Shown here one piece after another: positions 1 through 64,000 of a DNA stretch of 64,000 bases. How positions within the stretch are numbered: the stretch's first letter is position 1; every line of letters begins with the position of its first letter. The stretch spans positions 5,093-69,092 of the forward strand of contig JACRHW010000017.1 of NCBI GenBank assembly GCA_016217555.1. Direction: 5' to 3'. Under the pieces are notes generated by a model. That model saw only the letters and a program-made list of their open reading frames with translations. It was not told where the DNA came from and ran no database searches. The position numbers and the translations under genes were made by a program. This DNA comes from Parcubacteria group bacterium. GTDB taxonomy: Bacteria; Patescibacteriota; Minisyncoccia; UBA6257; JACRHW01.

Positions 1-1
1 C

Positions 2-1279
2 GAGTCGGGATTGTTAAAAATAAAAGCGACACGGGTGGGAAGAGACTCTACACTCGAACGAATGGCAGAGCTTTTACGGCAGGCATCGATGCATAAGTCT
101 CATAGCGAAAAGCTTGCCGATCGGTTTGCGGGAATTTTTCTTCCTTTTGTTATCGTATTGGGAATTGTTACCTATTGGATAACGCACAATGTTTTTATGG
201 TTGCCTCATTGTTTCTTGTAGCATGCGCGGATGATATGGCAGTTGCTATTCCGCTTGCGATGACGGCCTCACTTGGATATGCAGCAAAACGTGGGGTCAT
301 TATAAAAGGCGGAGAGTGGCTTGGTGTACTTGGAAAGATAAAGACACTTGTGCTCGATAAAACAGGGACGCTTACGTATGGAGTGTTCGCAATTCAAGCG
401 GTGGATATTGAAAAGCATATTTCTGAGGAGCGATTTTTGCGTTTGGTGGGTAGGGCCGAAAAGTTTTCTGATCATCCTGTTGGCAAGACTATTTTTCGGT
501 CTGCTCTTCAAAAAATAGGTTCTCTTCCTGATCCAGAAGAAGTTAAAGCATACAAGGGGGGTGGAGTTTGGGCGCGTGTTGATGGTGTTGAAGTGGTGAT
601 AGGAAATGAGGCGATTCTTGAAGAACGAGGCATTGTTCTTCCCCACGGCGTCAAAACAAAACTGGAGGTGAGTCGTGAACGTTTCGGAGATACGGTGGTT
701 CTTATTTTCTTTGATGGCGAGTTTGCTGGTATGATCGCTGTTGCAGATGAACCTCGCGATGAAGCAAAAAGAAGTCTCTTGGCACTTAGGGAGATGGGAA
801 TTAGGAGCATCATGTTTACAGGAGACAATGAGCATGTAGCTTCACGAATTACAAACGCGCTTGGTGTGGATTCTTTTAAAGCATCTCTTTTTCCAGAAGA
901 TAAGGTGAGGGAGGTAGAATCTCTTGCAAAACAGGGGGTTGTCGCGATGGTAGGAGATGGAATAAATGATGCCCCATCGCTTGCCAGGGCAGATGTGGGT
1001 ATTGCGATGGGGAGCATAGGTACCGCTATTACTGTTGAAGCGGCAGATGTTGTTCTTCTCTCAGACAATCTTTCTCATATTCCCGAGTTAGTTCGGTTGG
1101 GGAAGAGAACTTCATCGGTCATTAAAGGAGATATGATCATTTGGCTTGTAACAAACTGTTTTGGTTTTATTATGGTGTTTACTGGCATTTTTGGTCCTAC
1201 TTTTGCGGCGCTCTATAATTTTCTTACTGATTTTCTTCCTCTCATAAATTCTGCACGACTGTTTCGTGACAAAGTATGA
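2..1279 (+). CDS. P1B-type heavy-metal-translocating P-type ATPase, C-terminal part; 5' end lies outside the window
   Basis: The frame is open from the window edge. Motifs DKTGTLT (phosphorylation site), SDHPV (HP motif) and MVGDGINDAPSL (hinge) are present, with C-terminal TM helices. Confidence 0.8.
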   Translation, partial: ESGLLKIKATRVGRDSTLERMAELLRQASMHKSHSEKLADRFAGIFLPFVIVLGIVTYWITHNVFMVASLFLVACADDMAVAIPLAMTASLGYAAKRGVIIKGGEWLGVLGKIKTLVLDKTGTLTYGVFAIQAVDIEKHISEERFLRLVGRAEKFSDHPVGKTIFRSALQKIGSLPDPEEVKAYKGGGVWARVDGVEVVIGNEAILEERGIVLPHGVKTKLEVSRERFGDTVVLIFFDGEFAGMIAVADEPRDEAKRSLLALREMGIRSIMFTGDNEHVASRITNALGVDSFKASLFPEDKVREVESLAKQGVVAMVGDGINDAPSLARADVGIAMGSIGTAITVEAADVVLLSDNLSHIPELVRLGKRTSSVIKGDMIIWLVTNCFGFIMVFTGIFGPTFAALYNFLTDFLPLINSARLFRDKV

Positions 1280-1323
1280 TATACTATAGATATGATAGAT
1301 ATGAGTAATAATAAAAAATAATT

Positions 1324-1800
1324 ATGTCATTTTTTCAAAAATTATTTTTGTTTTCAACCCGTGTAATAATGGGGTGGATGTTTTTTTATGCGGGATATAC
1401 AAAACTTGTTGATCCAAAATGGTCGGCTGAGGGGTATATCAAGGGGGCAAAGACATTTCATGGGTTTTATCAGATGCTTTTGTCTCCATCCCTACTCCCT
1501 GCTATCAATTTTATGAACGAATGGGGGCTTACCCTTCTCGGTGTTTCTCTTGTGTTGGGTGTCGGAGTCCGACTTAGTTCTTATTGCGGGGTATTACTAT
1601 TGGCACTTTATTATCTGGCGATTCTTCAGTTCCCATATCCAAATCCCCACGCCTATATTGTAGATGAGCACATCATTTATATAAGCGCTCTTTTGTTGCT
1701 TGCAAGTATGAAGGCGGGAAGGGTGTGGGGGCTTGAGACGTGGTGTTCAAAACTTCCCATTTGTAGGCGGTTTCCTCGTTTACGCGAATGGCTTGGATAG
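1324..1800 (+). CDS. DoxX-family small membrane protein
   Basis: 158 aa with 3-4 TM helices. The N-terminal pattern RVIMGWMFFYAGYTKL is typical of DoxX/DoxD-like proteins. Confidence 0.45.
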   Translation: MSFFQKLFLFSTRVIMGWMFFYAGYTKLVDPKWSAEGYIKGAKTFHGFYQMLLSPSLLPAINFMNEWGLTLLGVSLVLGVGVRLSSYCGVLLLALYYLAILQFPYPNPHAYIVDEHIIYISALLLLASMKAGRVWGLETWCSKLPICRRFPRLREWLG

Positions 1801-1975
1801 GGGATATGTAGCAGGGAGTAATTTAAAAACCACGCGTTGCGTGGTTTTTGTGTTTTATGATTTTTTAGGTGTTATACCATCCCTAACTAACCGGTTCCCT
1901 TTCCATGTCATTCTCACTTACGTCAGGAATGACAGAGAGACAAATGGAAAGAGAATGGGTTAATTGGAAATGGTA

Positions 1976-2908
1976 TTAGTGATGGGGGAGTTTTGGAACG
2001 AGTATATACATGAAATAGATAAGCCCTCCTGTGAGGCTGAAATAGTAGACGAGCCATTTTATTCTTGTGCTTCCGGAAATGATGTGGATTGGTTTTTCTT
2101 CTTTTTTGGGTAGTGTTTCGTGTCGGGTGTACTTAAATATCATGTAAAACAGGAAGTTAAGTAAGGTGACAAGTCCAATATCAAAGTTGTTTAGCCATGT
2201 GGGTTGGTTTCCGAAGCCCATAGACATGAGAACAATCATAATACATTCGCATACTATCCCAAGGATGAGCTTTGTGCGCGGGTGTATGTTAAAATCCGAT
2301 AATACAAGGACCCAGATGAGGAGCATCGATGGTTGCTTAAGAAGAACGGTAATACCAAGAAGTGTGAGCACGCCGATCCATTTAAACCATAGACCAATAA
2401 CCTTAGTAATTCTTCCGCCGTCGAGTGGGCTGAGTGGAATAAGGTTAAAGAGGTTAAGAAAGGCGGCAACATAGCTTAGGGCGAGGAAAAAGAGGTTTGT
2501 TGTCGGATTAAGGAGATATATTCCGTATGCCCCAAGAGCGGCGAGTGACCCCAAAAGTGGGCCACCATAGCCTACGAATGCTTCATCTTCTGGATGTTCG
2601 AAGGGTGGGGTGAAGATTGCTGCACCAAGAAAGGGGATAAAAATAGGTGCCGAGGTAGGAAGTCCTTTGATTTTGAGAGCAATAACATGCCCCATTTCGT
2701 GGATAAAAAGCATAACGACGAATCCAAGCGCAAACCACCATCCCCAGATAAAAGAATAGGAAAATACTGATACTATCATCGAAAGAATAAGCCAGAGAAC
2801 CTTCGTGAACTTAAGGAATTTCAACGCCTGAAGCGCCTTGAGGAGTTTTCCACCCTTGAAGACGATTGCAATAAAGGATCCAATAGGGGATCGTTTTTCT
2901 TGCATCAT
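1976..2908 (-). CDS. Peptidase M50 / site-2 protease family membrane metalloprotease
   Basis: HEMGH zinc motif lies within a TM helix, and NLIPLSPLDGGRI is the LDG motif of S2P. The protein is polytopic. Confidence 0.65.
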   Translation of the reverse strand: MMQEKRSPIGSFIAIVFKGGKLLKALQALKFLKFTKVLWLILSMIVSVFSYSFIWGWWFALGFVVMLFIHEMGHVIALKIKGLPTSAPIFIPFLGAAIFTPPFEHPEDEAFVGYGGPLLGSLAALGAYGIYLLNPTTNLFFLALSYVAAFLNLFNLIPLSPLDGGRITKVIGLWFKWIGVLTLLGITVLLKQPSMLLIWVLVLSDFNIHPRTKLILGIVCECIMIVLMSMGFGNQPTWLNNFDIGLVTLLNFLFYMIFKYTRHETLPKKEEKPIHIISGSTRIKWLVYYFSLTGGLIYFMYILVPKLPHH

Positions 2909-3058
2909 TTTGCCTCCATTTTTGTTTTCAAGAATCTAAGATAGGTGTACATGAAATCCTATGTGTTGTCAAAAACAGGAAGTGTGTAGATTTTTCCTTG
3001 TTTCGTGTGTTTCCTTTTGGTAAGATGAAGATATTATTAACAATAAGTATAATAGTAT

Positions 3059-3832
3059 ATGGAACAAAATATTAAAAATTATTTAGGTGTTGCAGGAATC
3101 ATTGCCATTCTTGCTGTGGCATATTCTAGTTATTCATATGTTGGGTCGTATGCGAGGTCAACAGATGTGAGGAGTTTTACGGTTTCAGCTGAAGGAAAAG
3201 CGATTGTATTGCCTGACGTAGCAAAATTTTCATTTAGTGTTATTACCGAAGGCGATAAGAACGTTGCTGACCTTCAGGGAGAAAATACAAAAAAAGTGAA
3301 CGACGCAATCAATTTTGTAATAGCGAAACACGTTGATAAAAAGGATATCAAAACCACAAATTATAATGTAACTCCTCGTTATCAGTATTCAAACTGTCCG
3401 CTTATGCAAAGCTCAAAACCATGTCCACCCCCATCAATCGCTGGATATACTATTTCCCAAGACGTTGAAGTTAGGGTTCGTGATTTCAGTGCAGTAGGGG
3501 ATATTCTTTCTGGTGTCGTGAGCAAGGGGGCTAATTCCGCTTCTGGGCTCTCTTTTACCGTAGATGATCAGACAAAGTATACGAATGAAGCACGTGCCGA
3601 GGCAATCCAAAAAGCGAAAGATCAGGCGAAGAGTATTGCACAGGCGGGTGGATTTCGATTGGGTCGTTTGGTATCGATACAAGAGGCGGGAGGGCAACAA
3701 CCATATGCGTATGATTCCTATGCTCCTAGTGGAATGATGAAGAGTTTTGCGGAGGTTGCGCCATCTCCTCGTATCGAGGCTGGTTCTAATGAAATAAAAA
3801 CATCCGTAACTCTTACCTACGAGATCGAGTAA
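3059..3832 (+). CDS. SIMPL/DUF541-family (YggE-like) periplasmic protein
   Basis: N-terminal signal anchor; the core shows a SIMPL-like pattern (GYTISQDVEVRVRDFSAVGDIL ... EARAEAIQKAKDQAKSIAQAGGFRLGRLVSI). Confidence 0.55.
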   Translation: MEQNIKNYLGVAGIIAILAVAYSSYSYVGSYARSTDVRSFTVSAEGKAIVLPDVAKFSFSVITEGDKNVADLQGENTKKVNDAINFVIAKHVDKKDIKTTNYNVTPRYQYSNCPLMQSSKPCPPPSIAGYTISQDVEVRVRDFSAVGDILSGVVSKGANSASGLSFTVDDQTKYTNEARAEAIQKAKDQAKSIAQAGGFRLGRLVSIQEAGGQQPYAYDSYAPSGMMKSFAEVAPSPRIEAGSNEIKTSVTLTYEIE

Positions 3833-4052
3833 CATCTATCTATTTTACGCATAGCTTTGTCAGAAACTACGTTTTTTATTCGCTGTACTGTCTTGTACAG
3901 CTCACAAAAAGCCTCGTTTCTTTCGCGCTCTGCATCAAAATATATAGATGTTATAGTATTTCCTGAGCTCGCCTGTGGTGAGTTTATCGAATCCATCGAG
4001 GACCCACTACTATTGTCCTATAAGCTATCAGCTAACACCTAAAAGCTAAACT

Positions 4053-4493
4053 ATGTTGAAACGACTTGCATTTGGGGCCACTCAATGGGTAGGCACCCCG
4101 CTTTCCATTCTTATACACACGCTGTTTTTTGTGGGTATTTTTGGTTTACGTTTTATTGGGATTGGTATTGATAGTATTCTCCTTATTCTCACGACGCTCG
4201 TCTCTCTTGAGGCTATCTATCTCGCTATTTTTATTCAGATGACGGTTAATCGGAGCATGGAGAGTCTGGCGGAGGTAGAGGACGATATCGAGAGTATCGA
4301 GGAGGAGGTGAAAGAGCTTGGTGATGACGTCGAGGATATTTCGGAGGATGTAAAGGGGCTTGAAAAGGATATGGATAAAATCCAGGAAGATGACGATGAT
4401 GATGAGAGTGCAACAAAAATGACACTCGAAAAGATTGAGGCAGGTCTCCAAAAGCTTCTCGCCGATATTGAACATCTCAAGAGTAAGCAATAA
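4053..4493 (+). CDS. Membrane protein resembling the bacterial low-affinity iron permease (Fet4-like) family, with an acidic coiled-coil C-terminus
   Basis: Pattern LKRLAxxATQWVGTPxS...TxxxLxAIYLAIFIQ...NRSMESL. Confidence 0.35.
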   Translation: MLKRLAFGATQWVGTPLSILIHTLFFVGIFGLRFIGIGIDSILLILTTLVSLEAIYLAIFIQMTVNRSMESLAEVEDDIESIEEEVKELGDDVEDISEDVKGLEKDMDKIQEDDDDDESATKMTLEKIEAGLQKLLADIEHLKSKQ

Positions 4494-4497
4494 GGAT

Positions 4498-5100
4498 ATG
4501 GACATTACGCATTTCCTTCAGACGTTTGGATATATAGGTGTCACCAGTCTCCTTATTACAGAGACTGGTTTGCTTGTTGGGTTCTTTTTGCCAGGAGACA
4601 CCTTGTTGTTTGCGATGGGGATTCTTATTTCACAACATATTTTTAATTTTCCTACTGCATTTCTCTCGATTATTGCTGGGGCACTTATTGGAGATACACT
4701 GGGATATATTATTGGTCGCGTGGCGGGGCCAATGGTATTCGCTCGCAAGGATTCTTTGTTTTTTGATCGTACGCACATTGAGGCGACACGTGAGTTTTAT
4801 AAAAAGCATGGATCACTCGCTGCGCTTATTGGCCATTTTTTTCCTATCGTACGTACTGCAGTGCCTACTTTTGCAGGGATAGGGCGTATGCATTTCCCCC
4901 GTTTCTTTCTCTGTGATTGTGTAGGAATAATAGTATGGGCATTTTCTTTTGTCTCACTTGGCTATTATTTTGGTGCAGCCATTCCTCATCTTGATAAATA
5001 TCTCGAAAAGGTGCTTCTTGGTATCTTTTTCATCTCCCTTTTGCCGGGTATTGTGCATTTTGTAATCCACAAATCAAAACTGAAGAAGACGCAACTTTGA
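4498..5100 (+). CDS. DedA/SNARE-associated family membrane protein
   Basis: Motif GLLVGFFLPGDTLLFAMG with a polytopic profile. The ATG at 4498 avoids overlap with the upstream gene; the track's start at 4435 is less likely. Confidence 0.6.
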   Translation: MDITHFLQTFGYIGVTSLLITETGLLVGFFLPGDTLLFAMGILISQHIFNFPTAFLSIIAGALIGDTLGYIIGRVAGPMVFARKDSLFFDRTHIEATREFYKKHGSLAALIGHFFPIVRTAVPTFAGIGRMHFPRFFLCDCVGIIVWAFSFVSLGYYFGAAIPHLDKYLEKVLLGIFFISLLPGIVHFVIHKSKLKKTQL

Positions 5101-5266
5101 CACAGCGTATTCAACTAGTTTAAAATAAGGACAATATCAATTTTTACATAATTTAGAAATAAATTAATTTTTAAAATTTATAGCAGAAGCATCAAAGGGC
5201 ATAGAAAAACCAAAAGAATCTCTCGTAGAAAAGGGCTTTAGTTGGCTTCTTAAGAAATTAAAATTA

Positions 5267-7744
5267 TTGTCTGAGAGTGATCTGAAATCAGAAGAGCGTG
5301 ATAATGAAGTACGAAAAGAAGGAGTTGTTTTTCAAGAAAAATTACGCGAACGAAATGAGTATGATGAAAAGCCTGATAGGGTTTTTGTTGTTTCTCGTGG
5401 CACGTTTGGGGAGTTTGAGGGGGCTATTACCAATCCAGAAGTATCATTGAAGGTTGGCGATCCAATCTTGTTAAAGAATCAAGAGGGAACAACGGTTGAT
5501 AGGCTAGTGACAGCGGAAGATGTTGAAAAACAACGCCTGATTAATAGCAATCGAGATTATCTTGGGGCTAAGGGTGGAGATCCTTTGCTTTGGGGCAGTG
5601 TTCAGGCTGAAGCCTGTAGTAAAAGAGCAGATGACATAAGCTCTAAATTATTAGAACTCCCTTCTTACAAAGGGGCTAATGCCAAGGAGCAAGTTGAATT
5701 AAGACAGATTTTTGGAGAGACTTCATCGCATATAGATAAGATGAAAGAGGACATGAAAGCTGAAAATGTTGAGAAGATGATTTCCGAGAAAATATTTTTT
5801 GGAAATGGGTCCGAAGAGGACGTTAAGAAATATAATTCTCTTCCGGAGGATCAAAAGAAGGCATTTAGAGAAGACAAGGTTAAGGATGTATTTTCTGGAA
5901 TAGCTGCGAAAGAAGTTGGAAAAATGAAACTTTCTGAAGAAGAGGCAATCCAAAAAATGGTAATAGAAGATATGGCAAAGCAGGGGAAGAATCCTACCAA
6001 AGAGGAGGTGTTGGATATTTTGAATGCTGGTGGTGGGGCTGGGAGGGTAGAGGCATTCGCTGAATTTAAGAGGAGGCAGCTGGAAGCAACAGAAAAAGAA
6101 AATATGTTTTGTGCGAATCAAGGAGATATTAAGGCGCTTGATCAGGCCCTCAAGGATTTAAATAATCCCGAGCTCAGTAAGGATAAAATTAAAGATGTTT
6201 TGCGCAAAATTAGTGGAAATTCTTTAAATGCTGCTGTTGATATTTCTTTCGCAAGGCAGGCAAAAAGAGATGGTTTTGATCGTGTATCAACTAAAGCTGC
6301 TGACCCGGAAATAATAGTACCACCAGTTGGTACGGATGGTACTTCTTCGTCGTGGATGCCGGGTGGGTATCCTGGAGAAAGGCATACTGTATCACCACTA
6401 CCACCCGAAGGGACACCGCCTCCATCATGGACTCCTGGTGGATATCCAGGAACTCGATATGATGTAAAGCCATTACCACCAGGAGGCCCAGGCCCTGGTC
6501 CGGATGGTCCTATTGGCCCAACGGGACCCGAAACCCCCCCCATTGGACCTCGTGGGCCAGAGAGAGTGGTATTTGTGCAGGATCTAAAAAATGAATACGA
6601 CCGATTGCGCGATGTATATATTATGGATCGTCGCGCAACGCGTGGAGCTGGTTTGGAGCGTGGAATTCTTGAGAGGGATAGAGCTGATATGGAACGCGCC
6701 AAGGAGGCGTATCTTGGTGCGCAGATGAGAGCTGCCATGGAGTCGGTGAGAAGCGCTACGGCAGGGATGGAGGGTGAGGAGGCCGCAAGGGCACAGACTG
6801 AGGCGCTTACAGCAATTGGACTTGATTTGAATACGCGACTTGATGCGCAATTCCTTCAAAGTGAACGCGAGCGTGAACCAAACGGATGGTATGCAAAATT
6901 TAATCGTTTTTGGATGAGTAAGGCGGGGAGTGCCGTGAAGGTGGTTGGTGGTGTTGGTTTAACCACAATCGGAGGATTCACGGGGTTGTTGCCGCTTGTT
7001 GGTCTTGGGACCACCATGGCTGCCTCTGGAATTGGGTGGGAGGCTGGTAAGGTTTGGAGCTTGGGAAGAAAAAACTGGGGAATGAATAAAATTAGGACGC
7101 CAGAAGAAATTGAACGCATGGCGCCAGAACAGGTAGATGTGGTGCTCAATTCTCAACGTGAACTTATGCGTAGGCAGGGTCGTGTGGATCCTGAACGCGT
7201 TGCTACGATACAAGCACTTGAGGCGCGACGTGATCAAATTCTACAAGAACGCATGAGGGAGCGTGTGCAACGCATGATTCTCGAGGAGGGCGGATTGTCG
7301 TCAGAGAATATCACACGAGCAACGACAGACGCGTTAAATCTTGAAAATGGTTCATTTCTAAGAACTGGTGAGGCGACAGATGAACGTGCTAGAGCTTGGG
7401 AGATACGAAGAAGGAAGATCGCTGGTATCGCGGGTGGTATAGGTGTCGGGCTTGCAAATTTGGCGGCTCAATGGGGTGCAGCCAGCGTCAATTTTGTAAA
7501 CGATGCGGCGACGCGTACTGCGATGAGAGCCGATTATAACAAGGATGGTGTTTGGAATTGGGTGAGAAATAATGGAAAAGAATATTGGGATACTGCGAGA
7601 CAAACATGGCATTCCACTGGTGGGACTGGTGGATTCTCTGGCGCAAAAGAAGTCATTCTCAATGTTCCAAATGAGGGCTTTGCATCATACTCATACCCTA
7701 GTCATCAATACCCGGCAGGATTCACCGAGGGTGTAACATTCTAA
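5267..7744 (+). CDS. Large hypothetical protein (825 aa) with a K/E-rich N-terminal half, a collagen-like Gly/Pro tract and one hydrophobic segment
   Basis: Long ORF with coding-like composition. Contains PGGYPGxRxxVxPLPP x2 and GPGPGPDGPIGPTGPETPPIGPRGPE. No recognisable catalytic motif. Confidence 0.5.
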   Translation: MSESDLKSEERDNEVRKEGVVFQEKLRERNEYDEKPDRVFVVSRGTFGEFEGAITNPEVSLKVGDPILLKNQEGTTVDRLVTAEDVEKQRLINSNRDYLGAKGGDPLLWGSVQAEACSKRADDISSKLLELPSYKGANAKEQVELRQIFGETSSHIDKMKEDMKAENVEKMISEKIFFGNGSEEDVKKYNSLPEDQKKAFREDKVKDVFSGIAAKEVGKMKLSEEEAIQKMVIEDMAKQGKNPTKEEVLDILNAGGGAGRVEAFAEFKRRQLEATEKENMFCANQGDIKALDQALKDLNNPELSKDKIKDVLRKISGNSLNAAVDISFARQAKRDGFDRVSTKAADPEIIVPPVGTDGTSSSWMPGGYPGERHTVSPLPPEGTPPPSWTPGGYPGTRYDVKPLPPGGPGPGPDGPIGPTGPETPPIGPRGPERVVFVQDLKNEYDRLRDVYIMDRRATRGAGLERGILERDRADMERAKEAYLGAQMRAAMESVRSATAGMEGEEAARAQTEALTAIGLDLNTRLDAQFLQSEREREPNGWYAKFNRFWMSKAGSAVKVVGGVGLTTIGGFTGLLPLVGLGTTMAASGIGWEAGKVWSLGRKNWGMNKIRTPEEIERMAPEQVDVVLNSQRELMRRQGRVDPERVATIQALEARRDQILQERMRERVQRMILEEGGLSSENITRATTDALNLENGSFLRTGEATDERARAWEIRRRKIAGIAGGIGVGLANLAAQWGAASVNFVNDAATRTAMRADYNKDGVWNWVRNNGKEYWDTARQTWHSTGGTGGFSGAKEVILNVPNEGFASYSYPSHQYPAGFTEGVTF

Positions 7745-7791
7745 GATAAAAATAGTCGAATATTATTATAATTTAATTTAAACTTTTAAAT

Positions 7792-8286
7792 ATGGCACAA
7801 CTAGTATTAAAAGAACTTATTGCGCGTTATCCGGAATTAAACCAAGATTTTTTCAAGGAGCTTGAGCTTGAAAATGTTCCTGAGGAGCAGAAAACTACAC
7901 TCATGGAGGCGTATTACGAAAATGTCGGAAGTCGTTTTATGGACACGGTTCTCACAGCACACTTAACTGATGAGCAAAAGAGTACATTGAGTGAAATTTT
8001 AGATCAGGAAAATGTAGACCAGGCTCCTGTCATTGATTTCTTGAATGAAAATGTTCCTGATTGGACAGAAATTCTGCAGGTACAAATGGCGCAGGCGAAG
8101 CTTGATTTGATGAATACCACAAAGCGTATTCAGGAGATGGCAAAACAGATTGTTGAGCAGCAGGCTCCAGCACAGCCCGCAGAGGCACCAATGCCAGTAG
8201 AGCCACAGCCTGTTGCTGTAGCGCCAGAGGAACCAAAACCAGCGGCCCCAGAACAGTCAGCACAGGAGCCAACACCGCTGCAGTAA
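7792..8286 (+). CDS. Hypothetical acidic protein with a Pro/Ala-rich C-terminal tail
   Basis: 164-aa ORF immediately downstream of the 825-aa protein. No known motif. Confidence 0.4.
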   Translation: MAQLVLKELIARYPELNQDFFKELELENVPEEQKTTLMEAYYENVGSRFMDTVLTAHLTDEQKSTLSEILDQENVDQAPVIDFLNENVPDWTEILQVQMAQAKLDLMNTTKRIQEMAKQIVEQQAPAQPAEAPMPVEPQPVAVAPEEPKPAAPEQSAQEPTPLQ

Positions 8287-8441
8287 CATTATTTGATTTG
8301 AATAGACAACAAAGCCCTTTTTCTAGGGTTTTGTGTTTTTGAGCTTAAACTATGGGAGTTGAATTTCCATAGTTTTTGAATTTTGGTAATAGTTGTGATA
8401 GCATATAACAATATGACGGTAGAAGATGTACAAAAAAAATA

Positions 8442-8699
8442 GTGCCTATTCTTGAGGAACATCGTGTAACTTACGCGGCTGTTTTTGGTAGTGTTGCACG
8501 TAATGAAGATACTCCCGAGAGCGATGTTGATTTGCTTGTTTGTTTACCTAGTCTAATGGGCATGTTTTCTTATATGCGTCTTATTCATGATCTTGAAACT
8601 TGTCTTAATAGAAAGGTAGATGTGGTAACGGAACAAAGTCTTAATAAATTTGTGAAGCCATACATAAAAGCCGATCTCAAAGTAATTTATGAAGGATGA
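8442..8699 (+). CDS. Minimal nucleotidyltransferase (MntA-like antitoxin of HepT/MntA-type TA pairs)
   Basis: VFGSVARNEDTPESDVDLLV is a GS...DxD nucleotidyltransferase motif. An upstream ATG at 8413 is separated from this frame by an A8 tract. Confidence 0.6.
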   Translation: MPILEEHRVTYAAVFGSVARNEDTPESDVDLLVCLPSLMGMFSYMRLIHDLETCLNRKVDVVTEQSLNKFVKPYIKADLKVIYEG

Positions 8700-8702
8700 T
8701 AG

Positions 8703-8880
8703 GGTATATATTGAACAGATATTAGAGGCAGTTGGTAAGATAAGGCAGTTTACCGAAGGAATAAACATGGAAGGATATTGCTGGTTTTCGTGATCGAGCA
8801 ATCCATGATTATTATCAAATCTTCCCGTCCTCGCAGATCATTTGAGTAGGCAATATTATTTTTAGTACAGGGTGTTTGGG
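8703..8880 (+). pseudogene. Decayed HepT/DUF86-like toxin remnant downstream of mntA
   Basis: Two frames encode ILEAVGKIRQFTEGI... and FRDRAIHDYYQI (the DUF86 RxxxxHxY motif), separated by a stop and a frameshift. The middle of the domain is missing. Confidence 0.4.
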
Positions 8881-8885
8881 TCAAC

Positions 8886-10061
8886 CTATTTTATATTTTT
8901 TGCGATTTCTACATCTCTTATTTTGTACATTCTTTTCATTGCAATCGATTTCATTGCGCGATTTGTGGTGTAGCCTATGATGGCGAGTGCGAGGAAATAC
9001 ATCATTCCAAATAGAGTAAATGTAGGGGGTTTTTGCGCAAATAGGCTGAGAATGCTTGCCCCTACCCCCATAGAGGTTACTACGGTGAGGCTTTGTATGG
9101 AGTTGTTCGTGCTCTGTGCTTGGAGGGTTTCAAAGAGTTTTATGGCCGAGGCAACATAATTTTTAGTCATTGTCCACAAATCCTTAATATATTCTAATGT
9201 GTCGCTCAATGCCTCATAGCGGAATTGTAAGACGTTGGCAAAATGACGAAGTGATTCTTTGTTTTTAAAGATTGTTTCGCGTGTATGAATGTAGGTACCC
9301 ATTTGGTTAATGCGCGCTTCGATAAAATTGATTGTCTTATTGTAACTCTCTATTTCATTTTTGAAGGTGCCTATATCTTTTCCGCGTATTTCACCGCGTT
9401 CTTTGACCTCTGCAATTTTTTCCCAGATAAGACGATGAAGATTTAAATAACGATGTACTTGTCCTTTGAATTCGCGTATAAATATCTGCTCATTAATAAA
9501 TTGTCCTATATTTGAAAATGGTTCTGAGAGGCTGTTAATAATATAAAGAATATCTCCTCTATAGATTTCAAACGAATCTGCTTTGATTTCAAAATACTTT
9601 TTCTGATGAAAATCCTTAAGAAGTTGTTCTATATCTTCTTTTGTCGCATTGTCGAGTACCACAAAATAAGGATAAATCGTTTTTATGTTCGCCAACTCTT
9701 TTGGTACAGGTGCTCCAAGGCTAAAAATGTAGCTTAACGCGGGGGAGAGCTTTTCTTCGTAGTAGGAGGTAAGTGCCTTAATATCTTTCTCAAGTTTTGA
9801 TTCGGGGTTCTTGTTAAGGACAATCAGGCCATCTTCATAAATAGTGATTTCAATCCCTTGTTTTTCGATGAGTTTTACATATTCAAAATCTTCTATGTTC
9901 ATCTCAAGAGAGTGGATTCCGAGCGCTTTTTGAAGGGTTTTTAGTTTTTCTTTGTCCAAATCCAAAGGCGATTCCGCATCGCGAAGAAAATCATATATTT
10001 CCGAGAGGTGTAGGGTCGTTCTCTGAAACCAACCCCTAATATATATTTTTTGTATAGTCAC
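8886..10061 (-). CDS. Hypothetical protein with two C-terminal TM helices
   Basis: 391-aa ORF with a soluble N-terminal domain and a C-terminal TM pair (SLTVVTSMGVGASILSLF ... LFGMMYFLALAIIGY). No GMN motif. Confidence 0.4.
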   Translation of the reverse strand: MTIQKIYIRGWFQRTTLHLSEIYDFLRDAESPLDLDKEKLKTLQKALGIHSLEMNIEDFEYVKLIEKQGIEITIYEDGLIVLNKNPESKLEKDIKALTSYYEEKLSPALSYIFSLGAPVPKELANIKTIYPYFVVLDNATKEDIEQLLKDFHQKKYFEIKADSFEIYRGDILYIINSLSEPFSNIGQFINEQIFIREFKGQVHRYLNLHRLIWEKIAEVKERGEIRGKDIGTFKNEIESYNKTINFIEARINQMGTYIHTRETIFKNKESLRHFANVLQFRYEALSDTLEYIKDLWTMTKNYVASAIKLFETLQAQSTNNSIQSLTVVTSMGVGASILSLFAQKPPTFTLFGMMYFLALAIIGYTTNRAMKSIAMKRMYKIRDVEIAKNIK

Positions 10062-10232
10062 ACGTGTAGAGCTTTTATTATATTTACATTATACCATACT
10101 GAAAGAATGTTAATTCACAACAAATCAAAAATCTGACGATCGTCATGAATTTGATTACATAAAGATAACCAAACATGAGTGGTATGATGTATCATACCAC
10201 TCATGTTTGGAGACAGGTAGGTTTTTAAAAAT

Positions 10233-10261
10233 TTGACATCATTGTTGGGGGGGGGTATTAT
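10233..10261 (+). promoter_or_regulatory. Sigma-70-type promoter TTGACA-N17-TATTAT with a G9 homopolymer in the spacer
   Basis: TTGACA lies at 10233-10238 and TATTAT at 10256-10261. G9 lies at 10247-10255. The ATG of the downstream gene is at 10284. Confidence 0.45.
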
Positions 10262-10283
10262 AAGAAAAAAGATTTAATATTTT

Positions 10284-11264
10284 ATGAAAGAAACACCTTC
10301 TCAAGAGAAACCAATAAATGTTGTTATAGATAAAAATGGTAATGCTGTTGGTACGACCGAAGATCTAAAGAGATATACAGAGCAACGAAGAAGGGAACAA
10401 GAGGCTTCAGGATTTGCGGCGCCAGAGAACAGTAGAGAAGATAGATTGAAGGAAAAAGAAATTGCGTTCGGGGCTGGGGCAGAAAAATTTAAACAATCTG
10501 CGAGTGCGCTTTGGCGTCGCTTAAAAGGTGGTGTAAAAAGCACGTTTGATATGATTAAAAAAGTTCCTGGCAAAATATATGCACACGTAGCAGTGGGGGC
10601 AGAAGATATTGGCACGCGATGGAAAGAAGAGATGAAAACAACGCAAGATGCATGGAAACAGGATAAGGAAAATCTTGGAAAGGGGCGGAGACAAATTGGG
10701 TCATTTATAAAAAAAGATTGGGAACATACAAAGGGTGATTGGGAAAACGTGAAAACGGGTGTTGTTGAGCGAGCTAACGATGCAGGTAGATTTATGGTTG
10801 AGATAAAAGATGGTTTTGTTGATGGATATAAAAACGTGCGAGACGGTGCAATAAAAGGATGTGGACGGATTTTGGAGGGTATCCGCTCTATGGTCAGCTC
10901 AAAAGCGCTCGAAGGATTAAGCGCAACCATCGATTTTTTAAACACCAAAAGGCAGGCAATAGAAAACGCACAGGGCATATTAAAAACACAAGCTGAGAAG
11001 CAGGATTTGCCAGGTAATTTTGAGAAAATTGTGGCAATGCAGACCGTGGGGGCAGTATATGACCCAAAACAAGAGGCGTTTTTGGAAGCACTTGCAGGAG
11101 GTGATAAAAAAACGTGGGAAGATTTTCGTAATAATAAAGCCTCTCAGAGCGCCAAAGATCGTGGCGATGATAATGATGGTTTGTTTTTGGGATGGGAACA
11201 AAAAGATTTTCAGGAACTTCTTAGAAGAAAAATGCGACATATAATAGATAGTCAACGTAAGTAG
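10284..11264 (+). CDS. Hypothetical K/E/D-rich soluble protein
   Basis: 326-aa ORF with no TM helices and no known motifs. Confidence 0.45.
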   Translation: MKETPSQEKPINVVIDKNGNAVGTTEDLKRYTEQRRREQEASGFAAPENSREDRLKEKEIAFGAGAEKFKQSASALWRRLKGGVKSTFDMIKKVPGKIYAHVAVGAEDIGTRWKEEMKTTQDAWKQDKENLGKGRRQIGSFIKKDWEHTKGDWENVKTGVVERANDAGRFMVEIKDGFVDGYKNVRDGAIKGCGRILEGIRSMVSSKALEGLSATIDFLNTKRQAIENAQGILKTQAEKQDLPGNFEKIVAMQTVGAVYDPKQEAFLEALAGGDKKTWEDFRNNKASQSAKDRGDDNDGLFLGWEQKDFQELLRRKMRHIIDSQRK

Positions 11265-11274
11265 ATTTTAATTT

Positions 11275-11703
11275 ATGATTTCAAAAGAAGAATTAGTACA
11301 ACTCGTTATTGAATTAAAAGCAAAGAGGGTTCTTAATGAAGAAGAGGCTGATCAATACCTTGTTTTGGCACAAGGGGACGATATTATTGGAGTGGCGATG
11401 AATCTCTCTTTATTGCTCGATGAAAAATCAGTACAGGTAGATACGGAAATTCTTGATGTTACCTCAGAATTAGTAGACACTGCGAAAAAGATTGCAGAAG
11501 AATCAAAAGACGATGCAGTGATTAGTGAAGTCAATCGCCTTGAGGATGAATTTTCCGGTGTTTTAGAACAGCTTCAAAAAGATACAAAAGAGATGAGGGA
11601 TGATTATGCAAGTCTTGCTCCTGTTTTTGCAGAGGCTGAGGAGATAATAAGGGAGGGTGCTATCGAGGAGCAACGACAGAAAATTCAAGGTTCCGGTGCA
11701 TAA
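11275..11703 (+). CDS. Hypothetical small acidic helical protein
   Basis: 142-aa ORF immediately downstream of the 326-aa protein. Confidence 0.4.
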   Translation: MISKEELVQLVIELKAKRVLNEEEADQYLVLAQGDDIIGVAMNLSLLLDEKSVQVDTEILDVTSELVDTAKKIAEESKDDAVISEVNRLEDEFSGVLEQLQKDTKEMRDDYASLAPVFAEAEEIIREGAIEEQRQKIQGSGA

Positions 11704-11731
11704 TAACTATATTGTCGTAACTATTCTGTTG

Positions 11732-11759
11732 CAAACCTCAACAATGAGGTTTGTTTTTT
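11732..11759 (+). terminator. Rho-independent terminator
   Basis: Hairpin CAAACCTCA-ACAA-TGAGGTTTG followed by a T-run. Confidence 0.5.
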
Positions 11760-11836
11760 GATTTCCGAATTATGGGAATTCAACTTCCATAGTTTTTGAG
11801 TTTTTGGAGGAGTGTGGTAGATTTAAAAAATAAAAT

Positions 11837-13048
11837 ATGCGAGATACACAAATAGAGAATCTAATTAAAAAGGAGACACAGCGACAAAACGAAACGTTGG
11901 ATTTAATTCCCTCTGAGAATTTTGTTTCATCAGAGGTGCTTAAGGCGCTTGGCTCAGTACTTACTAATAAATATGCTGAAGGGTATTCTGGGAAGCGGTA
12001 CTATGGTGGAAATGAGTATGTCGATCAGATAGAAACATTATGTATTGATCGCGCACTCAAGGTGTTCAAGCTCTCACCTAAAAAATGGCATGTGAACGTG
12101 CAACCCTACTCTGGTTCTCCTGCAAACTTGGCAGTGTATGCTGGTCTTGTTCCACTTGGAGAAAAGATAATGGGGATGCAACTTGATATGGGAGGGCATC
12201 TTACCCATGGGCATAAGGTAAGTTTTACGGGGAGTGCGTGGAAACAGATTCCTTATGGCGTAGATCAGAAGACTGAGGTGTTGGATTATCATGCGCTCAT
12301 GGTGCTTGCCGAAGCGGAGAAGCCAAAGCTTATTGTTGTTGGATATACGGCGTATCCCCGAAAAATAGATTTTGCAAAATTTAGAGCGATTGCAGATAAA
12401 ATTGGTGCTTATCTCATGGTGGATATGTCGCACTTCTCAGGGCTTGTTGCTGGTGGCGCACTACCGAGTCCATTTAAGTATGCAGATGTAGTAACCACTA
12501 CAACACACAAGACATTGCGTGGGCCACGAGGGGCGATGATTTTTTGTAAAGCTGATCTTGCGAGGTCTATTGATCGTGCAGTGTTCCCTGGCCTTCAGGG
12601 GGGGCCTCATGTAAATCAGATTGCGGCTACTGCAGTTGCATTACTCGAAGCTGGTCAGCCAACTTTTAAATCTTATGCAAAGCAGGTGATTCTTAACGCG
12701 AAGGCACTTTCAAATGAGCTAAAGAAAATGGGTTGGAGAATTGTTTCGGGGGGGACGGATACGCATTTATTATTAGTAGATACTTTTGCACGAGGGATCC
12801 CTGGCAAGGAGGCGAGCGACTTACTACAAGAAAATGGTATAATAGTAAATAAGAACACCATTCCCTTTGATGCACGTTCTCCTATGGATCCTTCGGGGAT
12901 TCGCTTGGGAACTCCAGCGCTTACGACGCGAGGTATGAAGGAAAAAGAGATGGTGCTTATTGCACAGATGATTCACGAGGTGCTTTTAGAGAAAAAGAAC
13001 GTGTTGGCTCAAATCAAAATTCTCTGCAGAAGATTTCCAATAAAATAA
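11837..13048 (+). CDS. glyA: Serine hydroxymethyltransferase
   Basis: Full-length SHMT signature including the PLP-lysine region TTTTHKTLRGPRG and GGHLTHGH. Confidence 0.9.
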   Translation: MRDTQIENLIKKETQRQNETLDLIPSENFVSSEVLKALGSVLTNKYAEGYSGKRYYGGNEYVDQIETLCIDRALKVFKLSPKKWHVNVQPYSGSPANLAVYAGLVPLGEKIMGMQLDMGGHLTHGHKVSFTGSAWKQIPYGVDQKTEVLDYHALMVLAEAEKPKLIVVGYTAYPRKIDFAKFRAIADKIGAYLMVDMSHFSGLVAGGALPSPFKYADVVTTTTHKTLRGPRGAMIFCKADLARSIDRAVFPGLQGGPHVNQIAATAVALLEAGQPTFKSYAKQVILNAKALSNELKKMGWRIVSGGTDTHLLLVDTFARGIPGKEASDLLQENGIIVNKNTIPFDARSPMDPSGIRLGTPALTTRGMKEKEMVLIAQMIHEVLLEKKNVLAQIKILCRRFPIK

Positions 13049-13055
13049 TAGCTTA

Positions 13056-13173
13056 AGAAATCAAAACGCAAAACGCAAAATTACAGCTCAAAACTAAAAA
13101 CTATCTTACTATTTTTTAAGTTTTAATTTTTTTGGTTGTAGTTTTGCCTTTTGACTTTTAAGTTTTGAATTTC
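13056..13173. repeat. AT-rich CAAAAC-type long imperfect palindrome (family A, copy 1)
   Basis: Arms of about 45 bp (GAAATCAAAACGCAAAACGCAAAATTACAGCTCAAAACTAAAAAC ... GTTTTGCCTTTTGACTTTTAAGTTTTGAATTTC). Homologous copies lie at 14889-14988 and 37035-37136. Confidence 0.6.
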
Positions 13174-13231
13174 TACTGTGCTTAACTACAACTTTAATTC
13201 ACGGTTTCGTTTTGTGAAAGCGTCTACGATT

Positions 13232-14878
13232 ATGGATTTTAAAACCCAGCTTAGTTATGTCGTGCAAGGCGAAGTTGATGATACACAAGAAACGTGTGAG
13301 AAGTATAGTCACGACGCAAGCATATTCGAGGTAGTACCCCATACAATAGTATATCCAAAAGACAGTGTTGATATCACGCGTCTTGTTGCTTTTGTGAACC
13401 AATCTTCTCACGAGGCGCTTTCTTTGACTCCGCGTTCGGGGGGGACTGATATGGGGGGCGGGTCAATTAATGAGTCTATTATTATTGATATGACACGCCA
13501 TATCAATCGTTTAAAGCGAATAGAGAAAGGCATTGATGAAGGAAATGCGATTGTTGAGCCAGGAATGTTTTATCGTGATTTTGATAAGGAGACGCAGAAA
13601 CAGGATCTTTTTATGCCCTCATATCCTGCATCGCGTGAGATTTGCACGGTGGGGGGTATGGTGGCAAATAATTCAGGAGGCGAAAAGACGCTTGTGTATG
13701 GGCAGACAATTCGTTATGTGAATTCCTTGAAGGTAGTACTTCAGGATGGAAATGAATATGCCTTTCGTGCTGTAAATAAAGACGAGCTTGAGGGAAAGAT
13801 GCAGCTGCATACATTTGAGGGTAAGATCTATCGAGATGTATACGAACTTCTTAAAAAGAACGACGACATGATCAAGGCGGCTCGTCCGGCGGTTACTAAA
13901 AATTCTGCGGGGTATCAGATATGGGATGTATGGGATAAGGAGAAGGGCGTGTTTGATCTTACAAAACTTTTTGTAGGGTCTCAGGGGACGCTTGGTATTA
14001 TTACCGAGATTGGGTTTCGATTGGTGGCACCAAAGAAGCACTCGACGCTTCTTGTTATATTTTTGAAGAATCTCAACGAACTTCCAGAAATTATTAAGCG
14101 AGTGCTCGAGCATCATCCTGAAAGTTTTGAATCGTATGACGATCATACCCTTGGGCTTGCGATTAAGTTTTTTCCCGATGTGATGAAATTTTTTAAGGCA
14201 GGTATTTTTAGGATTGCGTTTCAGTTTCTCCCCGAAGCGTGGATGTTTTTGACAGGGGGCATGCCAAAGCTTGTGTTGATGGCAGAGTTTACGGGAGAAA
14301 CTTCGGAAGAGGTTCAAAGGAAAGCGGCCGAAGCGATAAAGAGTCTCAAGGGACTACATCTTAAGGCGCGTGTTACAAAATCGGAGGAGGAGGCGCAAAA
14401 ATATTGGGTAATTCGAAGAGAGAGCTTTAGTCTTTTGCGTAAACATATTCAAGGTAAGCACACTGCACCTTTTATTGATGACATGGTGGTGCATCCGAAG
14501 GATCTTCCCGAGTTTCTTCCTAAGCTTGAGGCGATTTTAAAACCTTACAACCTTACGTATACCATTGCGGGCCACGCAGGCGACGCAAATTTTCATATTA
14601 TCCCTCTCATGGATTTTTGTGATCCTCATATGCGTGAAATTGTGACCGAACTTTCAAAAAAGGTGTATGATCTTGTCTTTGCATTTAAGGGTTCTATGAC
14701 GGGGGAGCATAATGACGGCATGGTGCGTGGACCATTTTTACGCGATATGTATGGAGATCGAATTTATGCGATTTTCCAAGAAATCAAAACCATTTTTGAC
14801 CCTAAGAATATTTTTAATCCCCATAAAAAAACAGACGCCACCCTTGAATACTCGATGCAACATTTGAGGAAAGATTAA
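13232..14878 (+). CDS. FAD-linked oxidase (GlcD / D-lactate dehydrogenase-like; FAD_binding_4 plus FAD-oxidase C-terminal domains)
   Basis: Pattern PRSGGTDMGGGS ... GTLGIITE is typical of FAD-binding PCMH-type oxidases. The start was moved to the ATG at 13232 because the upstream track residues fall in a repeat. Confidence 0.65.
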   Translation: MDFKTQLSYVVQGEVDDTQETCEKYSHDASIFEVVPHTIVYPKDSVDITRLVAFVNQSSHEALSLTPRSGGTDMGGGSINESIIIDMTRHINRLKRIEKGIDEGNAIVEPGMFYRDFDKETQKQDLFMPSYPASREICTVGGMVANNSGGEKTLVYGQTIRYVNSLKVVLQDGNEYAFRAVNKDELEGKMQLHTFEGKIYRDVYELLKKNDDMIKAARPAVTKNSAGYQIWDVWDKEKGVFDLTKLFVGSQGTLGIITEIGFRLVAPKKHSTLLVIFLKNLNELPEIIKRVLEHHPESFESYDDHTLGLAIKFFPDVMKFFKAGIFRIAFQFLPEAWMFLTGGMPKLVLMAEFTGETSEEVQRKAAEAIKSLKGLHLKARVTKSEEEAQKYWVIRRESFSLLRKHIQGKHTAPFIDDMVVHPKDLPEFLPKLEAILKPYNLTYTIAGHAGDANFHIIPLMDFCDPHMREIVTELSKKVYDLVFAFKGSMTGEHNDGMVRGPFLRDMYGDRIYAIFQEIKTIFDPKNIFNPHKKTDATLEYSMQHLRKD

Positions 14879-14888
14879 CCTCGGTAAA

Positions 14889-14988
14889 ATAAAAACTCAA
14901 AACGCAAAAGTCAAAACTACAACTAAAAACGTAAAACTTTTGATTTTTGAGTTGAAGTTTTGTGTTTTGACCTTTACGTTTTGAATTT
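14889..14988. repeat. Family A palindrome, copy 2
   Basis: AAAACTCAAAACGCAAAAGTCAAAACTACAACTAAAAAC ... inverted arm GTTGAAGTTTTGTGTTTTGACCTTTACGTTTTGAATTT. Confidence 0.6.
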
Positions 14989-14993
14989 ATACT

Positions 14994-15248
14994 ATGTATC
15001 GTTCCTTTAAGGACATTGCTTTAAAAAAATATGGGCGTATTCTCTCGAGAAACGTAGTAACAAAGATGTGTAATCAGCTTATTTTTGATATTGTGGGGGA
15101 TGATGCGCGTATTGAACGTCATTTTGGAAATACGGTCGTAGTAAAATGCAACAATGCTTCAGCCGCCGCGTTTTTGAGGGCACGAGAGCAGGGGATATTA
15201 GGCGCAGTAAAGAAGTTGGGAATCACAACAATACATTACAGGACGTAA
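14994..15248 (+). CDS. DUF721-family (DciA-like) small protein
   Basis: Pattern IFDIVGDDARIERHFGNTVVVKCNNASAAAFLRAREQGIL matches the DUF721 layout. Confidence 0.4.
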   Translation: MYRSFKDIALKKYGRILSRNVVTKMCNQLIFDIVGDDARIERHFGNTVVVKCNNASAAAFLRAREQGILGAVKKLGITTIHYRT

Positions 15249-15384
15249 CATCTTATAGTATTATTCCTCACGTCCTTCTGTGCAACTCCCACCTTCGTTA
15301 TGTCGTTTATATGTATTGAGATTCTATTTGTTCACAGTGTAAAAATAAAACTCTCTGGGCGTTGCTAGAGAGTTGTTGACTTTT

Positions 15385-15636
15385 CTATTCGTTGAATGCG
15401 GCCATCATTGCGGCAGCTCCAGGGATGATGAGAACCGTCGCGGAGATAAAACCGGCAATACTTGCGCCAAAGATTTTCGCAAGTCCGATTGCAACACTCA
15501 GTGCTTCGACACCACCAGGTGCCTTGACTGCTTCGATGAGCTGTACGATTCCACCAATGAAACAAAGCCATACTCCTACATAGAGACCAAGAGCGATACC
15601 GCCCAAAAGCATAAGAAGTCCAAGCACTAGTTTCAT
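15385..15636 (-). CDS. Hypothetical small membrane protein (2-3 TM)
   Basis: 83-aa hydrophobic ORF. Confidence 0.3.
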   Translation of the reverse strand: MKLVLGLLMLLGGIALGLYVGVWLCFIGGIVQLIEAVKAPGGVEALSVAIGLAKIFGASIAGFISATVLIIPGAAAMMAAFNE

Positions 15637-15761
15637 AACTGCACCCTCCTGTTTGTTTTTTGTCGCTGATAGGATTACTCCTACCTAAGGGTAATTTAGA
15701 ACATTATTATTATTATGTCAATAGTTCCTATTTGGTTGGTTTGGGTTATCATGTTTGAGTA

Positions 15762-16613
15762 TTGAGTATGAAAAATGCGTATCAGAACAATAAAATAGAG
15801 GGCAAAGGAATCGCGCGGGAGATTATTGAGGAGCTAAAGAAGCGTGAGGCGCCAGAGAAGTTTTTGGCTGCGTTTTTGGTGGGCGAGGATCCTGCTTCAT
15901 TGAGTTTTTTGAAGAAAAAGGAGGAGGTGGCCGATGAGCTTGGGATAGAGTTTCGTTTGTATCAATTGGTTCCTTCTGCGGGGGTGGTTCAGGTACGCGA
16001 AGAAATTATGCGCGTGCAGGAAGAGGAGGATTGTGGTGGGGTTTTGGTACAGCTTCCTCTTGCAACGCATTTAGGCGCTCATGACATTTTAAATGCAATT
16101 GATGTTACAAAAGATGTCGATGTTTTGGGGGAGTCGGCGCGTGGGCTATTTTATAACGGTGATAGTTTAATTCTCCCTCCAGCCGTGTCTGTTGTAGAAG
16201 GAATTTGCATGCGTCAAAATAGAGAACTTGCAAAAGCTCGCGTGGTGGTCTTGGGGGTTGGGTTTTTGATTGGAAAACCGATTGCAACTTGGCTTATGGG
16301 GAGGGTAAAGGAGCTTACTGTGCTTACTCGCAAAAGTGATTTGCTTGATCCTGCGTGTGGACTTCACTCAGCTGATCTGGTAATTACTGGCACAGGAAGT
16401 TCTGGTGTTATTCAACCAAGCATGCTTAAAGAAGGTGCGGGCGTCATAGATTTTGGAACAAGTTTTGTGGAGAAAAAACTTAAAGGAGATTTAGATACTT
16501 CCTATAATGAGGTTTCAAAATTATCATTTTATACTCCCACACCAGGAGGGACGGGGCCAATATTAGTCGCGAAACTTTTCGAAAACTTTTATAAGTTAAA
16601 TGAAAAATACTAA
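15762..16613 (+). CDS. folD: Bifunctional methylenetetrahydrofolate dehydrogenase/cyclohydrolase
   Basis: FolD architecture with a Rossmann VVVLGVGFLIGKPIATWL and C-terminal TPTPGGTGP. Confidence 0.85.
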   Translation: MSMKNAYQNNKIEGKGIAREIIEELKKREAPEKFLAAFLVGEDPASLSFLKKKEEVADELGIEFRLYQLVPSAGVVQVREEIMRVQEEEDCGGVLVQLPLATHLGAHDILNAIDVTKDVDVLGESARGLFYNGDSLILPPAVSVVEGICMRQNRELAKARVVVLGVGFLIGKPIATWLMGRVKELTVLTRKSDLLDPACGLHSADLVITGTGSSGVIQPSMLKEGAGVIDFGTSFVEKKLKGDLDTSYNEVSKLSFYTPTPGGTGPILVAKLFENFYKLNEKY

Positions 16614-16703
16614 TATACGAATCCATACAAATGATACGAATGGTTACGAATACGTACGATATTCGTATTGATTTGTAGTATTAGTATCATTCGTATATTG
16701 GTA

Positions 16704-17540
16704 TGGTTAATTATGTTGTTTGATTCTCATACTCATCTACAATTTGCGGGATATGATGAAGACCGCGATGCGGTGATTGCTCGTGCAAAAGCAGTGGGTG
16801 TTTCTATGGTTAATGTGGGGACTGATGTACAGAGCTCTCTTTTTGCTCTTGAGCTGGCGAAACAGTATAAGTTTGATGGCATGTATGCAACGCTTGGCTT
16901 TCATCCCACCAACATAGAGAGACGTCACGATATTCAGGAGAAGAAGGAGGCGTATTATGAGGAGTTTGATAAAAAGCGATTTTTTGAGCTCGCAAAAGAT
17001 GACGGATTTTCCATGATTGGGGAGTGTGGACTAGATTATTTTCACATAGAAGACGAAGCGCTACGAAACAGGGAGAAGGAGATATTTTTAGATCAATTTG
17101 AGGTTGCTGTTACCTACAAAAAACCTCTTATGATTCACTGTAGGCCTAGAGTTGGCAATGATGCTTATGATGATCTTTACAAGCTTTTAAAATTAGAGGT
17201 TGGTGGATTGCCCGCGAATCCTGGAATTCTTCATTTTTTCGTGGGGGATAATGAGATAGCTAAAAAGTTTCTTGATCTTGGATTTTATCTTAGTTTTGGT
17301 GGTGCAATTACGTTTAAGAATGCAGAAGTTAATAGGGAGCGTGTGCGGTATGTGCCCCTTGATCGTATTGTGCTTGAGACGGATGCGCCCTATGTGACTC
17401 CAGAGCCTTACCGGGGAAAGCGAAACGAGCCCTTGTATGTAAAATATGTGGCAGAGATATTAGCCGGGATTAAGGGTCTCCCGCTTTCTAAGATTGAGAC
17501 GCAGACGTTTCAGAATACTAAGACTGTTTTGGGGATTTAA
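16704..17540 (+). CDS. tatD: TatD-family metal-dependent hydrolase
   Basis: MLFDSHTHLQF, GECGLDYFH and LETDAPYVTP. The ATG at 16704 is preferred over the track start. Confidence 0.8.
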   Translation, partial: WLIMLFDSHTHLQFAGYDEDRDAVIARAKAVGVSMVNVGTDVQSSLFALELAKQYKFDGMYATLGFHPTNIERRHDIQEKKEAYYEEFDKKRFFELAKDDGFSMIGECGLDYFHIEDEALRNREKEIFLDQFEVAVTYKKPLMIHCRPRVGNDAYDDLYKLLKLEVGGLPANPGILHFFVGDNEIAKKFLDLGFYLSFGGAITFKNAEVNRERVRYVPLDRIVLETDAPYVTPEPYRGKRNEPLYVKYVAEILAGIKGLPLSKIETQTFQNTKTVLGI

Positions 17541-17601
17541 GAAAACATTGCATATTTTTTATAGTTGTGGCATAGGATAGTTAGTATATCTTGAAAATGG
17601 G

Positions 17602-18273
17602 GTGTTTCTAGTGAAGAAGATTTCTAGGGGCGTTAGGGATGCTGTGTTTTATGGTGCGTGGATTCTTTTTATGTTTTTATTGCTTGGAAACTGGAATCTT
17701 TTTTATGGTGTGAGTAGGGCCTCATTTTTTCTCTTGAGTTATGTACGTACTGTGCATGTGGCTCGAGTGTCGTGTGGTGAACTCACCGTTGATATCTATC
17801 GCGAGAAGGATATTGGACTTCGGCACGAAGACGCGTTGCAAACCACGGTTGTGGATGCATATAATGAACTACCTCGGTATCTCAAAATCTACTATTCATA
17901 TTTTTCAGATTCGGAAGAACCAATGTTTAAACGAGTACCGAGTCGGGTTAAGATCGTTATCTTGAGTGAGGCTACGTATGCTCTTTATGATCAGACGCTT
18001 GCGATAGATGGAAAAGCACACAATGAGAAGAAGAAACACCAAAAACAAACCATTAATACAGATATAATAACTCTGGGAATGCATTCTGGACCCCTGAAGA
18101 CTATTTACGTAAGGGGTAGTGGTAATGAATTTGATGCTATCGAAATGGAAAACGAACGAACGGTGCGCCACGAACTCTTTCATCATTTTTATTATGCCTA
18201 TGATCTTGGTGCGGTGATCAATGAGTGGGACGCCTATGAATTTGGTGATGAGGCGCGGGTTGAGAGGCGTTAG
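17602..18273 (+). CDS. Hypothetical membrane-anchored protein with a C-terminal HExxH motif (paralogue 1)
   Basis: N-terminal TM helix; the C-terminus carries TVRHELFHHFYYAY. Confidence 0.4.
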   Translation: MFLVKKISRGVRDAVFYGAWILFMFLLLGNWNLFYGVSRASFFLLSYVRTVHVARVSCGELTVDIYREKDIGLRHEDALQTTVVDAYNELPRYLKIYYSYFSDSEEPMFKRVPSRVKIVILSEATYALYDQTLAIDGKAHNEKKKHQKQTINTDIITLGMHSGPLKTIYVRGSGNEFDAIEMENERTVRHELFHHFYYAYDLGAVINEWDAYEFGDEARVERR

Positions 18274-18286
18274 CTATAAAGCGGAT

Positions 18287-18310
18287 GCTCTACACAGGTA
18301 GAGCTTTTTT
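18287..18310 (+). terminator. Rho-independent terminator
   Basis: GCTCTAC-ACAG-GTAGAGC followed by TTTTTT. Confidence 0.5.
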
Positions 18311-18384
18311 ATTTCTTTTTTTATGGTAGGACTAAAGAAGGAGCTTGAAAAGTGAAGAGGTGAACCGACGTGGAGGATTGGGAA

Positions 18385-18975
18385 ATGTTATTGGTGGAAT
18401 GGTTTGGGATACTTTTTGCAATTGTGTGGATTGCGTGGGTGGTACGTGAGTATCTCTATGTATATAAACTTGCTTTGGTTTTTTGGGTGCAGTATTATGC
18501 GGTTACTACGTTTGCAAGAAAACGATGTGTATATGACGAGTCTGTATTAGGAGCACGTGTTTTGATATATGTAGAGGATGGTGTCGTGCTTCGCGACCTT
18601 GAATTGTTGCCACAGTGCATTGAGGAGATATATGAAGATTTTAATTTATTTGTCGTTTTCTTTAAACTTGAGGAGTTCCTCTCTGATAAAGACCCACACG
18701 ACGTAACCGCTGTTTTTTATAAAGAAAACACGTATAATATCCTTGATCGATTGTGTCATATGAATACACGTGGATTTTATCTGCCAGCTTTAAGAAAAAT
18801 GTCGCTCAGGACAAATGCAATACTTTGTGATCTTGACGGTATGCTTGGAAAAACGGTGCGCCACGAGTTTTTTCACTACTTGGTACATGCATTTTTTGTG
18901 AAGGGTGCACTTACGTATGAACAAGAGGAGGGGTGTGCGCGTGTGTTTGAGGAGTGGCGGTCGATGGCAAAATAA
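18385..18975 (+). CDS. Hypothetical membrane-anchored HExxH protein (paralogue 2)
   Basis: TVRHEFFHYLVHAFF sits at the same relative position as in the upstream gene, and the layout matches. Confidence 0.4.
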   Translation: MLLVEWFGILFAIVWIAWVVREYLYVYKLALVFWVQYYAVTTFARKRCVYDESVLGARVLIYVEDGVVLRDLELLPQCIEEIYEDFNLFVVFFKLEEFLSDKDPHDVTAVFYKENTYNILDRLCHMNTRGFYLPALRKMSLRTNAILCDLDGMLGKTVRHEFFHYLVHAFFVKGALTYEQEEGCARVFEEWRSMAK

Positions 18976-19061
18976 TTTTCATTATAATGACCCCATGTAG
19001 ATGGGGCTTTGTTTTTTCTTTGGTTTTATGACATAGTTACAATAATATCTTGAATTAAGAA

Positions 19062-19204
19062 GTGTGTATTTCGAACCATTCCGCAGACGCGAAGCTGGGT
19101 GTTGTCAACCCCGAGTGGAAACGAGTTGGGTTGACAACGGAGCGTCTGCGGGTGGAGTGAGTCGCCGCGGGAGTGACGAACGCGTGAGAAACACACATTT
19201 CGTA
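19062..19204 (-). repeat. Structured about 140-170-nt repeat element, family C copy 1 (reverse orientation relative to copies 2 and 3)
   Basis: Its reverse complement aligns with 32616-32746 and 60190-60361. It has an outer stem CCGCAGACGC/GCGTCTGCGG and an inner stem GTTGTCAACCC/GGGTTGACAAC. Confidence 0.7.
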
Positions 19205-19296
19205 ATTCAAGGAATAATATGTCTTCGAGTATTTTTTTATTTATCGTATTCATCTCCCTATTTTATATAGGTGTTCTTTCAATTTTTATCTAAGAT

Positions 19297-21804
19297 ATGC
19301 AGAAATATAACCATGAAAAAATAGAGAAGAAGTGGCAGAAGGAGTGGGCGAATGATAATTTTGCTGCCTGGCGTGTAGAGGAGGGGGGTAAGAAAAAAAA
19401 GAAGTATGTTCTTGATATGTTTCCGTATCCTTCGGGGGATGGGTTGCATGTAGGACATATTGAGGGATATACCGCTTCCGACATTGTGAGTCGTTTTTCT
19501 CGGATGAGAGGATACAATGTACTTCACCCTATGGGATGGGATGCTTTTGGGTTGCCTACTGAAAATTATGCTATCAAACACAAGGTGCACCCTGCGAAGG
19601 TAACTGAAAAAAATGTTAATAATTTTCGCGCTCAGTTACAGCGTATGGGGTTTAGCTATGATTGGTCGCGTGAGGTAAATACTACAGACCCCGAATATTA
19701 TAAATGGACACAATGGATTTTTTTAGAACTTTTTAAACGCGGGCTTGCTTATGAGGCGGAGGTACCAGTCAACTGGTGTCCCAGCTGCAAAACAGTGCTT
19801 GCAAATGAGGAGGTGATTGATGGAACGTGTGATAGGTGCCACTCCGAAGTTATTCATAAAAATTTAAAACAATGGATTCTTAAAATTACTGCTTATGCAG
19901 ATAGGCTTCTTTCTGACCTTGATGATCTCGATTGGCCAGAACGTATTAAGGAGATGCAGAGGAATTGGATTGGAAAATCTTATGGGGCGCTTATAAAATT
20001 TCCTCTAGCGAATTTCAAATTTCCGCTTTCAGTTTTTACGACCAGACCCGATACGTTATTTGGTGTAACCTATGTGGTTCTTGCTCCAGAACACATACTC
20101 ATACAAGAGTTAAAAGATTATATTACGAATTGGGATGAGATCGTGGAATACGTAGGTGTAGCACGAAATAGGAGCGAACGTGAGCGGCAAGAGAAGAAGG
20201 AAAAAACAGGAATTGAACTTAGGGGTATAAGTGTTATCAATCCTGCAAATCAAAAAGAAGTTCCCGTGTGGATTGCTGACTATGTACTTATGGGGTATGG
20301 CACAGGGGCGGTAATGGCAGTACCCGCGCACGATGAGCGTGATTTTGCTTTTGCTAAGAAATATAGACTTCCTATAACAACGGTTATCCAGCCACTTTCT
20401 TATGAATGGGATGTTACGGTAGCGGCATACACCGACGAGGGGAGAATGGTTAATTCGGGAGAGTTTGACGGATTAGGTTCGGAAGAGGCGAAAAGGGCAA
20501 TTGTTGTAAAACTTCGGGAGCAAGGTTTCGCAGAAAATACGGTAAAATATAAACTTCGTGATTGGGTGTTCTCGAGACAAAGATATTGGGGAGAACCCAT
20601 TCCGCTTGTATTTTGTGAGGCGTGTGCGGAAAGAGTGAGAAAACAGAAAACAGAAAACAGAAAACAGAATGTGAACTTGGGAGAGATATTAAACCCCGGA
20701 TGGATGGCGGTGTCGGAGGGAGATTTGCCGGTTACCTTACCAAACGTAAAAAATTATGAGCCGACGGGAAACGCGGAGTCACCACTTGCTGGGATAACAA
20801 CATGGGTGAAAACGACATGTCCAAGGTGTGGAGGGGTTGCGCGACGGGAGACAAACACAATGCCACAGTGGGCGGGATCAAGCTGGTACTACCTCGCTTA
20901 CGTTATGCGAGGGAATTCAAAATTCAAAATTCAAAATTCAAAATTGTTTCAGTACTGGTTGCCTGTCGATATGTATATCGGGGGAGCAGAACATGCGGTG
21001 TTGCACCTTCTCTATGCGCGTTTTTGGCACAAGGTGTTGTATGATGCAAAAATCGTTTCTACCAAGGAGCCTTTTTATGCATTACGAAATCAGGGTCTTA
21101 TTCTTGGTCCCGATGGGGTAAAAATGTCTAAATCACGTGGAAATGTGATTAACCCCGATGCGGTGGTAAGGGAGTATGGTGCTGATACTCTTCGTATGTT
21201 CGAGATGTTCATGGGCCCACTTGAGGATTCAAAACCATGGGATATACGTAGTATTGTTGGCGTGCGAAGATTCTTAGAGAGGGTTTGGGGGTTACAAATA
21301 AAAATTAAAGATCAAAAATTAAAGATCAAAAATGACGGTGAAGACATAAGGAGACTTATGCATCGGACAATAAAGAAGGTGACGAAAGATATCGAGGAGA
21401 TGCGTTTTAATACTGCAATTTCTGCGCTTATGGTATATGTAAACGCGCTTGGAGGACAGGAGGATATTTCAAGGGAATCTTACACAACACTTCTTGTTTT
21501 GCTTGCGCCATTTGCCCCACATATCACTGAAGAATTGTGGCAATTGATGGAAAACAAAAATTCAATTCACTTTGAAAAATGGCCTATCTATGATCCGAAA
21601 CGTATCATAGAGGAGTATGGTATTCTTGTGGTACAGGTAAATGGGAAAACAAGAGATTCCATTGAGGTGGCAAAAGGTGTTTCTGAGGAAAATGCTTTGG
21701 AAATTGCCACCAAAAGGGATCGTATTGCTTTTTGCCTTAAGGGGAAAGAAATTATACGTGTGGTGTATGTGCAGAACAAACTTATCAATATTGTAGTAAA
21801 ATAA
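19297..21804 (+). CDS. leuS: Leucyl-tRNA synthetase
   Basis: HIGH motif (HVGHIEGY), KMSKS (VKMSKSRGN) and class-I LeuRS architecture. It contains in-frame tandem-repeat insertions. Confidence 0.92.
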   Translation: MQKYNHEKIEKKWQKEWANDNFAAWRVEEGGKKKKKYVLDMFPYPSGDGLHVGHIEGYTASDIVSRFSRMRGYNVLHPMGWDAFGLPTENYAIKHKVHPAKVTEKNVNNFRAQLQRMGFSYDWSREVNTTDPEYYKWTQWIFLELFKRGLAYEAEVPVNWCPSCKTVLANEEVIDGTCDRCHSEVIHKNLKQWILKITAYADRLLSDLDDLDWPERIKEMQRNWIGKSYGALIKFPLANFKFPLSVFTTRPDTLFGVTYVVLAPEHILIQELKDYITNWDEIVEYVGVARNRSERERQEKKEKTGIELRGISVINPANQKEVPVWIADYVLMGYGTGAVMAVPAHDERDFAFAKKYRLPITTVIQPLSYEWDVTVAAYTDEGRMVNSGEFDGLGSEEAKRAIVVKLREQGFAENTVKYKLRDWVFSRQRYWGEPIPLVFCEACAERVRKQKTENRKQNVNLGEILNPGWMAVSEGDLPVTLPNVKNYEPTGNAESPLAGITTWVKTTCPRCGGVARRETNTMPQWAGSSWYYLAYVMRGNSKFKIQNSKLFQYWLPVDMYIGGAEHAVLHLLYARFWHKVLYDAKIVSTKEPFYALRNQGLILGPDGVKMSKSRGNVINPDAVVREYGADTLRMFEMFMGPLEDSKPWDIRSIVGVRRFLERVWGLQIKIKDQKLKIKNDGEDIRRLMHRTIKKVTKDIEEMRFNTAISALMVYVNALGGQEDISRESYTTLLVLLAPFAPHITEELWQLMENKNSIHFEKWPIYDPKRIIEEYGILVVQVNGKTRDSIEVAKGVSEENALEIATKRDRIAFCLKGKEIIRVVYVQNKLINIVVK

Positions 21805-21811
21805 TCGTAGT

Positions 21812-22339
21812 ATGTCTTTTGATGCTCGGGTTGTTGTGATGTTAAACAAGATGATTGTTTATTCACCGTGGTTTAGTTTTCTGTGGGTGTTTATAACCAG
21901 TTATTTTGGATATCTCCTCATCGTAGGTACGGTGGTATATTGGATTCTGCAGAAAAAGAGTGATCAGGAAGCCTATCGAAATCTTCTTTTTATTTTTTGT
22001 GTTATGGTACTTTCAACTCTTGTGTTTACTGAAGGGATTCGCTATTTTTGGTATCGTCCGAGACCCTTCCTTGCATTATCTGGTATCCATGTTCCCTATG
22101 TTCAGGCGGGATCATCATCCTTTCCCTCGGGACACACCGCGACATATTTTGCTCTCGCTTTCGCAATGTACTACTTCAACAAAAAGATAGGGGTTTGGTA
22201 TCTTGTTGGTGCGGGACTCATTGCGCTTTCGCGTATCATTCTCGGTGTTCATTATCCGAGCGATATTGTTGGGGGAATCGCTATTGCTTGGGTTTCACTG
22301 GTGATTATTAAGCATTTATTTACATATCGTTTTGAATAG
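21812..22339 (+). CDS. PAP2-family phosphatase (undecaprenyl-diphosphatase-like)
   Basis: PSGHTA ... SRIILGVHYPSDIVGG are PAP2 motifs 2 and 3. Membrane protein. Confidence 0.6.
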   Translation: MSFDARVVVMLNKMIVYSPWFSFLWVFITSYFGYLLIVGTVVYWILQKKSDQEAYRNLLFIFCVMVLSTLVFTEGIRYFWYRPRPFLALSGIHVPYVQAGSSSFPSGHTATYFALAFAMYYFNKKIGVWYLVGAGLIALSRIILGVHYPSDIVGGIAIAWVSLVIIKHLFTYRFE

Positions 22340-22353
22340 ATAAAACAAAGTCT

Positions 22354-22436
22354 TTGTATCTAGTATCTTGTATCTGGTATGTGTTCATAGGGGCAGATAA
22401 ATACTAAATACAAGATACTATATACTAACTACTAAG
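22354..22436. repeat. GTATCTAGTATCTTGTATCTGGTATG-type hairpin repeat (family D, copy 1)
   Basis: 5' module GTATCTAGTATCTTGTATCTGGTATG and inverted 3' module ATACAAGATACTATATACTAACTAC. Related copies lie at 31886-31921 and 45431-45556. Confidence 0.5.
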
Positions 22437-22441
22437 TAATT

Positions 22442-23152
22442 ATGATTACTTTTCATATTATTACTATCTTTCCTGAAGCACTTGAGGGATATTGTAATGC
22501 ATCTATATTGAAGCGTGCGCAGGTGAAAAAGCGTATCAAAATCATTCTTCATAACCTTCGTGATTTTTCGAAGGACAATCACAAATCTGTTGATGATCGT
22601 CCCTTCGGTGGAGGGCCCGGTATGGTACTCATGGTAGATCTTCTCGTGGGGGCGCTGAAGCATATCCTCAAAAAAGATTTCAAGTTAGATGCAGGAGGAA
22701 AACTTGTGGTGGATTCAACAAAATATCGTATTGTACTTTTCGACACCCGCGGAGAACCATTTACCCAAGAAATTGCCCGTTCATTTTTGCCCAACCCTAT
22801 AAGCCATAAGCTAAAAGCTAAAAGCTCTCACATTATTCTTATCTGCGGTCATTACGAAGGGGTCGATGAACGTATCAAGGAATTTTGTACAACGGATGTT
22901 ATTTCTATTGGTAATTATGTTCTTTCGGGAGGAGAGGTGCCTGCCATGGTGGTAGTAGATGCTGTTACACGCCTTATCCCTGGTGTTTTAGGAAATGAAG
23001 AATCTATTGAAGAGACAAGGGTAGTTAAGGGATATGCAGTATACACCCGCCCGCGCGACTATTCTCCCAAAAGGAACATTGTATGGAAGGTACCAGACCC
23101 TCTTTTTTCGGGAGACCCTAAAAAGATAGATGAGTGGAGAAGAGAGCATTGA
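22442..23152 (+). CDS. trmD: tRNA (guanine37-N1)-methyltransferase
   Basis: N-terminus ITIFPEALEGY... and the ICGHYEGVDERI SPOUT-knot motif. Confidence 0.85.
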   Translation: MITFHIITIFPEALEGYCNASILKRAQVKKRIKIILHNLRDFSKDNHKSVDDRPFGGGPGMVLMVDLLVGALKHILKKDFKLDAGGKLVVDSTKYRIVLFDTRGEPFTQEIARSFLPNPISHKLKAKSSHIILICGHYEGVDERIKEFCTTDVISIGNYVLSGGEVPAMVVVDAVTRLIPGVLGNEESIEETRVVKGYAVYTRPRDYSPKRNIVWKVPDPLFSGDPKKIDEWRREH

Positions 23153-23292
23153 TTTTGACTTATTTCCTGTTTTGGGATACGCTAGTAGTACTTAGTTCTT
23201 TGGAATTAGGGTAAAGGTCATAACTAGTTCCCAATGTAAAAAAAGAGAACCGTAGTTTCGTTTCGTTTTTTGAATATTGTGAGAACACAATA

Positions 23293-23481
23293 ATGTACTC
23301 CGATAATAATGGTGGTGGTCAATTCGGTGGTCCACGTCAGATGTATGACATCAAGTGCGCGGATTGCGGAAAGGACGCTCAAGTTCCTTTCGAGCCACGA
23401 GGAGATCGACCTGTGTACTGCAGAGATTGCTTTTCAAAGCATGCTCCTGCACGTCCTCCACGTCGTGATTTCCGAAGATAA
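23293..23481 (+). CDS. Small zinc-ribbon protein (CxxC-x8-VPFxP-x5-PVYCxxC)
   Basis: CADCGKDAQVPFEPRGDRPVYCRDC. The same motif recurs at the C-terminus of the 653-aa ATPase. Confidence 0.45.
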   Translation: MYSDNNGGGQFGGPRQMYDIKCADCGKDAQVPFEPRGDRPVYCRDCFSKHAPARPPRRDFRR

Positions 23482-23543
23482 TATAAAATCCCCCGAAAGG
23501 GGGATTTTATATTGTAAACCATAGTATGCCCTCCAAGTGATAT

Positions 23544-23682
23544 AGCGCTGTTCGGTAACCTCATACGTATTAGTGCCTGAGCTTGTCGAAGGCCCACCTT
23601 TCTCTAAGGAAACCCTTCGACTTCCTTCGACAAGCTCAAGACAAGTCGCTCGGGGAATACCATGTTTCCGAACAGCGTCGCT
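23544..23682. repeat. Composite palindromic repeat with AGCGCTGTTCGGTAAC terminal inverted repeats (family E, copy 1)
   Basis: Ends are AGCGCTGTTCGGTAACCTCA ... TTTCCGAACAGCG. The interior is CCTGAGCTTGTCGAAGG / CCTTCGACAAGCTCAAG hairpins. Confidence 0.6.
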
Positions 23683-23797
23683 AGATGTTATTGACAGATT
23701 TATTGTGCGTGGTATATAAAAATACAAGTTCGTTGTATACAGAGTTTCTGCTTTGGTGCGGCGGATAGAGGTAAGAAAGAGAAGGAGAGTAAAGAAC

Positions 23798-24304
23798 ATG
23801 GGAGTTCTTTTTGATTCGTTGGAGAAGAGTGCTGTAGAAACAGTGAGAGATCGAACGATTGCTTTTGGAGAGTCCTTTGAAAATCAGAGAAGAAATTTTG
23901 GAAAGGGCTATCAGGCCCAGAATGATCTTATTTTGACATCAAAGGTTGGAGTAGGGGCGTTGAAGTCGGGAGATGCTGTTGAAGTTGAAAGATGTAAGCA
24001 AAGGATGTTTCGACTCTGGGACGATATTGATAATATCATTGTTCCTCTTGATACGTGGTGGCAGTTCTCAGGAAATGCTGGACAGGAGTTTGTTGAATTT
24101 CTTGGTGTTGCAGCCCTTTGGCCTTATGTGAGCGGAGTAGCACAAGAGGTAGATCTGATTCCTTCAGTCGATGAATTGCACATGTGTCCTCAGACGTGGC
24201 TTCGTGGTCTTGGTGATGTGCCTGGAGAGCTTGGAAAAATGGTGTTGGATAGGCTTCTTGAGATGGATTTTTCAAAAATAGAATGGGGAGGGGGTGGGGT
24301 GTGA
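23798..24304 (+). CDS. Hypothetical protein
   Basis: ORF with an RBS-proximal ATG at 23798. The track start at 23753 overlaps a repeat. No known motifs. Confidence 0.3.
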   Translation: MGVLFDSLEKSAVETVRDRTIAFGESFENQRRNFGKGYQAQNDLILTSKVGVGALKSGDAVEVERCKQRMFRLWDDIDNIIVPLDTWWQFSGNAGQEFVEFLGVAALWPYVSGVAQEVDLIPSVDELHMCPQTWLRGLGDVPGELGKMVLDRLLEMDFSKIEWGGGGV

Positions 24305-24580
24305 GGAGGAGATTGTGCATCATATTCGGGATTCTTGGCATTATTTGTTTCCTAGTCAGTGTGGTTTTTGAATACCTGGGGGTTACCAACCATCATATGG
24401 TTTCTGTTCTTGCTGTTTTTTTTCTGGCTTCAGCCATGGGTATGATGGAGTAGTGTGTAAAACGCACATTTTTAACTCGCCTCTAAAATATTTGTCGCAT
24501 GGTATCTCTGTGCGACTTTTTATTTTTTCGGGATTGTAATTTTTTGAAATATTGCATAAAATTGGTAAATACGACAAAAT

Positions 24581-24653
24581 GCGCCCATAGCTCAGCTGGT
24601 AGAGCAGCTCCCTTTTAAGGAGATGGTCGTAGGTTCGAATCCTACTGGGCGCA
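24581..24653 (+). tRNA. tRNA-Lys (anticodon UUU)
   Basis: Cloverleaf GCGCCCA...TGGGCGC-A with anticodon loop CTTTTAA and T-loop GGTTCGAATCC. Confidence 0.85.
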
Positions 24654-24655
24654 CT

Positions 24656-25990
24656 ATGAACAAAAAAAATATTTCTTTATTTATTGTTATTTTATCAATT
24701 GCTGCACTTGCGGCATTTTATGATTATCCTATGGGGTGGGATAGGGGGGCGGATTATCTTACGGGTAAAATTCACCAAGCTCCTTTTGCGTGGGCGCAGA
24801 AGGTTGCTATTCCACATTTTTTGAACAAGCCCTATGTGTTGGGGTTGGATGTCGCAGGGGGTGCACACCTTGTGTATAAGGCGGATGTGTCGAAAGTTCC
24901 TTCTGGAGACCAGGCGTCTACTATGAGTGGGCTTCAAAACGTAATTGAGCGGAGGGTAAACATCTTTGGAGTAAGCGAGCCACGGGTGGAGACGCAAAAG
25001 GTGGGGGATTCGTGGCGTCTTGTGGTGGAGCTTGCGGGGGTTAAAGACGTGGGTGCTGCAATTGCGGCAATCGGAAGTACCCCCTATCTTGAGTTTCGCG
25101 AGGAGGGGGTGGAGCCGAGCACGGTGAGTGCCTCTGGCACTGTTGAAATAAATGGTACACAGGGTTTTAAGGCAACCAATCTTACGGGTAAATACCTTTC
25201 ACGTGCATCACTTGATTTTGATAAGACGACGTTTCAGCCAACAGTGCAGTTGCAGTTTAATAATGAGGGTGCAAAACTTTTCGAGGATATTACCGCACGC
25301 AATGTAAAGAAGCGGGTTGCAATAGCTATTGATGGGGTTATTATTTCAGCTCCTGTGGTGAATGAGAAGATTGTGGGTGGGCAGGCGGTGATTTCAGGAA
25401 ATTTTAGCCTTGATGAGGCAAAAAAGCTTGTTGCTAATCTGAACGCTGGTGCACTGCCTGTTCCCATCGATCTCATTTCCCAGCAGACTGTTGGTGCAAG
25501 TTTGGGGGAGAGTGCCCTACGGCATAGTGTGAAGGCGGGGTTTATTGGGCTCATTGTAGTCTTTCTTTTTATGGTTTTGTATTATCGTTCGCTTGGGTTT
25601 TTTGCTTCGCTTGCGTTACTTATCTATACCGCGCTTGTTCTTGCAATATTTAAGACAATTCCTGTTACCATTACTCTTGCGGGTGTCGCTGGTTTTGTAC
25701 TCTCTATCGGTATGGCGGTTGATGCGAACATTCTTATTTTTGAACGTGTTAAGGAGGAGAGAAAAAGAGGGAAGGGTGGCAAACAGGCTATTGAGGAGGG
25801 GTTCTTGCGAGCGTGGACATCTATTCGCGACTCGAATGTTTCAACTATTATTACGAGTCTTGTGTTATATACGTTTACCACGTCCATTGTGCAGGGATTT
25901 GCCCTCACCCTTCTCATCGGGGTACTTATAAGTATGTTTACAGCAATTACCGTAACAAGGACGATGTTGCGAATATTTTTAAAAGCATAA
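24656..25990 (+). CDS. secD: Protein translocase subunit SecD
   Basis: LGLDVAGGAHLVYKAD, a periplasmic domain and a C-terminal 6-TM bundle. The start is at 24656 because the track start overlaps the tRNA. Confidence 0.85.
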   Translation: MNKKNISLFIVILSIAALAAFYDYPMGWDRGADYLTGKIHQAPFAWAQKVAIPHFLNKPYVLGLDVAGGAHLVYKADVSKVPSGDQASTMSGLQNVIERRVNIFGVSEPRVETQKVGDSWRLVVELAGVKDVGAAIAAIGSTPYLEFREEGVEPSTVSASGTVEINGTQGFKATNLTGKYLSRASLDFDKTTFQPTVQLQFNNEGAKLFEDITARNVKKRVAIAIDGVIISAPVVNEKIVGGQAVISGNFSLDEAKKLVANLNAGALPVPIDLISQQTVGASLGESALRHSVKAGFIGLIVVFLFMVLYYRSLGFFASLALLIYTALVLAIFKTIPVTITLAGVAGFVLSIGMAVDANILIFERVKEERKRGKGGKQAIEEGFLRAWTSIRDSNVSTIITSLVLYTFTTSIVQGFALTLLIGVLISMFTAITVTRTMLRIFLKA

Positions 25991-25997
25991 TACTTCT

Positions 25998-26888
25998 ATG
26001 AACATTATTGGACACAGAAAATTATATTATAGTATCTCAGGCACTGTTATTATTATCTCCCTCGTTGCGCTTGCGTTGTGGGGGTTTAGGTCGGGGATAG
26101 ATTTTACAGGAGGGTCTTCGTGGCAGGTTCGTGCAAGTGGTATCGATGTTGTTGCGGTGACAAAACTTTTTAGCGAAAATGGAATAGAGCATGTGTTTAT
26201 TGAGCAGGGGGCTGGAGGTGAACGAACGCTTCGTTTCGAGGAGGTATCTGAGGGCAAGCACCAACAGCTTTCATCTCAACTCAAAAAAGTATATCCCGAT
26301 CTTGTCGAAGAACAGTTTTCGGTAATTGGACCTACGATCTCCGGCGAGCTTCGTCAAAAGGCAATGTTTGCTATTGTCTTTGTTTTGTTTGGTATCTCTC
26401 TTTATATAGCACTTGTTTTTCGTCAGGTTTCACGCCCACTTTCTTCTTGGGTGTATGGGATAGTAACCCTATTTACATTATTTCATGACGTAGTTGTGCC
26501 TGCGGGTGTTTTTGCCATCCTCGGGCATTTTTGGGGGGTGGAGATTGATTCAAATTTTGTAGTAGCTATGCTTGTAGTAATGGGGTTTTCTGTTCACGAC
26601 ACTATCGTTGTGTTTGATCGCGTACGCGAAAATTTGAAGCGTATTACAAGCAAGGTGTCGTTTGAAGAACTAGTAAATAAAAGTATGCTTGAGACGTTTG
26701 CGCGATCGGTGAACACGTCTCTTACGGTGGTACTTGTTCTTCTTGCTTTGCTTTTCTTCGGTGAACCTAACCTTAGATATTTCATTACGACCCTTCTTAT
26801 TGGTATTCTTACGGGAACATATTCTTCCATATTTATTGCGAGTCCTATTCTCGTTGATATTGCGCTTTTGAAGGCAAAGAGAAAATAG
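25998..26888 (+). CDS. secF: Protein translocase subunit SecF
   Basis: GIDFTGGSSWQV and a SecF TM bundle; adjacent to secD. Confidence 0.85.
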   Translation: MNIIGHRKLYYSISGTVIIISLVALALWGFRSGIDFTGGSSWQVRASGIDVVAVTKLFSENGIEHVFIEQGAGGERTLRFEEVSEGKHQQLSSQLKKVYPDLVEEQFSVIGPTISGELRQKAMFAIVFVLFGISLYIALVFRQVSRPLSSWVYGIVTLFTLFHDVVVPAGVFAILGHFWGVEIDSNFVVAMLVVMGFSVHDTIVVFDRVRENLKRITSKVSFEELVNKSMLETFARSVNTSLTVVLVLLALLFFGEPNLRYFITTLLIGILTGTYSSIFIASPILVDIALLKAKRK

Positions 26889-26891
26889 ACT

Positions 26892-27004
26892 GGCGCTGTT
26901 TTGAAACACAATATTCCCTGAGCGAAGTCGAAGGGTTTCCTTAGAGAAAGGCAGGCCTTCGACAAGCTCAGGCACTAGTAATTATGAGGTTACCGAACAG
27001 TGCC
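26892..27004. repeat. Family E composite palindromic repeat, copy 2 (reverse orientation, internally deleted)
   Basis: GGCGCTGTT ... CCTGAGCGAAGTCGAAGGGTTTCCTTAGAGAAAGGCAGGCCTTCGACAAGCTCAGGCAC ... GGTTACCGAACAGTGCC. The interior is the reverse complement of the copy-1 interior. Confidence 0.6.
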
Positions 27005-27016
27005 AAATAGACTTGA

Positions 27017-27117
27017 CCCCGTTAGAAGTAGACAAAATGTGTTAAAATCTTTAGGCTAAAAATGTGGTATCTAGATGTATTGAATCTTAAAAACGTTTTC
27101 GCTACTTCTAACGGGGT
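27017..27117. mobile_element. MITE-like element with 15-bp terminal inverted repeats CCCCGTTAGAAGTAG (family F, copy 1), flanked by TTGA/TTGA
   Basis: CCCCGTTAGAAGTAG ... CTACTTCTAACGGGG is a perfect TIR. The flanks are ACTTGA|...|TTGACTT. The second copy at 51688-51786 has TGAA flanks. Confidence 0.55.
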
Positions 27118-27190
27118 TGACTTAAAACAAAGAATATACCATAAAGAGGTAGAAACATTTTTATGGTATGCGAGGTAGTATACAAAGGGT

Positions 27191-28309
27191 TTGACTTCAA
27201 AATCACTCTGTGTTATATTATCAGCATATAACCACTCTATGCAAAATAAAACTCTTATACAATTAATTCATGATGCGTTGGGGATTTTAAACAAGAGGTC
27301 GAGGATTATCATCGAAAAAAGATACGGTTTGAAAACCGGTAATTTTGTAACTCTTGAGGCGATCGGGCAGGAGTATGGCATTACACGAGAGCGCGTGCGT
27401 CAAATCGAGGCGGCGGCCCTTACCAATCTTAAGAAGCATCGCATGCTTGATGGTCTAGAAGAGCCCATCCAAAAAACCAAAAACCATCTTGCACAATTGG
27501 GGGGTGTCTCTAGAGAGGATGTCCTTCTCGCTGCCGCAGCTCCTTATTTTGGTGTCGAGGATTCTAAAAAATTAAAAGCTTTTTATCCTTACTTCTATTT
27601 TGTTATGGAGCAGTCAGGATTGAAGCACTTGCCAGAAAGTGAGGAGTTTCACTCCGCATGGTATTTAGATACTGCATCGTTTCATCGCGCCAAGGATACT
27701 ATCCAGAAGTTCGAAGCATATCTTGAGGAGGTGGAGCGTCCTTTGGCTGCACATCTCGTTTCAGAACATATCAATCTGTTTTCAAAAAGTGGTACGGCAG
27801 TGAGTGATGAGTATTTGCAGAATCTTATTTCACTTTCAAAATTGTTTGGAAACAATGTCTTTGGGGAATTTGGGCTTGTCTCATGGAAGGAGATTGCGCC
27901 ACGTGGTGCAAGAGACAAGGCATTTCTCGTTCTCAAAAAGCATACAAAGCCACTTCATTTTCGACTTATCACACAACACATTAATGAGGCCAAATTTGCT
28001 CCCAAAAAGAGCCATCCGCTTACCGTCCACAATGAGCTTATTAAGGATAACCGATTCGTGCTCGTGGGGCGTGGGGTATATGCCTTGAAGGAGCGGGGGT
28101 ATGAGGCGGGAACAGTGCGCGATGTACTCAAAAGCCTTCTTCGTAAGAATGGTCCTCTTCCTCTCGCTTCACTTACACAATTGGTAAGCGATCAGCGCTT
28201 AGTTAAAGAAAACACGATCTTACTTAATCTTCAAAATCGTCAACACTTTTTAAAAAGTTCTGATGGGGTGTATACTGTGAAGGGCGATAGTTCAAACAAA
28301 ACAAAATAG
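27191..28309 (+). CDS. Sigma-70 region-4-like HTH protein with a 300-aa C-terminal domain of unknown function
   Basis: The N-terminus RSRIIIEKRYGLKTGNFVTLEAIGQEYGITRERVRQIEAAALTNLKKH matches the sigma-70 region 4.2 consensus. The start could alternatively be the ATG at 27239. Confidence 0.5.
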   Translation: MTSKSLCVILSAYNHSMQNKTLIQLIHDALGILNKRSRIIIEKRYGLKTGNFVTLEAIGQEYGITRERVRQIEAAALTNLKKHRMLDGLEEPIQKTKNHLAQLGGVSREDVLLAAAAPYFGVEDSKKLKAFYPYFYFVMEQSGLKHLPESEEFHSAWYLDTASFHRAKDTIQKFEAYLEEVERPLAAHLVSEHINLFSKSGTAVSDEYLQNLISLSKLFGNNVFGEFGLVSWKEIAPRGARDKAFLVLKKHTKPLHFRLITQHINEAKFAPKKSHPLTVHNELIKDNRFVLVGRGVYALKERGYEAGTVRDVLKSLLRKNGPLPLASLTQLVSDQRLVKENTILLNLQNRQHFLKSSDGVYTVKGDSSNKTK

Positions 28310-28461
28310 GATTTACGCGTTTGGCGCATTTTTTCGTCAGAAACTCCGGTACAGAACGCAGTATATTTTTAATATTGCTTATTCTGATGAATGAAACGAA
28401 TAGTTTCGTTCATCGTTTTCTCCTCGAACTGCATCCAAACGCGTAAATCCTACAAAGATTA

Positions 28462-29715
28462 ATGCTTGAGGGAATTTGGTATAGCATACTTATTGTATGG
28501 GGATATGTATGGTGGCTGGCAACGCCACTCATACTTTTTTATGTTTTTTCTGATTTGTGGATGATGTATGTGGGGTTGGAGTATTTTAAGAGTATCGAAT
28601 GGGTTACTCTTGAGGTACGTATTCCTCGTGAAATTTTAAAGACTCCAAAGTCAATGGAGCAGATTTTTAGTGGAATGCATGCCATTCAGGCTTATATTTC
28701 AAACCTAGATAAGATTTTGAAGGGTAAGTTTCAGGAGTGGGTAAGTTTTGAGATAGCAGGGACGGGGGGAGGGGTAAATTTTTATATGCACACTCCTGTT
28801 CAGTTTAGGAATCTTATTGAATCACAAATTTATGCTCAGTATCCTGATGCCGAAGTGATGCCAGTTGATGATTATACACATCTCATTTCCCACAGTATTC
28901 CAAACGAAGAGTACGATATGTGGGGGGTTGATTATGTATTTACAAAACCTAGCCCTTATCCTATCAAAACATATCCACTTTTTGAGGATATAAAAGATGA
29001 GCGTCGTGTCGACCCTCTTTCAAGCGTGATTGAAACAATGAGCCAACTCAAAAGCAATGAGATGATGTGGATTCAGTTGCTTATTAAACCCGCCCCAAAG
29101 GAGTTTAAAGAGGAATCAGATGCAATTATTGATAAGCTTGTGGGTAAGGTGCCAAAGCCCAAGAAGGGTTCCTTTACGGCGTTCGTAGATGGGCTTCTCG
29201 AGTTTACATGGAATCTTGCAAAAGGGCTTGTTGAGTATCCAGAGTGGAAATCTCAGGCTGAGGCGCCAAAAGATGCTGATGCCGCAAAACTTACTCCGGG
29301 TAAAAAAGAAGTACTCGAGGCAGTAGAACACAAGGCATCTCACTTGGCATTTCAGACGGGGCTTCGATTGATCTATATCGATAAGAGGGATAGTTTTACG
29401 CGTGTGAATGTTGCGGCTTTGAGTGGAGGGTTTAAGATTTTTAATACTTCAAATATGAATTCCTTTATGCCAGATTTAATCACTATGCCAAATTCTCGAG
29501 GATGGTTTTGGTTGTTCAAGAAGCAGAAAGAATATATGATGAAGAGGAGTATTGTCGAAGCGTATCGATTGCGCTTGTTTCCCAAGGGAAGCATGGTAAT
29601 GTCGAGTGAAGAGCTTGCAACGATATATCATTATCCTAACTTAAACGTGGCCGCTCCATTTTTACGACGGCTTGAAACAAAGAAGGGGCAACCGCCACCT
29701 AATTTACCCATCTAA
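28462..29715 (+). CDS. Hypothetical membrane-anchored protein (two N-terminal TM helices plus a 350-aa soluble domain)
   Basis: 417-aa ORF immediately upstream of the coupling-ATPase-like gene. Confidence 0.45.
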   Translation: MLEGIWYSILIVWGYVWWLATPLILFYVFSDLWMMYVGLEYFKSIEWVTLEVRIPREILKTPKSMEQIFSGMHAIQAYISNLDKILKGKFQEWVSFEIAGTGGGVNFYMHTPVQFRNLIESQIYAQYPDAEVMPVDDYTHLISHSIPNEEYDMWGVDYVFTKPSPYPIKTYPLFEDIKDERRVDPLSSVIETMSQLKSNEMMWIQLLIKPAPKEFKEESDAIIDKLVGKVPKPKKGSFTAFVDGLLEFTWNLAKGLVEYPEWKSQAEAPKDADAAKLTPGKKEVLEAVEHKASHLAFQTGLRLIYIDKRDSFTRVNVAALSGGFKIFNTSNMNSFMPDLITMPNSRGWFWLFKKQKEYMMKRSIVEAYRLRLFPKGSMVMSSEELATIYHYPNLNVAAPFLRRLETKKGQPPPNLPI

Positions 29716-29922
29716 CGAGGGGTTAGGTTTTAGTGTGTTAGGTTCCAAGGGCTAGAAATATCATGATCGTGCCTCGTTTCCTAATAAATCCCGTTAAAGG
29801 TAGAAAAAATAGTTAGTATATATTATTATTCATGTGTTAAAAACTATGCAACTATCTAAAACAGTCGTTTGTACCTACCCCTAACGGGATAAACTAATTC
29901 CTAAAAGCTAGAAGCTAATACA

Positions 29923-31884
29923 ATGTCTGACGCACAATTTGATCTCGCTATTGGGGAGACGAACTTTCGCAACCAACGCGTGAGATTTGGTATTCGCCAA
30001 GACGATCGTAGGCGTCATACATATGTAATAGGTAAAAGCGGTATGGGAAAGAGCGTACTCCTTGAAAATATGGCCATCCAGGATATGGAGGCGGGGCGTG
30101 GTCTCGCATTTATTGATCCTCATGGAGATACCGCTGAGAAGCTTTTGGATTTTGTCCCAAAGTCTCGTATTAACGACGTTATTTACTTTGATCCTTCGGT
30201 GCTTGATCATGCAATCGCCCTTAACCCCATGGAAAATGTATCTATTGATCGGCGTCATCTTGTGGCATCGGGGCTTATGAGCGTGTTTAAGAAAATATGG
30301 CCTGATGTGTGGTCTGCGAGAATGGAATATATTTTGAATAATTGCCTCATGGCGCTTCTTGAGATTCCCGATGCAACACTTCTTGGTGTCATGCGTCTTC
30401 TAAACGACAAGGATTATAGAAAATATGTTATCGATCAGCTTACTGATCCTCTCGTGCGAGATTTTTGGACGAAGGAGTTTGCGCGTTATAAAGACCAGTT
30501 TCAGACGGAGGCAATTGCGCCTATTCAAAATAAGATTGGTCAGCTTACCATGAATCCTCTTATCCGTAATATTATTGGACAACCCAAATCGACCATTGAT
30601 ATTCGAAAAATAATGGATGAAGGAAAGATTTTTTTGGTAAATCTCTCTCGTGGGAGAATTGGAGAGGATAATAGCAGCATCCTTGGTTCTTTGCTCGCCA
30701 CAAAACTTCAGCTCGCAGCTATGAGTAGGATTGATATTCCACGCGAGGAGGACAGAAGAGATTTTTATTTGTATATTGATGAGTTTCAACATTTTGCGAC
30801 GCCGTCATTTGCTGCCATTCTTGCCGAGGCGCGCAAGTTTCATCTCAATCTCATCGTAGCTAATCAATACATGACTCAGATGGATGAGACGGTGCGAGAC
30901 GCCATAGTAGGAAACGTAGGGACTATGATGGTGTTTCGCATTGGTGCAGACGACGCCGAGTTTTTTGAAAAGGAGATGTTCCCTGTATTTCTTATGACTG
31001 ATTTGGTAAATCTTCCTCGTGCCCAAGTTATTATGAAGCTTATGATTGACGGGGCAACTTCTCCGCCTTTTTCCGCAGTGACACTTCCTCCGGCATCAAA
31101 ACCAGAGGTCAGTTTTCGTGATGAGATTTTGAAGGTTACCTACTCCACTTATTCTATTGCTCGTGAACGCGTAGATGAGATTATAAATGAATGGTTGAGT
31201 ACTAATTTTGTTTCTGACAAAGATGGTGGTGTCGATGGCGTCATTCCAGGAGGTGTAGCTCCCCGCGAAGGTGTTGGGGCAAGTCAAGACGTGGGTGTAC
31301 AACCTCAGCGTGAGATGTTTAACGCGGTGTGTTGGAATTGTACCGCAGAGACGCAGATTCCTTTTCAGCCCGATCCAAAGTGTGCAGTATATTGCAAAAA
31401 CTGTCTTAAACTTATTCAAGCCGGGAAGATTCTTCCACCGACGCGTCCAAGAGGTGGAGCACCTCTTCCGTCACAAGTACAACAGCAAAGCGCACCTCCT
31501 ATGCCGCCGTCACCACTACAAGCACAACAACCCGTCGTGAAACGGCAAGATGTTTCGTCTGTTCGCCAAGAAACTCCAATAGTAAAGGAATCACAGCAAG
31601 CACCTCGCCCACAATATGTTTCCGGGCAACATATGTCTTCCCAACCTCAAGCGCCGCAGTCTTCTGGGTCATCAGAGCAACCACCTATGCAACAATCGCA
31701 ACAAAACATTTCTTCGAGGTCACAACCTCTACAGGTACAACATTCATCTGCGACATCGTATCTCGACACTATGCTTAAGCAAGCTCCACCTCGCGAGGCG
31801 CGCAAGTTTGCTCCCCCAAAAAAGGAGGTAAATCTCGACGAGCTCAAAAAAGCGATTGAGGAATCTTTGAAGTCTGTGAAGTGA
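29923..31884 (+). CDS. VirD4/TraG/TraD-like (type IV coupling protein family) P-loop ATPase with a Q/P/S-rich tail and a C-terminal zinc ribbon
   Basis: Walker A is HTYVIGKSGMGKS. The TraG-D_C-like Walker B region is FYLYIDEFQHF...AEARKFHLNLIVANQ. The zinc ribbon is CWNCTAETQIPFQPDPKCAVYCKNC. Confidence 0.55.
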   Translation: MSDAQFDLAIGETNFRNQRVRFGIRQDDRRRHTYVIGKSGMGKSVLLENMAIQDMEAGRGLAFIDPHGDTAEKLLDFVPKSRINDVIYFDPSVLDHAIALNPMENVSIDRRHLVASGLMSVFKKIWPDVWSARMEYILNNCLMALLEIPDATLLGVMRLLNDKDYRKYVIDQLTDPLVRDFWTKEFARYKDQFQTEAIAPIQNKIGQLTMNPLIRNIIGQPKSTIDIRKIMDEGKIFLVNLSRGRIGEDNSSILGSLLATKLQLAAMSRIDIPREEDRRDFYLYIDEFQHFATPSFAAILAEARKFHLNLIVANQYMTQMDETVRDAIVGNVGTMMVFRIGADDAEFFEKEMFPVFLMTDLVNLPRAQVIMKLMIDGATSPPFSAVTLPPASKPEVSFRDEILKVTYSTYSIARERVDEIINEWLSTNFVSDKDGGVDGVIPGGVAPREGVGASQDVGVQPQREMFNAVCWNCTAETQIPFQPDPKCAVYCKNCLKLIQAGKILPPTRPRGGAPLPSQVQQQSAPPMPPSPLQAQQPVVKRQDVSSVRQETPIVKESQQAPRPQYVSGQHMSSQPQAPQSSGSSEQPPMQQSQQNISSRSQPLQVQHSSATSYLDTMLKQAPPREARKFAPPKKEVNLDELKKAIEESLKSVK

Positions 31885-31885
31885 C

Positions 31886-31921
31886 CTTGTATTTAGTATA
31901 TCGTATCTTGTATAGTGTATG
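31886..31921. repeat. Family D repeat fragment (copy 2)
   Basis: CCTTGTATTTAGTATATCGTATCTTGTATAGTGTATG. Confidence 0.4.
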
Positions 31922-31954
31922 AATCCGCCGCAGGCGGATTATATCAGATACTAT

Positions 31955-32524
31955 ATGTTAACTATCAACGATCTTGAACCAAAATTAGTTGTGTCAATCG
32001 AGGGTGATCCCTATCAAATTCTCGAGGTGTCTCATCAGCACATTGGTCGCGGAGGATCAAACGTGCAGACGCGCATTAAAAACTTGAGAACAGGTGCTGT
32101 TTTGAGTAGAAATTTTAAACCTGCCGATAAATTCGAAGAGGTAGAAGTAGAGAAAAAACCAGTGAAGTTTTTGTATATGAATAAGGGGGAGTACTGGTTT
32201 TGTGAGGAGGATAAGCCTGCCAACCGATTTACCTTAGCGTCGGAGGCGTTGGGGGAGAGTGCTATTTTTTTAAAACCGAATACTCCAGTCGAGGCCATTA
32301 TGGCGGACGAGAAGCTTCTTAACATTGAACTTCCTGTCAAGATGGATCTTAAGGTTGTTGAAGCTCCACCAAGTATCCGTGGCAATACTGCTCAGGGGGG
32401 GACAAAAATCGTAAAACTCGAAACAGGGGCCGAGGTAGCCGTACCTCTTTTTATCAACGAGGGAGACACTGTGCGTGTAAATACGCAAACGAAACTCTAC
32501 GTAGAAAGAGTCGAGAAATTCTAA
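31955..32524 (+). CDS. efp: Elongation factor P
   Basis: Start MLTINDLEPK; contains QHIGRGGSNVQTRIKNLRTG (loop region with the conserved K/R). The track start at 31919 lies in a palindromic repeat. Confidence 0.85.
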   Translation: MLTINDLEPKLVVSIEGDPYQILEVSHQHIGRGGSNVQTRIKNLRTGAVLSRNFKPADKFEEVEVEKKPVKFLYMNKGEYWFCEEDKPANRFTLASEALGESAIFLKPNTPVEAIMADEKLLNIELPVKMDLKVVEAPPSIRGNTAQGGTKIVKLETGAEVAVPLFINEGDTVRVNTQTKLYVERVEKF

Positions 32525-32525
32525 T

Positions 32526-32600
32526 ATTCCTTGAGCGAGGTCGAAGGGCTATTATACTTGTTTGTCATTCCCGCGCAGGCGGGAATCCAGTGTAAATAAA
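32526..32600. repeat. Fragment of palindromic repeat modules (GTCGAAGGG... plus the GTCATTCCCGCGCAGGCGGGAATCCAG hairpin)
   Basis: ATTCCCGC-GCAG-GCGGGAAT is a perfect hairpin, related to the family E interiors. Confidence 0.5.
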
Positions 32601-32615
32601 TCGCATCCTATATAT

Positions 32616-32746
32616 TTCTCACCCATTCGCCACTCCAGCGTGCGGCTCACTCATCCACAGACGCTTCGTTGTCAACCCAACTCATTCTGATTCGGAGTTG
32701 ACAACACCCTGCTCCGCGTCTGCGGAATGGTTCGAAATACATGTGT
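32616..32746 (+). repeat. Family C structured element, copy 2
   Basis: CTCACTCATCCACAGACGCTTCGTTGTCAACCC ... GGAGTTGACAACACCCTGCTCCGCGTCTGCGGAATGGTTCGAAATAC. Confidence 0.7.
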
Positions 32747-32805
32747 TGTGATTCAGAAAATTTTATACGTATCAGCTCACAAGACTGAGTGGAAAAATAA
32801 GATAG

Positions 32806-32866
32806 TGCCTGAGCTTGTCGAAGGCCTACCATAAGGAAACCCTTCGACTTCGCTCAGGGACTATAG
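32806..32866. repeat. CCTGAGCTTGTCGAAGG / CCTTCGACTTCGCTCAGG hairpin module (family E interior type)
   Basis: GTGCCTGAGCTTGTCGAAGGCCTACCATAAGGAAACCCTTCGACTTCGCTCAGGGAC. Confidence 0.5.
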
Positions 32867-32975
32867 ATAAAGACTAACTTACTCAGAGTTGTGAGCTGAT
32901 ACTTTTACACCTATTGACTAAACTACACCGTTTGTGGTATTTTTGTTTTAGCACATAGAAAAAGGAGGTAGTGAG

Positions 32976-33752
32976 ATGAAAACACGGCAGCGTGTATTTT
33001 GTGGGGAGATGCGCAGTAAAGCGCGGTTGGAGCATGGTCTTATTGAGATTCTTGAAAGTTATCAGGGAGAATTAGGGCACGTATCTGTCTTTTGTGTTCC
33101 GGTGAGGGTTAATCGAAGAGGCGTTGACATTGCCACGTGTATTTCAGGTCAAAGGGGGATAACCCCAAAGGATCTTGAGATATGTCTTGTTTCCGAAGAG
33201 GAAGATGATTTTATCGTTAATGGACAAAAAATTACGAAACCGGAAGGCTGGGGGCTTGTGGGTGGTGGTGTGGACATTGTCGATATTTTGAATGATGGTG
33301 GTGAAAAGGAACGCCCGCTTCCAAAAGAAAAGAAAAATGCCATTGTTCGTGAACTACTGAACAAAGCTACCACCGACGAACTTCTTGTGATTATTGAAAG
33401 TGCACTCTATCGAGAAGTTCGTGAAGAGGCTGGTCTCACTGTTGATCCTTTCTGGGGATTGTTCAAGATTGATCCGAAGGAAAATGATGATGGAACGGTG
33501 AATATTGTTGTTACTGTGCTTTGCGAAGTACTTAGTATGTCTGACGAGAGGGATGAGGAGGAGATTCGGGAAAAGCGTTTTTTCCTCACGGAACATATTG
33601 TTGAGGCAATCAAGACCGCACCGATTGTTCCAGGAAAACCGCGCTGGATGTATACTTCGCATGCAAGACGGCTTAGAAAGATTTTAACTTTTTTCGGAAG
33701 GGATTTTGAGGGTGTAATAACCGCCCTTCAACACATGTTTGGTAAATATTAA
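32976..33752 (+). CDS. NUDIX-family hydrolase (with an N-terminal extension)
   Basis: Nudix box ESALYREVREEAGLTV (Gx5Ex7REVxEExG). Confidence 0.5.
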   Translation: MKTRQRVFCGEMRSKARLEHGLIEILESYQGELGHVSVFCVPVRVNRRGVDIATCISGQRGITPKDLEICLVSEEEDDFIVNGQKITKPEGWGLVGGGVDIVDILNDGGEKERPLPKEKKNAIVRELLNKATTDELLVIIESALYREVREEAGLTVDPFWGLFKIDPKENDDGTVNIVVTVLCEVLSMSDERDEEEIREKRFFLTEHIVEAIKTAPIVPGKPRWMYTSHARRLRKILTFFGRDFEGVITALQHMFGKY

Positions 33753-33773
33753 CATAAAAAATACCCCCACCGA

Positions 33774-33799
33774 TTGGGGGATTTTATTTAAGTGGGGAT
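33774..33799 (+). terminator. Rho-independent terminator
   Basis: CCCCCACC-GATT-GGGGG followed by ATTTTATTT. Confidence 0.5.
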
Positions 33800-34215
33800 T
33801 TATAAGATTGAATGTATTGTACAATTTATGGACAAAGAGAACTCCGTGTGCTATTTTTACTTCAGCTCATTTTCGGAACACAAACGTACTCAACTTCCCG
33901 AAGAGGTGAATACCTTTTTCCGGTGAGGGAAGATCTCTCCAATTATTGCCTTGTTTTTGAAAGAGGAAAATGCTCGTGAGTGTTTCGACGCAAATGATCT
34001 TAAGCCTTGTGACGCGCGCTGGAAATTGCAGACACAGGAAGTCTTAGAAACAATTGGTTCCGATCACTCGGTCTTCATTCCTGCCAAGCCCCCCTTCGCA
34101 ATTTCATTTTAATATAATTTGTCGCCAAACCAATGGCGGCTTTTTCTTACTCCACGGACTCCTGCCCGCAGTTTTCGAGGGGTAATAAAAAACCGCCCTA
34201 TGGCGATTTTCTGTG

Positions 34216-34779
34216 TTAACTCCCAAGTTTCACAAAAACAAATGGTTTTCGAACCCCAGTAGAAAACCTTTGTGCGGCCTCAAGTGCAATGTGTACCCTC
34301 CTTTTTAAATTTCTATCTTTCTGGGATGTATACAAAGAACCTTTGGCCGCGTCGGATCCGCAACCCACTGCACCGAATGGATCCATTGGTTCCTCGACCT
34401 GATAATCATTATAAATAACAAAAATCCTTCCAAGAAGTCCTATAATAAATGTACCTCCGCTTTCCCGTCCTTTTTCTCGTTCAGCCCAACCACCTTTTTT
34501 AAAACATTTTCTTAAACTAAAAATAAACTTCTTAACCATGAATCCGTAAAGATCTTTTCTCGCCCTTGCATCAACCTTTGGAAGCGTTAGTTCATACTGA
34601 ATTAATTCACCCATTCTAAAACTTGTCGTAAAGCCAAAGACCCATTTTGTTTTATCCAAACCAGTTCTCTGAAAAACTTTTCTATCTTTTCGAATTGTTA
34701 AATCGGAACCTCCGACACCTGCAGAATCTCCCCCCATCACAATATTTTCTCCGTCTGTCGCTATCGCAATGCATGTCAT
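34216..34779 (-). CDS. HslV/proteasome-beta-type Ntn-hydrolase peptidase (orphan; no HslU nearby)
   Basis: Thr immediately follows the initiator Met (MTCIAIATDGENIVMGGDSAGVGG), with GAVGCGSDAAKGSLY later. About 187 aa, which is HslV size. Confidence 0.5.
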   Translation of the reverse strand: MTCIAIATDGENIVMGGDSAGVGGSDLTIRKDRKVFQRTGLDKTKWVFGFTTSFRMGELIQYELTLPKVDARARKDLYGFMVKKFIFSLRKCFKKGGWAEREKGRESGGTFIIGLLGRIFVIYNDYQVEEPMDPFGAVGCGSDAAKGSLYTSQKDRNLKRRVHIALEAAQRFSTGVRKPFVFVKLGS

Positions 34780-34927
34780 TTGTCCGAACCTCCTAATGGA
34801 TTTTAAACGAACTATACATAAATTAACATGGATAGTTTGTATTGTCTACAAAACTCGGTTCGAACCATTCAAATCGCTAGTGTATTCAAGACAAAAGAGG
34901 CATTTCTGCCTCTTGAGTCTGCCAGAG

Positions 34928-35000
34928 TGGACCGGAGCGGACTCGAACCGCTTACCTCGTCATTGCAAATGACGCGTTCTACCAGGTGAACTACCGGCCC
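34928..35000 (-). tRNA. tRNA-Ala (anticodon UGC)
   Basis: Reverse complement GGGCCGGTAGTTCACCTGGTAGAACGCGTCATTTGCAATGACG...GGTTCGAGTCC...CCGGTCCA. Carries the G3:U70 identity pair. No encoded CCA. Confidence 0.85.
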
Positions 35001-35144
35001 GATTGTCTCTTATTAGATTATAGTATATCCGACATTTTTGAAATACGCTAGAGTGTGCGGAGTGTGAGGACAAGATAGACGTAATTCGATCAATCTGTTT
35101 AACTGAGGATAGGATATTGATAATGTAATAAAGGAGGTGATCGT

Positions 35145-35648
35145 GTGGTATTTTTAAAACGACTTGGCTATATCTTTTTTCTTGGAATTGCAACGTTTGT
35201 GCTTATTGGCGCATCGGTTGGGTTTATGACGTTTGCTTTGCGAACACCACTCATGCTTCTTGAGCTTGTAAGTCCCATCAAAAATGGTATGTTTCTTGTG
35301 TTTCTGGCTCTTGTCGTTCTTTTTTTGGCAGGCATGGGGATGGACTTAGCATTTCGGCACGGGTTTTCGTTTGGAAACAAGAGCATGCTTAACCAAACTC
35401 CTGCTTTGACTTCAGATGGAAGTGTCGTATTTGTGATGGGCGAGGAGGTTGCTTCGGATGGTCGGGTGTATGTAAAGGTACTGATGCCCATTGCGCACCC
35501 TATTCCGGGATTTCTCAAGATCATCCCAAGAGAGAAGATTATGTTACTTAATAATCCACCCACAGAAATGATTAAGGTAATTATGTCGAATGGTGTTATT
35601 CAACTTGGTGGGCTTGAGATCAAGGAAGTTGAAAAAAAAGAAGAATAG
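35145..35648 (+). CDS. Hypothetical membrane protein
   Basis: 167 aa with 2-3 TM helices and a soluble C-terminus. Confidence 0.3.
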   Translation: MVFLKRLGYIFFLGIATFVLIGASVGFMTFALRTPLMLLELVSPIKNGMFLVFLALVVLFLAGMGMDLAFRHGFSFGNKSMLNQTPALTSDGSVVFVMGEEVASDGRVYVKVLMPIAHPIPGFLKIIPREKIMLLNNPPTEMIKVIMSNGVIQLGGLEIKEVEKKEE

Positions 35649-35732
35649 TGTAACAAAAACAGCTTATCATAGCTGTTTTTTATATTGTGGAAGGGACGTT
35701 TTTTTTATATACTCAAGACATAATGTAAACAT

Positions 35733-37034
35733 ATGGTTAAAAAATCAATTTTGTTTTTATTAGGTTTTATTATCATATTTTTAGTAGTGTTTGGTGTCGT
35801 AAAGAAATATCATATTTTTTCACGGTTTGTATCTCTACGTGGTTCGTCGTTGTCTGAACTGTCTTTTGAGGATGCATTAAAACAGGGTTTTCAGAAGAAA
35901 ATTCAGAGAGAGGTCCTCCTTGCCACAACATCAGACAAAATAACACTAGAAAGGAAGGAGGAATATGTTGCCGTAGTAGACTACGAACAGAGAGTAATTC
36001 GTGCCATAGAGAAGTCGTCGCCTGCGGTAGTGAGTGTGATTATCTCTAAAGATGTGCCAGTACTCGAGCAGTATTACGCAACCCCTCTTAATAACGATCC
36101 ACTTTTCCAAGATTTTTTTGGGGGACAAGTACAGATTCCTCAGGTGCGTCAAGGGGGGGTAGAGCGTAAGGAGGTGGGAGGGGGCTCGGGGTTTATTATT
36201 TCTTCCGATGGTCTTATCGTGACTAATAAACACGTTGTTTCTGATCCGAATGCTTCGTATATTATATTGCTTAATGATGGGAAGAGATTTCCTGCAAAGG
36301 TGCTTGCGAAAGATGCACAGCAGGATATGGCAGTTCTTAAAATAGAGGCAAGTGGGCTTCCTACTCTTTCGTTGGGAGATTCTGATACGGTGAGAATCGG
36401 GCAAACGGCAATTGCAATCGGAAATTCATTGGGTGAATTCCGGAATACTGCTTCTACCGGAATAATTTCCGGATTGGCGCGTACTATTACCGCAGGAGGG
36501 GGTGGTATCGTGGAGACACTTCAGGGAGTTATTCAGACTGATGCGGCAATCAATCAGGGGAATTCGGGTGGGCCACTTCTTAATCTTCGTGGTGAGGTAA
36601 TTGGTGTTAATGCGGCAATAGCTCAGGGTGCTCAGAGTGTTGGATTTGCCATTCCTATCAACAAAGTAAAACGTGCTATTGAGGATGTGAAAGCTACCGG
36701 AAAGATCTCCGCTCCCTACCTTGGAATACGGTATGTTATTCTTGATGAGATAGTACAAAAAAAAGAGGGGCTAGGTGTTTCTTATGGTGCTTTCGTCCGT
36801 AGTGGTGAGAAGGGTGGCGTAGCCATTGTTCCCAATTCTCCTGCAAAGAAGGCGGGTATTAAAGAAAGGGATATTATACTCGAGGTTAATGGCAAGAAAG
36901 TGACCAAGGACGTTCCCTTGACCGATATAGTAAGCCAGTATAAGGTAGGGGATACGTTGACGCTTAAGGTCTTGCGTGGGAGCGAGACGATTGAAGTTAA
37001 AATAACCCTAGAACAAAGACCAACAAATCTTTAA
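35733..37034 (+). CDS. htrA: HtrA/DegP-family serine protease (trypsin domain plus PDZ)
   Basis: Catalytic triad context TNKHVV ... D ... GNSGGPLLN, with a C-terminal PDZ-like region. Confidence 0.85.
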   Translation: MVKKSILFLLGFIIIFLVVFGVVKKYHIFSRFVSLRGSSLSELSFEDALKQGFQKKIQREVLLATTSDKITLERKEEYVAVVDYEQRVIRAIEKSSPAVVSVIISKDVPVLEQYYATPLNNDPLFQDFFGGQVQIPQVRQGGVERKEVGGGSGFIISSDGLIVTNKHVVSDPNASYIILLNDGKRFPAKVLAKDAQQDMAVLKIEASGLPTLSLGDSDTVRIGQTAIAIGNSLGEFRNTASTGIISGLARTITAGGGGIVETLQGVIQTDAAINQGNSGGPLLNLRGEVIGVNAAIAQGAQSVGFAIPINKVKRAIEDVKATGKISAPYLGIRYVILDEIVQKKEGLGVSYGAFVRSGEKGGVAIVPNSPAKKAGIKERDIILEVNGKKVTKDVPLTDIVSQYKVGDTLTLKVLRGSETIEVKITLEQRPTNL

Positions 37035-37136
37035 CTCAAAAATCAAAATGCAAAACTACAACTAAAAACTGAACGAACCAGCAAAAAAGTTTTATGGTTT
37101 TTAGTTGAAGTTTTGACTTTTGATTTTTAATTTTTT
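37035..37136. repeat. Family A palindrome, copy 3
   Basis: CTCAAAAATCAAAATGCAAAACTACAACTAAAAAC ... GGTTTTTAGTTGAAGTTTTGACTTTTGATTTTTAATTTT. Confidence 0.6.
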
Positions 37137-37141
37137 ACACC

Positions 37142-39754
37142 ATGTTTGCCCCATTTAATCGTTTTACATTGAAGGCTCAGGAGGCGATTCAGGCGGCGCA
37201 GGATCTTGCTCTTGAGCGGAATAATGCTGAGCTTAAATCACTCCATCTTTTGGTTGCCCTCCTTGATCAGGAGGAGTCTTTGGTATTTGTTGGGCTTGCA
37301 AAGTTGGGGGTAAATTTGAATTCATTGCGTGCCGCAGTTGAAGTCGAACTCAATCGCCTTCCTCGCGTCGCAGGAGGTGCGCAAAAGGCCCAGCTTTATA
37401 TTTCACAGGAGATGATGCAGATCCTCGAGATTGCGTCTCGAGAGGCGGCTAAAATGAAAGATGAGTTTATCTCGTGTGAACATCTCTTTCTTGGTGTGCT
37501 TGAGGTCGCATCAAGGAGTCGTGAGGTGTTGAAGAATTTTGGAATAAATTATGCAGAGTTTGTAAAAACCCTCCTTGATGTAAGGGGGGGTATGCAGGTG
37601 AACGACGAAACACCAGAGACGAAGTTTAAGACACTTGAAAAATACGCAATCAATCTTACTCAGCTTGCGCGTGAGGGGAAACTTGATCCCACTATTGGGA
37701 GGGACAATGAGCTGAGGCGATTAATACAAATTCTTTCGCGCAGGACAAAGAACAATCCTATTTTAATTGGTGAGCCAGGGGTGGGAAAGACGGCGATTGT
37801 TGAGGGGTTAGCGCAGCGCATTATATCGCAGGATGTACCTGATTTGCTTCAGGGAAAGGAGGTGATTTCACTTGATCTGGGGGCGCTTATTGCTGGTACT
37901 AAGTTTAGAGGTGAGTTTGAGGACCGTCTGAAGGCGTTTATCAAAGAACTTCAAAAGCAGCAGGGGAGGTACATTCTTTTTATCGATGAAATTCATATGA
38001 TTGTAGGGGCTGGTGCTGCAGAGGGGGCGGTTGATGCAGCAAATCTATTAAAATCTCCCCTTGCACGAGGAGAGCTACGTGCCATTGGAGCGACAACGCT
38101 CAAGGAGTATCAGCGACATATCGAGAAAGATGCGGCGCTCGAGCGTAGATTTCAACCTATTCTTGTGGAGGAGCCAAGTATCGAGGATAGTATCGCTATC
38201 CTCCGCGGTCTTAAAATTAAATATGAAATGCATCATGGTGTCAAAATTTCTGATGGTGCTATTGTCGCGGCGGTAAATTTAGGAAGTCGTTATATTTCTA
38301 ATCGCTTTTTGCCCGACAAGGCGGTTGATCTTATAGACGAAGCTTCATCAAGTGTAAAGATTGAGATGGGGTCTATGCCAGTAGAACTTGAGAAGGGTTC
38401 TCGCCTTATTACTCGGCTCGAGATAGAAAAAGAATCGCTTAAGAAAGAGTTGTCGATGGTAAGTAAGAAGCGTCTTCACGAGATAGAGATCGAGCTTACA
38501 AAACTCCATGGAGAAAAGGATGGCTTGATGGGGCAATGGAAAAGCGAAAAAGATGCAATAGAAAAGGTGAACGTATTGCACCGCTCTATTGACGAATTTA
38601 AGCAAGATGCCGAGCGCTACGAACGGGAGGGTGATCTTGAAAAGGTTGCCGAGCTTGTGTATGGAAAAATTCCGCATGCAGAGAAAACACTGACGAATCT
38701 CGAAAGAAAAACAGCAAAAGCACAGCAAAGTTTCCAATTTGTAAAGGAAAAAGTTACCGAGGAGGAGATCGCAAAGGTGGTTTCGCGATGGACGGGCATC
38801 CCTGTTCACAAAATGCTTGAGGGCGAATCTGAAAAACTAAGAACGATGGAGGAGGTGCTGCATAGGCGGGTGGTGGGGCAGGAGGAGGCGGTTACCGCCG
38901 TTTCCCGGGCTATTAAGAGAAGTCGTCTTGGACTTTCTGACGAAAATAAACCGATCGGCTCCTTCTTGTTTTTGGGGCCTACAGGAGTGGGAAAGACAGA
39001 GCTTGCAAAAACGCTTGCTGATTTTATGTTTAATGATGAAAATGCAATTATTCGTCTTGATATGTCTGAGTATATGGAACAGCATTCTATTGCGAAGCTT
39101 ATCGGTTCTCCTCCGGGATATGTCGGATATGATGAGGCGGGGCAACTTACTGAAATCGTAAAACACAGGCCATACTCTCTTATTCTTTTTGATGAAATCG
39201 AAAAGGCACATCCCGAGGTCTTTCATATTCTTCTTCAGGTTCTCGATAATGGGCGCCTTACCGATTCGAAAGGGAGAATGGTGAATTTCAAGAATACGAT
39301 TATTATTATGACCTCAAATATTGGAGGGGAGTTTATCCAGGAGGGAAATCTTGGATTTGCAATGGGAGATAGGTCGGTGGGAGAGGTAAATACCAAAATT
39401 AGAATTCAAGATGCGCTTAAGGGCTATTTCCGCCCCGAATTTCTTAATAGAATCGACGAAATTGTGATTTTTAATGCTTTGCGTGAAGAGGATTTGGAAA
39501 AAATTATTGATCTACAATTAACACAAGTGAGAGAGCGTCTTGCTAAAAAGAATATCGTTTTAAAGATAGACGAAAAAGCACGGAAATATCTTGTCGAGCA
39601 TGGCTATGATCGCGATTTTGGAGCGCGCCCCCTGAAGCGTCTTATACAAAAGCTTGTCGTAGATGCTGTTGCTCAAAAGCTTATTTCCGGAGAACTTAAG
39701 GAGGGCAGGGTGAATGTATCGATGAGGGGACAGGAACTTGTCTTTAGCCGGTAA
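37142..39754 (+). CDS. clpB: ATP-dependent chaperone ClpB
   Basis: Two AAA+ modules (GEPGVGKT and GPTGVGKT), a long coiled-coil M-domain between them and a Clp N-domain. 870 aa. Confidence 0.9.
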
Positions 39755-39822
39755 CATTCATCATCGCCTTGTCATTCTGAAGCGTCATCCGTCAACTGGT
39801 GGAGAAGAATCTCCCGATATCT

Positions 39823-39936
39823 TACCCCACCCGAGACCAAAGCTCATCTCCAAAGGGGAGACCGTTACAACCCCCCTATTATAGCGATAACACCTGACTC
39901 CCCCTTGAGGATGATCATTTGGTCTCGGGTGGGGTA
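39823..39936. mobile_element. MITE-like element with perfect 19-bp terminal inverted repeats TACCCCACCCGAGACCAAA (family G)
   Basis: TACCCCACCCGAGACCAAA (39823-39841) and TTTGGTCTCGGGTGGGGTA (39918-39936) flank a 76-nt interior that has its own hairpin. Confidence 0.5.
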
Positions 39937-39964
39937 CTTGAATGAGGCTTTATGAATTATTTAT

Positions 39965-40747
39965 ATGAAATTTCTTAGACGATATTACAATGAGCTTTTT
40001 TCTTTGTGCGTTTTTTCCCCCCTGGTGATACTTGGGATGCGGTCTGGTGTGGTTGGGGGGATAGGTATTGCGGGTTTTCTTACGTTTTTTGCGGCAATAA
40101 TATTCCGGAATAACTATATTACCGCTTTTTCCGTGTTGTTGCTCATACCCTTTTTGGTATTTGGAGATGTGAGTTCTTTTTTTGGAATCGGACCGACAGC
40201 CTTCGGCTCCCTTATTTCTTTAGTATTTTACCTCTTTTGTTCCTCTTTTTTACACAAAAAAAATTGGATATGGATGTGGTATATTCCGGTATGGCTTTTT
40301 GGTTTTGAGCTCTTAGGTAGTATTTCGTTTGATATATTGAAAGATAGTACTATTTTTGTTGCATTTTTCAGTCTCACACACCTTTTTCTTGCTTTATCTG
40401 TTCCGCGAATCCGTCAGCCGGCGGAGGGAATCCAGAAAACATCGATGTTACCACTGGATCCCCACCTTCGTGGGGATGACACCATTACTGTGGATAAGCC
40501 CGTCCTACTTCGTTTTTTTGCTTTTCTTTTTTCCACACTTTTGTTTGAGCTTTTTTGGGTCATACGGGTACTTCCTTTAGGAGTTTTTTTGGGTTCTCTG
40601 TTTATTGTGGTTTTCTTTTATTTCATTACCCACCTCTATCGTGGTTATATTTTAGAAAAGCCCATTCAGTATTATATTCGTCCTAGCGCGTTTACTTTTC
40701 TTTTATTGCTTGCTATCCTGATAACTGCAATTAAAACTCCTTTTTAA
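39965..40747 (+). CDS. Hypothetical polytopic membrane protein with an in-frame palindromic-repeat insertion
   Basis: About 8 TM helices. A hydrophilic loop ...RIRQPAEGIQKTSMLPLDPHLRGDDTIT... is encoded by GGGAATCCAG ... CTGGATCCCCACCTTCGTGGGGATGACA, a repeat module also present intergenically at 63640-63705. Confidence 0.45.
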   Translation: MKFLRRYYNELFSLCVFSPLVILGMRSGVVGGIGIAGFLTFFAAIIFRNNYITAFSVLLLIPFLVFGDVSSFFGIGPTAFGSLISLVFYLFCSSFLHKKNWIWMWYIPVWLFGFELLGSISFDILKDSTIFVAFFSLTHLFLALSVPRIRQPAEGIQKTSMLPLDPHLRGDDTITVDKPVLLRFFAFLFSTLLFELFWVIRVLPLGVFLGSLFIVVFFYFITHLYRGYILEKPIQYYIRPSAFTFLLLLAILITAIKTPF

Positions 40748-40751
40748 TAGT

Positions 40752-42728
40752 ATGCGTACACTTGTAAAAATCTTTCTTTTTCTTTCTATTTTTTCTTTAA
40801 TAATTTTTTCTACCGATTTATTTTTTCCCTATATTACGGGTAAGATTTTTGCATTTCGTTTTTTCATTGAATTTGCTTTTATCGCATGGATTCTTGATCT
40901 TTTTTTGCGAAAAACGTTACGGTTCCGTTTTTCCGAGCCAATAGTGAAGGCTCTTCTCATTTTTTCCGGCTCCCTAATTGTTTCTGCCTTTTTTGGAGTA
41001 AATCCTTCGTTTAGTTTTTGGTCTGATTTTGAACGTAGCGAGGGACTATTCTCCTTTTTTCATTATCTCGCGTTCTTTATTATGCTTCTTGATGTGTTTG
41101 TCATGGATGATTACTATCGTTTAATTAAAGCATTTCTTATTATTTCTCCTTTTATTGCCTATTATCAGTTTTCTAATTATGTAAATATTGAAAAACATGC
41201 TTTTGGAAGAATTAATGGACTTCTTGGAAATCCTTCCTATGTGGCAACATTTCTTCTTTTTGTTTTTGGTCTTGGTTTTTATCTTGTTCTTAAAAATAGA
41301 GAACTGTTTCGCTCAACAAAAGACGTCTTTGTGTTGTTTGAGAACTGGCTTTGGTGTTTAATTTTATTGATTGACATTCCTGCCTTTTTCTTTACACAAA
41401 CACGTGGAGCATATGTGGGCGTTTTTGTGGCATTGGTTGTTTATCTTATTATGCTTGGGCGATATGGGGTGGCAAAGGAAAAAAAGATGGCCCGGTACAG
41501 TCTTCTTTTTCTGAGCATTTTTATCGTTTTGGGCAGTGTGCTTATCTTAAAAACAAATGTACTCCCATCGAATTTAAAAGATCCGGGAAGTTTGGTTTCT
41601 CGTTTTTCTACATGGAAGGCCGCTTTGCGTGGATTTCTTGATCGTCCTTTGCTCGGATATGGTCCCGAAAATTTTAACATTGCTTTTGATAGACACTATG
41701 ACCCAGTCCATTCGGGACTAGAGACGTGGTTTGATCATGCACACAATCTTCCCGTTGAGCTTCTTGCGGTGACAGGCGTTGTCGGTTTTCTTGCGTATTT
41801 ATATATTTTTTATATTTTTTTTCGCTATTACTTCTCGATTATCCTTAAAAAACGTCCTATCTATGAAGCGGCTCTTTTCCTTGCAATCCCTGTAGCATAT
41901 TTCATTCAAAATCTTGCCCTATTTGATTCTCTTACCTCTTATGTTTTATTTTTTACATTTCTCGCCTTGGCACGCACCATCGTACTAAGGGAAACCAATA
42001 CATATAGTACCAATATAGTGTATTTTGGACGACCATTATTTATTGGGTTGTGTTGCATCATTCTTTTTTTTGCCCCCCTTTTTGGGATATATTCAAACAT
42101 ATTTGCACTACAAAAAAACATGCGCCTTCTCGCCACATTTTTACCACCACAACAATCGTTTTCTCCGAGCGCAAAAGTAAATGTATATAAGCAACTGTTT
42201 GATTTGCCGGGTTTTGTGGGGAGACGTGAGATTTCTACCGCTCTTGCAAAAGATATATTCGATTGGTCTTCTTCTCGTAATCTTAGTAAGTTTTCCAGAG
42301 AAGATTTTGATGCTTTGAATGAAGGAATAAATATGAGTGAAGAATATCTAACACATGACCCTTCTCATATTCGCAATTATTATTTGTTGGGATATGCTTA
42401 TTCATCAATTGGGGGTTATTTTAAAGACAGAAAGGCTCTGATTCGCGGAGAGGATATCCTCAAAAGAGCAGATAAGTTGAGTCCTGGTAGAATAGAATTT
42501 CTTGAAGTTCTGATTAAAAATCTTGGCGCGCAGAAGAAATATGACGAAGCTCTTAAGTATTCTTTAGAAATTATACGATTGCGCCCCGATATGGAGGCGG
42601 GTCACCGATTCGCCGGAGTCTTTTATCAAAAGATAGGAGAGACAAAGAAGGGGAAAGAAGAGCTTGGCAAAGCATTATTGATTAATCCATCTTCAACCGC
42701 ATCCATATTTTTAGAAGAGAACAAGTAG
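40752..42728 (+). CDS. O-antigen-ligase-like (Wzy_C) membrane protein with C-terminal TPR repeats, paralogue 1
   Basis: TQTRGAYVGVF ... WFDHAHNLPVELL is a Wzy_C/O-antigen ligase signature. The C-terminal 200 aa are TPR-like. 658 aa. Confidence 0.55.
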   Translation: MRTLVKIFLFLSIFSLIIFSTDLFFPYITGKIFAFRFFIEFAFIAWILDLFLRKTLRFRFSEPIVKALLIFSGSLIVSAFFGVNPSFSFWSDFERSEGLFSFFHYLAFFIMLLDVFVMDDYYRLIKAFLIISPFIAYYQFSNYVNIEKHAFGRINGLLGNPSYVATFLLFVFGLGFYLVLKNRELFRSTKDVFVLFENWLWCLILLIDIPAFFFTQTRGAYVGVFVALVVYLIMLGRYGVAKEKKMARYSLLFLSIFIVLGSVLILKTNVLPSNLKDPGSLVSRFSTWKAALRGFLDRPLLGYGPENFNIAFDRHYDPVHSGLETWFDHAHNLPVELLAVTGVVGFLAYLYIFYIFFRYYFSIILKKRPIYEAALFLAIPVAYFIQNLALFDSLTSYVLFFTFLALARTIVLRETNTYSTNIVYFGRPLFIGLCCIILFFAPLFGIYSNIFALQKNMRLLATFLPPQQSFSPSAKVNVYKQLFDLPGFVGRREISTALAKDIFDWSSSRNLSKFSREDFDALNEGINMSEEYLTHDPSHIRNYYLLGYAYSSIGGYFKDRKALIRGEDILKRADKLSPGRIEFLEVLIKNLGAQKKYDEALKYSLEIIRLRPDMEAGHRFAGVFYQKIGETKKGKEELGKALLINPSSTASIFLEENK

Positions 42729-42776
42729 CGTGTTCAGGAGGCCAATAATTACAATCAAAACTTTTTTTAAAATTCC

Positions 42777-44753
42777 ATGCGTGTTCTTGTAAAAATCTTT
42801 CTTTTTCTTTCTATTTTTTCTTTAACGTTTTTTTTAGCTGACTATTATTTCCCCTATATTGTCAGCAAGGTATTTCCTTTTCGATTGTTTATCGAGCTTG
42901 CGACAATCTCGTGGCTCATCAATCTCTATTGGTTTCGTATAATACGTTTTAAGTTTTCTGAACCTATTGTAAAGGCTGTTCTTGTTTTTTCTGGGGCACT
43001 TCTTGCCTCCACTCTTTTTGGGGTGAACCCACTCTTTAGTTTTTGGTCTAATTTTGAACGGAGCGAGGGGCTTTTTTCTTTCTTGCATTATTTAGCATTT
43101 TTCATCCTCCTCATTGATGTATTTTCTGAAGATGACTACTATCGTCTTATTAAGTTTCTTCTTCTCCTCTCCCCGCTTATTTCTTATTATGGGTTTTCGA
43201 GTTTTCGGGATGCTAATACTTATCAGTATGGAAGAGTGTTTGGGGTTTTTGGAAATCCCTCATACCTTGCGGCATTTCTTATTTTTGTGTTTGGGTTTGG
43301 TGTGTTGTTGATTTTGAGAAATATAGAATTTGCTAAAGTTTTGAAGGATCCCTTGTTGATTGTCGAAAATATACTTTGGATAGTTCTTTTGTTGGGAGAT
43401 GTTCCAGCATTCATTCTTACACAGACAAGAGGTGCTTACATTGGACTTTTGGTTGGCGTGCTTGTTTTTCTTATCTTTCTTTTGCGGCAGGGAAAGGGGG
43501 TTCAGAAAAAATATGCTGTCGGAGGTCTCATTGTACTTCTTTCTCTTGTTGCGCTTGCGGGGTTTGTCATTTTAAAAACCAAAATAGCTCCGGCGAATCT
43601 TAAGGATCCATCCACACTTGTCTTTCGTTTTGCTACGTGGGGTTCAGCATGGAAATCATTTCTCGACCATCCTCTTTTCGGGTATGGTATGGAAAATTTT
43701 TCAGTTGGATTTGATAAGCACTATAACCCAATCCATTCGGGTGTTGAAGTCTGGTTTGATCACGCCCACAGTGTGATATTTGATGCACTTGCAAGCACGG
43801 GTCTCTTGGGACTTATTTCCTATATTGCTATTTTTGTAGTACTATTTCGTTTCTATCTTCCCGTGATCACAAAACGACGCCCGGTGTTGGAGGCTGGTGT
43901 ATTCTTTGCCCTTCCTATTGCATATTTTGTCCAAAACCTTGTTTTGTTTGATACCCTTTCTTCCTATATCCTTTTCTTTCTCTTTCTTGGTGTGGTGCGT
44001 TCAGTGTTTTTGAAGGAGACAAGCAAGAATAAAGAGAAAACTTTTTTTGCGGCACACCCCATACTACTAAGTTTTGTAGTGGTGATGCTTGTTATTGCTG
44101 TAGTTTTTGGTATTTATGCGAACTTTGTTGCTTATCAAAAAAATAGGGAGTTAAGGACCGCCTACACTCTTTCTCGCCAATCCCAACTTCCTCGTGGAGT
44201 GGAGGAGTATCGAGGATTACTTGATATGCCAGGATATTTAGGAAGAAGGGAGGTGATTAAGGATTTTGCCGCTTATTTGTATGAGTGGTCCGCAAAATCT
44301 GATTTGCGGTCTCTTTCCAAAGAGGATGGTGGTGCCCTGGGTGGGGGCTTGAGGACAGTAAACGATTTTCTTGACAAGGAAGATCCTCAATACCTTAATG
44401 GATATTATCTTTTTGCGAATACCTATAACGTGATTGCATTTAAATTGGGTGATGCTACCGTGTTTCAAAAGACGGAATCTACCCTAAAAGAAATGAATAC
44501 AAAGAGCCCAAATCGCATAGAAATAATCAATTTGCTTGCAGATAATCTTATTGCACAGAGAAAGTATGACGAGGCGCTTAGTTATGCGCTTCAAATTACA
44601 ACACTGCGTCCTGACATGGAGGTGGGGCATAGGCTTGTTGGGTTTGTATACAATAAGATAGGGAGGCGTGACGAAGCTAAAAAAAAGGGGGAGGAGGCTT
44701 TACGTATCAATCCAAGCTCTACCGCCGCAGAATATCTTAAAAAAATACGTTAA
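42777..44753 (+). CDS. O-antigen-ligase-like (Wzy_C) plus TPR membrane protein, paralogue 2
   Basis: Same length (658 aa) and architecture; TQTRGAYIGLLVG ... WFDHAHSVIFDAL. The 5' 50 nt are nearly identical to paralogue 1. Confidence 0.55.
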   Translation: MRVLVKIFLFLSIFSLTFFLADYYFPYIVSKVFPFRLFIELATISWLINLYWFRIIRFKFSEPIVKAVLVFSGALLASTLFGVNPLFSFWSNFERSEGLFSFLHYLAFFILLIDVFSEDDYYRLIKFLLLLSPLISYYGFSSFRDANTYQYGRVFGVFGNPSYLAAFLIFVFGFGVLLILRNIEFAKVLKDPLLIVENILWIVLLLGDVPAFILTQTRGAYIGLLVGVLVFLIFLLRQGKGVQKKYAVGGLIVLLSLVALAGFVILKTKIAPANLKDPSTLVFRFATWGSAWKSFLDHPLFGYGMENFSVGFDKHYNPIHSGVEVWFDHAHSVIFDALASTGLLGLISYIAIFVVLFRFYLPVITKRRPVLEAGVFFALPIAYFVQNLVLFDTLSSYILFFLFLGVVRSVFLKETSKNKEKTFFAAHPILLSFVVVMLVIAVVFGIYANFVAYQKNRELRTAYTLSRQSQLPRGVEEYRGLLDMPGYLGRREVIKDFAAYLYEWSAKSDLRSLSKEDGGALGGGLRTVNDFLDKEDPQYLNGYYLFANTYNVIAFKLGDATVFQKTESTLKEMNTKSPNRIEIINLLADNLIAQRKYDEALSYALQITTLRPDMEVGHRLVGFVYNKIGRRDEAKKKGEEALRINPSSTAAEYLKKIR

Positions 44754-44791
44754 TTATAGTATTGCCTGAGCTTGTCGAAGGCTTACCATTT

Positions 44792-45445
44792 ATGGAAGAT
44801 TTTTCTCAGATATTTCAGACTATCGTTCGTGCGCTTTACATGGTTGCAGGGGGTATTTCTGATGTTTCTTATAAGGAACATTTTAAGTCTGAAATTTTTC
44901 TTTTTGTAGAGGCATATTTTAGACGCGATGTGGAATTGTTTAAAGAACGTGGTTTTATTCTCGATTTCTTTTTGAAGACGGCTATGGATTTGCAGTTTAC
45001 GGCAGAAGAAAATTATATTGTTTTGCACAGGGAAATAAAATCCTTTACAGACAAGTTTGTGGCACATGCAAACGACAAACTTCTTGTTTCCGGTATTCTC
45101 GATTTCCGGAAACTGTTTCCGGAAAAACCAATGCCTGAAGGAGGAGAGGCGGAAGGGGTGGGAAGCCGTTTTGGGATCAATCTCCCTATCCGTGCACCAA
45201 AGATGCGATCGTTTTCTGGTAACAGGATTGTCGGGCTTACGGAACGTCAGCAGTCTATTCTGGAACTTCTCTGTGAAAAAGAAAGTATTCCGCTTATGGA
45301 TGTCCTTGCTCGTTTTCCGGAAATGAATGAGAAGACTATTCGGAATGATCTTCGACTATTGTGTGAGAAGGGGTATGTAAACCATATAGGAAGTGGCGGG
45401 CGGGGAAGTAGATACCAGTTTGTACGTGAAGTATCTAGTATTTAG
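44792..45445 (+). CDS. Hypothetical protein with a C-terminal winged-helix/DeoR-like HTH
   Basis: RQQSILELLCEKESIPLMDVLARFPEMNEKTIRNDLRLLCEKGYV. The start was moved to the ATG at 44792 because the track start lies in a repeat. Confidence 0.4.
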   Translation: MEDFSQIFQTIVRALYMVAGGISDVSYKEHFKSEIFLFVEAYFRRDVELFKERGFILDFFLKTAMDLQFTAEENYIVLHREIKSFTDKFVAHANDKLLVSGILDFRKLFPEKPMPEGGEAEGVGSRFGINLPIRAPKMRSFSGNRIVGLTERQQSILELLCEKESIPLMDVLARFPEMNEKTIRNDLRLLCEKGYVNHIGSGGRGSRYQFVREVSSI

Positions 45446-45556
45446 TATCGTGTATCTGGTATGACCAACCAATAAGAAAGAATTAATAGTAAGGAAAATC
45501 AAAGAATGTGCTTGTGGGGTATACTAACTACAAGATACTGGATACAAAATACACAT
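45431..45556. repeat. Family D repeat, copy 3
   Basis: GTATCTAGTATTTAGTATCGTGTATCTGGTATG ... GGTATACTAACTACAAGATACTGGATAC. Confidence 0.5.
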
Positions 45557-46088
45557 TCTGTAACGTAATTTCTTATCGATTCGTTATAATTAACAAGGAA
45601 CACAGTGTTTTTTATTAGTTTTCCACAGTGAGATCTATTGCAAGGGGGTTGCTTTTTTTGCTAAAATAGAGTATACTAAGCAGGACTCAAGGAATGTAGG
45701 AAAACACTAGGTTTTTTCGCCAAACGGGCGGGCTTTTAGGGAGCGTTTTTCTTTTCACACCTGTTTTATCGCAATGTTGTGATACAATAGGTGTGAAAAG
45801 AAAAGGGACGTAACGATTGCAGTAGATAGACAGGAGGTGATGGACTGTTATTTGAAAACTGAATAAGGGCTAGATAAAAAATGGTAGCGCCTGAGCTTGT
45901 CGAAGGCTTACCAAATTAATTCTTTTTTTCTCGATGTAATGAGTCGTAATCAAGGTCGGTGATTCGTTTAACACGAATCATGCTCTCGGCTCTTCTAGAA
46001 ATGTGTATGTAAACAAATAATTAAGCGATTTGTTTTGTGGCGTCGAACCACAAAGGAATCGCGTAACAAAAATTAAATACAAAAAATT

Positions 46089-49000
46089 ATGGGTAATTCC
46101 AAATTTAAAAAAGTTGCGACGAAAGTTGTTGCAGTAAGCCTTTCGCTTACTACCGCAATTTGGCTTTCTGGCGCGGCTATGGCGCTTCCTTTGGCAGCGA
46201 AAGCGGCCACTGTTGATGAGCTCATGGCACAAATCACTGCACTTCAAGCGCAGGTTGCTAGTATGCAGGCTCCAGTAGCTTCAAGTGCGTATTCTTACAC
46301 ACGCAATCTTACGGTGGGATCGCGTGGAGCTGACGTAACAGCTCTTCAGGATACATTAATCTCTGGTGGATATCTCAAAGTATCTGCAACAGGATACTTT
46401 GGTGCTTTGACTAAGGTAGCTGTAAAGGCGTGGCAGGCAGCAGCCGGACTTCCTTCAACAGGATATTTCGGTCCTATGTCTCGCGCAAAGGTAGCAACCG
46501 TTGGTGGAACACCTACCTCAGGTACAACACCAACACCAGGCATAACACCTACCCCAGGTACAACACCAGTTCCAACTGGCACTGGCTTGGCCGTAGCAGT
46601 TGACGCATCAAATCCGGCAGCGGGTAGTTTTCCAGCTGGTGGAAGTCAGATTCCATTCTTGAAATTGAAGTTCACAGCAGGTTCAGCGGATACAACCGTA
46701 ACTGCAATGAATGTATATCGTGGAGGACTCTCTAGCGATAACGATATCTCGAATGTTTATTTGATGGATGGTTCATCGGTTTTGGCAACCAATCTTGGTT
46801 TGTCGAGCGGAAAAGCTTATTTCTCTCTCGCAACTGGATTATTTACAGTTAAGGCGGGAACAAGCAGGGTTGTTACTGTTGCTGCAGATATTTCTGCAAC
46901 AAACACAGCATCTCATGCTTATACATTTGGTGTAAATTCAGCAGCTGATATTACTCCATCTGCGGGTGTTACAGGTACATTCCCAATGACGGGTAATACC
47001 ATGACAGCCGTTTCAGTAACAAATCCGGGACTTGCAACACTTACAGTTGCCAGCGTTTCAACAGGTGGTTCTGTAAACGCAGGAACAACTGGTTTCTTAG
47101 CTGGCCAATTCTCTCTACAGTCCGCAAATAGTGCAGTAAGTGTAAAATCTGTTAAGTTGACAGATGTAGGAACCAATACTCATTCATCAGATATCTCAAA
47201 CATCAAATTGATGAACGGAGGAACACAGGTGGGTGCAACCATTGTGAATGCAAATTCAGATGGTACGGTTGTGTTTAATCTTTCAAGCAATCCTCTACGG
47301 GTTGCATCAGGTCAGACAATTAACCTTTCTGTATATGCTGATGTTGTAGGAGGTGTTAATCGAACACTTCGCTTCACAGTTCAGCACTCTTATGATGTTA
47401 CCGCTACCGACATGACATATAATGTTGGTGCTGGTCTTCTTGGAACATATCCAGTACAGGCTTCTTCTGTAAGTATCAGCTCTGGCTCTTTGGTGGTTAG
47501 CAAGAACGCAGCTTCTCCAACAAACTATATTGCTCGTGGTGCAACCAATGCAACATTGGCAAAGTTTGACTTTAATGCTTCTGGTGAAGCAGTGAGGATT
47601 ACTGCTATTACCTATCAGGTTGGTACTTATAGTGCTAATCAAGAAAATGCAGTATGGAATAACTTGAAGCTCGTTGATGATCAGGGTGTTCAAATTGGAA
47701 CAACCGCTACAGCCGTTTCTTCTGATAGCGTTTCCACAACACAACACTCAACGGCCCTTACTGGCTTGAACTACATTATTCCTGCAAATACAACTCGTTC
47801 GCTTTCTATTGTTCTTGATACTGTATCAACATACGCAGGAAGCATGACAGGAAGTATTACTTCAATAACAGCTCAGGGTTACACCTCGCTTACAGCTATT
47901 CCAAATCCTGGTCCAGATACTTCAACACACGCAGGGAATGCTCTTAGCGCATCTTCAAATCCATTCGTTGCTTCACTTAACAATGGTGTAGGTGCAATTA
48001 GTAGTGTTTCTGGTGCACAAGGTATCAAAATAGGATCTTTTGCCTTGGCAGCAGGTGCAGCAGAAGGAGTAAATGTTACAAGTCTTACCGTGAAAACCGG
48101 TTCGGCCGTTTCATCTCAATATCGTAACTTGAAAGTTATGGTGGGCAGTACTCAGCTAGGTAATACGAACTCAACGCTTACTGATAGTACTGAGTATTCA
48201 GTTTCAGCTTCTAATATCATGATCCCAGTAGGTGGACAGATTGTTGTAGATGTCTATGCTGACACCGTTTCTGGTGCAACATCGTCAGCTGCAGCCGTTC
48301 TTCTTTCTGGTGGTTCAGCAAATGGTGCTTCAACCAACACAACGAGGACTCTTACTAATTCTAGCGGCACAAAGCTTACGAGCTCTGTTACTGTAACTGG
48401 TCAGGTTGATACTATAACAGCATCAGGGAATCTTACAGACGCGTTAGCTCCCTCACCTGTAGTGTCCCAACAAGTTGCTATGGGTGTAACAGGCGTGGTT
48501 CTTGGAACGTTCAAACTTTCTGAGACAACCAATAGCGAGTCAATTGATGTTACGAGCATTGTTGTAAATTCAACTTCAACATCTGCCAACGACATCAAGA
48601 ACCTTAGGCTTATGAATGGAACAACTCCAGTTGGTTCATCTGTGGCAGGTCTTCCTGGTTCAGGTGCACAAGCAACTACCTTTACGATACCTATCGATCC
48701 TGTCACTGGTCACTCTGTCTTTATTGTTCCTCAGAATAACTATGTAACTTTGAGTGTTGTTGCTGATACTAATGATGCAACAGGTGGTGCCGCTTCTAAT
48801 GACACCATAACAGTTGGTCTTGGTGCAGTTACTGGTCAAGGACATTCCTCGGCAGCACCTGCAAATGCAACACCTACAAGCGTAGACAGTTCCGCAACCT
48901 TTACTCTTCATCGCGCAACAATGAGTGTTGCCGTTGCTTCCGGAAGTTATGTGGATAACAGCATTACGGACAACAAGATCGTGGCAAAGTTTAGCTTTAC

Positions 49001-49379
49001 TAATTCAGGGAATTATGATGCTACTATCGCTACATCTTCTATCCAACAGGTTGGTGCAGCGGTAACATCGACTGGTGTTACCTTCACCTTCTTTGATGGA
49101 GACACGAATGCTTCAATCGCAACAACTGGTGCAGTTACAGCAAGCACTTCTGCTGCTGTAGTAACATTTAGTACTGCGGTAACGGTTGCGAAGAATACAA
49201 CGAAGACTATTATAGTGAAAGCGAATCTTTCTACTGCAAGTTATACCTATAGCAATCCAGCTAAGTCATATGCAGTCAATCTTACGGGTTTTGCCTGGGG
49301 AGATGGCTCAGTGACAGGTATTTCTCCTGACACAAGCAAGATTACTTTCCCAATTTCTGGTCCTTCAATGTCCCTGTAA
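46089..49379 (+). CDS. Large secreted surface protein: signal peptide, PG_binding_1-like peptidoglycan-binding domain, Thr/Pro linker, then about 8 degenerate 100-120-aa S/T/G/V-rich beta-type repeats (S-layer/adhesin-like)
   Basis: Signal peptide MGNSKFKKVATKVVAVSLSLTTAIWLSGAAMALPLAAKA. PG-binding domain RGADVTALQDTLISGGYL...GYFGALTKVAVKAWQAAAGLPSTGYFGP. Linker TPTSGTTPTPGITPTPGTTPVP. Recurring blocks (D/N)I(S/K)N(I/V/L)xLM(N/D)G(S/T). Confidence 0.6.
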   Translation: MGNSKFKKVATKVVAVSLSLTTAIWLSGAAMALPLAAKAATVDELMAQITALQAQVASMQAPVASSAYSYTRNLTVGSRGADVTALQDTLISGGYLKVSATGYFGALTKVAVKAWQAAAGLPSTGYFGPMSRAKVATVGGTPTSGTTPTPGITPTPGTTPVPTGTGLAVAVDASNPAAGSFPAGGSQIPFLKLKFTAGSADTTVTAMNVYRGGLSSDNDISNVYLMDGSSVLATNLGLSSGKAYFSLATGLFTVKAGTSRVVTVAADISATNTASHAYTFGVNSAADITPSAGVTGTFPMTGNTMTAVSVTNPGLATLTVASVSTGGSVNAGTTGFLAGQFSLQSANSAVSVKSVKLTDVGTNTHSSDISNIKLMNGGTQVGATIVNANSDGTVVFNLSSNPLRVASGQTINLSVYADVVGGVNRTLRFTVQHSYDVTATDMTYNVGAGLLGTYPVQASSVSISSGSLVVSKNAASPTNYIARGATNATLAKFDFNASGEAVRITAITYQVGTYSANQENAVWNNLKLVDDQGVQIGTTATAVSSDSVSTTQHSTALTGLNYIIPANTTRSLSIVLDTVSTYAGSMTGSITSITAQGYTSLTAIPNPGPDTSTHAGNALSASSNPFVASLNNGVGAISSVSGAQGIKIGSFALAAGAAEGVNVTSLTVKTGSAVSSQYRNLKVMVGSTQLGNTNSTLTDSTEYSVSASNIMIPVGGQIVVDVYADTVSGATSSAAAVLLSGGSANGASTNTTRTLTNSSGTKLTSSVTVTGQVDTITASGNLTDALAPSPVVSQQVAMGVTGVVLGTFKLSETTNSESIDVTSIVVNSTSTSANDIKNLRLMNGTTPVGSSVAGLPGSGAQATTFTIPIDPVTGHSVFIVPQNNYVTLSVVADTNDATGGAASNDTITVGLGAVTGQGHSSAAPANATPTSVDSSATFTLHRATMSVAVASGSYVDNSITDNKIVAKFSFTNSGNYDATIATSSIQQVGAAVTSTGVTFTFFDGDTNASIATTGAVTASTSAAVVTFSTAVTVAKNTTKTIIVKANLSTASYTYSNPAKSYAVNLTGFAWGDGSVTGISPDTSKITFPISGPSMSL

Positions 49380-49407
49380 TCAGTTTCTCGATAGCACACA
49401 ATCGTTT

Positions 49408-49438
49408 AAAAACCCCTCTTTTTGAGGGGTTTTTAATT
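49408..49438 (+). terminator. Rho-independent terminator
   Basis: AAAACCCCTC-TTTT-TGAGGGGTTTT followed by AATTTT. Confidence 0.55.
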
Positions 49439-49502
49439 TTGTCTTCTTCCGTGTCATAAAAAAGTTGCGTAGGAAAATGTTTTATGTTAGTATCTCTACT
49501 AT

Positions 49503-49736
49503 ATGAAAAAGACTATTCACCCAGAGTATTTTGAGGCACATGTCTCTTGTGCGTGTGGAAACACATTTACGGTAGGTTCTACGCAGAAGGAGATACGTAC
49601 CGAAATTTGTGATAAATGCCATCCTTTTTATATTGGAAAGGAGCGCTTGCTTGATGTCGCAGGACAGGTTGAGAAATTTAAATCAAGGGCGGGGAAGGCG
49701 GTAACGAGAAAAAAGAAAACAGTAAGTAGAAAATAG
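49503..49736 (+). CDS. rpmE: 50S ribosomal protein L31
   Basis: [17 protein letters not shown]...[10 protein letters not shown] is the L31 zinc-ribbon signature. Confidence 0.85.
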
Positions 49737-49739
49737 AAC

Positions 49740-50498
49740 ATGAACAACACAAATACAACAATACCAACACCATCTGTTCCCGTTTCTGGGGAGGGGGTTT
49801 TAGATGTCCATACACGAGAGATGATGAAGGCGGGGGTGCATTATGGACATCGTACTTCACGAACACATCCCAAAATGAAGCCTTTTGTCGCTGGCGTCAA
49901 AAACAACATTGAGATTATTGATCTCGAGGCGACGCGTGATCAGCTAGAGAAGGCAATGACCTTTTTAAAAAGTTTGCCTAAGGATGCGCTTATTCTTTTT
50001 GTAGGGACCCTTCCTCCCTCTCAATCAATTGTACGTGAAATTGCTACGGAGCTTGGATGTCTTTCGGTGACAGAGCGTTGGCTGGGCGGGCTTCTTACCA
50101 ATTTCAAAATGGTATCAGGAAGAATCAAGAATATGATCGATCTCAAAAAGAAAAGATTGGCAGGAGAGTTTGAAAAATATACTAAAAAGGAACAACAGGG
50201 TATCAATCATGAAATTCAACGCGCAGAACGAGTTTTTAGTGGACATGACGCACTTATTCGTATTCCTGATGCATTAATCGTGGTAGGTGTAACCCCCCAC
50301 ATGACAGCTATTAACGAAGCGCGTATTAAAAATGTTCCTATTATTGCTCTTGTTGACACCGATGCAAGTCCTGTTCTTATCGATTATCCTATCGCAGCAA
50401 ACGACAATGCTCGTTCAAGTATTGCATACATCTTATCTCGACTTGCTACTGCTATCAAGGAAACACGTGGTACTACTACGCAGGAAGTATCTTCATAA
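49740..50498 (+). CDS. rpsB: 30S ribosomal protein S2
   Basis: MMKAGVHYGHRTSRTHPKMKPFVAGVKNNIEIIDL matches the S2 N-terminus, and synteny with tsf supports it. Confidence 0.9.
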   Translation: MNNTNTTIPTPSVPVSGEGVLDVHTREMMKAGVHYGHRTSRTHPKMKPFVAGVKNNIEIIDLEATRDQLEKAMTFLKSLPKDALILFVGTLPPSQSIVREIATELGCLSVTERWLGGLLTNFKMVSGRIKNMIDLKKKRLAGEFEKYTKKEQQGINHEIQRAERVFSGHDALIRIPDALIVVGVTPHMTAINEARIKNVPIIALVDTDASPVLIDYPIAANDNARSSIAYILSRLATAIKETRGTTTQEVSS

Positions 50499-50529
50499 TC
50501 TGGTATAATCAGACTATAAAATTTAATTC

Positions 50530-51114
50530 ATGGAAAACTACGATCTTATTAAAAAACTTCGTGAGGCAACAGGCGTCTCTCTTATGGAGTGCAAAAATGC
50601 ACTTGAGGAAATGGGGGGTGATTTTGATAAAGCATTCGAGTTGATGAGAAAGAAGGGGATTGCCAAAGCAGAGAAGAAGGCAGAGCGAGCCACAGGGGTA
50701 GGAAGAATAGAGGCGTATGTTCACGCAGGTAATCGTGTGGGAGTGCTTCTTGATATTCGTTGTGAGACAGATTTTGTCGCTCGAAATGAAGTATTTATAG
50801 AGTTGGCGCACGAGGTTGCCATGCAGATAGCAGCACTTTCTCCAAGGTACGTGAATAGTGATGAGGTTCCTGCGGAGGTTATTGCAAGTGAGCGCGCTAT
50901 ATTTGAGGCAAGTATGGCAGACCAAAAGAAACCAAAAGAAATGCTCGATAAAATTATCGATGGTAAACTTGCAAAACGTTTTGAGGAGATGTGTCTTTTA
51001 GATCAGCCTTTTATTAAGGATCAGACGATGAAGGTGCGCGATATTATTAAAAATTATATTTCAAAGTTGGGTGAAAATATCGTGGTGGCACGCTTCACCC
51101 GTTTTGAGGCATAA
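50530..51114 (+). CDS. tsf: Elongation factor Ts (short form)
   Basis: LIKKLREATGVSLMECKNALEE (UBA-like N-terminus) plus a dimerisation core; lies downstream of rpsB. Confidence 0.85.
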   Translation: MENYDLIKKLREATGVSLMECKNALEEMGGDFDKAFELMRKKGIAKAEKKAERATGVGRIEAYVHAGNRVGVLLDIRCETDFVARNEVFIELAHEVAMQIAALSPRYVNSDEVPAEVIASERAIFEASMADQKKPKEMLDKIIDGKLAKRFEEMCLLDQPFIKDQTMKVRDIIKNYISKLGENIVVARFTRFEA

Positions 51115-51119
51115 TCTTC

Positions 51120-51476
51120 ATGTACGCGTTTTTCCCTTATTTCGGTATTTTCCTTGGGTTGGGTTTGGTGCTTTACGTAGTGATTAAAAATATCCCTGCA
51201 ACAGGAGACGAAGAGCTGATGCTTCTTTATGAGCGGTTTTCTATTCGGCGCTATGTTTCACATGCTACTATAGAGAAAATAGATGGATATGCTGCAGTGT
51301 ATTCAGAGAAGGTGTTAAGAAAGACGAGGGTATTTCTTCTTAAGGCAGAACGTTCTGTTTCAGGCGCTCTTCACCACATGAAAGAAATTGCCCACAGAAC
51401 TTCTCATGCAAAGAAGAATAGTATCGTAAGTTCGGTTGCAGAAGAGAAGAAAGAAGACGAGAAGTCTGCCAAGTAG
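51120..51476 (+). CDS. Hypothetical small membrane protein
   Basis: 118 aa with one N-terminal TM helix and a K/E-rich tail. Confidence 0.3.
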   Translation: MYAFFPYFGIFLGLGLVLYVVIKNIPATGDEELMLLYERFSIRRYVSHATIEKIDGYAAVYSEKVLRKTRVFLLKAERSVSGALHHMKEIAHRTSHAKKNSIVSSVAEEKKEDEKSAK

Positions 51477-51580
51477 TGCCACCTTAGCTCAGCTGGCAGA
51501 GCAACACTTTTGCTCCGATATTGTATAAAATCATAAATTTTGTACAATATCGAGAGTCCTCGATTTTATAAAAAAAATTT

Positions 51581-51654
51581 GCCAGAGTAGCTCAGCTGGC
51601 AGAGCAACACTTTTGTAAAGTGAAGGTCGCGAGTTCGAATCTCGCCTCTGGCTC
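51581..51654 (+). tRNA. tRNA-Thr (anticodon UGU)
   Basis: GCCAGAG...CTCTGGC-T acceptor stem, anticodon loop TTTGTAA and T-loop GTTCGAATC. Confidence 0.8.
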
Positions 51655-51687
51655 ACGCAAATTTTTATAAAATCGGGATAAAGTGAA

Positions 51688-51786
51688 CCCCGTTAGAAGT
51701 AGGTAAAAACATTTGTTGTTCGTCTCGTGTATATCATAGATGGTACAATAATGTAGAAAAATTGTTTTTGTATACTTCTAACGGGG
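51688..51786. mobile_element. Family F MITE-like element, copy 2, inserted into the 3' half of the split tRNA (TGAA duplication)
   Basis: CCCCGTTAGAAGTAG ... CTACTTCTAACGGGG. The flanks are AAGTGAA| and |TGAAGGTC. Confidence 0.55.
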
Positions 51787-51827
51787 TGAAGGTCCTCGGT
51801 TCGAATCCGAGAGGTGGCTCAGGTATT

Positions 51828-51910
51828 GGGTGCGTCGCATAGCGGCAATTGCATGTGGCTGTAAACCACACGTCCTCGTGACTACGGGGGTTCGAGTCCC
51901 TCCGCACCCA
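51828..51910 (+). tRNA. tRNA-Tyr (anticodon GUA)
   Basis: GGGTGCG...CGCACCC-A acceptor stem, a 3-bp D-stem, anticodon loop CTGTAAA and a long variable arm (type II). Confidence 0.8.
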
Positions 51911-51926
51911 CTTAATGGTGTATAAG

Positions 51927-51957
51927 AAAAGCGCCATTGTGTGGGCGCTTTTTGTTT
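51927..51957. terminator. Bidirectional Rho-independent terminator
   Basis: GCGCC-ATTGTGTG-GGCGC followed by TTTTTGTTTTT, between the tRNA cluster (+) and the patatin-like gene (-). Confidence 0.5.
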
Positions 51958-52821
51958 TTAGATTTGTTGGAGGGCTTGAATGGTGAGTTTGTATCCTTGA
52001 TCGATAGAGTCTGAAATCTCTCCTTTTGAGAAATTGACGACGGTAAGATTCTGATACGTCTTGATCGGCTTAATGATGAGGATTTTCTTTCTGCCCACGA
52101 TCATTTCAAGCATGCGTAAACTTTTCTTTAGATTGTCAAAATAGATATAGTTGGATCCCCCCAGAGACTTCCAGCTTCCGGCAGGCATAAGGATGGGCCT
52201 TAATGCAGGCGTAAAGGGGTCTATTTGATGTTCTGGGTCAATTACAATGATGAGGTCAAGCATCTTTTTTATATCTTCTAGGGCTTCGGGGATCCATACA
52301 AAACCATCACAATAATCCATACCATTTATATGAACAGGAGGCATAATACCCGGAATACTTGCAGAAGCAAGAATTAATTTAATCAGGTACTTTTCGTTAT
52401 TACCTTGTGTCTTTAAACTTTTTGAAGAGAATAATTCTGCTTCATTGGTATTAAGATTTCGGGCTATTATGTCTAGGCGGGCATGAGAGGCAATGATTTT
52501 TCCTGCATCTATTTTTTTGATCAGTTCTTCAACGCGTTTATTGGGTTTATTTCTTCCTGCCTGGTTTAAGATAATGGTAAGTAAATCAAATAACTGACCA
52601 ACCCCCATCCGTTCTACATCTTGCCAAACACGTATTAGGGGATCGGCTGTAAAGTCATCTGAAATAAATTTTGCACCGTTGAATGTTCCTCCTGATACGA
52701 CTTGTAGGTAGGGGATATTTTCCTTTGGAATGTATTCTGTGATTGCTTTAAGGGCACCCGCCTGGAAGGCACATTTACAACCTCCGCTGGGCAGTATAAT
52801 TCCGACTTTTTGATGTTTCAT
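51958..52821 (-). CDS. Patatin-like phospholipase family protein
   Basis: N-terminus ILPSGGCKCAFQAGAL (Gly-rich oxyanion motif) and VVSGGTFNG (GxSxG-like). Confidence 0.45.
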   Translation of the reverse strand: MKHQKVGIILPSGGCKCAFQAGALKAITEYIPKENIPYLQVVSGGTFNGAKFISDDFTADPLIRVWQDVERMGVGQLFDLLTIILNQAGRNKPNKRVEELIKKIDAGKIIASHARLDIIARNLNTNEAELFSSKSLKTQGNNEKYLIKLILASASIPGIMPPVHINGMDYCDGFVWIPEALEDIKKMLDLIIVIDPEHQIDPFTPALRPILMPAGSWKSLGGSNYIYFDNLKKSLRMLEMIVGRKKILIIKPIKTYQNLTVVNFSKGEISDSIDQGYKLTIQALQQI

Positions 52822-52957
52822 AGTTTTTCCTCCTTATTGTGTCAAAGTGCACACCTTACTACTATCTAGCGCGAATGAGCCTTTCTGTAAACCCATACAC
52901 TCTACTCTTCTCTTTTTTCTAAAACTTTGATAAAGTAAGTCTTAGTGTATAGATATC

Positions 52958-53029
52958 GCCGGACTAGCTCATTGGTAGAGCGCATCCCTGAAGAGGATGG
53001 CGTACCCAGTTCGATTCTGGGGTCCGGCA
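52958..53029 (+). tRNA. tRNA-Phe (anticodon GAA)
   Basis: GCCGGAC...GTCCGGC-A acceptor stem, anticodon loop CTGAAGA and T-loop GTTCGATTC. Confidence 0.85.
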
Positions 53030-53094
53030 CAATAGAGCTCTATCTTCTAAAGAATAAGCTTTGCTACGGGCTTATTTTTTGTTATCATGAAAAT

Positions 53095-53679
53095 ATGATT
53101 AATAAAGAAAAGCTTTTTGAATTATATACGCATGAAGGTAAATCAATGCAAGAAATTGCAATACTTTTGGGTTGCTCTGTTCACACTGTGGTTTATTGGA
53201 TGCAAAAGTATGATATTAAAAGGCGTTCTATAAGTGAGGCGGTATATAGAAAATGTAATCCAGGCGGAGATCCTTTTGAATTTGTTTTTCCAACCAATCA
53301 AGAAGAAGCACAATTATTTGGTTTAGGGATTGGTCTTTATTGGGGAGAGGGAACAAAAGCAAACGAGAGTTCTGTCCGTTTAGCCAATACCAATCCCGAG
53401 CTAATTAAGAAATTTATAGAGTTTCTTATTACATTTTTTAATATTAAAAAAGGTGATCTTAGGTTTGGCTTACAGATTTTTACAGATATTGATCCTAAAA
53501 AAGCTATGGACTTTTGGATAAAAAAGCTTACAATAAACAGGGATCAATTTTATAAGACGATTATTACGAAATCTGGTTCACTGGGTACTTATAGAAAGAA
53601 AAGTGAATACGGAGTGATTAGTGTTATGTATCACAATACTAAGATGAGAAATGTGTTAGTTGGTCTTTTGCCAATGTAG
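53095..53679 (+). CDS. HTH protein with a LAGLIDADG-like motif (candidate free-standing homing-endonuclease-like gene)
   Basis: N-terminal HTH KSMQEIAILLGCSVHTVVYWM, then LFGLGIGLYWGEGTK, which resembles the LAGLIDADG / GxxxGEGS motif. The stop overlaps the next tRNA. Confidence 0.35.
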   Translation: MINKEKLFELYTHEGKSMQEIAILLGCSVHTVVYWMQKYDIKRRSISEAVYRKCNPGGDPFEFVFPTNQEEAQLFGLGIGLYWGEGTKANESSVRLANTNPELIKKFIEFLITFFNIKKGDLRFGLQIFTDIDPKKAMDFWIKKLTINRDQFYKTIITKSGSLGTYRKKSEYGVISVMYHNTKMRNVLVGLLPM

Positions 53680-53742
53680 CTCAGCTGGTAGAGCAACTCC
53701 ATGGTAAGGAGTAGGTCCGCGGTCCGAATCCGCGCATTGGCT
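53670..53742 (+). tRNA. tRNA-Thr (anticodon GGU)
   Basis: GCCAATG...CATTGGC-T acceptor stem and anticodon loop ATGGTAA. Confidence 0.85.
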
Positions 53743-53813
53743 CTGGTCTGGTTTTCTTGAAAAGCTTGTTACTTTTTTGGAAGTGTGATATATATGTTTA
53801 TTACCTTATAATT

Positions 53814-53984
53814 ATGGCAACATCAAAATTTACTGCGAATTTGTTACGTCTTAAATGTACCGGCTGTGCCCGGATGAATTATTATACCCGCAAGAACAAA
53901 AAGACTGTTGAGCGCAAGCTTGATCTCAAAAAATATTGCAAGTGGTGTAAGATGAGGAAGTCTCACAAAGAAGTAAAGAAGTAA
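53814..53984 (+). CDS. rpmG: 50S ribosomal protein L33
   Basis: KCTGCARMNYYTRKNKKTVERKLDLKKYCKWCKMRKSHKE is the L33 signature. Confidence 0.8.
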   Translation: MATSKFTANLLRLKCTGCARMNYYTRKNKKTVERKLDLKKYCKWCKMRKSHKEVKK

Positions 53985-54063
53985 TAGGATAGTTTTTCTT
54001 GAATTTCGGATACAATAAGTTACAATTGAAACACATCCCAAGAGATGTGTTTCTTTTAATAAT

Positions 54064-54134
54064 GGGGCTATAGTTCAATGGTAGAATGTTGGTCTCCAAA
54101 ACCAATGATCAAGGTTCGAATCCTTGTGGCCCCG
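54064..54134 (+). tRNA. tRNA-Trp (anticodon CCA)
   Basis: GGGGCTA...TGGCCCC-G acceptor stem, anticodon loop CTCCAAA and T-loop GGTTCGAATCC. Confidence 0.85.
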
Positions 54135-54307
54135 CAGTGAACGAAGTGAGCAAGGGGCCAAGCACGCCAACTGCTTGGCGTGCGTCAAGGATTCGAAAGC
54201 CGGAGCATGTCCCGAGTTTGTTGAGGGACGCGAGGCGGGGTCGACGGGCTTCCGAAGGAAGAACCGGTGACCGCATCTTTGTGGCGACTGAGTATATAAA
54301 AAATATT

Positions 54308-54868
54308 ATGGATGAAATACAGCAGAGAAATATAATCCTCTACGGAGTTCCCGGTTCTGGTAAAACATCTCTTGGGCAGGCGCTAAGTGAAGAGCTAAAA
54401 CTTTTTTATATAGAGGCGGATGAAATAAGAAAAATTGGTAAACAAAATCGGTCTTTAGAAACCGATCCGTTTTTCTTTTTGCCTACCACAGAAGCGTATC
54501 AGGCTATTGGAGAATGTACTGGTGAAAATATAATAAAAGGGTTGTTTGGTGTGCGCGGTGCTTATAGGGATTTGGTTCATCGAGAGGTTATTTCGCATGA
54601 AGAACCATGTATTATTGAGGCTGCTTTCCTTGATCCCATCTTCTTAAAAAACGAGGGGTTAGAAATATTGGTTGTTGTATCTTCGGAGGAAAAACATCGA
54701 CAGCAGTTTTTTACACATCGCACAGAAGATGCTCTCACCGAGAGGCAGTTTAAGAACGCAAGAATTATTCAAGATTTTTTAATCAGGGAAGCAGGGCAAG
54801 TAGATACCACTATTCTCGAAAATGACGGTGATATAAAATCCTTGGTTGAAAAATTAAAAAAGTTGTGA
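54308..54868 (+). CDS. Hypothetical P-loop NTPase/kinase-like protein
   Basis: Walker A ILYGVPGSGKTS; about 186 aa. The track ORF extends upstream over the tRNA and is not believed. Confidence 0.4.
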   Translation: MDEIQQRNIILYGVPGSGKTSLGQALSEELKLFYIEADEIRKIGKQNRSLETDPFFFLPTTEAYQAIGECTGENIIKGLFGVRGAYRDLVHREVISHEEPCIIEAAFLDPIFLKNEGLEILVVVSSEEKHRQQFFTHRTEDALTERQFKNARIIQDFLIREAGQVDTTILENDGDIKSLVEKLKKL

Positions 54869-54910
54869 CCGCATTTGGGTGGACTTGGAAAAGTTTAAAT
54901 ATTTTAGTTT

Positions 54911-55516
54911 ATGATAACGGCAATTATTTTTGATTTTTGGGAAACCCTTGGCACCAAGAATGTCGGTATTTCAAAGTCGCTACAGCAGCAATTTGATATT
55001 CCTAAGGGTGACGATTTTTCTGAAAAATATGAAAAGGCGGTGCAGTTGCACCCATGGGAAAATGAGGAACAAATGGCGAGGAATTTTCTTCTTGAATTTG
55101 GTGTAGACCAGATTGGAGAAAATATACAATTTGTAACTGAACTTTTCAAAAAAGGGGTGGATAATGCAAGTCTATTTGATGGCATTAAGGACCTTCTCGT
55201 TTCTTTGAAGGAAAAAGGTTTTAGATTAGGACTTCTTTCCAATACCACTATTTTTGAATCCACAGTTCTTAAAAACCTACAGATTGCTGATTTATTTGAT
55301 GCAGTTGTATTTTCTTGGCATAAAGGAAACCTGAAGCCGTCATTGGAATCTTTTGAGCATATTCTTTCTGAACTCAAGCTGTCAAAAGACCAGGTGATTT
55401 TTATTGATGATACCAAAAAGAATATCTCTGCTGCTGAACAGTATGGAATACGGTCCATTAGGTTCGAATCGGTTTTACAGCTTTTGGAAGAGTTGAAAAA
55501 AATAGGGATTTTATAA
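54911..55516 (+). CDS. HAD-superfamily hydrolase
   Basis: Motif I IIFDFWETLG (DxW variant), LLSNTT and IFIDDTKKN. Confidence 0.5.
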   Translation: MITAIIFDFWETLGTKNVGISKSLQQQFDIPKGDDFSEKYEKAVQLHPWENEEQMARNFLLEFGVDQIGENIQFVTELFKKGVDNASLFDGIKDLLVSLKEKGFRLGLLSNTTIFESTVLKNLQIADLFDAVVFSWHKGNLKPSLESFEHILSELKLSKDQVIFIDDTKKNISAAEQYGIRSIRFESVLQLLEELKKIGIL

Positions 55517-55539
55517 TATCTAAACAAAGGAATTATTAA

Positions 55540-55565
55540 TAAAACCCCTGTGTGGGGTTTTTGGT
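55540..55565. terminator. Bidirectional Rho-independent terminator
   Basis: AAAACCCC-TGTGT-GGGGTTTT lies between convergent genes. Confidence 0.5.
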
Positions 55566-55569
55566 TTAA

Positions 55570-55821
55570 TTATCGGCATCCTTGGTGGTTTTCGCCATGT
55601 TCTTTGAGAAAGTCTTGGCGGAACTGTTCTATTACGCCGGGGCGTAGCTTTTTTGTTACTATATAAAGGTCTTCTAGTGTTTTCCAATCATCTTGACCTG
55701 AAGGAACAAGTTCTCCTTTTTCATCGATTGTGTCGGTTGTGTATTTCTTAAGGGCTTCGAGCACTTCTTCATCGGGAATAGTTTCATTTTCAATGAGCTT
55801 TTTGATATCTTGAACTTTCAT
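55570..55821 (-). CDS. Hypothetical small acidic protein
   Basis: 83-aa ORF. Confidence 0.3.
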   Translation of the reverse strand: MKVQDIKKLIENETIPDEEVLEALKKYTTDTIDEKGELVPSGQDDWKTLEDLYIVTKKLRPGVIEQFRQDFLKEHGENHQGCR

Positions 55822-55943
55822 TTTTTATCCCCCTATTAGTAGACAGTGTATTTATACAGTATCCATGAAGTTGATATTTGTCAAAGAAGGAAGCTTGAGA
55901 GTTCTTTGTTTTTTTGAATCTGTTACTATATAGCTATAAATAT

Positions 55944-57029
55944 ATGAACAGAGAAGGATTACAAAAAATAAATAATAAAGTTGTTTCTTCTGGTGATGTT
56001 GTGCCCGACAACGATGGGAGGGATTTTTTGTGGAATAATGTAGATTCTACTTTCAGCGAAAGAATTCGAGAGGTAAGAACATTTGATGAACTTATTGCTG
56101 CAATAGTAGAATCTCGCTTCTCGGTTAAAAATGAACACAAGGGAAATGATCACCCAGAGCATTTGATAAAACGTATTGAAATGGCGCGATTGTTTCATTA
56201 TGTAGAGATTATCCCTCCTGGCCTTGAATTACGAAAAAAAGTTGCAACGTGGATGAAGCAGGATGGTATTGTACTCGAGGATCATGTTTCGCTCGACGCA
56301 TATAAAAATTATCTCGCGCATAAACTATCTATTCTCACCACTGCCCTAAGTGATGAGGAGCTTGGAACTATTGCACAAAAAATTTCACCTGATATTTTTG
56401 CAACAATTGATACGCCCCTTGAGCGCACCATGCTTCTTTTGAATGCTCTTGCTGGGGTACAGACAAGATTTTCTTGTGCGGGACACGTTAGGGATTTGAA
56501 GAGTGACCTCGGTCTTTACTCTGGTTATATTTCGATTAATGGAATGCCCGATGAATTAGTGAAGCAAATTAAAGCCATTTTTTCTGATAAGAATTTTTTT
56601 GTTGAATGGGAGTCTGGTAATGTTTTGCGTTTTTATCAAATTCCTAATGAAACATATTGTAAAGAAAAGGGCTACCCATCTACAGAGGAAGTTTTACTTT
56701 TGGGAAAACACAAGATTGAGGCATTATTTGGTGGGGAAGTATTTTCATGGTGGCCTCTAAATGCTCAAGAACTCTTTTCATCTCATTATAGCTTTCGTGT
56801 TGAGCTACAAAAGATGTTACAACATTTTATGGAGACGAAAAAAATTGCTCAGAGTGAATACAAGGCTCTTTTTGATGTCACTGATGATTTGGAGCCAGGA
56901 AAGTTAATAAGAGGGGTTTATGGGGATTATTTTCATAGTCATGAAGCAGAAGCGGCAAGGGACAGATATATTAAAAAGCTTGAGGAGGTGCTTATACGTT
57001 ATCGTGAAAGTCTTACAAATGCTTTATAG
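55944..57029 (+). CDS. Hypothetical protein
   Basis: About 360-aa ORF starting at the ATG at 55944. No recognised motifs. Confidence 0.35.
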   Translation: MNREGLQKINNKVVSSGDVVPDNDGRDFLWNNVDSTFSERIREVRTFDELIAAIVESRFSVKNEHKGNDHPEHLIKRIEMARLFHYVEIIPPGLELRKKVATWMKQDGIVLEDHVSLDAYKNYLAHKLSILTTALSDEELGTIAQKISPDIFATIDTPLERTMLLLNALAGVQTRFSCAGHVRDLKSDLGLYSGYISINGMPDELVKQIKAIFSDKNFFVEWESGNVLRFYQIPNETYCKEKGYPSTEEVLLLGKHKIEALFGGEVFSWWPLNAQELFSSHYSFRVELQKMLQHFMETKKIAQSEYKALFDVTDDLEPGKLIRGVYGDYFHSHEAEAARDRYIKKLEEVLIRYRESLTNAL

Positions 57030-57120
57030 CATTATCCCCAGTATTTACTCGCAATATTGTATTATTGGGTTGGGGGAGGTATCGTAGGAAATACAGTACC
57101 TTGAAAAGGAGGGGATAAGA

Positions 57121-57522
57121 ATGCCGACGGGAGAGTTTCTGTTTTCTGACTTTTTGAAACACTTTTTGGAATATGCAGGAGATGAGAATGGGGTAATAAG
57201 TTTTTCGCCTCCCAACGCACGTCCTTGGCATCTATTTTTGTGGCATACGCGTTCTCTTTTTCTTGATGCGCATCTTCCTTATGGTTATTTCGGTGGTTTT
57301 TCTTTTGATAAGGGTACTCCTGAATCGATGGATGTTATGAGGGCAATGGAGGCGTTACGGTGGGTATTCCATGTGCGTCATCCCGATTGGCGAATTGTTC
57401 TTTATCCAAAGATGTACCGAGAACCTATCTCATCTCATTTTCCTAAGGACCCTACGCTTACTCGTTCTCTCGAGATTGCTTATGCGGTCGCAATAAGAAC
57501 AGATGGATTTCTTGAGCTTTAG
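57121..57522 (+). CDS. Hypothetical protein
   Basis: 133-aa ORF. Confidence 0.3.
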   Translation: MPTGEFLFSDFLKHFLEYAGDENGVISFSPPNARPWHLFLWHTRSLFLDAHLPYGYFGGFSFDKGTPESMDVMRAMEALRWVFHVRHPDWRIVLYPKMYREPISSHFPKDPTLTRSLEIAYAVAIRTDGFLEL

Positions 57523-57633
57523 AAATATAATAATCAACGACTCACACGAGTCGTTTGCTTTTATTCTTACTATGTGATATAATGTACAGTGATCGGAATA
57601 GATCATTGAAAATAGAGAAAGAGGTGATAATGA

Positions 57634-58251
57634 GTGCATAGGATCAAGTGTGTTTTATTTGATTGGGACGGGACACTACAGCGTGGTTCTCTCGTAAAGT
57701 ATTACGGATATTTAGTGCTTGGTGTTTTTTTGAGCAGGAGGATGAAGCAATTTGTTTTCGAATGTATCGAGCTTGTCGATTCTTTTTTTGCGCGACCACA
57801 TCTTGTTCTGTCTGAATTTGAGTTGTGGAAGTTAAAGAAGAAGTATCACATTGGTATTGTGACCAATAGAAGCAAGATGTTTATGGAGACGATGCTGAAA
57901 CGAGCTGAAATTAAAGAAGGTTTTTTTGAGGTGATTGGTGCAACGCGTGGGCTTTGGAACACGTGGGATAATGCTTCTCGAGGGTGGATTTTAATCGATC
58001 CAAAGCCTTCATTGTTTTTGTCTCAATTTCCTTTTCTCGCTTTTTTGAAGAAGCATAAGATAGATTTGTCAGAAATTCTTTTTGTGGGGGATGATGTGAG
58101 TGACTATCTGTCTGTGAAGGGAACGCAGGTTTATTTCGCAGGGATCGCCTGTACCGAGGCACAAAAGAAAAGTTTTCTTAATGCAGGACTTTCTCAGGAA
58201 TACATTTTCGAAAATCTTAAGGACGCACTTTCCTATTTTGGTATTTGTTAG
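57634..58251 (+). CDS. HAD-superfamily phosphatase-like protein
   Basis: Motif I VLFDWDGTL; VGDDVSDY is motif IV. Confidence 0.5.
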   Translation: MHRIKCVLFDWDGTLQRGSLVKYYGYLVLGVFLSRRMKQFVFECIELVDSFFARPHLVLSEFELWKLKKKYHIGIVTNRSKMFMETMLKRAEIKEGFFEVIGATRGLWNTWDNASRGWILIDPKPSLFLSQFPFLAFLKKHKIDLSEILFVGDDVSDYLSVKGTQVYFAGIACTEAQKKSFLNAGLSQEYIFENLKDALSYFGIC

Positions 58252-58299
58252 GTAACAATAAAAACCGCTTGCATGGGCGGTCTTTTTTTTATCATGTCC

Positions 58300-58686
58300 T
58301 TATGCTAAGAAGAATCTTTTTAGAAAGGATACCTTTGGTGCAAAGATAAGCCATGCGATGACAAAGCTTCCAAGGGCAGCGATGAGCACGATGCCTGCCA
58401 TGAGGTCTTTGATGGCACCTACTTTATCATTATCTTCGGGGTAGAGGAGGTCAAGGAGGCGTTCTACAATACTATTAATAAGTTCAAGGACAAGTACGGA
58501 GAAAATCATGACCCATACCACCGCGCGTTCCGTACGAGAAAGGGGAAAGAAGGACATCGCAATGACACTTAAGACTGCAGCAAAGCCAATGATGCGAAAT
58601 GAAATCTCTTCCCGGAGAGCGATACCCAGGCCTTTAATAGATGCCTTAAGATTTTTTTGTATACTTCTTTTGTGGTTTGCGTGCAT
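58300..58686 (-). CDS. dgkA: Diacylglycerol/undecaprenol kinase (DgkA family)
   Basis: Three TM helices, LELINSIVE and a C-terminal GIVLIAALGSF; a 128-aa prokaryotic DAGK. Confidence 0.65.
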   Translation of the reverse strand: MHANHKRSIQKNLKASIKGLGIALREEISFRIIGFAAVLSVIAMSFFPLSRTERAVVWVMIFSVLVLELINSIVERLLDLLYPEDNDKVGAIKDLMAGIVLIAALGSFVIAWLIFAPKVSFLKRFFLA

Positions 58687-58732
58687 ATATAAAGAAGGTT
58701 AGAATATCTGTGGTTATTATACTTCAATTATT

Positions 58733-60169
58733 TTGATTATGAAAGATCCTCTTATTGCATTAAGCTACGACGATGTGCTTCTTGTGCCTCGTTTTTCGCG
58801 TATTCGTTCGAGAAGAGAGCCGGTACTTAAAACACGATTTACAAAAAACATTGCACTTAATATCCCTATTGTGAGCGCTAATATGGATACCGTGACAGAG
58901 TCAAAGATGGCGATTGCGCTGGCGAGGTTTGGAGGCATTGGCGTAATACATCGTTTTCTCTCCATTGAGCGTGAAGTAGAAGAGGTTTCAAGAGTAAAGC
59001 GTGCAGAGGCATATGTGATCGATGACCCCTATACTGTTTCTTCTGAGATACTTCTCAAGGATGCAAAGCAGAGGATGTATACATTAGGAGCTGCGTTGTT
59101 GGTAATTGATGAGCATAGAAAACTTATTGGTATTCTTACTCACAGAGACGTAGAGTTTGTTGATAGTACTACCTTGCGTGTATCTGATGTAATGACGAAG
59201 GAGTTAATTACTGCATCACCTAAGATTTCTTTGGATGGGGCTAAAGAAGTATTTATGAAACAAAAAATAGAAAAACTCCCTCTTGTTGATGCGAAGGGAA
59301 TTTTGAAAGGGCTTATTACCAAAAAGGACATTCTTGCACGTATTCGGTATCCAGAAGCTGCAAAGGATAAGAAGGGAAGATTGCTTGTGGGTGCTGCTGT
59401 GGGGGTTGTGGGGGATTATAAAGAACGTACCAAGGCGCTCATCGAGGCTGGTGTAGACGTAATTGTAATCGATATCGCACATGGGCATTCGATCATGATG
59501 AAGGAAGCGATGGCGAGCATTAAAAAAATAACAGGAGAACACGTTGATATTATTGCGGGAAATGTTGCGACGAGAGATGGGATGCGCGACTTGGTGAGGT
59601 GGGGCGCTGATGCGGTAAAGGTGGGGATTGGCCCTGGGGCGGCATGTACTACACGTATTATGACGGGTGTTGGAGTACCTCAGTTTTCTGCGGTATATGA
59701 GTGTGCAGGAGAAGCTAAGAAACTTCGTGTCCCTGTAATTGCAGATGGGGGGGTTAAAAATTCTGGTGATGTGACGAAAGCGCTTGCCGCAGGTGCCGAG
59801 ACGGTGATGATAGGAAGTATGTTTGCCGGTACGGATGAAAGTCCGGGGCAGGAGATCGTAAAAAACGGGGCGCGGTATAAACTCTATCGTGGCATGGCAT
59901 CGATTGGTGCAAACGTCGCCAAAACAAATATCTCCGGATTACAAAAAGGTGTTAACTATGAACGTATTACACCAGAGGGGGTGGAGGCAGTAGTGCCCTA
60001 TAAGGGTAAGATTGACGCGACCATTTCGTTGCTTCTTGGGGGGCTTCGGTCGGGGATGAGTTACTTGGGTGCAAAGACTATTCCCGAGATGTCAAAGAAT
60101 GCTGAATTTATACAAATTACACAGGCGGGACTTAGAGAGAGTAATAGCCATGATATTGATGTGAAATAA
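58733..60169 (+). CDS. guaB: IMP dehydrogenase family protein (tandem CBS domains inserted in a TIM barrel)
   Basis: N-terminus [13 protein letters not shown], catalytic loop [11 protein letters not shown] (Cys), a CBS pair, and C-terminus [12 protein letters not shown]. Confidence 0.75.
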
Positions 60170-60189
60170 TTATTTTTGTAAATTATGAT

Positions 60190-60361
60190 TTACGAAACCT
60201 CTCTTCCTCACACGTTCGGATACCTAGCGGTATCCTCACTCATCCGCAAGCGCTTCGTTGTCAACCCAACTCTCCGCCATCCGCCAACTGGCTGAGGCGG
60301 ATCGGGGTTGACAACACCCTGCTTCTCACTTGCGGAATGGTTTGGAAGAGATGTTTCGTAA
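60190..60361 (+). repeat. Family C structured element, copy 3 (full length, with 19-bp TIRs TTACGAAACCTCTCTTCC / GGAAGAGATGTTTCGTAA)
   Basis: The core CTCACTCATCCGCAAGCGCTTCGTTGTCAACCC...GGGGTTGACAACACCCTGCTTCTCACTTGCGGAATGGTTTGG is shared with copies 1 and 2. The loop carries an extra CCGCC/GGCGG hairpin. Confidence 0.7.
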
Positions 60362-60471
60362 GTCATCACTATAAAAGTACAATATACTTTTTAAGTCAAG
60401 TTCACTAATTATATAAAAGAGGTACACTGGGGCTAGTTACTTTGAAAAAAGAAAAAGGGAGTGTGACTGTC

Positions 60472-62607
60472 ATGGAAAAGAAGAGGAAGGTTATTCCGAA
60501 GAAAGTTCCATTGAAGAAAAAGGTACAAGAAATCGAGAGTGATGTGCAGGTGAAACACGTTGATACTACCTATGAGTGGAGATTTGCTGCTATTTCTCAG
60601 CTCAATTTTCCCGAACTGAGTCGTGACTATTTGCCAGCCTTGCTTAAGGAAGTCGTTGTTGAGAGAAAGGTACAAACAGTGATTCTTGCGGGTGGTGTTC
60701 TTTCGGGGAGATTTTTGGAGAATCTTTTGAAGAGTGAGATTGCAGAAAATGGAATTAAGGGAAGCGAAGAGAAGGCAGAATATCGTGCAGAGTTTGCTGA
60801 TTATTGGGCGAGACAGTTGAGCGCCTTTTTGCCTGTACTTGGCGATGGTATTAACTACCATGTTATTACTTCTCCAACGATTGCTTATGATACAACGAAT
60901 GAGAAAGGTATTGGAAGGCAAATCCTTTCGCGTTTGTATGAAATTAGAGATGAAAAAGAAAAAGACATTCGGTTGTATCTTGATGACGCGGAACCGCGTG
61001 TGCCCGTTCAGTGGCCAAAGCCTACGGAGATTCGTGTTCTTGTTCCCCAGCATAAGCCTTGGTATTCGAAACTTGTGTCCAACCTCCTTCAGCGTCTCGT
61101 AAATCCATTTGTGGCACGAACATTTTCTGATCGACCCGCATTGATTCTTGCTGGATGCACAGGGTCGGGTGTTAACATTCCTGCCTACAAGGGTATTCCT
61201 GCTATTTCAGTTCCTGCGTTTTATAAGATTAACAAGGTACGTTCGACGGAGAGTATGGTGGGATGTATTGTTGTTACAATGCGTCAAAAGAAGGGGCGCA
61301 CTACGTATAATGTAGACACGTTTGATTTTCGTCCCTTTGTGGGTGCTGAGCGTCAGTCACTTATTCCCGAGGATATGCCTCCGGAAAAAAAGCGTGTGTT
61401 GTGGCATTTGAGCCAAAACAGCCAGGGGTTCGATACTCTTCATAGTCGTTTGTATGGGTTTCGTGCTGATACAAAGACGCCAGAGAAGATTGCTGAGGAG
61501 AAGGCTCAACTGCAAAAACACCTTGATGCACTTATTGCCAGAAATTATGTAGTGTTCAAGCCGGAGATTAATCGCTATGAGCTCTCCAAGAATCTCAAAT
61601 ATGATGTGAAGGGTAGCCTCGCAACTTCATTGGAACGAGCCAAGCGTATTCGTGTGGTAGCATATGCCTGTCTCCATGTGGGGGCACTTAAGACCTTGTA
61701 TGCGACGTTTGAGCATGATATTCCCACCGTTGCTGAAGATGCAGATGCACTTGTTGATTGTGGTGACACTATTCAGGGGCTTGCTCACAACTTTGAATAT
61801 AATGGTGAATTGGTTCCCACGCTTAATACGTATGATAAGCAGAGTTTGAAGGCGGCACAAATCCATGCAAATGTTCTCCTTCAAATTTTTGACAGAAGGT
61901 TTGCAAAATATGCATCCGAGAAAAAAAATCTTGAAGAATACGTTGAGAAATGCTTGATCAAATTCATTTATTGTCTTGGTAATCACGATACGTGGTTGCA
62001 TTACAGTAAGTTGGGGTTGCCACTGTGGGATTTTCATCGAGAGATAGCATCGCTTCTTATTGCTGGTGTTATGCAACGTGTTCCTGAAATGCCCTACGAG
62101 GTATTGAGCCGTCTCGTTAATGAGAAGATTGTGCGTGTTGGTGAGAAGGAGCTTGTTGAAATTAATGGCGTTGGTATTGGTGTTACTCATCCTCACAAGG
62201 GCGGAGCAGAGACAAAAAGTGCACGTATTCAGCAGGTCATTGAGAGTCACGTTGCGAAGAAACATCCTCTTGAGGTTGTGCTTGAGCTTGTAGGAAATTT
62301 CCATACTGCCGCAGCAATCCACTGTACGTTGTTCAATAAAACATACGTTGGTGTTATGCTCGGTGCCATGCTTTCTGATACTCAATTTGAACACAAGATC
62401 AACAAGGTTGTTGACCATGGCCCTGTTGTAGTAACAGTATGGGTTGATCCACGAACGGGTCACCTGTTGCGCGATGAAATAGAGTTCTTTGACGATATGG
62501 TTCATCCCATTGACCGGCGCGTTGTTGAGGCCGATAAGCTTACTGAATCAACTGTTGTGGATATCGCAAAGCGTCTTACTCGCTATGGTGTCATTCCCTT
62601 GAGATAA
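60472..62607 (+). CDS. Hypothetical protein with a C-terminal metallophosphoesterase-like domain
   Basis: ALVDCGDTIQG (GDxxDxG-like), IYCLGNHDTW (GNHD) and GVTHPHKG (GHxH-like). The N-terminal half is unknown. Confidence 0.4.
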   Translation: MEKKRKVIPKKVPLKKKVQEIESDVQVKHVDTTYEWRFAAISQLNFPELSRDYLPALLKEVVVERKVQTVILAGGVLSGRFLENLLKSEIAENGIKGSEEKAEYRAEFADYWARQLSAFLPVLGDGINYHVITSPTIAYDTTNEKGIGRQILSRLYEIRDEKEKDIRLYLDDAEPRVPVQWPKPTEIRVLVPQHKPWYSKLVSNLLQRLVNPFVARTFSDRPALILAGCTGSGVNIPAYKGIPAISVPAFYKINKVRSTESMVGCIVVTMRQKKGRTTYNVDTFDFRPFVGAERQSLIPEDMPPEKKRVLWHLSQNSQGFDTLHSRLYGFRADTKTPEKIAEEKAQLQKHLDALIARNYVVFKPEINRYELSKNLKYDVKGSLATSLERAKRIRVVAYACLHVGALKTLYATFEHDIPTVAEDADALVDCGDTIQGLAHNFEYNGELVPTLNTYDKQSLKAAQIHANVLLQIFDRRFAKYASEKKNLEEYVEKCLIKFIYCLGNHDTWLHYSKLGLPLWDFHREIASLLIAGVMQRVPEMPYEVLSRLVNEKIVRVGEKELVEINGVGIGVTHPHKGGAETKSARIQQVIESHVAKKHPLEVVLELVGNFHTAAAIHCTLFNKTYVGVMLGAMLSDTQFEHKINKVVDHGPVVVTVWVDPRTGHLLRDEIEFFDDMVHPIDRRVVEADKLTESTVVDIAKRLTRYGVIPLR

Positions 62608-62713
62608 AATAGTATAGTTGCCCGCCCTCGTGCGGGTTTTTCTTTTCTCGACTTTGTATGTGTTTTCTGTTATTTTTAACACAGTTCATTGTTAATATGA
62701 GGGGGAGAATGGT

Positions 62714-63568
62714 ATGCGACTAGATAGTTTTGAGAGTAAGTTAAAGAGTTTGGGAGAAAATCCTGAAAAAAGTTTGTTGATGGAGATCGCTTCTGATATT
62801 GGAGATGAATTACCTCGAAATAGGTGGGAAGTAGTACGAGAGGCGAGGTCTTTAATGGCGGCGTGTAGGGAGCATCTTGGTGATAGTGAGGAGGCATGGC
62901 TTGCTAGGGGATATTTGATGGCGTTGTGTAATGTATGTGCTTCTTTTGAGGCTTATGAAAGAGATCAAAAAGTGATTAAGACATACAAGCCGATTCTCTT
63001 CGTCGATTTTGACGGCACCTTGTGCCACGACAGATTTTGGAGGAGCATGCCTCCAAACGAGCAGAATGCAATTCAGAAATGGCTATTTCAGGAAAACAAA
63101 GATTTGGTTCGCATGTGGATGGTTGGTGGTTGTACAAGCGAAGAGATAAATCATTGTATTGCTGATCAGCTCAACATTCCTTTTGAGAGACTTTGGGAGG
63201 TGTTTGTGCGAGATTGTAAAAGTATGGTTGTCTCTTCTTCTGTTCTCGAAAATCTTGTACTACTGAGGTCACGATTTGAGCTCGTACTCCTTACTGATAA
63301 TATGGATTGTTTTACCCGGTTTGCAGTACCAGCCCTTAATTTGTGGAAGTATTTTGATAGGATTATAAATTCGTATAACGAAAGGATGTCAAAACGAGAA
63401 CTACTTCTTTGTCTTATTCCCGAGTCTTTAAGAAAATTAAGTATCATCATCGATGATTCCCACGGTATATGTGAGTTATTTGAACAATTGGGTGGCGTAT
63501 CTTGTTTGGTTACAGCTGGACAAGACATCGATTATCATATCGACATATTATTGCGTAGGGATAGGTAA
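62714..63568 (+). CDS. Hypothetical HAD-like protein
   Basis: ILFVDFDGTLC (DxDGT motif I). Confidence 0.35.
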   Translation: MRLDSFESKLKSLGENPEKSLLMEIASDIGDELPRNRWEVVREARSLMAACREHLGDSEEAWLARGYLMALCNVCASFEAYERDQKVIKTYKPILFVDFDGTLCHDRFWRSMPPNEQNAIQKWLFQENKDLVRMWMVGGCTSEEINHCIADQLNIPFERLWEVFVRDCKSMVVSSSVLENLVLLRSRFELVLLTDNMDCFTRFAVPALNLWKYFDRIINSYNERMSKRELLLCLIPESLRKLSIIIDDSHGICELFEQLGGVSCLVTAGQDIDYHIDILLRRDR

Positions 63569-63613
63569 AAATACAGAAGGGAGCTTAGCGGCTCTCTTTT
63601 TTTGCATTGCATC

Positions 63614-63735
63614 TAGCGCTGTTCGATAACCTCGCATTTGTCATTCCCGCGTAGGCGAGAATCCAGGTTTTTTCATACTCTGGATCCCCGGGTCAAGCCC
63701 GAGGATGACAGAATTGTGGAGTTATCAAACAGCGC
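63614..63735. repeat. Family E composite palindromic repeat, copy 3 (same TIRs, different interior hairpins)
   Basis: Ends AGCGCTGTTCGATAACCTC ... GTTATCAAACAGCGCC. Interior GTCATTCCCGCGTAGGCGAGAATCCAGG and CTGGATCCCCGGGTCAAGCCCGAGGATGACA. Confidence 0.6.
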
Positions 63736-63846
63736 CCGCCCTTAAGTATTGACAAATCCACAAAAACTGGTATTCTCAACCCAGTACACGATGCTAGTTT
63801 CTATTAATGAAAAAGCATCAAAAAACAAGAAAAAGGAGAACCAACA

Positions 63847-64000
63847 ATGAGTAACGAACGGTTGATGCTCGATGTTGGACAAGCCAATGAGTTGAAACTC
63901 GCCTTTCGGCGAGGCAACTGGACAAACAAGGAGATCAAGGTTCTTTTGGAAGGCGATATGCTTACTCGAGTGCGAGAGGTAATACTTGGTCGTTCAGAAA
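63847..64000 (+). CDS. 5' part of a hypothetical CDS that runs off the window edge
   Basis: AAAAGGAGAA RBS followed by ATG (MSNERLMLDVGQANELKLAFRRGNWTNKEIKVL...); open to the end of the window. Confidence 0.25.
   Translation, partial: MSNERLMLDVGQANELKLAFRRGNWTNKEIKVLLEGDMLTRVREVILGRSE

Follow-up and report, generated by a model that had tools for sequence, protein, structure and literature searches.

The stretch of DNA analysed here, a window of 64,000 nucleotides from a Parcubacteria group bacterium, very probably contains a palindromic dimer of the dRS3/NTS/RPE-6 family that has been inserted in-frame in a gene for a membrane protein. According to the explanation that we favor, a non-autonomous palindromic repeat, namely a head-to-head REP dimer of the CGTC-1 type, would have entered the inter-helix loop region of this gene. 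The evidence comes from the anatomy of the element and its recognition by a family model built from other genomes, from the comparison of the host protein with its homologues, and from in-frame copies of the same dimer in other genomes. The positions of the relevant features are compiled in Table 1.

Table 1. Features of the 64,000-nucleotide window that concern the in-gene element, its host gene and its relatives (R1, covariance model of the family)
Feature	Position	Strand	Remarks
Single REP unit	32563-32590	+	intergenic, 39 nt past a stop codon; R1: 48.7 bits, E = 1.3e-12
ClpB gene, neighbour of the host gene	37142-39754		
Host gene (CDS)	39965-40747	+	ORF of a 260-aa multi-helix membrane protein
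Inserted segment	40403-40480	+	78 nt = 26 codons = aa 147-172; translated PRIRQPAEGIQKTSMLPLDPHLRGDD
Predicted left partner, degenerate	40412-40435	+	CGTCAGCCGGCGGAGGGAATCCAG; CGTCA tag region and 3' GGGAATCCAG kept, own stem lost
Spacer between the partners	40436-40453	+	18 nt, AAAACATCGATGTTACCA
Right partner, intact REP unit	40454-40481	-	TGTC-ATCCCCAC-GAAG-GTGGGGAT-CCAG (tag, 8-bp stem with 4-nt loop, tail); R1: 40.5 bits, E = 4.8e-10, second-best in the window, 8/8 pairs kept
Two paralogous Wzy_C/TPR (O-antigen-ligase-like) proteins, other neighbour	40752-42728 and 42777-44753		
Intergenic head-to-head REP dimer	63639-63710		71 nt downstream of a gene
Unit of the intergenic dimer	63639-63666	+	R1: 37.1 bits, E = 5.6e-09
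Unit of the intergenic dimer	63680-63710	-	R1: 19.1 bits, E = 0.0023

Structure and family assignment of the in-gene element

The most conspicuous part of the in-gene element is the perfect hairpin ATCCCCAC-CTTC-GTGGGGAT at 40458-40477, with a stem of 8 bp and a loop of 4 nt. It is among only about ten GC-containing perfect hairpins of at least 8 bp in the 64 kb, and the other ones are mostly intergenic. The original prediction had named exactly this stem, and it is present as described. The longer strings that had been given for the repeat module, GAATCCGTCAGCC...GGGGATGACA, were found as well, although at positions 40407-40481 and not at 40415-40505. The fold energy of the whole in-gene stretch is not unusual (z = -1.2), and with a z of -1.7 for the intergenic copy, stability alone singles out neither of the two.

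In the accessible part of the paper that defined them, CGTC-1 REPs are described as units with a CGTC or TGTC tag, an 8-bp stem beginning with AT, a 4-nt loop and a CCA tail, which mostly form head-to-head dimers with outward tags and spacers of 20-100 bp and are mostly located just downstream of genes (Di Nocera 2013, BMC Genomics 14:522, PMC3733652). The traits that define a unit can be recognized in the window. The tag (CGTC, or TGTC/CCTC) appears as TGTC at the start of the minus-strand unit 40454-40481 and of the units at 32563 and 63639. The stem of 40454-40481 consists of eight standard pairs, the first two being A-T and T-A, around the loop GAAG, and the unpaired 3' CCA is found as CCAG in all four good window units. 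The units are also repetitive: besides the intergenic dimer, approximately 66 kb contain a lone unit at 32563 and the dimer within the gene, whose tags point outward. The likeness to CGTC-1 covers tag, stem, loop, tail, the head-to-head dimer and the property of ORF copies to encode 20-30 residues, with a spacer that measures 18 nt here. The differences are the small-membrane-protein host gene, the decayed partner and the stem of the right unit, a CCCCAC/GTGGGG variant that is unlike the other copies on the contig.

Both dimers of the window share the skeleton GAATCCAG-N(8-30)-CTGGATYCCC-N(6-18)-GRATGAC, which occurs twice (40428-40480 and 63659-63709), while 0.00 occurrences are expected from shuffled sequences. 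Since this pattern was derived from the two window copies themselves, independent evidence was sought in the form of an external model. A scan with the skeleton over one genome per species (GTDB) resulted in at least 120 loci. Those listed belong to Alpha-, Beta-, Gamma- and Deltaproteobacteria, Nitrospirota, Planctomycetota, Chloroflexota, Armatimonadota, Gemmatimonadota, Verrucomicrobiota and the Candidate Phyla Radiation (CPR), the last of these being represented among the matches listed by Roizmanbacteria (L050), Parcubacteria (L055) and Patescibacteria (L064). A stereotyped element is evident from the 172 matches listed: (C/T)GTCATTCCCGCGAAAGCGGGAATCCAG, a spacer, and CTGGAT(T/C)CCCGC...GCGGG(A/G)ATGAC(G/A).

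The covariance model R1 was built from 44 distinct 28-nt left arms from other genomes only, without any window copy, and the skeleton pattern constrains these external arms in their last 8 bases only. Within the 44 units the 8-bp stem covaries, with pairing in 98% of the cells and two-sided changes in 23 cells, compared to 3.8 in shuffles. An unfiltered search of the entire window with R1 returned four significant units (Table 1), and the right unit of the in-gene element scores far above shuffled sequence against this independent family model. At two of its base pairs, both nucleotides depart from the consensus (U-A to C-G and G-C to A-U).

A second description of the same family starts from the 28-nt Neisseria Transformation Sequence (NTS) CGTCATTCCCGCGMAVGCGGGAATCYRG, which contains the classical dRS3 and has relatives in many bacteria, the Ssn-related motifs or SRM (Chenal 2025, Nat Commun 16:2388, PMC11893778). 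The likeness consists of a hairpin with oriented flanks, and the unit at 32563-32590 matches the Neisseria NTS consensus at 27 of 28 positions. The strict SRM pattern HGTCWYN(0-2)YYVSBRHN(0-5)WNVSBRGN(0-2)RNCYNB fits three window units, 32563(+), 63639(+) and 63680(-), whereas neither arm of the in-gene copy fits. For the right arm this is due to the variant stem alone, and R1 does accept this arm. With regard to MITE features, inverted arms are present, and the window revealed no related IS.

Judged by its sequence, the in-gene element is a CGTC-1/NTS-type REP head-to-head dimer, which combines an intact family member with a decayed partner. It had been proposed to possess the same two-hairpin architecture as the intergenic copy. 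Skeleton and R1 place both copies in the same family, but the left hairpin of the in-gene copy is degenerate.

Concerning the other repeats of the window, the intergenic dimer 63639-63710 lies between the arms of an outer inverted repeat (63616-63633 / 63718-63735). Mosaics of small repeats are present in intergenic DNA at 23545-23640, 26911-27003 and 63616-63735, and hairpins of a CCTGAGC...GAAGG family are all intergenic or located at nominal ORF edges. No Rfam family matched at any of the window's repeats, and blastn-short within the window gave only exact matches of 10 nt and one 29-nt match at 83%, none of them significant alone. The suggested search for further in-frame copies was successful in other genomes, as described below, but revealed none in the 64-kb window, neither by a scan for GC spikes nor by perfect hairpins, the SRM pattern or R1.

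It is also conceivable that the element was not transposed as a whole, but that a single hairpin or REP-containing DNA arrived by recombination, template switching or uptake of foreign DNA, in which case the supposed left partner would be unrelated filler. We regard this as unlikely. It would agree with the left partner 40412-40435 not being significant on its own under R1 (9.2 bits, E = 3), with the 9-10 extra bases upstream of it, of which the 9 nt at 40403-40411 also belong to the extra DNA, and with the lack of a transposase or Ssn gene nearby. Likewise, the CGTC repeats are presented in the accessible text of the 2013 paper as a family without a dedicated transposase and, as of that year, without a known RAYT association (PMC3733652). 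However, the left partner carries GGGAATCCAG, an exact 10-mer in common with the unit at 32581-32590, at a distance of 18 nt from the intact unit. This is the orientation and spacing of a head-to-head partner with both tags pointing outward, and external dimers, as retrieved with an N{8,30} pattern, have spacers of 8-30 nt. Moreover, GGGAATCCAG pairs with CTGGATCCCC of the right partner as it does in external dimers, and dimers are reported to be the predominant form of the CGTC-1 family as well as of its intragenic copies (PMC3733652). For these reasons we prefer the interpretation as a dimer with one decayed partner.

Insertion into the host gene and openness of the reading frame

The product of CDS 39965-40747 is very hydrophobic over its 260 aa, and a Pfam search with it matched no family. 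A search of 5.8 billion proteins recovered the identical 260-aa protein from the NCBI Parcubacteria group bacterium MAG (HZA35_02995) and from a Logan assembly, and besides it just two relatives, P0002 and P0003, of 234 aa each and with 53% and 49% identity to the window protein. The gene order ClpB / host gene / Wzy_C ligase is conserved on their contigs (L001-L003), and since this order is shared with the window, P0002 and P0003 can be considered orthologues. The window protein, P0002 and P0003 are roughly equidistant from each other. Therefore, further homologues were searched for with a profile in 1.84 billion cluster representatives, which added the distant homologues P0004-P0006 (24-31% identity). 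The family is small, with six known members including the window protein.

In the protein alignment a single gap of exactly 26 columns occurs in P0002 and P0003 at window residues 147-172. Aligning orthologues had been proposed as a check of the insertion, and its outcome is clear: the residues are absent from the two syntenic orthologues as well as from the three distant, outgroup-like homologues P0004-P0006, thus from five out of five homologues, with the gap at the same position. The insert has a GC content of 59% compared to 36% for the rest of CDS 39965-40747, and local GC peaks at 51-54% around the insert and stays at 31-40% elsewhere in the host gene. Since all five homologues are without the segment and the composition changes so sharply, the segment was gained in this lineage. 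The sequence comparison thereby identifies 40403-40480 as an insertion and fixes its polarity, with boundaries that are uncertain by a few bases. This comparison of filled and empty sites rests on the protein alignment, as the orthologues are too divergent at the nucleotide level. In a nucleotide alignment of filled and empty sites, in which MAFFT misplaced the gap, no target-site duplication or clean element boundary was readable, because even the most similar empty sites share just about 50% identity at the protein level.

The inserted DNA is translated together with the gene. The reading RIRQPAEGIQKTSMLPLDPHLRGDDTIT that had been predicted for it was confirmed and is in frame with the 260-aa ORF, but the extra segment, as delimited by the homologues, comprises 26 and not 27 aa. 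It had also been described as a hydrophilic loop between hydrophobic helices, which agrees with our results. The insert region is the most hydrophilic stretch of the host protein, with the hydropathy minimum at residues 148-178. In an AlphaFold model of low confidence (pLDDT 51), residues 146-177 are mostly coil with one helical turn of 3 residues, flanked by helices at 122-145 and 178-202. The insertion point corresponds to the start of a short hydrophilic inter-helix loop, which reads D-N-N-H-K-K-A-T-M-P-H in an orthologue. As the alignment indicates, the loop between the two helices grew from approximately 11 to approximately 37 residues. The ORF stayed open because 78 nt are a multiple of three and are read in a stop-free frame, and the insertion was probably tolerated because of its location within a hydrophilic loop.

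Within the host gene, the insert is translated in the same frame that yields VIPAKAGIQ...LDSRFRGND, or more generally ...AGIQ...LD(S/P)R(L/F)RG(N/D)D, in canonical copies, and the peptide of the insert matches the stereotyped ...GIQ...LDPxxRGDD of canonical copies. The same dimer is found in-frame in real genes of other genomes. It is contained in the RefSeq-annotated ileS of the isolate Sphingopyxis indica MC4. The LeuS of Parcubacteria GW2011_GWB1_42_6 (L055), which shares 48% identity with the LeuS of the window (19297-21801) according to BLAST and alignment, has three extra GC-rich palindrome-derived segments that are absent from the window LeuS, and one of the three is the dimer (SVIPAQAGIQ...LDPRFHGDD). 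Further dimer-carrying ORFs are, as we assume from their conserved motifs, those for TruB (L008), IleS (L015) and UvrA (L105), and presumably, again by motifs, those for a radical-SAM enzyme (L040), a large membrane protein (L047) and a lytic-transglycosylase-like protein (L026). Altogether, 24 of 133 distinct foreign dimers from the matches listed lie in a frame that is free of stops for 50 codons or more to either side, several of these 24 open frames being spurious ORFs of GC-rich genomes.

A special ORF-compatible design of the element was considered and rejected. In 105 complete foreign dimers from the matches listed, the lengths modulo 3 are evenly spread (34, 34 and 37), and stop-free frames amount to 47% in the dimers compared to 55% in random segments of the same loci. 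If each of these external dimers is combined with every orientation and phase, 16% of the cases keep a host ORF open, so no special design is needed. The in-frame copies would then represent the roughly one in six insertions that selection leaves in place.

For the same reason, the openness of the frame alone proves little, and it might be argued that the insertion is real but has killed the gene, so that chance alone has kept the ORF open in what is now a young pseudogene. The tiny size of the host protein family and the changes already accumulated in the left partner would be in line with this. Nevertheless, the ORF is undamaged outside the insert, with 234 aligned residues that include all conserved motifs, and the insert is located exactly within the short hydrophilic inter-helix loop. 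In addition, the left hairpin has decayed without a frameshift, which fits a continued selection on the frame, and members of the family occur in-frame in leuS and ileS, which are essential and cannot be dead. A pseudogene is therefore quite improbable, and we continue to regard the locus as a gene with an enlarged loop.

An assembly artefact, i.e. a chimeric join or a spurious fill within the gene caused by a repeat that is common to many genomes, is very improbable. The source genome is indeed a MAG, the repeat family is multi-copy and distributed across phyla, and the intergenic dimer 63639-63710 does interrupt an independent assembly. However, both flanks of the insert are parts of one orthologous gene and share its frame, the surplus being exactly 78 bases, and after a chimeric join neither the reading frame nor the homology downstream would resume. 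The CCCCAC/GTGGGG stem differs from the other copies on the contig and was consequently not copied from them. A chimeric join is also unlikely because a separate Logan assembly (SRR12113407) by a second assembler has the identical 260-aa gene on one contig of 904 nt with the insert in mid-contig, both assemblies probably being built from the same reads.

Finally, although the known family comprises just six members, the closest three of which are about equidistant, it is hardly credible that the resemblance is coincidental and that the loop is old, functional and lost in the other lineages, since the five homologues without it, three of them distant, share the same gap position, a loop of 59% GC lies in a gene of 36% GC, the E-value of 4.8e-10 was obtained against a model from other genomes, and the peptide fits the stereotyped motif.

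Related repeats, mobilisation and significance

RPEs were reportedly defined in Rickettsia by Ogata et al. in 2000 and 2002, and they are said to occur in-frame in unrelated genes and to be translated. The classic RPE-1 is longer, about 100-150 bp. The in-gene element resembles RPEs in being selfish palindromic DNA that lies in-frame, adds an extra hydrophilic segment and keeps the ORF, and the 26-aa insert shows what characterizes an RPE, a palindromic repeat in-frame in a coding gene that is absent from orthologues. With regard to the hosts there is a clear difference, as RPEs reside in an obligate intracellular alphaproteobacterium and the present element in a free-living or episymbiotic CPR bacterium.

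The accessible text of the 2013 paper states that CGTC-1 corresponds to dRS3 in Neisseria and to RPE-6 in Rickettsia conorii, and it equates RPE-4 with CGTC-4 (PMC3733652). Since 40454-40481 exhibits all CGTC-1 features and CGTC-1 has been equated with RPE-6 (PMC3733652), the likeness of the in-gene element to RPEs reflects relatedness and is closer than an analogy. The presumed equivalence to RPE-6 is based on this statement and on a Rickettsia parkeri primer containing AAAGCGGGAATCCAG. The comparison with RPEs made in the original prediction is thus borne out, all the more as in-frame dimers of the family have already been reported (PMC3733652). There is also some likeness to the REP/REPIN elements with their RAYTs and to BIMEs and NIMEs, which are short tagged hairpins as well, mostly inverted dimers, and form intergenic mosaics with small repeats. 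They differ by the GTAG tag and by their partner, the RAYT, an IS200/IS605-like tyrosine transposase.

How such units are mobilised might be explained by the Ssn proteins. SsnA is a single-domain GIY-YIG nuclease (cd10448) that binds the ssDNA hairpin of the NTS and cuts beside it. In the accessible part of the 2025 paper, binding and cutting of hairpins are demonstrated for the Neisseria and Wolbachia homologues only, and a role in natural transformation for Neisseria only. The ssn gene is often flanked by the motif, and the layout NTS-ssnA-NTS has been likened to an insertion sequence (PMC11893778). Based on this literature only, the units would be recognized as single-stranded DNA hairpins and cut beside the tag by an Ssn-type GIY-YIG nuclease (PMC11893778). 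Such a nuclease, or another enzyme acting in trans, would account for the spread of the units. Mobilisation via ssDNA hairpins that are cut by an Ssn-type nuclease may be considered the best available hypothesis.

In contrast to the NTS/SRM systems, no ssn gene was found on the contig: two regular expressions and tblastn with the protein from L107 detected no Ssn/GIY-YIG gene in the approximately 66 kb that comprise the window and its contig extensions of about 2 kb (L124/L125). Among the 120 external loci listed, one has an Ssn-like gene beside the dimer (L107; Pfam GIY-YIG, E = 2e-16). In IMG/VR only 9 contigs with the dimer pattern were present, which does not support phages as the main vehicle. 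In a rather unlikely scenario, CGTC-1/NTS-type dimers might currently be mobile in CPR genomes, possibly without an Ssn of their own. The near-identity of the units to proteobacterial ones (27/28 with the Neisseria consensus in a Parcubacteria genome of 41% GC) might then stem from a recent transfer across phyla, for instance from host bacteria to episymbionts, and not from ancient inheritance, and in-frame insertions in CPR genes, like that in the membrane protein and the three in one LeuS, would keep supplying these very small genomes with new protein loops.

Dimers located wholly inside ORFs and encoding 20-30 residues have been described for uvrA, truB, tRNA synthetase genes and others (PMC3733652). 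Because such in-frame intragenic dimers have been known since 2013 (PMC3733652), our result is confirmatory and not surprising in this respect; new are the host group, the CPR, and the host gene. The CGTC repeats were assigned by name to five phyla in a list from which the CPR or Patescibacteria are absent (PMC3733652), and the accessible main text of the 2025 paper contains neither Patescibacteria nor in-frame intragenic copies (PMC11893778). The range of the CGTC/NTS family is therefore extended to the CPR, as judged by the 2013 list and this main text.

The finding links the RPE, CGTC-REP and NTS/Ssn literatures. In the literature searched, the work on Rickettsia RPEs and the 2025 Ssn paper appear unconnected, and the 2013 paper on CGTC-REPs, according to its accessible part, equates CGTC-1 with dRS3 and RPE-6 but predates Ssn (PMC3733652). 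For the annotation of CPR proteins it follows that segments of the type ...AGIQ...LDPxxRGDD are repeat-derived loops and not conserved domains, and that they mark insertion-tolerant sites of a fold. If it is true that Ssn-type nucleases mobilise these hairpins, the in-gene copies would be natural records of insertion that could be used in work on the mechanism.

Repeat families within the window

The intergenic REP dimer, a head-to-head pair of CGTC-1 hairpin units (63639-63710), is enclosed by an outer inverted repeat consisting of GCGCTGTTCGATAACCTC and its complement (63616-63735). Two further sites carry the same outer motif around a different module, a hairpin pair made up of CCTGAGCTTGTCGAAGG and CCCTTCGACTTCGCTCAGGG. 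Since the GCGCTGTTCGATAACCTC motif is common to the REP dimer and to a different hairpin-pair module, the intergenic repeats are mosaics, and in this make-up they resemble NIMEs and BIMEs. A contig of the same organism from an independent assembly (Logan, L124) stops about 140 nt past the gene 62714-63568, at approximately 63708 within the intergenic dimer, as would be expected if the repeat were multi-copy in the sample.

Short GC-rich hairpins of another family, GCCTGAGCTTGTCGAAGGC and CCTGAGCGAAGTCGAAGG, are present in at least seven copies in the window, all of them intergenic or at nominal ORF edges. An element of about 170 nt is present in three copies that are about 76% identical. It folds into a single long imperfect stem with the core GTTGTCAACCC/GGGTTGACAAC, and 12 of 50 predicted pairs show changes on both sides. 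The loop of one copy holds a 21-nt insert. A search of Rfam gave no match for this element, for which a MITE and a structured RNA are both conceivable.

Coordinates of repeat copies and of the genes downstream of the host gene in the window
Feature	Position	Strand	Remark
GCGCTGTTCGATAACCTC-flanked CCTGAGCTTGTCGAAGG/CCCTTCGACTTCGCTCAGGG module	23545-23640		
GCGCTGTTCGATAACCTC-flanked CCTGAGCTTGTCGAAGG/CCCTTCGACTTCGCTCAGGG module	26911-27003		
GCCTGAGCTTGTCGAAGGC/CCTGAGCGAAGTCGAAGG hairpin	32530-32547		
GCCTGAGCTTGTCGAAGGC/CCTGAGCGAAGTCGAAGG hairpin	32803-32830		
GCCTGAGCTTGTCGAAGGC/CCTGAGCGAAGTCGAAGG hairpin	32841-32858		
GCCTGAGCTTGTCGAAGGC/CCTGAGCGAAGTCGAAGG hairpin	44757-44790		
GCCTGAGCTTGTCGAAGGC/CCTGAGCGAAGTCGAAGG hairpin	45885-45912		
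~170-nt element	19025-19205	-	
~170-nt element	32600-32780	+	
~170-nt element	60190-60385	+	
Wzy_C/TPR paralogue	40752-42728		~70% DNA identity to the other
Wzy_C/TPR paralogue	42777-44753		

Genes and structured stretches

Two tandem paralogues encoding Wzy_C/TPR membrane proteins of 658 aa each lie directly downstream of the host gene. Elsewhere, a GC-rich stretch (54117-54290, up to 72% GC) contains nested hairpins; it directly follows the tRNA 54064-54134 within the nominal ORF 54086-54868, and Rfam yielded nothing above noise for it. The ORF 31919-32524 has the perfect 8-bp hairpin AATCCGCC-GCA-GGCGGATT (31922-31940) across its first codons; this may be a structure at the translation start or may have arisen by chance.

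Dimers in other genomes

Compared with the LeuS encoded in the window, that of Parcubacteria GW2011_GWB1_42_6 (L055:1023-3800, minus strand) contains three separate in-frame, palindrome-derived inserts. One is a CGTC-1 dimer (SVIPAQAGIQ...LDPRFHGDD), and the other two, CHCEESEGRRSNPVGNDNNSGSPRPDGARDDGG and SSERAKQSRSDAANREIASSQAPRNDD, appear to derive from different hairpin families. Tandem arrays of the dimer occur in two genomes, one of them an Azospirillaceae MAG, with four copies at a period of 124 nt at L069:2589-3022 and four copies in 1 kb at L090:110-1128. At L107, a small Ssn-like gene (5928-6221; Pfam GIY-YIG, E = 2e-16) adjoins a REP dimer (6246-6307). Among the matches listed, this is the only locus with such a gene directly next to a dimer, and its layout fits the published association of Ssn with its motifs.

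Follow-up and report, generated by a model that had tools for sequence, protein, structure and literature searches.

A candidate S-layer protein gene in a Parcubacteria group bacterium, with a long, conserved and structured leader

The locus and its protein

The window analyzed here (a stretch of 64,000 nucleotides from a contig of a Parcubacteria group bacterium) contains, at positions 46089-49379 (+), an open reading frame of 1,096 amino acids that is a real coding sequence (NCBI MBI5421261.1). Its current annotation is 'peptidoglycan-binding protein' only. Upstream lie two paralogous genes for membrane proteins with Wzy_C and TPR domains (40752-42728 and 42777-44753, both +; Pfam Wzy_C E values 1e-20 and 6e-21), a gene for a protein with a helical N-domain and a C-terminal HTH_DeoR-like winged helix (44792-45445 (+), with a start that may be TTG 44762 or ATG 44792; Pfam HTH_DeoR E value 1e-4, full-length alignment to its ortholog in locus L064 at 4e-14), and finally a gap of 643 bp (45446-46088). 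An intrinsic terminator (49406-49436 (+); a 13-bp stem and a T-run) follows 27 nt past the stop codon, and the gene is monocistronic, with its own strong terminator. The syntenic order is clpB, winged-helix gene, leader, S-layer protein (SLP) gene, Wzy_C: in 34 loci an ortholog of the winged-helix gene is the immediate upstream neighbour of the leader, and 47 of 90 loci have a Wzy_C homolog no more than 3 kb from the family gene, in most cases immediately downstream of it. We take the Wzy_C/TPR proteins, whose genes are linked to that of the surface protein, as candidate glycan polymerases or O-oligosaccharyltransferases, and the winged-helix protein as a candidate dedicated regulator.

The N-terminal part of the protein (46089-46583 (+)) contains the elements that the preliminary description had named there (signal peptide, PG_binding_1-like domain and Thr/Pro linker, with a short helix where it had a coiled coil), as judged from sequence, HMM and AF2 model. 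The signal-peptide-like N-terminus (MGNSKFKK...LAAKA|AT, aa 1-39, read from the sequence alone) combines a K-rich n-region with a hydrophobic core and with AKA|A at aa 37-40, a pattern kept in the relatives of the protein. It is followed by a helix at aa 42-59 in the AF2 model, by PG_binding_1 (PF01471, aa 72-138; HMM score above the gathering threshold, three-helix fold present) and by the linker (aa 139-165), which has low pLDDT. Some annotations use the name 'cell wall surface anchored protein'; the C-terminus (...ISGPSMSL) has no sortase LPXTG signal with hydrophobic segment and basic tail, and the single LPxTG-like string (LPSTG, aa 121) lies inside the PG-binding domain, such that we rejected an LPXTG surface protein. 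The composition is typical of S-layer proteins: there is no Cys, Ser and Thr make up 27% of residues, and a separate basic anchor domain (pI 9.5) stands against an acidic lattice part (modules, pI 5.35).

Six beta-sandwich modules, delimited by AF2, profile comparison and fold search, occupy 46572-49379 (+), with the stop codon at the end: residues 162-312 (46572-47024), 313-466 (47025-47486), 467-622 (47487-47954), 623-771 (47955-48401), 772-943 (48402-48917) and 944-1096 (48918-49376). They are mutually homologous in all 15 pairwise hhalign profile comparisons (95-99% probability) and 149-172 aa long, which replaces an earlier count of about eight modules of 100-120 aa; the marker motif then assigned to each module does occur, in strict form three times (aa 219, 368 and 835) and in loose forms at aa 525 and 680. 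The expectation of a beta-rich, Ig-like structure was borne out: the AF2 monomer (mean pLDDT 85.9, pTM 0.50) is all-beta after residue 165, and one module predicted alone (pLDDT 92) is a sandwich of the cohesin/Calx-beta/Ig-like type. The top Foldseek matches are tandem Ig-like arrays, and no solved S-layer protein is among the top matches of the PDB fold searches. We propose the six modules as the lattice-forming part.

The fold match to cohesins raises a different reading, a scaffold whose six modules dock secreted proteins through dockerin-like partners; this we consider highly improbable, given that the similarity is at the fold level only (Calx-beta, MG, CLIPPER and integrin domains score equally), that Pfam yields no cohesin match at E <= 1, and that no dockerin-bearing partner was seen in the neighbourhoods examined. 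An enzyme that hydrolyzes or remodels peptidoglycan is scarcely credible. PG_binding_1 does usually accompany hydrolases, and some relatives carry the JGI label 'peptidoglycan hydrolase-like protein with peptidoglycan-binding domain'; however, in SleB, phage endolysins, Zn DD-peptidase and L,D-transpeptidases the domain is paired with a catalytic domain, whereas here it is paired with structural repeats only, with beta-sandwiches throughout past the linker and no catalytic domain in Pfam, NCBIfam, PDB-sequence or fold searches.

More than 500 relatives across Patescibacteria share this architecture, with domain number and length strictly conserved. At 90% identity they form 508 clusters with full-length coverage and lengths of 1060-1300, all of the named ones being Patescibacteria; at 50% identity and E <= 1e-30 there are 513 clusters, and the relatives span at least 97 GTDB species. 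This uniformity bears on the possibility that the protein is an adhesin for host attachment, which would use its PG-binding domain or its Ig-like modules to bind the host surface and would form no lattice. Kuroda et al. proposed host attachment for highly expressed proteins with PG-binding domains (PMC10936435), and adhesins such as PrgB, antigen I/II and Bap typically have tandem Ig-like arrays. That study, however, dealt with archaeal hosts, which have no peptidoglycan, and this makes the cell's own wall the more plausible ligand of the PG-binding domain; adhesins usually vary, whereas domain number and length here are strict across hundreds of lineages; and the protein lacks a separate tip or a domain for ligand binding, its six modules all being homologous. 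We therefore regard an adhesin that forms no lattice as unlikely, although attachment and S-layer roles are not exclusive and an attachment protein is thus a non-exclusive alternative.

The gap upstream of the gene

The gap was originally described as unusually long, and so it is: at 643 bp it is the longest of the 62 in the window (median 109 bp, 90th percentile 318 bp), and long gaps are typical of the family (median 392 bp, 49% of at least 400 bp, versus a background median of 60 bp and 3.4%). Some close relatives have shorter upstream gaps, of 138-287 bp. The original description of the whole 640 bp as leader does not hold for two repeat elements (45431-45552 and 45883-45920); repeat pieces had also been noted in the gap, and these two, a heptad array and an inserted fragment of a dispersed repeat, confirm them. 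The heptad array (45431-45552) begins at the upstream gene's stop codon and consists of (GTATCTN) x4, about 60 nt, and the reverse complement x3. Two further arrays of this arrangement, at 22356-22425 and 31889-31951, also directly follow a stop codon, and the array at the gap is probably a terminator-like or REP-like element outside the leader. The second element (45883-45920 (+)) is an inserted half-copy of a palindromic repeat of about 65 nt (core CCTGAGCTTGTCGAAGG) that has seven copies in the window versus 0.14 expected, with full copies at 23576, 26972(-) and 32808 and a 25-nt identical half-copy at 44764. Among the four genomes compared below, the insertion is present in the window and L094 and absent from L091 and L001, and it is not part of the conserved leader.

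We aligned the leaders of four genomes (the window, L094, L091 and L001) whose proteins are 58-96% identical. A region found by promoter scan (45619-45677 (+)) is nearly invariant in them. It contains an upstream element (TTTTCCACA, 45619-45627), which in canonical family loci, too, precedes the -10 box by about 40 nt, and two overlapping candidate sites, TTGCAA-N18-TGcTAAAAT (45638-45667) and TTGCTT-N17-TATACT (45649-45677; TATAAT in the three relatives), with transcription predicted to start at about 45674-45685, such that about 410 nt of the gap is probably 5' UTR. A block further upstream, TGTAAC-N20-TATAAT (45559-45590 (+)), is conserved in all four genomes and may be a second promoter; the promoter scan did not call it, and its N20 spacer is too long, making it poor as a sigma-70 site. 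At the other end, an A-rich stretch leads to an ATG that has no Shine-Dalgarno sequence before it (SD-like sequences precede 13 of 47 genes in the window).

Structure of the leader RNA

Outside the two repeats the leader aligns end to end in the four genomes, despite proteins down to 58% identity, and contains three hairpins, H1 to H3, the last ending just before the A-rich stretch. The claim of a long 5' UTR is thus supported by a leader that is both conserved and structured (four-genome alignment and RNAalifold). H1 (45747-45804 (+)) spans 58 nt, with 28-nt arms (45747-45774 and 45777-45804; 89% complementarity) and a 2-nt spacer, and has a folding energy of -37.2 kcal/mol on the + strand (z = -8.7) versus -27.1 on the - strand. 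The perfect 12-bp stem reported previously exists, at 45751-45762 / 45789-45800 rather than 45752-45797, and is the core of this longer inverted repeat. We rejected H1 as an intrinsic terminator or classical attenuator: its AU-rich stem is followed by AAAAGAAAAGGG, not by a U-run, and the terminator scan made no call. The alignment gives H1 24 consensus pairs and no double compensations, with C-A mismatches in L094 and L091 that fall on either strand; lacking clean RNA covariation, H1 could be a palindrome at the DNA level.

H2 (45941-45992 (+)) and H3 (46025-46062 (+)), both from RNAalifold on the four genomes, together have 30 consensus pairs, of which five are compensatory (in H3, for example, G-C to A-U and U-A to C-G) and none is broken. 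H2 leaves AAUCAAGGUCG unpaired on its 5' side and displays the AAGGTCG at 45952 as AAGGUCG; H3 has the apical loop CGUCGAA, displaying GUCGAA. The leader contains no conserved small ORF. Rfam 15 at gathering score finds only tRNAs in the window and 14 related loci, and E-value scans of the leader return sub-threshold generic-hairpin miRNA matches or nothing.

Most family members have a related leader, marked by a GUGAGG-loop hairpin, a terminator-like hairpin, a CCUCAC loop and AGGUCGA repeats. AGGTCGA occurs in 43 of 73 loci versus 0.3 expected, the leader A motif occurs 145 times on the + strand versus once on the - strand in the 73 loci, and the GUGAGG-loop hairpin covaries over 60 loci (score 0.416 versus 0.223; 0 of 500 shuffles). 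As we reconstruct it, the canonical leader would begin, at its 5' end, with a hairpin whose loop, (U/A)GUGAGG, is invariant. It would also have a terminator-like hairpin in which the 5' arm (GCCUCGC or GCCUCAC) complements that loop, suggestive of an anti-terminator/terminator switch; a structured domain with a UCCUCAC loop; and, ahead of a start codon that has no SD, between one and five single-stranded AGGUCGA sites. Neither the canonical 5' GUGAGG-loop hairpin nor the strong terminator-like hairpin is present in the leader of the window. Its H1 carries UCACACC in the 5' arm and GGUGUGA in the 3' arm, which correspond to the CCUCAC and GUGAGG of other family leaders (L090 has CCTCCTCAC-gggg-GTGTGAGGGGG), and in this clade GUGAGG-like and CCUCAC-like elements appear to be fused into one long hairpin.

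These results weigh on the view that the region is a functionless spacer inflated by mobile repeats, with H1 a DNA palindrome (an operator or repeat remnant). Such a spacer would account for the two repeat elements, for the short gaps of some close relatives, and for an H1 that shows no compensatory changes and mismatches that are not strand-consistent. The end-to-end alignment outside the repeats, the covariation of H2 and H3 and of the 5' hairpin, and the strand bias of the family-wide motifs all run against it, as does the lack of a conserved small ORF; we consider it quite improbable. We tentatively propose, and give slightly less than an even chance, that the leader is one of a class of cis-regulatory RNAs, so far undescribed, that occurs throughout Patescibacteria and serves the S-layer gene specifically.

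Relation to known systems and proposed mechanism

The closest known system is a Patescibacteria SLP with six Ig domains (1131-1274 aa) and a predicted p6 spiral-pyramid lattice, whose homologs are 'numerous across Patescibacterial classes' and whose published members are A0A1G2EN61 (Nealsonbacteria, 1131 aa), A0A0G1WWP5, A0A1F5NRV7, A0A1F4NSF7 and GMX59286.1 (1185 aa) (10.1101/2024.05.28.596244). It likewise has a signal peptide, six tandem beta-sandwiches, similar length and many homologs in the same phylum, and its transcriptome-supported members have a PG-binding domain, as does MBI5421261.1, which at 1,096 aa is a little shorter and is matched to it by architecture and taxon, not by sequence. 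Length-matched family matches carried accessions other than the published SLP ones, or none. The preprint is itself a computational prediction and describes no leader. It also likens the Patescibacteria protein to Haloferax volcanii csg, which has six Ig-like domains in series (10.1101/2024.05.28.596244). Csg is archaeal and has a C-terminal lipid anchor, whereas MBI5421261.1 is bacterial and has an N-terminal PG-binding anchor, and csg gives neither a sequence match nor a top fold match to it. Geobacillus stearothermophilus SbsB and SgsE start with a cell-wall anchor at the N-terminus and continue with about six Ig-like lattice domains, and the SgsE locus has a glycosylation cluster with the Wzy_C-type O-oligosaccharyltransferase WsaB. 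Their anchor, however, is an SLH or alpha-helical SCWP-binding domain rather than PG_binding_1, their lattice symmetry is p1/p2, and their sequence similarity to MBI5421261.1 is not detectable (SgsE is also described in the supplement to 10.1101/2024.05.28.596244).

We regard the gene as probably that of the S-layer protein of an ultra-small groundwater Parcubacterium, because of its secretion signal, non-covalent PG anchor, flexible linker and six tandem sandwiches, and because of its composition, its monocistronic unit with terminator and its family-wide conservation. The original suggestion of a candidate S-layer protein is supported, in that the beta-rich prediction, architecture, composition and family-wide conservation all fit. 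In the mechanism that we propose, the pre-protein would be exported by Sec and cleaved after AKA; the basic PG_binding_1 domain would tie it non-covalently to the cell's own peptidoglycan, while the short conserved helix may help to oligomerize anchors; the Thr/Pro linker would serve as a stalk; and the six modules would self-assemble into the outer lattice, as suggested by their architecture and by the published AlphaFold-multimer prediction for the family of the same architecture. The 27% Ser+Thr and the linked Wzy_C/TPR genes suggest that the protein is probably O-glycosylated. An apparent S-layer has been seen on Nealsonbacteria by cryo-EM (10.1101/2022.04.20.488981), and the sole measured Patescibacteria lattice constant, 13 nm, fits a three-domain relative better than the six-domain model, 18.5 nm (supplement to 10.1101/2024.05.28.596244). 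Proteins with PG-binding domains, likened to MBI5421261.1 by that domain and by taxon rather than by sequence, rank among the top five secreted genes by expression in three Paceibacteria in a metatranscriptome of 2024 (PMC10936435).

The gene would be a stand-alone transcription unit, with the conserved promoter region, the strong terminator and the structured 5' UTR of about 410 nt. Long 5' leaders of S-layer and other very highly expressed genes include the hairpin leaders of Lactobacillus slpA/cbsA and the STAB-SD of B. thuringiensis cryIIIA. These are likewise long, structured 5' UTRs with stable hairpins before a monocistronic gene for an abundant secreted protein, but have no sequence relation to the leader described here, and the GUGAGG/CCUCAC elements, AGGUCGA repeats and terminator-like hairpin of most relatives suggest regulation in addition to stabilization. 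The leader is conserved and structured, and its hairpins and single-stranded (A)GGUCG and GUCGAA most likely act at the RNA level, where their role would be to tune the stability, read-through or translation of the mRNA of a gene that is probably very highly expressed. If it belongs to the proposed class, the leader RNA would couple S-layer synthesis to some signal or protein, and the winged-helix protein encoded upstream, a candidate partner, may take part in the control. The protein fits an S-layer family already proposed, and it is the long, conserved, structured leader that seems not to have been described before.

A large part of bacterial diversity belongs to Patescibacteria (CPR), almost all of which are uncultured and live on other cells; Minisyncoccus archaeiphilus is the one cultured species. 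Little is understood of their envelope, and the locus is an example of a probable main coat protein, with a neighbourhood signature (clpB, winged-helix gene, leader, SLP gene, Wzy_C/TPR) by which the gene can be located and annotated. The leader is the more useful result: it places conserved, strand-specific, covarying RNA elements before a gene that is probably among the most highly expressed, and offers a way into gene regulation in organisms with very few known regulators.

The surface protein and its family

The open reading frame at 46089-49379 (+) encodes a 1096-aa product identical to MBI5421261.1 ('peptidoglycan-binding protein [Parcubacteria group bacterium]'). Its first residues look like a Sec signal peptide, with MGNSKFKK... 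leading into a hydrophobic core and then AKA|A; relatives keep this pattern. Pfam places a PG_binding_1 domain at aa 79-129 (E 6.9e-12), the only domain that the whole protein yields; the repeat region matched no known domain in Pfam or NCBIfam. Sequence matches in the PDB are solely to PG-binding domains (endolysins, SleB and L,D-transpeptidases). Reading the sequence, we find a Thr/Pro linker and no cysteine. The preliminary description counted about eight modules with a period of 100-120 aa; the spacing of the marker motif (strict at aa 219, 368 and 835; loose at aa 525 and 680) gives approximately 155 aa instead, and the AlphaFold2 model shows six.

The AlphaFold2 model, for which the input was an alignment of 52 full-length homologs (mean pLDDT 85.9, pTM 0.50), contains a disordered signal peptide at the N-terminus, a helix (aa 42-59), a three-helix PG-binding domain, a low-confidence linker (aa 140-160) and six all-beta modules (aa 162-312, 313-466, 467-622, 623-771, 772-943 and 944-1096). 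These modules are true internal repeats, because all 15 module pairs score 95-99% probability in profile-profile comparison. The mature protein (about 105 kDa, pI 5.8; Ser+Thr 27%) combines a basic anchor (pI 9.5) with acidic modules (pI 5.35).

Relatives of this protein form a large family, which falls into 508 clusters at 90% identity and, with E <= 1e-30, into 513 at 50% identity; the top matches are mostly 1060-1300 aa and alignable over their full length. Nearly all named matches come from Patescibacteria lineages (Azam-, Pace-, Lipton-, Wolfe-, Colwell- and Jorgensenbacteria, and Minisyncoccia), with a few exceptions under other MAG labels, and a scan with a single pattern, covering one genome per GTDB species, detected members in at least 97 species. 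The anchor is modular, because in some members (loci L011, L014, L019, L025, L027 and L043; proteins P0019, P0022, P0240 and P0308) an unrelated domain of about 200 aa at the N-terminus, with no Pfam match, replaces the helix and PG_binding_1 while the six modules are kept.

A 2024 preprint (10.1101/2024.05.28.596244) looked in a Nealsonbacteria genome for proteins that combine a signal peptide and an anchor with several Ig-like domains, and proposed a new class of Patescibacteria S-layer protein in which six Ig-like domains form a left-handed spiral, with a predicted assembly into p6 hexagonal pyramids; six-domain members measure 1131-1274 aa and a three-domain relative 643-727 aa. In Kuroda et al. 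2024 (PMC10936435), which the preprint cites, the five most expressed secreted genes of three Paceibacteria include genes for signal-peptide proteins with a PG-binding domain; one of these highly expressed PG-binding-domain genes, PMX_810_sub_00350, is 2079 nt (692 aa), equal in length to GMX57981.1. An apparent S-layer has been seen on Ca. Nealsonbacteria by cryo-EM (10.1101/2022.04.20.488981). Set beside the published six-domain members by description, the window protein is alike in taxon, size and architecture, and it is best regarded as a new member of this recently proposed, still unverified S-layer protein family. Neither a second homolog search nor cluster look-ups of hits with matching length linked it to the published accessions. 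The S-layer interpretation first offered for this locus is sound on the available computational evidence, and the finding itself is real.

Gene neighborhood and composition of the upstream gap

The gene order in the window is clpB, a 260-aa ORF, two Wzy_C+TPR genes, an HTH_DeoR-like gene of about 220 codons, a 643-bp gap (45446-46088), the surface-protein gene, a strong terminator, rpmE, rpsB and tsf. In 90 related loci, each with 2-6 kb of flanking sequence, clpB is found upstream of the family gene 39 times and the HTH_DeoR-like gene directly upstream 34 times (full-length ortholog alignment, E 4e-14); 47 of the loci have a Wzy_C homolog no more than 3 kb away, in most cases directly downstream. 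In the window's own version of this neighborhood (37142-49379) the Wzy_C gene is duplicated and stands upstream of the surface-protein gene, not in its usual downstream place. Because these bacteria are without LPS (PMC5220378), the Wzy_C/TPR proteins may glycosylate the Ser/Thr-rich surface protein or polymerise wall glycan.

At some loci the upstream genes are instead one for an ECF sigma factor and one for DUF5667. In some close relatives (L088, 661-2808; L089, 883-2862) genes for HTH_DeoR, an ECF-type sigma factor and DUF5667 precede the family gene and the gap is short (138-192 bp); the DUF5667 product there is possibly an anti-sigma factor. In Ca. Yanofskyibacterium (PMC10936435 supplement), too, a DUF5667 gene adjoins the three-domain gene, which is highly expressed there.

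Of the 62 gaps in the window, the one before the surface-protein gene is the longest. By a crude ORF-based estimate, which under-counts, family upstream gaps have a median of 392 bp, compared with 60 bp in the background, and 49% reach at least 400 bp against 3.4% of the background; annotated family gaps measure 571, 1147, 1079 and 482 bp, and a few close relatives have only 138-287 bp. The second-longest feature-free stretch in the window, 53031-53669 (639 bp, from tRNA-Phe to tRNA-Thr), has no Rfam match; a 244-aa ORF (52945-53679) crosses it and overlaps both tRNA genes.

The whole 643 bp had been taken as a leader; its unusual length is borne out, but the gap is a composite that includes a heptad array and an inserted half-copy of a repeat. 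The array, an inverted GTATCTN heptad array at 45431-45552, begins at the stop codon of the upstream gene. Such arrays (three to four heptads, each then followed by an inverted array) stand right after a stop codon at 22356-22425, 31889-31951 and 45431-45552, and may be terminators lacking a U-run or REP-like elements. The other component belongs to a dispersed, REP/MITE-like palindromic repeat of about 65 nt (core CCTGAGCTTGTCGAAGG...CCTTCGAC..GCTCAGGG), with seven copies in the window against 0.14 expected (including 23576-23640, 26956-26972 (-), 32808-32870, 44764-44788 and 45889-45913). The half-copy at 45883-45920 is an insertion, because it is present in the window's locus and L094 and missing from L091 and L001. 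Two identical 25-nt half-copies lie 1125 bp apart on either side of the HTH gene, one of them creating an apparent TTG start at 44762. We considered whether these direct repeats (44764 and 45889) border an inserted element carrying the HTH gene, and rejected this reading: the gene is a conserved syntenic neighbor, the repeat is dispersed and the insertion at 45883-45920 is lineage-specific.

Leader conservation within the window's clade

Outside the repeats, the gap can be aligned along its whole length between four genomes (the window, L094, L091 and L001) whose surface proteins are 58-96% identical. The conserved features begin with an upstream element, TTTTCCACA, and include two overlapping promoter-like sites, TTGCAA-N18-TGcTAAAAT and TTGCTT-N17-TATACT (TATAAT in relatives), all kept in the four genomes. 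TGTAAC...TATAAT was rejected as a second promoter on its 20-nt spacer and is retained merely as a conserved block. Assuming a start near 45674-45685, the 5' untranslated region is about 410 nt, and its fold is more stable than that of shuffled sequence (z = -4.3).

Three hairpins come next, conserved like the sites before them. The first, H1 (45747-45804), folds as RNA at -37.2 kcal/mol (z = -8.7), the + strand being better than the - strand by 10 kcal/mol. We do not regard it as an RNA hairpin proven by covariation, since its pairs show no double compensations in the four genomes and its mismatches favor different strands; nor is it a terminator, no U-run following the hairpin. The pairs vary one-sidedly and two genomes carry C-A mismatches, so H1 may act either as RNA or as DNA. 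The other two, H2 (45941-45992) and H3 (46025-46062), together have 30 consensus pairs, five compensatory and none broken in the four genomes, and display AAGGUCG and GUCGAA unpaired.

No Shine-Dalgarno sequence precedes the ATG of the surface-protein gene. Such starts are usual in this genome (a Shine-Dalgarno-like sequence lies upstream of only 13 of the 47 long ORFs in the window); a few window genes have a perfect AAGGAGGTGA, and A/T-rich sequence precedes most starts. The leader contains no convincing or conserved small ORF.

Leader architecture across the family

A single-sequence nhmmer search with the window leader against 69 family leaders matched L001 only, and the wider kinship surfaced only by k-mer enrichment. 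Over 73 non-redundant leaders, AGGTCGA occurs in 43 (expected 0.3) and GTGAGGC in 53 (expected 1.9); CCTCAC and GCCTCGC...GCGAGTTTT are enriched too. The usual order of elements is a -10 box; a hairpin with an invariant 7-nt loop, (U/A)GUGAGG, and G-C closing; a variable segment; a 5-bp GC hairpin followed by U6 (GCCUCGC-n-GCGAG-U6; terminator-like in L059 by a scan tool); a long covarying helix around a hairpin with loop UCCUCAC; and one to five AGGUCGA or AGUCGAA sites flanking covarying hairpins, reaching to about 20-40 nt before the ATG. This leader is found in L007-L090, where it lies approximately 20-350 nt before the family gene (in L059, for instance, at 2669-3009); window positions 45619-46088 are a divergent form. 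In the four genomes of the window's clade, and similarly in L090, a single hairpin, H1, has the GUGAGG-like string as one arm and the CCUCAC-like string as the other. Elsewhere in the window the canonical motifs show nothing systematic.

The arrangement is ordered and strand-specific. The motifs B, C and A (A being AGGUCGA) follow one another in that order in 45 of the 48 loci having all three, and AGGUCGA occurs 145 times on the + strand versus once on the - strand. The 5' hairpin shows covariation in a set of 60 loci, with 77% of its cells paired versus 66% in shuffles and a covariation score of 0.416 versus 0.223 (reached by none of 500 shuffles; slid controls <=0.16).

The terminator-like hairpin has a 5' arm, GCCUCGC (GCCUCAC in four loci), that complements GUGAGGC; this complementarity is slightly longer than with shuffled partners (2.17 extra pairs versus 1.68 +/- 0.14). 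Because this arm is complementary to GUGAGGC and pairs with it in the minimum-energy fold of the L059 leader, the leader sequences suggest that an anti-terminator might compete with a terminator in the canonical leaders.

The leader elements match no family in Rfam 15, and a full-text literature search returned no description of the architecture. The window leader is one form of a conserved, structured and strand-specific RNA architecture that is common to the family and apparently undescribed; this membership in a family-wide RNA architecture is the unexpected part of the locus.

Follow-up and report, generated by a model that had tools for sequence, protein, structure and literature searches.

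A probable mobile double-hairpin element with tRNA cargo inside a broken tRNA-Thr(UGU) gene of a Parcubacteria group bacterium

Introduction

A mobile element that settles in a conserved gene which the cell cannot do without is generally assumed to require a means of self-removal, as with self-splicing introns and inteins, or to regenerate what it disrupts, as genomic islands do with tRNA 3' ends. Short elements built of two hairpins are known as mitochondrial double-hairpin elements (DHEs) from Allomyces, other chytrids and Schizosaccharomyces octosporus (Paquin & Lang 1996; Paquin et al. 2000; in PMC10085805). DHEs consist of two adjacent hairpins, are short and presumed mobile, occur between genes and in rRNA genes and have no transposase of their own, features shared with the family reported here; they differ from it in being GC-rich, fungal, mitochondrial and unrelated in sequence, and they are not known to have cargo genes, a target in a tRNA anticodon loop or a nested tRNA. 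The family reported here, in contrast, has conserved feet (CTCCGAT/ATCGAGAG/TCCTCGAT/ATCGGGA) and holds its cargo in the second loop. To our knowledge, the Rickettsia palindromic elements (RPE) of Ogata et al. 2000 lack cargo, and no case is known in which one disrupts an essential tRNA gene and provides its replacement.

Here we present a locus from the window, i.e. the whole stretch of 64,000 nt that was analyzed, in which a tRNA-Thr(UGU) gene (the host) is interrupted by two inserts, one of which (insert 1) encloses a second, intact tRNA-Thr(UGU) gene. Insert 1 is probably a non-autonomous mobile double-hairpin DNA element that breaks the resident tRNA gene and brings a spare as cargo.

Several other systems resemble the locus in part. 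Integrative elements that target tRNA genes, among them phages, ICEs and genomic islands, are said, in the account of Williams 2002, to restore the 3' part of the gene from attP. As insert 1 probably does, they use a conserved tRNA target, often the anticodon loop, and preserve viability by supplying the missing tRNA sequence, but they are kilobases long, driven by an integrase and form a hybrid gene through duplication of the 3' part, whereas insert 1 is 166 bp long, duplicates no core and places a whole independent tRNA gene within the broken one. Several non-canonical interruptions are likewise seen in the split and multi-intron tRNA genes of archaea (Nanoarchaeum equitans; Thermoproteales), where a flanking helix could hold the halves together as it could here; they need a bulge-helix-bulge (BHB) motif, the endonuclease EndA and a ligase, whereas here BHB geometry is not found and the organisms are bacterial. 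Free-standing GIY-YIG and LAGLIDADG homing genes share with the present family presence/absence polymorphism, signs of co-conversion and the coexistence of nuclease-bearing and nuclease-less versions. Splicing (introns, inteins) or an intergenic location keeps classical homing elements from doing harm, whereas the double-hairpin element appears to achieve this via a substitute gene. Group I introns at position 35/36 of Patescibacteria tRNA-Asn and tRNA-Asp were shown to self-splice (2026, PMC13011429). These introns come from the same phylum, occupy the same unusual anticodon-loop position and are missed by standard tRNA annotation like insert 1, but they are catalytic and of typical group I length, whereas insert 1 lacks a ribozyme core, is preceded by a G and contains a tRNA. 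This was the only relevant paper found in the literature on nested tRNA, tRNA insertions in CPR, MITEs or palindromic elements of CPR bacteria, and GIY-YIG together with tRNA, and no description of a tRNA-carrying element within a broken tRNA was found there; the double-hairpin family is apparently undescribed.

Features of the locus

The features of the locus are, in order:

51478..51512, + strand, host tRNA-Thr(UGU) nt 1-35: acceptor 5' strand, D arm, anticodon-stem 5' strand and loop to G35
51513..51556, + strand, hairpin 1 (HP1) of insert 1: CTC-CGAT...ATCG-A-GAG, an inverted repeat present in the minimum-energy fold
51557..51580, + strand, left arm of hairpin 2 (HP2) of insert 1: TCC-T-CGATTTTATAAAAAAAATTT, pairing with 51654-51678
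51581..51653, + strand, nested (cargo) tRNA-Thr(UGU), intact: ARAGORN call; Rfam tRNA 67.6 bits, E 1e-13
51654..51678, + strand, right arm of HP2 of insert 1, ending ...AAAATCGGGA
51679..51687, + strand, host tRNA nt 36-44 (TAAAGTGAA), ending in TGAA, copy 1 of the MITE target duplication
51688..51786, no strand assigned, insert 2, a 99-bp MITE with inverted ends CCCCGTTAGAAGTAG / ATACTTCTAACGGGG
51787..51790, + strand, second copy of the TGAA target duplication
51791..51819, + strand, host tRNA nt 45-73: variable loop, T arm, acceptor 3' strand and discriminator, the same in the orthologues
51828..51911, + strand, tRNA-Tyr(GUA), the downstream partner in the same transcription unit
51926..51953, + strand, terminator-like hairpin with T run, closing the rpsB-tsf-ORF-tRNA unit

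These boundaries refine a preliminary description of the locus. The 5' half of the host was placed correctly there, whereas its continuation, given as 51678-51687, starts one base later, and the gap before it, given as 165 nt, measures 166 nt (51513-51678). The end of the 3' part, given as 51787-51819, holds, but the part starts at 51791, position 51787 taking in the duplicated TGAA. The nested gene is intact as described and ends at 51653 instead of 51654; the hairpin before it is present, with 16-nt arms of 94% complementarity in place of the proposed 15-bp stem. A 99-bp element with a TGAA duplication is found as proposed, its 15-nt terminal inverted repeats matching at 14 of 15 positions. 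The perfect (14/14) inverted repeat 51561-51574 / 51662-51675, which encloses the nested tRNA, had gone unnoticed, as had the membership of insert 1 in a mobile family with tRNA cargo and the nature of the MITE as an unrelated second hit.

Host gene and orthologous loci

When joined, the three host pieces give a 73-nt tRNA-Thr(UGU) with a perfect cloverleaf (ARAGORN), as had been claimed for them. A joined RNA would read UUUUG-UAAAGUGAA-GGUC across both junctions, with acceptor strand GCCACCU and T stem CUCGG. It is identical at 73 of 73 positions to an uninterrupted tRNA-Thr(UGU) at the orthologous locus of relatives (L002/L003, L008, L010; nt 1-35 compared in L003, L008 and L010), and ARAGORN calls in two further relatives (L004, L005) are consistent with an uninterrupted orthologous gene. 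The locus order there is rpsB-tsf, an ORF of 114-115 aa, tRNA-Thr(UGU) and tRNA-Tyr, and EF-Ts of the relatives with an empty site is 91-92% identical to that of the window. The uninterrupted locus sought in related genomes is thus present, the halves are joinable and identical to an intact gene and not unrelated fragments, and a chance origin of the split-host arrangement is rejected. ORFs resembling homing endonuclease genes (HEG) adjoin the tRNA genes at the orthologous locus, both in the window and in L003.

The empty orthologous sites fix both insertion boundaries. Insert 1 entered as one 166-bp unit between host nt 35 and 36 (junction TTTTG|TAAAG), without target duplication. Across the MITE site the orthologues read ...TTTTGTAAAGTGAAGGTC, with one TGAA only, which verifies the 4-bp duplication around insert 2. 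The host pieces in the window show zero substitutions and zero decay, in agreement with the preliminary description, and are best read as a very recent pseudogene. The earlier proposal that the insertions are recent and that the nested copy replaces the host fits the empty sites in close relatives and the undecayed pieces.

Integration into tRNA genes classically occurs in the anticodon loop and usually leaves a partial duplicate of the tRNA as a scar, and insert 1 could in principle be the remnant of an integrase-mediated event (phage, ICE or genomic island) with tRNA duplicates as att sites; some non-CPR matches in the search for tRNA-Thr 5' halves described below may be such scars. Here, however, the pieces of the host adjoin exactly at 35/36 and share no bases, and the integrase/att model is rejected since there is no duplicated core. 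The insert of only 166 bp, the lack of an integrase within it or among the neighboring ORFs scanned, the completeness of the nested gene with its different stems, and the conserved hairpin feet, which denote a different kind of element, also make this origin very unlikely.

Insert 1 and the nested tRNA

Insert 1 minus its tRNA amounts to 92 nt forming two plain hairpins. The local fold consists of HP1 and a stem of about 20 bp around the cloverleaf (z = -6.85). The nested tRNA is a canonical cloverleaf with the anticodon UGU and with G1-C72, C2-G71, G35 and U36, the ThrRS identity elements. As described earlier, nested and host tRNA differ by compensatory changes only, affecting 3 acceptor-stem and 4 T-stem pairs, while nt 8-48 are identical. 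The T arm of the nested tRNA (GCGAG/CTCGC) is that of the cargo tRNAs in other family members. The nested gene is presumed to be the working tRNA-Thr(UGU) copy, and is possibly a mosaic. The interval 51000-52000 contains no recognizable promoter-like site, and the nested tRNA is therefore probably transcribed from upstream.

A degenerate pattern with the acceptor and T arm of the nested tRNA gave no match in 185,579 species genomes and none in viral contigs. Phage and plasmid collections returned generic tRNA-Thr similarity only, with the flanks of insert 1 unmatched. Within the window, no further copies of these flanks were found by BLAST and none of the joint between the hairpins by fuzzy matching; the 64-kb window contains no nuclease or transposase for insert 1 and no GIY-YIG gene.

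The 5' exon of a group I intron must end in U for the G-U pair of P1. Here it ends in ...UUUUG (G35), and a search of 50000-55000 against all Rfam families at E<=1 returned five intact tRNAs and a chance weak FsrA match, with no intron or ribozyme family. Together with the 92 nt of plain hairpins outside the tRNA and family members as small as 39 nt, this makes it extremely improbable that insert 1 is a self-splicing group I intron, even though it shares the 35/36 position and the phylum with the introns of PMC13011429.

An artefact of metagenome assembly might also be considered, given that the tRNA core is repeated within 103 bp and that many short contigs of relatives break inside tRNA-Thr. 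In other assemblies the contig of the window is matched by one 968-nt Logan contig, which ends within the host 5' half, and an exact look-up of EF-Ts gave zero matches. The unique flanks of 68 nt and 25 nt, however, could not arise from mis-joined tRNA alleles, and homologous nested loci occur in dozens of independent assemblies from different studies, so that an artefact is highly unlikely.

The double-hairpin family

The family has the architecture CTC-CGAT..ATCG-A-GAG|TCC-T-CGAT..ATCG-GGA, with cargo in the second loop. The conserved feet (5' CTCCGAT...ATCGAGAG|TCCTCGAT...ATCGGGA 3') are all four present in the window copy, and the right end ATCGGGA is kept in every family member. The 19-nt joint of HP1 and HP2 (ATCGAGAGTCCTCGATTTT) was found in 39 metagenome contigs and in 0 viral contigs. 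The two hairpins fold in 30 of 30 distinct copies, with conserved feet and unrelated distal stems.

In eight cargo-bearing copies the foot sequence of HP1 is conserved and the distal stem co-varies; compensatory changes occur at columns 17/42, 65/98 and 66/97. For these eight related sequences, with the structure taken from the window copy, the covariation score was 0.122 versus 0.057 in shuffles and was reached by 0 of 500. In the same alignment 7 pairs changed on both sides and 84.7% of the cells are paired, versus at most 61% with the partner slid; as indels make the formal alignment of the distal HP1 stems poor, the covariation counts there understate the pairing of individual folds. The homologous flanks of these eight copies, from different hosts and classes, reach the tRNA ends. 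Closest kin of the window's element are L036, L039 (Saccharibacteria), L070, L081 and L093, whose flanks match up to AAATTT|GCC and (GC)AAATTT while hosts and cargo stems differ. The samples behind L036/L058/L064 and L039/L076 are from Hainich groundwater.

Copies lacking cargo are common. Some are intergenic, others interrupt 23S rRNA, and two are in-frame insertions in protein genes, one of 78 nt in a LepA-like gene and one of 93 nt in a gene for a putative glycosyltransferase. Copies also sit in tRNA-Thr and tRNA-Ala, antisense in tRNA-Ala, and upstream of trmD. Judging by the empty sites in relatives and the copies in unrelated contexts, the family of insert 1 is mobile. The element lacks a target duplication; by eye, it is usually preceded by G and followed by T.

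In L057/L087 the cargo position is taken by a GIY-YIG ORF (Pfam 7e-13) and GIY-YIG homologues in L096 and L100 lie within the same hairpins, a link that comprises few loci. An endonuclease-driven homing element would be polymorphic at a conserved site, co-convert its flanks and come with an endonuclease gene; observed were a polymorphic site, chimeric hosts (L081, L092) and GIY-YIG cargo (L057, L096, L100), with no nuclease in the copy described here. PATEs of the IS200/IS605 type would have terminal hairpins, integrate 3' of a short conserved target without duplicating it and, when autonomous, encode an HUH Y1 transposase. In the present family the junctions coincide with the feet of the hairpins, cargo occupies the second hairpin and not the space between the two, and the sole associated ORF found is GIY-YIG and not TnpA.

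The distribution of copies also bears on the view that both inserts are protein-dependent introns, removed by an endonuclease and a ligase, so that host and nested tRNA both work: RNase P/Z would free the nested tRNA from a long precursor, and the HP2 stem would hold the host halves together in the manner of Nanoarchaeum. The undecayed host pieces would suit it, as would the constant sense orientation in tRNA-Thr hosts, the matching stems retained by several hosts with 2-3 insertions, the cargo in a peripheral loop, which is typical of introns, and a pseudo-symmetric two-hairpin helix with both junctions central, whose shape would fit a dimeric enzyme. The two protein-gene copies, however, are clear cases of insertions that are in frame, multiples of three and stop-free, and hence read through and not removed; antisense copies in tRNA-Ala and the copy upstream of trmD, the empty sites in close relatives, and the many decayed, truncated or chimeric hosts around an innermost tRNA that is always intact likewise speak against removal. 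No bulge-helix-bulge can be drawn, and three exon nt lie between the 3' junction and the anticodon stem. We know of no bacterial tRNA-splicing endonuclease. This account is quite unlikely, and it is no less doubtful that double-hairpin elements form a new bacterial intron class without self-splicing, excised by a dimeric enzyme from tRNA and perhaps rRNA precursors with ligation of the ends.

A BHB consists of two 3-nt bulges on opposite strands with a 4-bp helix between them, and splice sites in the bulges. An archaeal BHB intron was rejected on inspection: each junction coincides with the foot of a perfect hairpin, and U36, A37 and A38 are unpaired after the 3' junction. The intron-like removal offered in the preliminary description as an alternative is unsupported, there being no Rfam family, no BHB geometry and too small a size for group I, and RNA splicing of the host pieces is unlikely.

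Recurrence in other genomes

Species genomes were searched for the tRNA-Thr 5' part with a position 36 other than T, which gave 41 loci. In the 24 loci examined (of 41 matching species genomes; about 20 labelled CPR) there are 26 tRNA-Thr 5' fragments, all of which stop at nt 35 and have an intact tRNA-Thr(UGU) 13-264 nt further on; several have a matching host 3' half after the intact tRNA. The double-hairpin family is Patescibacteria-wide, and the arrangement recurs across many of the ultra-small, genome-reduced CPR/Patescibacteria.

In every case the cargo isoacceptor equals that of the host, be it Thr-UGU, Thr-CGU (L068, L073, L092) or Ala-UGC (L066), and cargo tRNAs of at least two amino-acid identities are found in the HP2 loop. 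L059 is a nest of four levels in which the outermost host and the innermost tRNA are intact and the two inner hosts decayed; by eye, the tRNA at level 2 cannot be told from the intact cargo of L081. Once freed of the insert, about 7 of 10 hosts in the window's subfamily would be foldable, which splicing would predict as well, as it would the lack of substitutions in the host halves of the window. Several hosts elsewhere show deletions or truncation, and hosts need not be functional. The host halves are mismatched in L092 (1 of 5 anticodon-stem pairs) and L081 (3 of 5), and the 3' exon of L081 is that of L039, which indicates co-conversion of the flank. In L019, L021, L025, L027 and L043, 'CCCCG...CGGGG' elements with a 4-nt leader (CTTG/CTCG/CCCG) enclose nested tRNAs. 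The L019 and L043 contigs measure 279 kb and 192 kb. The leader does not fit a target duplication; it may be a remnant of HP1.

A nest might also arise in two events, with an element lacking cargo arriving first and the tRNA being captured into the HP2 loop later, or the locus might stem from a local duplication; the tRNA would then not travel with the element. Copies lacking cargo are indeed common, three loci (L017, L032, L042) show a tandem of 5' half and mini-insert upstream of an identical intact gene, and the 41-nt core is identical between host and nested tRNA in the window. But the relatives lack both the element and the nested tRNA, and a single 166-bp difference is simpler; the eight cargo-bearing copies from varied hosts and classes have flanks homologous up to the tRNA ends, the T arm of the window cargo is of the type of the element lineage and not of the host, and the nested tRNA, exact or degenerate, is absent from the 185,579 species genomes. 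Two events are therefore unlikely.

Insert 2

The 99-bp element is a MITE and unrelated to insert 1. Its end motif has 6 matches in the window versus 0.88 expected, a number reached in 0 of 100 shuffles. Two further copies in the window are:

27017..27116, no strand assigned, MITE family copy 2, intergenic, with TTGA duplication
29789..29889, no strand assigned, MITE family copy 3, diverged, intergenic, with TAAA duplication

With three copies in other contigs, all six carry 4-bp direct duplications. The MITE struck the variable-loop region of the dead host later than insert 1 or independently of it. That a single 73-bp gene should be struck twice in quick succession is surprising, unless dead tRNA genes are preferred targets.

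Proposed mechanism

The mechanism of mobility and of takeover by the cargo we infer as follows. An insertion in the anticodon loop would abolish decoding, and the resident gene would thereby be a pseudogene. The cargo tRNA has the orientation of the host; its transcription would start in the rpsB-tsf unit upstream, RNase P and 3' processing would free it from the long stem on its flanks, and it would take over the decoding of ACA. The spare copy would let the element invade a conserved, essential and usually single-copy target without splicing. Spread would most likely proceed by homing-type recombinational repair or by homologous recombination between tRNA alleles, the cleaving nuclease possibly being supplied in trans; some members carry GIY-YIG in the same loop. 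The identity of the central 41 nt in host and cargo suggests that the two undergo gene conversion, a process that would also hold the anticodon of the cargo to that of the host.

Significance

The loci offer a direct test for protein-based tRNA splicing in any bacterium. Were the intron reading true, Bacteria would for the first time be seen to splice tRNA with the help of proteins, and nested loci would be compact polycistrons in which each still-foldable level yields a working tRNA. In CPR genomes, tRNA halves of this kind can easily be taken for split genes or for genes with introns, or be overlooked, and tRNA counts feed into estimates of genome completeness; nested tRNAs may serve as markers of horizontal exchange between CPR classes.

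If insert 1 is indeed a mobile element with a spare tRNA as cargo, this would explain how a 166-bp element devoid of enzymes can sit in the anticodon loop of a probably single-copy tRNA gene, why the cargo matches the isoacceptor of the host, and how nested tRNA genes arise by repeated invasion. The novel point would be a selfish element that uses a substitute copy instead of splicing: the locus and its about 40 relatives point to another solution for life in an essential gene, in which the gene is broken and a complete spare is delivered inside.

Locus organization

The resident tRNA-Thr(UGU) gene at 51478-51819 (the host) is broken by two inserts, the first of which encloses a second, nested tRNA-Thr(UGU) gene (the cargo):

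51478-51512, host tRNA nt 1-35, GCCACCTTAGCTCAGCTGGCAGAGCAACACTTTTG
51513-51678, insert 1, 166 nt
51513-51556, first hairpin of insert 1
51557-51580 and 51654-51678, arms of the long stem of insert 1, around the nested tRNA
51581-51653, nested tRNA-Thr(UGU), intact (ARAGORN; Rfam 67.6 bits)
51679-51687, host piece TAAAGTGAA
51688-51786, insert 2, 99-bp element
51787-51819, TGAA, then the host 3' piece GGTCCTCGGTTCGAATCCGAGAGGTGGCT

Joined, the three host pieces form a 73-nt tRNA-Thr(UGU) with a perfect cloverleaf, which is accepted by ARAGORN. The coordinates of the preliminary description were correct overall apart from a one-base slip, since the length of insert 1 is 166 nt and the first base of TAAAGTGAA is 51679. 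Nested and host genes are identical at nt 8-48 and show compensatory changes at three acceptor-stem and four T-stem pairs. The minimum-energy RNA fold of insert 1 consists of the first hairpin and the long stem enclosing the tRNA (z = -6.85). No promoter-like site was found within 51000-52000.

Group I introns are known at position 35/36 of Patescibacteria tRNA-Asn and tRNA-Asp (PMC13011429). For insert 1 a group I intron is excluded by size, by the absence of a catalytic core and by a G at its 5' junction. A BHB intron was rejected because the required geometry is absent, and an integrase scar because there is neither a duplicated core nor an integrase.

Orthologous loci in relatives

The window originates from a Parcubacteria-group MAG, with an EF-Ts 100% identical to P0001. 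The host tRNA is preceded by rpsB, tsf and a 118-aa ORF, which ends one base ahead of it, and followed by tRNA-Tyr and a terminator-like hairpin; this gene order is common to the window and the contigs of relatives with 91-92% identical EF-Ts. At the orthologous place the relatives' contigs L002/L003, L008 and L010 hold an uninterrupted tRNA-Thr(UGU) identical to the joined host (73/73), and the ARAGORN calls for L004 and L005 agree with an uninterrupted gene. These empty sites fix the insert boundaries: G35 and T36 are the bases directly flanking insert 1, without duplication, and insert 2 duplicated TGAA (nt 41-44). The three host pieces derive from a single ancestral gene, which both inserts entered recently.

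Nuclease-like ORFs adjoin tRNA genes at this locus:

L003 1136-1981, LAGLIDADG_3 protein of 281 aa with HTH (Pfam 8e-14), between the uninterrupted tRNA-Thr(UGU) and tRNA-Tyr
window about 53095-53670, + strand, 192-aa ORF, filling the gap between tRNA-Phe and tRNA-Thr(GGU)

The LAGLIDADG_3 ORF of L003, whose EF-Ts is 92% identical to that of the window, is absent from L008 and L010. The 192-aa ORF contains an N-terminal HTH (Pfam HTH_23, 1.5e-4, under the curated cut-off) and is weakly similar to the L003 ORF, LAGLIDADG-like motif region included (BLASTP E 0.001); it is a possible homing endonuclease gene of the free-standing type, next to a tRNA gene.

The tRNA-Tyr(GUA) of the window (51828-51911) is strongly unlike in sequence the tRNA-Tyr of relatives having the identical tRNA-Thr (L003 1985-2071, L008 4271-4357 and L010 4116-4200), and in L008 and L010 the tRNA-Tyr 3' end (GATTCCCTCTCTGCCCACCAATACAAA) is duplicated with a 60-190-nt insert in between. 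Turnover of tRNA genes at the tRNA-Thr/tRNA-Tyr locus seems to be fast. A bAvd and reverse-transcriptase pair (DGR-like retroelement) is located just upstream of rpmE-rpsB-tsf in the relatives L010 (364-1938), L011 and L012.

The double-hairpin family

Among 185,579 species genomes, a search for the tRNA-Thr 5' part with a position 36 other than T delivered 41 loci, over half of which bear Patescibacteria (CPR) lineage labels. The 24 loci examined, about 20 of them labelled CPR, comprise 26 fragments. All of them end at nt 35, with an intact tRNA-Thr(UGU) 13-264 nt further on and, in several cases, the matching host 3' half behind it. Insert flanks in the Saccharibacteria loci L036 and L039 are almost identical to those of the window; hosts and cargo stems differ. 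The 19-nt hairpin joint ATCGAGAGTCCTCGATTTT was found in 39 metagenome contigs, with no match among viral contigs. The unique flanks, and homologous loci found independently by the dozen, speak against an assembly artefact as the source of the nested locus.

The consensus of the family reads 5' CTC-CGAT..ATCG-A-GAG followed by TCC-T-CGAT..ATCG-GGA 3', with a common symmetric variant TCCCGAT..ATCGAGGA/TCCTCGAT..ATCGGGA. Each of the 30 distinct copies folds into a pair of hairpins whose stem bases (feet) are conserved and whose distal stems are unrelated in sequence; cargo-less copies are 39-93 nt long. Eight cargo-bearing copies show compensatory changes (covariation score 0.122, a value that none of 500 shuffles reached, vs 0.057 for the shuffles). 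Insert 1 is a member of this large family of double-hairpin elements.

A GC-rich two-hairpin variant (CCACCGCC..GGCGGGG/TsCCGCC..GGCGGsA) occurs in loci L017, L032, L042, L049, L050, L020, L040 and L047 at 35/36 of a truncated tRNA-Thr 5' copy ending just past the anticodon stem; an AT-rich spacer separates this copy from an intact tRNA-Thr. In L017, L032 and L042 the intact gene shares its 5' half with the truncated fragment, and L032 has two tandem copies. Copies of 58 nt lie amid short GTATAAGGGG / GACGACG-like repeats in L069, L075, L077, L079 and L089, with at least six copies within 15 kb in L077. Non-CPR matches to the same search pattern (L018, L028, L033, L035, L037, L038, L046, L051, L053; Alphaproteobacteria and other phyla) are tRNA 5' fragments ...ATTTG followed by CAA..., with no nested tRNA nearby; they may be ordinary integrative-element scars or a different phenomenon.

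Insertion sites and cargo

The cargo position is always the loop of the second hairpin, and three states were seen: none, a tRNA gene or a GIY-YIG ORF. Cargo-less copies occur between genes (e.g., upstream of trmD, a position shared by five genomes), within other tRNA genes, including antisense in tRNA-Ala, inside a 23S rRNA gene (L071; Rfam LSU 1067 bits) and within protein genes. Loci L057/L087 carry an 83-aa GIY-YIG ORF (Pfam 7e-13), L096 and L100 have GIY-YIG homologues enclosed by the same kind of hairpins, and in L101 such a homologue lies between a tRNA 5' fragment and an intact tRNA. Among the protein-gene copies two are clear: one of 78 nt in a LepA-like gene and one of 93 nt in a putative glycosyltransferase gene. 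Their lengths are multiples of three, they have no stops in the host frame and they add 26 and 31 codons, as expected if the element is read through, like Rickettsia palindromic elements, and not if it is removed from the RNA.

Thr-UGU hosts, cut after UUUUG, contain a nested Thr-UGU; Thr-CGU hosts, cut after UUUCG (L068, L073, L092), a Thr-CGU; and the tRNA-Ala(UGC) host of L066, cut after AUUUG, an Ala-UGC. The eight close relatives of the window element have common flanks right up to the tRNA ends (AAATTT/GCC... and ...(GC)AAATTT), and therefore element and cargo descend and move together. The window cargo shares its T arm GCGAG/CTCGC with the cargo tRNAs of L068, L070 and L093 and its central 41 nt with its own host, by which it looks like a mosaic from gene conversion; such conversion between host and cargo would also keep the anticodons matched.

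The second insert

The end motif CCCCGTTAGAAGTAG has six matches in the window vs 0.88 expected, a number reached by 0 of 100 shuffles, and these define three elements of 99-101 bp, conserved at the ends only; the remaining two copies are located between ORFs. Direct duplications of 4 bp (TTGA, TAAA, TGAA, CTTG, TTCA, TTCA) accompany all six copies, three in the window and three in unrelated CPR contigs. Insert 2 is an ordinary MITE.

In species-genome loci L019, L021, L025, L027 and L043 a nested tRNA-Thr is enclosed by just one hairpin, CCCCGT..ACGGGG, with a leader of 4 nt (CTTG or CTCG) ahead of it. The L043 hairpin arm shares its first 11 nt with the ends of the window's MITE. Hosts lack nucleotides of the anticodon-stem 3' strand: three in L025 and L027, six in L021 and one in L043.

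Nesting and decay of hosts

In the four-level nest of L059 the outermost host and the innermost tRNA are intact, and the two hosts between them are decayed. By eye, the level-2 tRNA of this nest is identical in sequence to the intact L081 cargo, and cargo tRNA is therefore itself open to later invasion. L034 shows three nesting levels. A compatible anticodon stem is kept in 7 of 10 hosts of the window's subfamily, mismatches being found in L092 (1/5 paired) and L081 (3/5 paired). The 3' exon of L081, as far as the site of an additional insertion in it, is identical to that of L039, which points to flank co-conversion. Further hosts have 1-6-nt deletions or lack the 3' half; the innermost tRNA is intact in every case. 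A novel protein-dependent splicing of the host tRNA would predict the intact host halves, but is unlikely given these decayed or chimeric hosts, the antisense copies and the in-frame copies in protein genes.

Hosts broken at 35/36 (L073, L081, L093, L070, L044, L036) often have extra hairpin insertions in the D, variable or T loop. Hairpin elements thus seem to insert preferentially into tRNA genes that are already dead.

Proposed origin of the locus

The simplest account acts at the DNA level: a cargo-bearing element inactivated the host, and its cargo replaced the lost function. Insertion of the double-hairpin element at 35/36 would have put the resident tRNA-Thr(UGU) out of action. The cargo tRNA is co-oriented with the host; its transcription would presumably come from the upstream operon and, once freed from the flanking stem, it would take over the lost tRNA function. 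This account explains the empty sites in relatives, the undecayed yet interrupted host, the invariably intact inner gene, the host/cargo isoacceptor match and the nested series. It also explains the constant sense orientation, on which cargo expression depends, and the later MITE insertion into a host gene that would have become dispensable. Spread would be of a homing type, via recombination between tRNA alleles, to judge from the chimeric hosts, the presence/absence polymorphism and the relatives that bear nuclease genes.

The searchable literature yielded no account of nested tRNA genes or of the double-hairpin family. Among the nearest analogues of the insert 1 family are fungal mitochondrial double-hairpin elements, Rickettsia palindromic elements and tRNA-targeting genomic islands, which regenerate the tRNA 3' end. 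New relative to these known strategies is that the element brings along a full substitute for the gene that it destroys by entering the anticodon loop.
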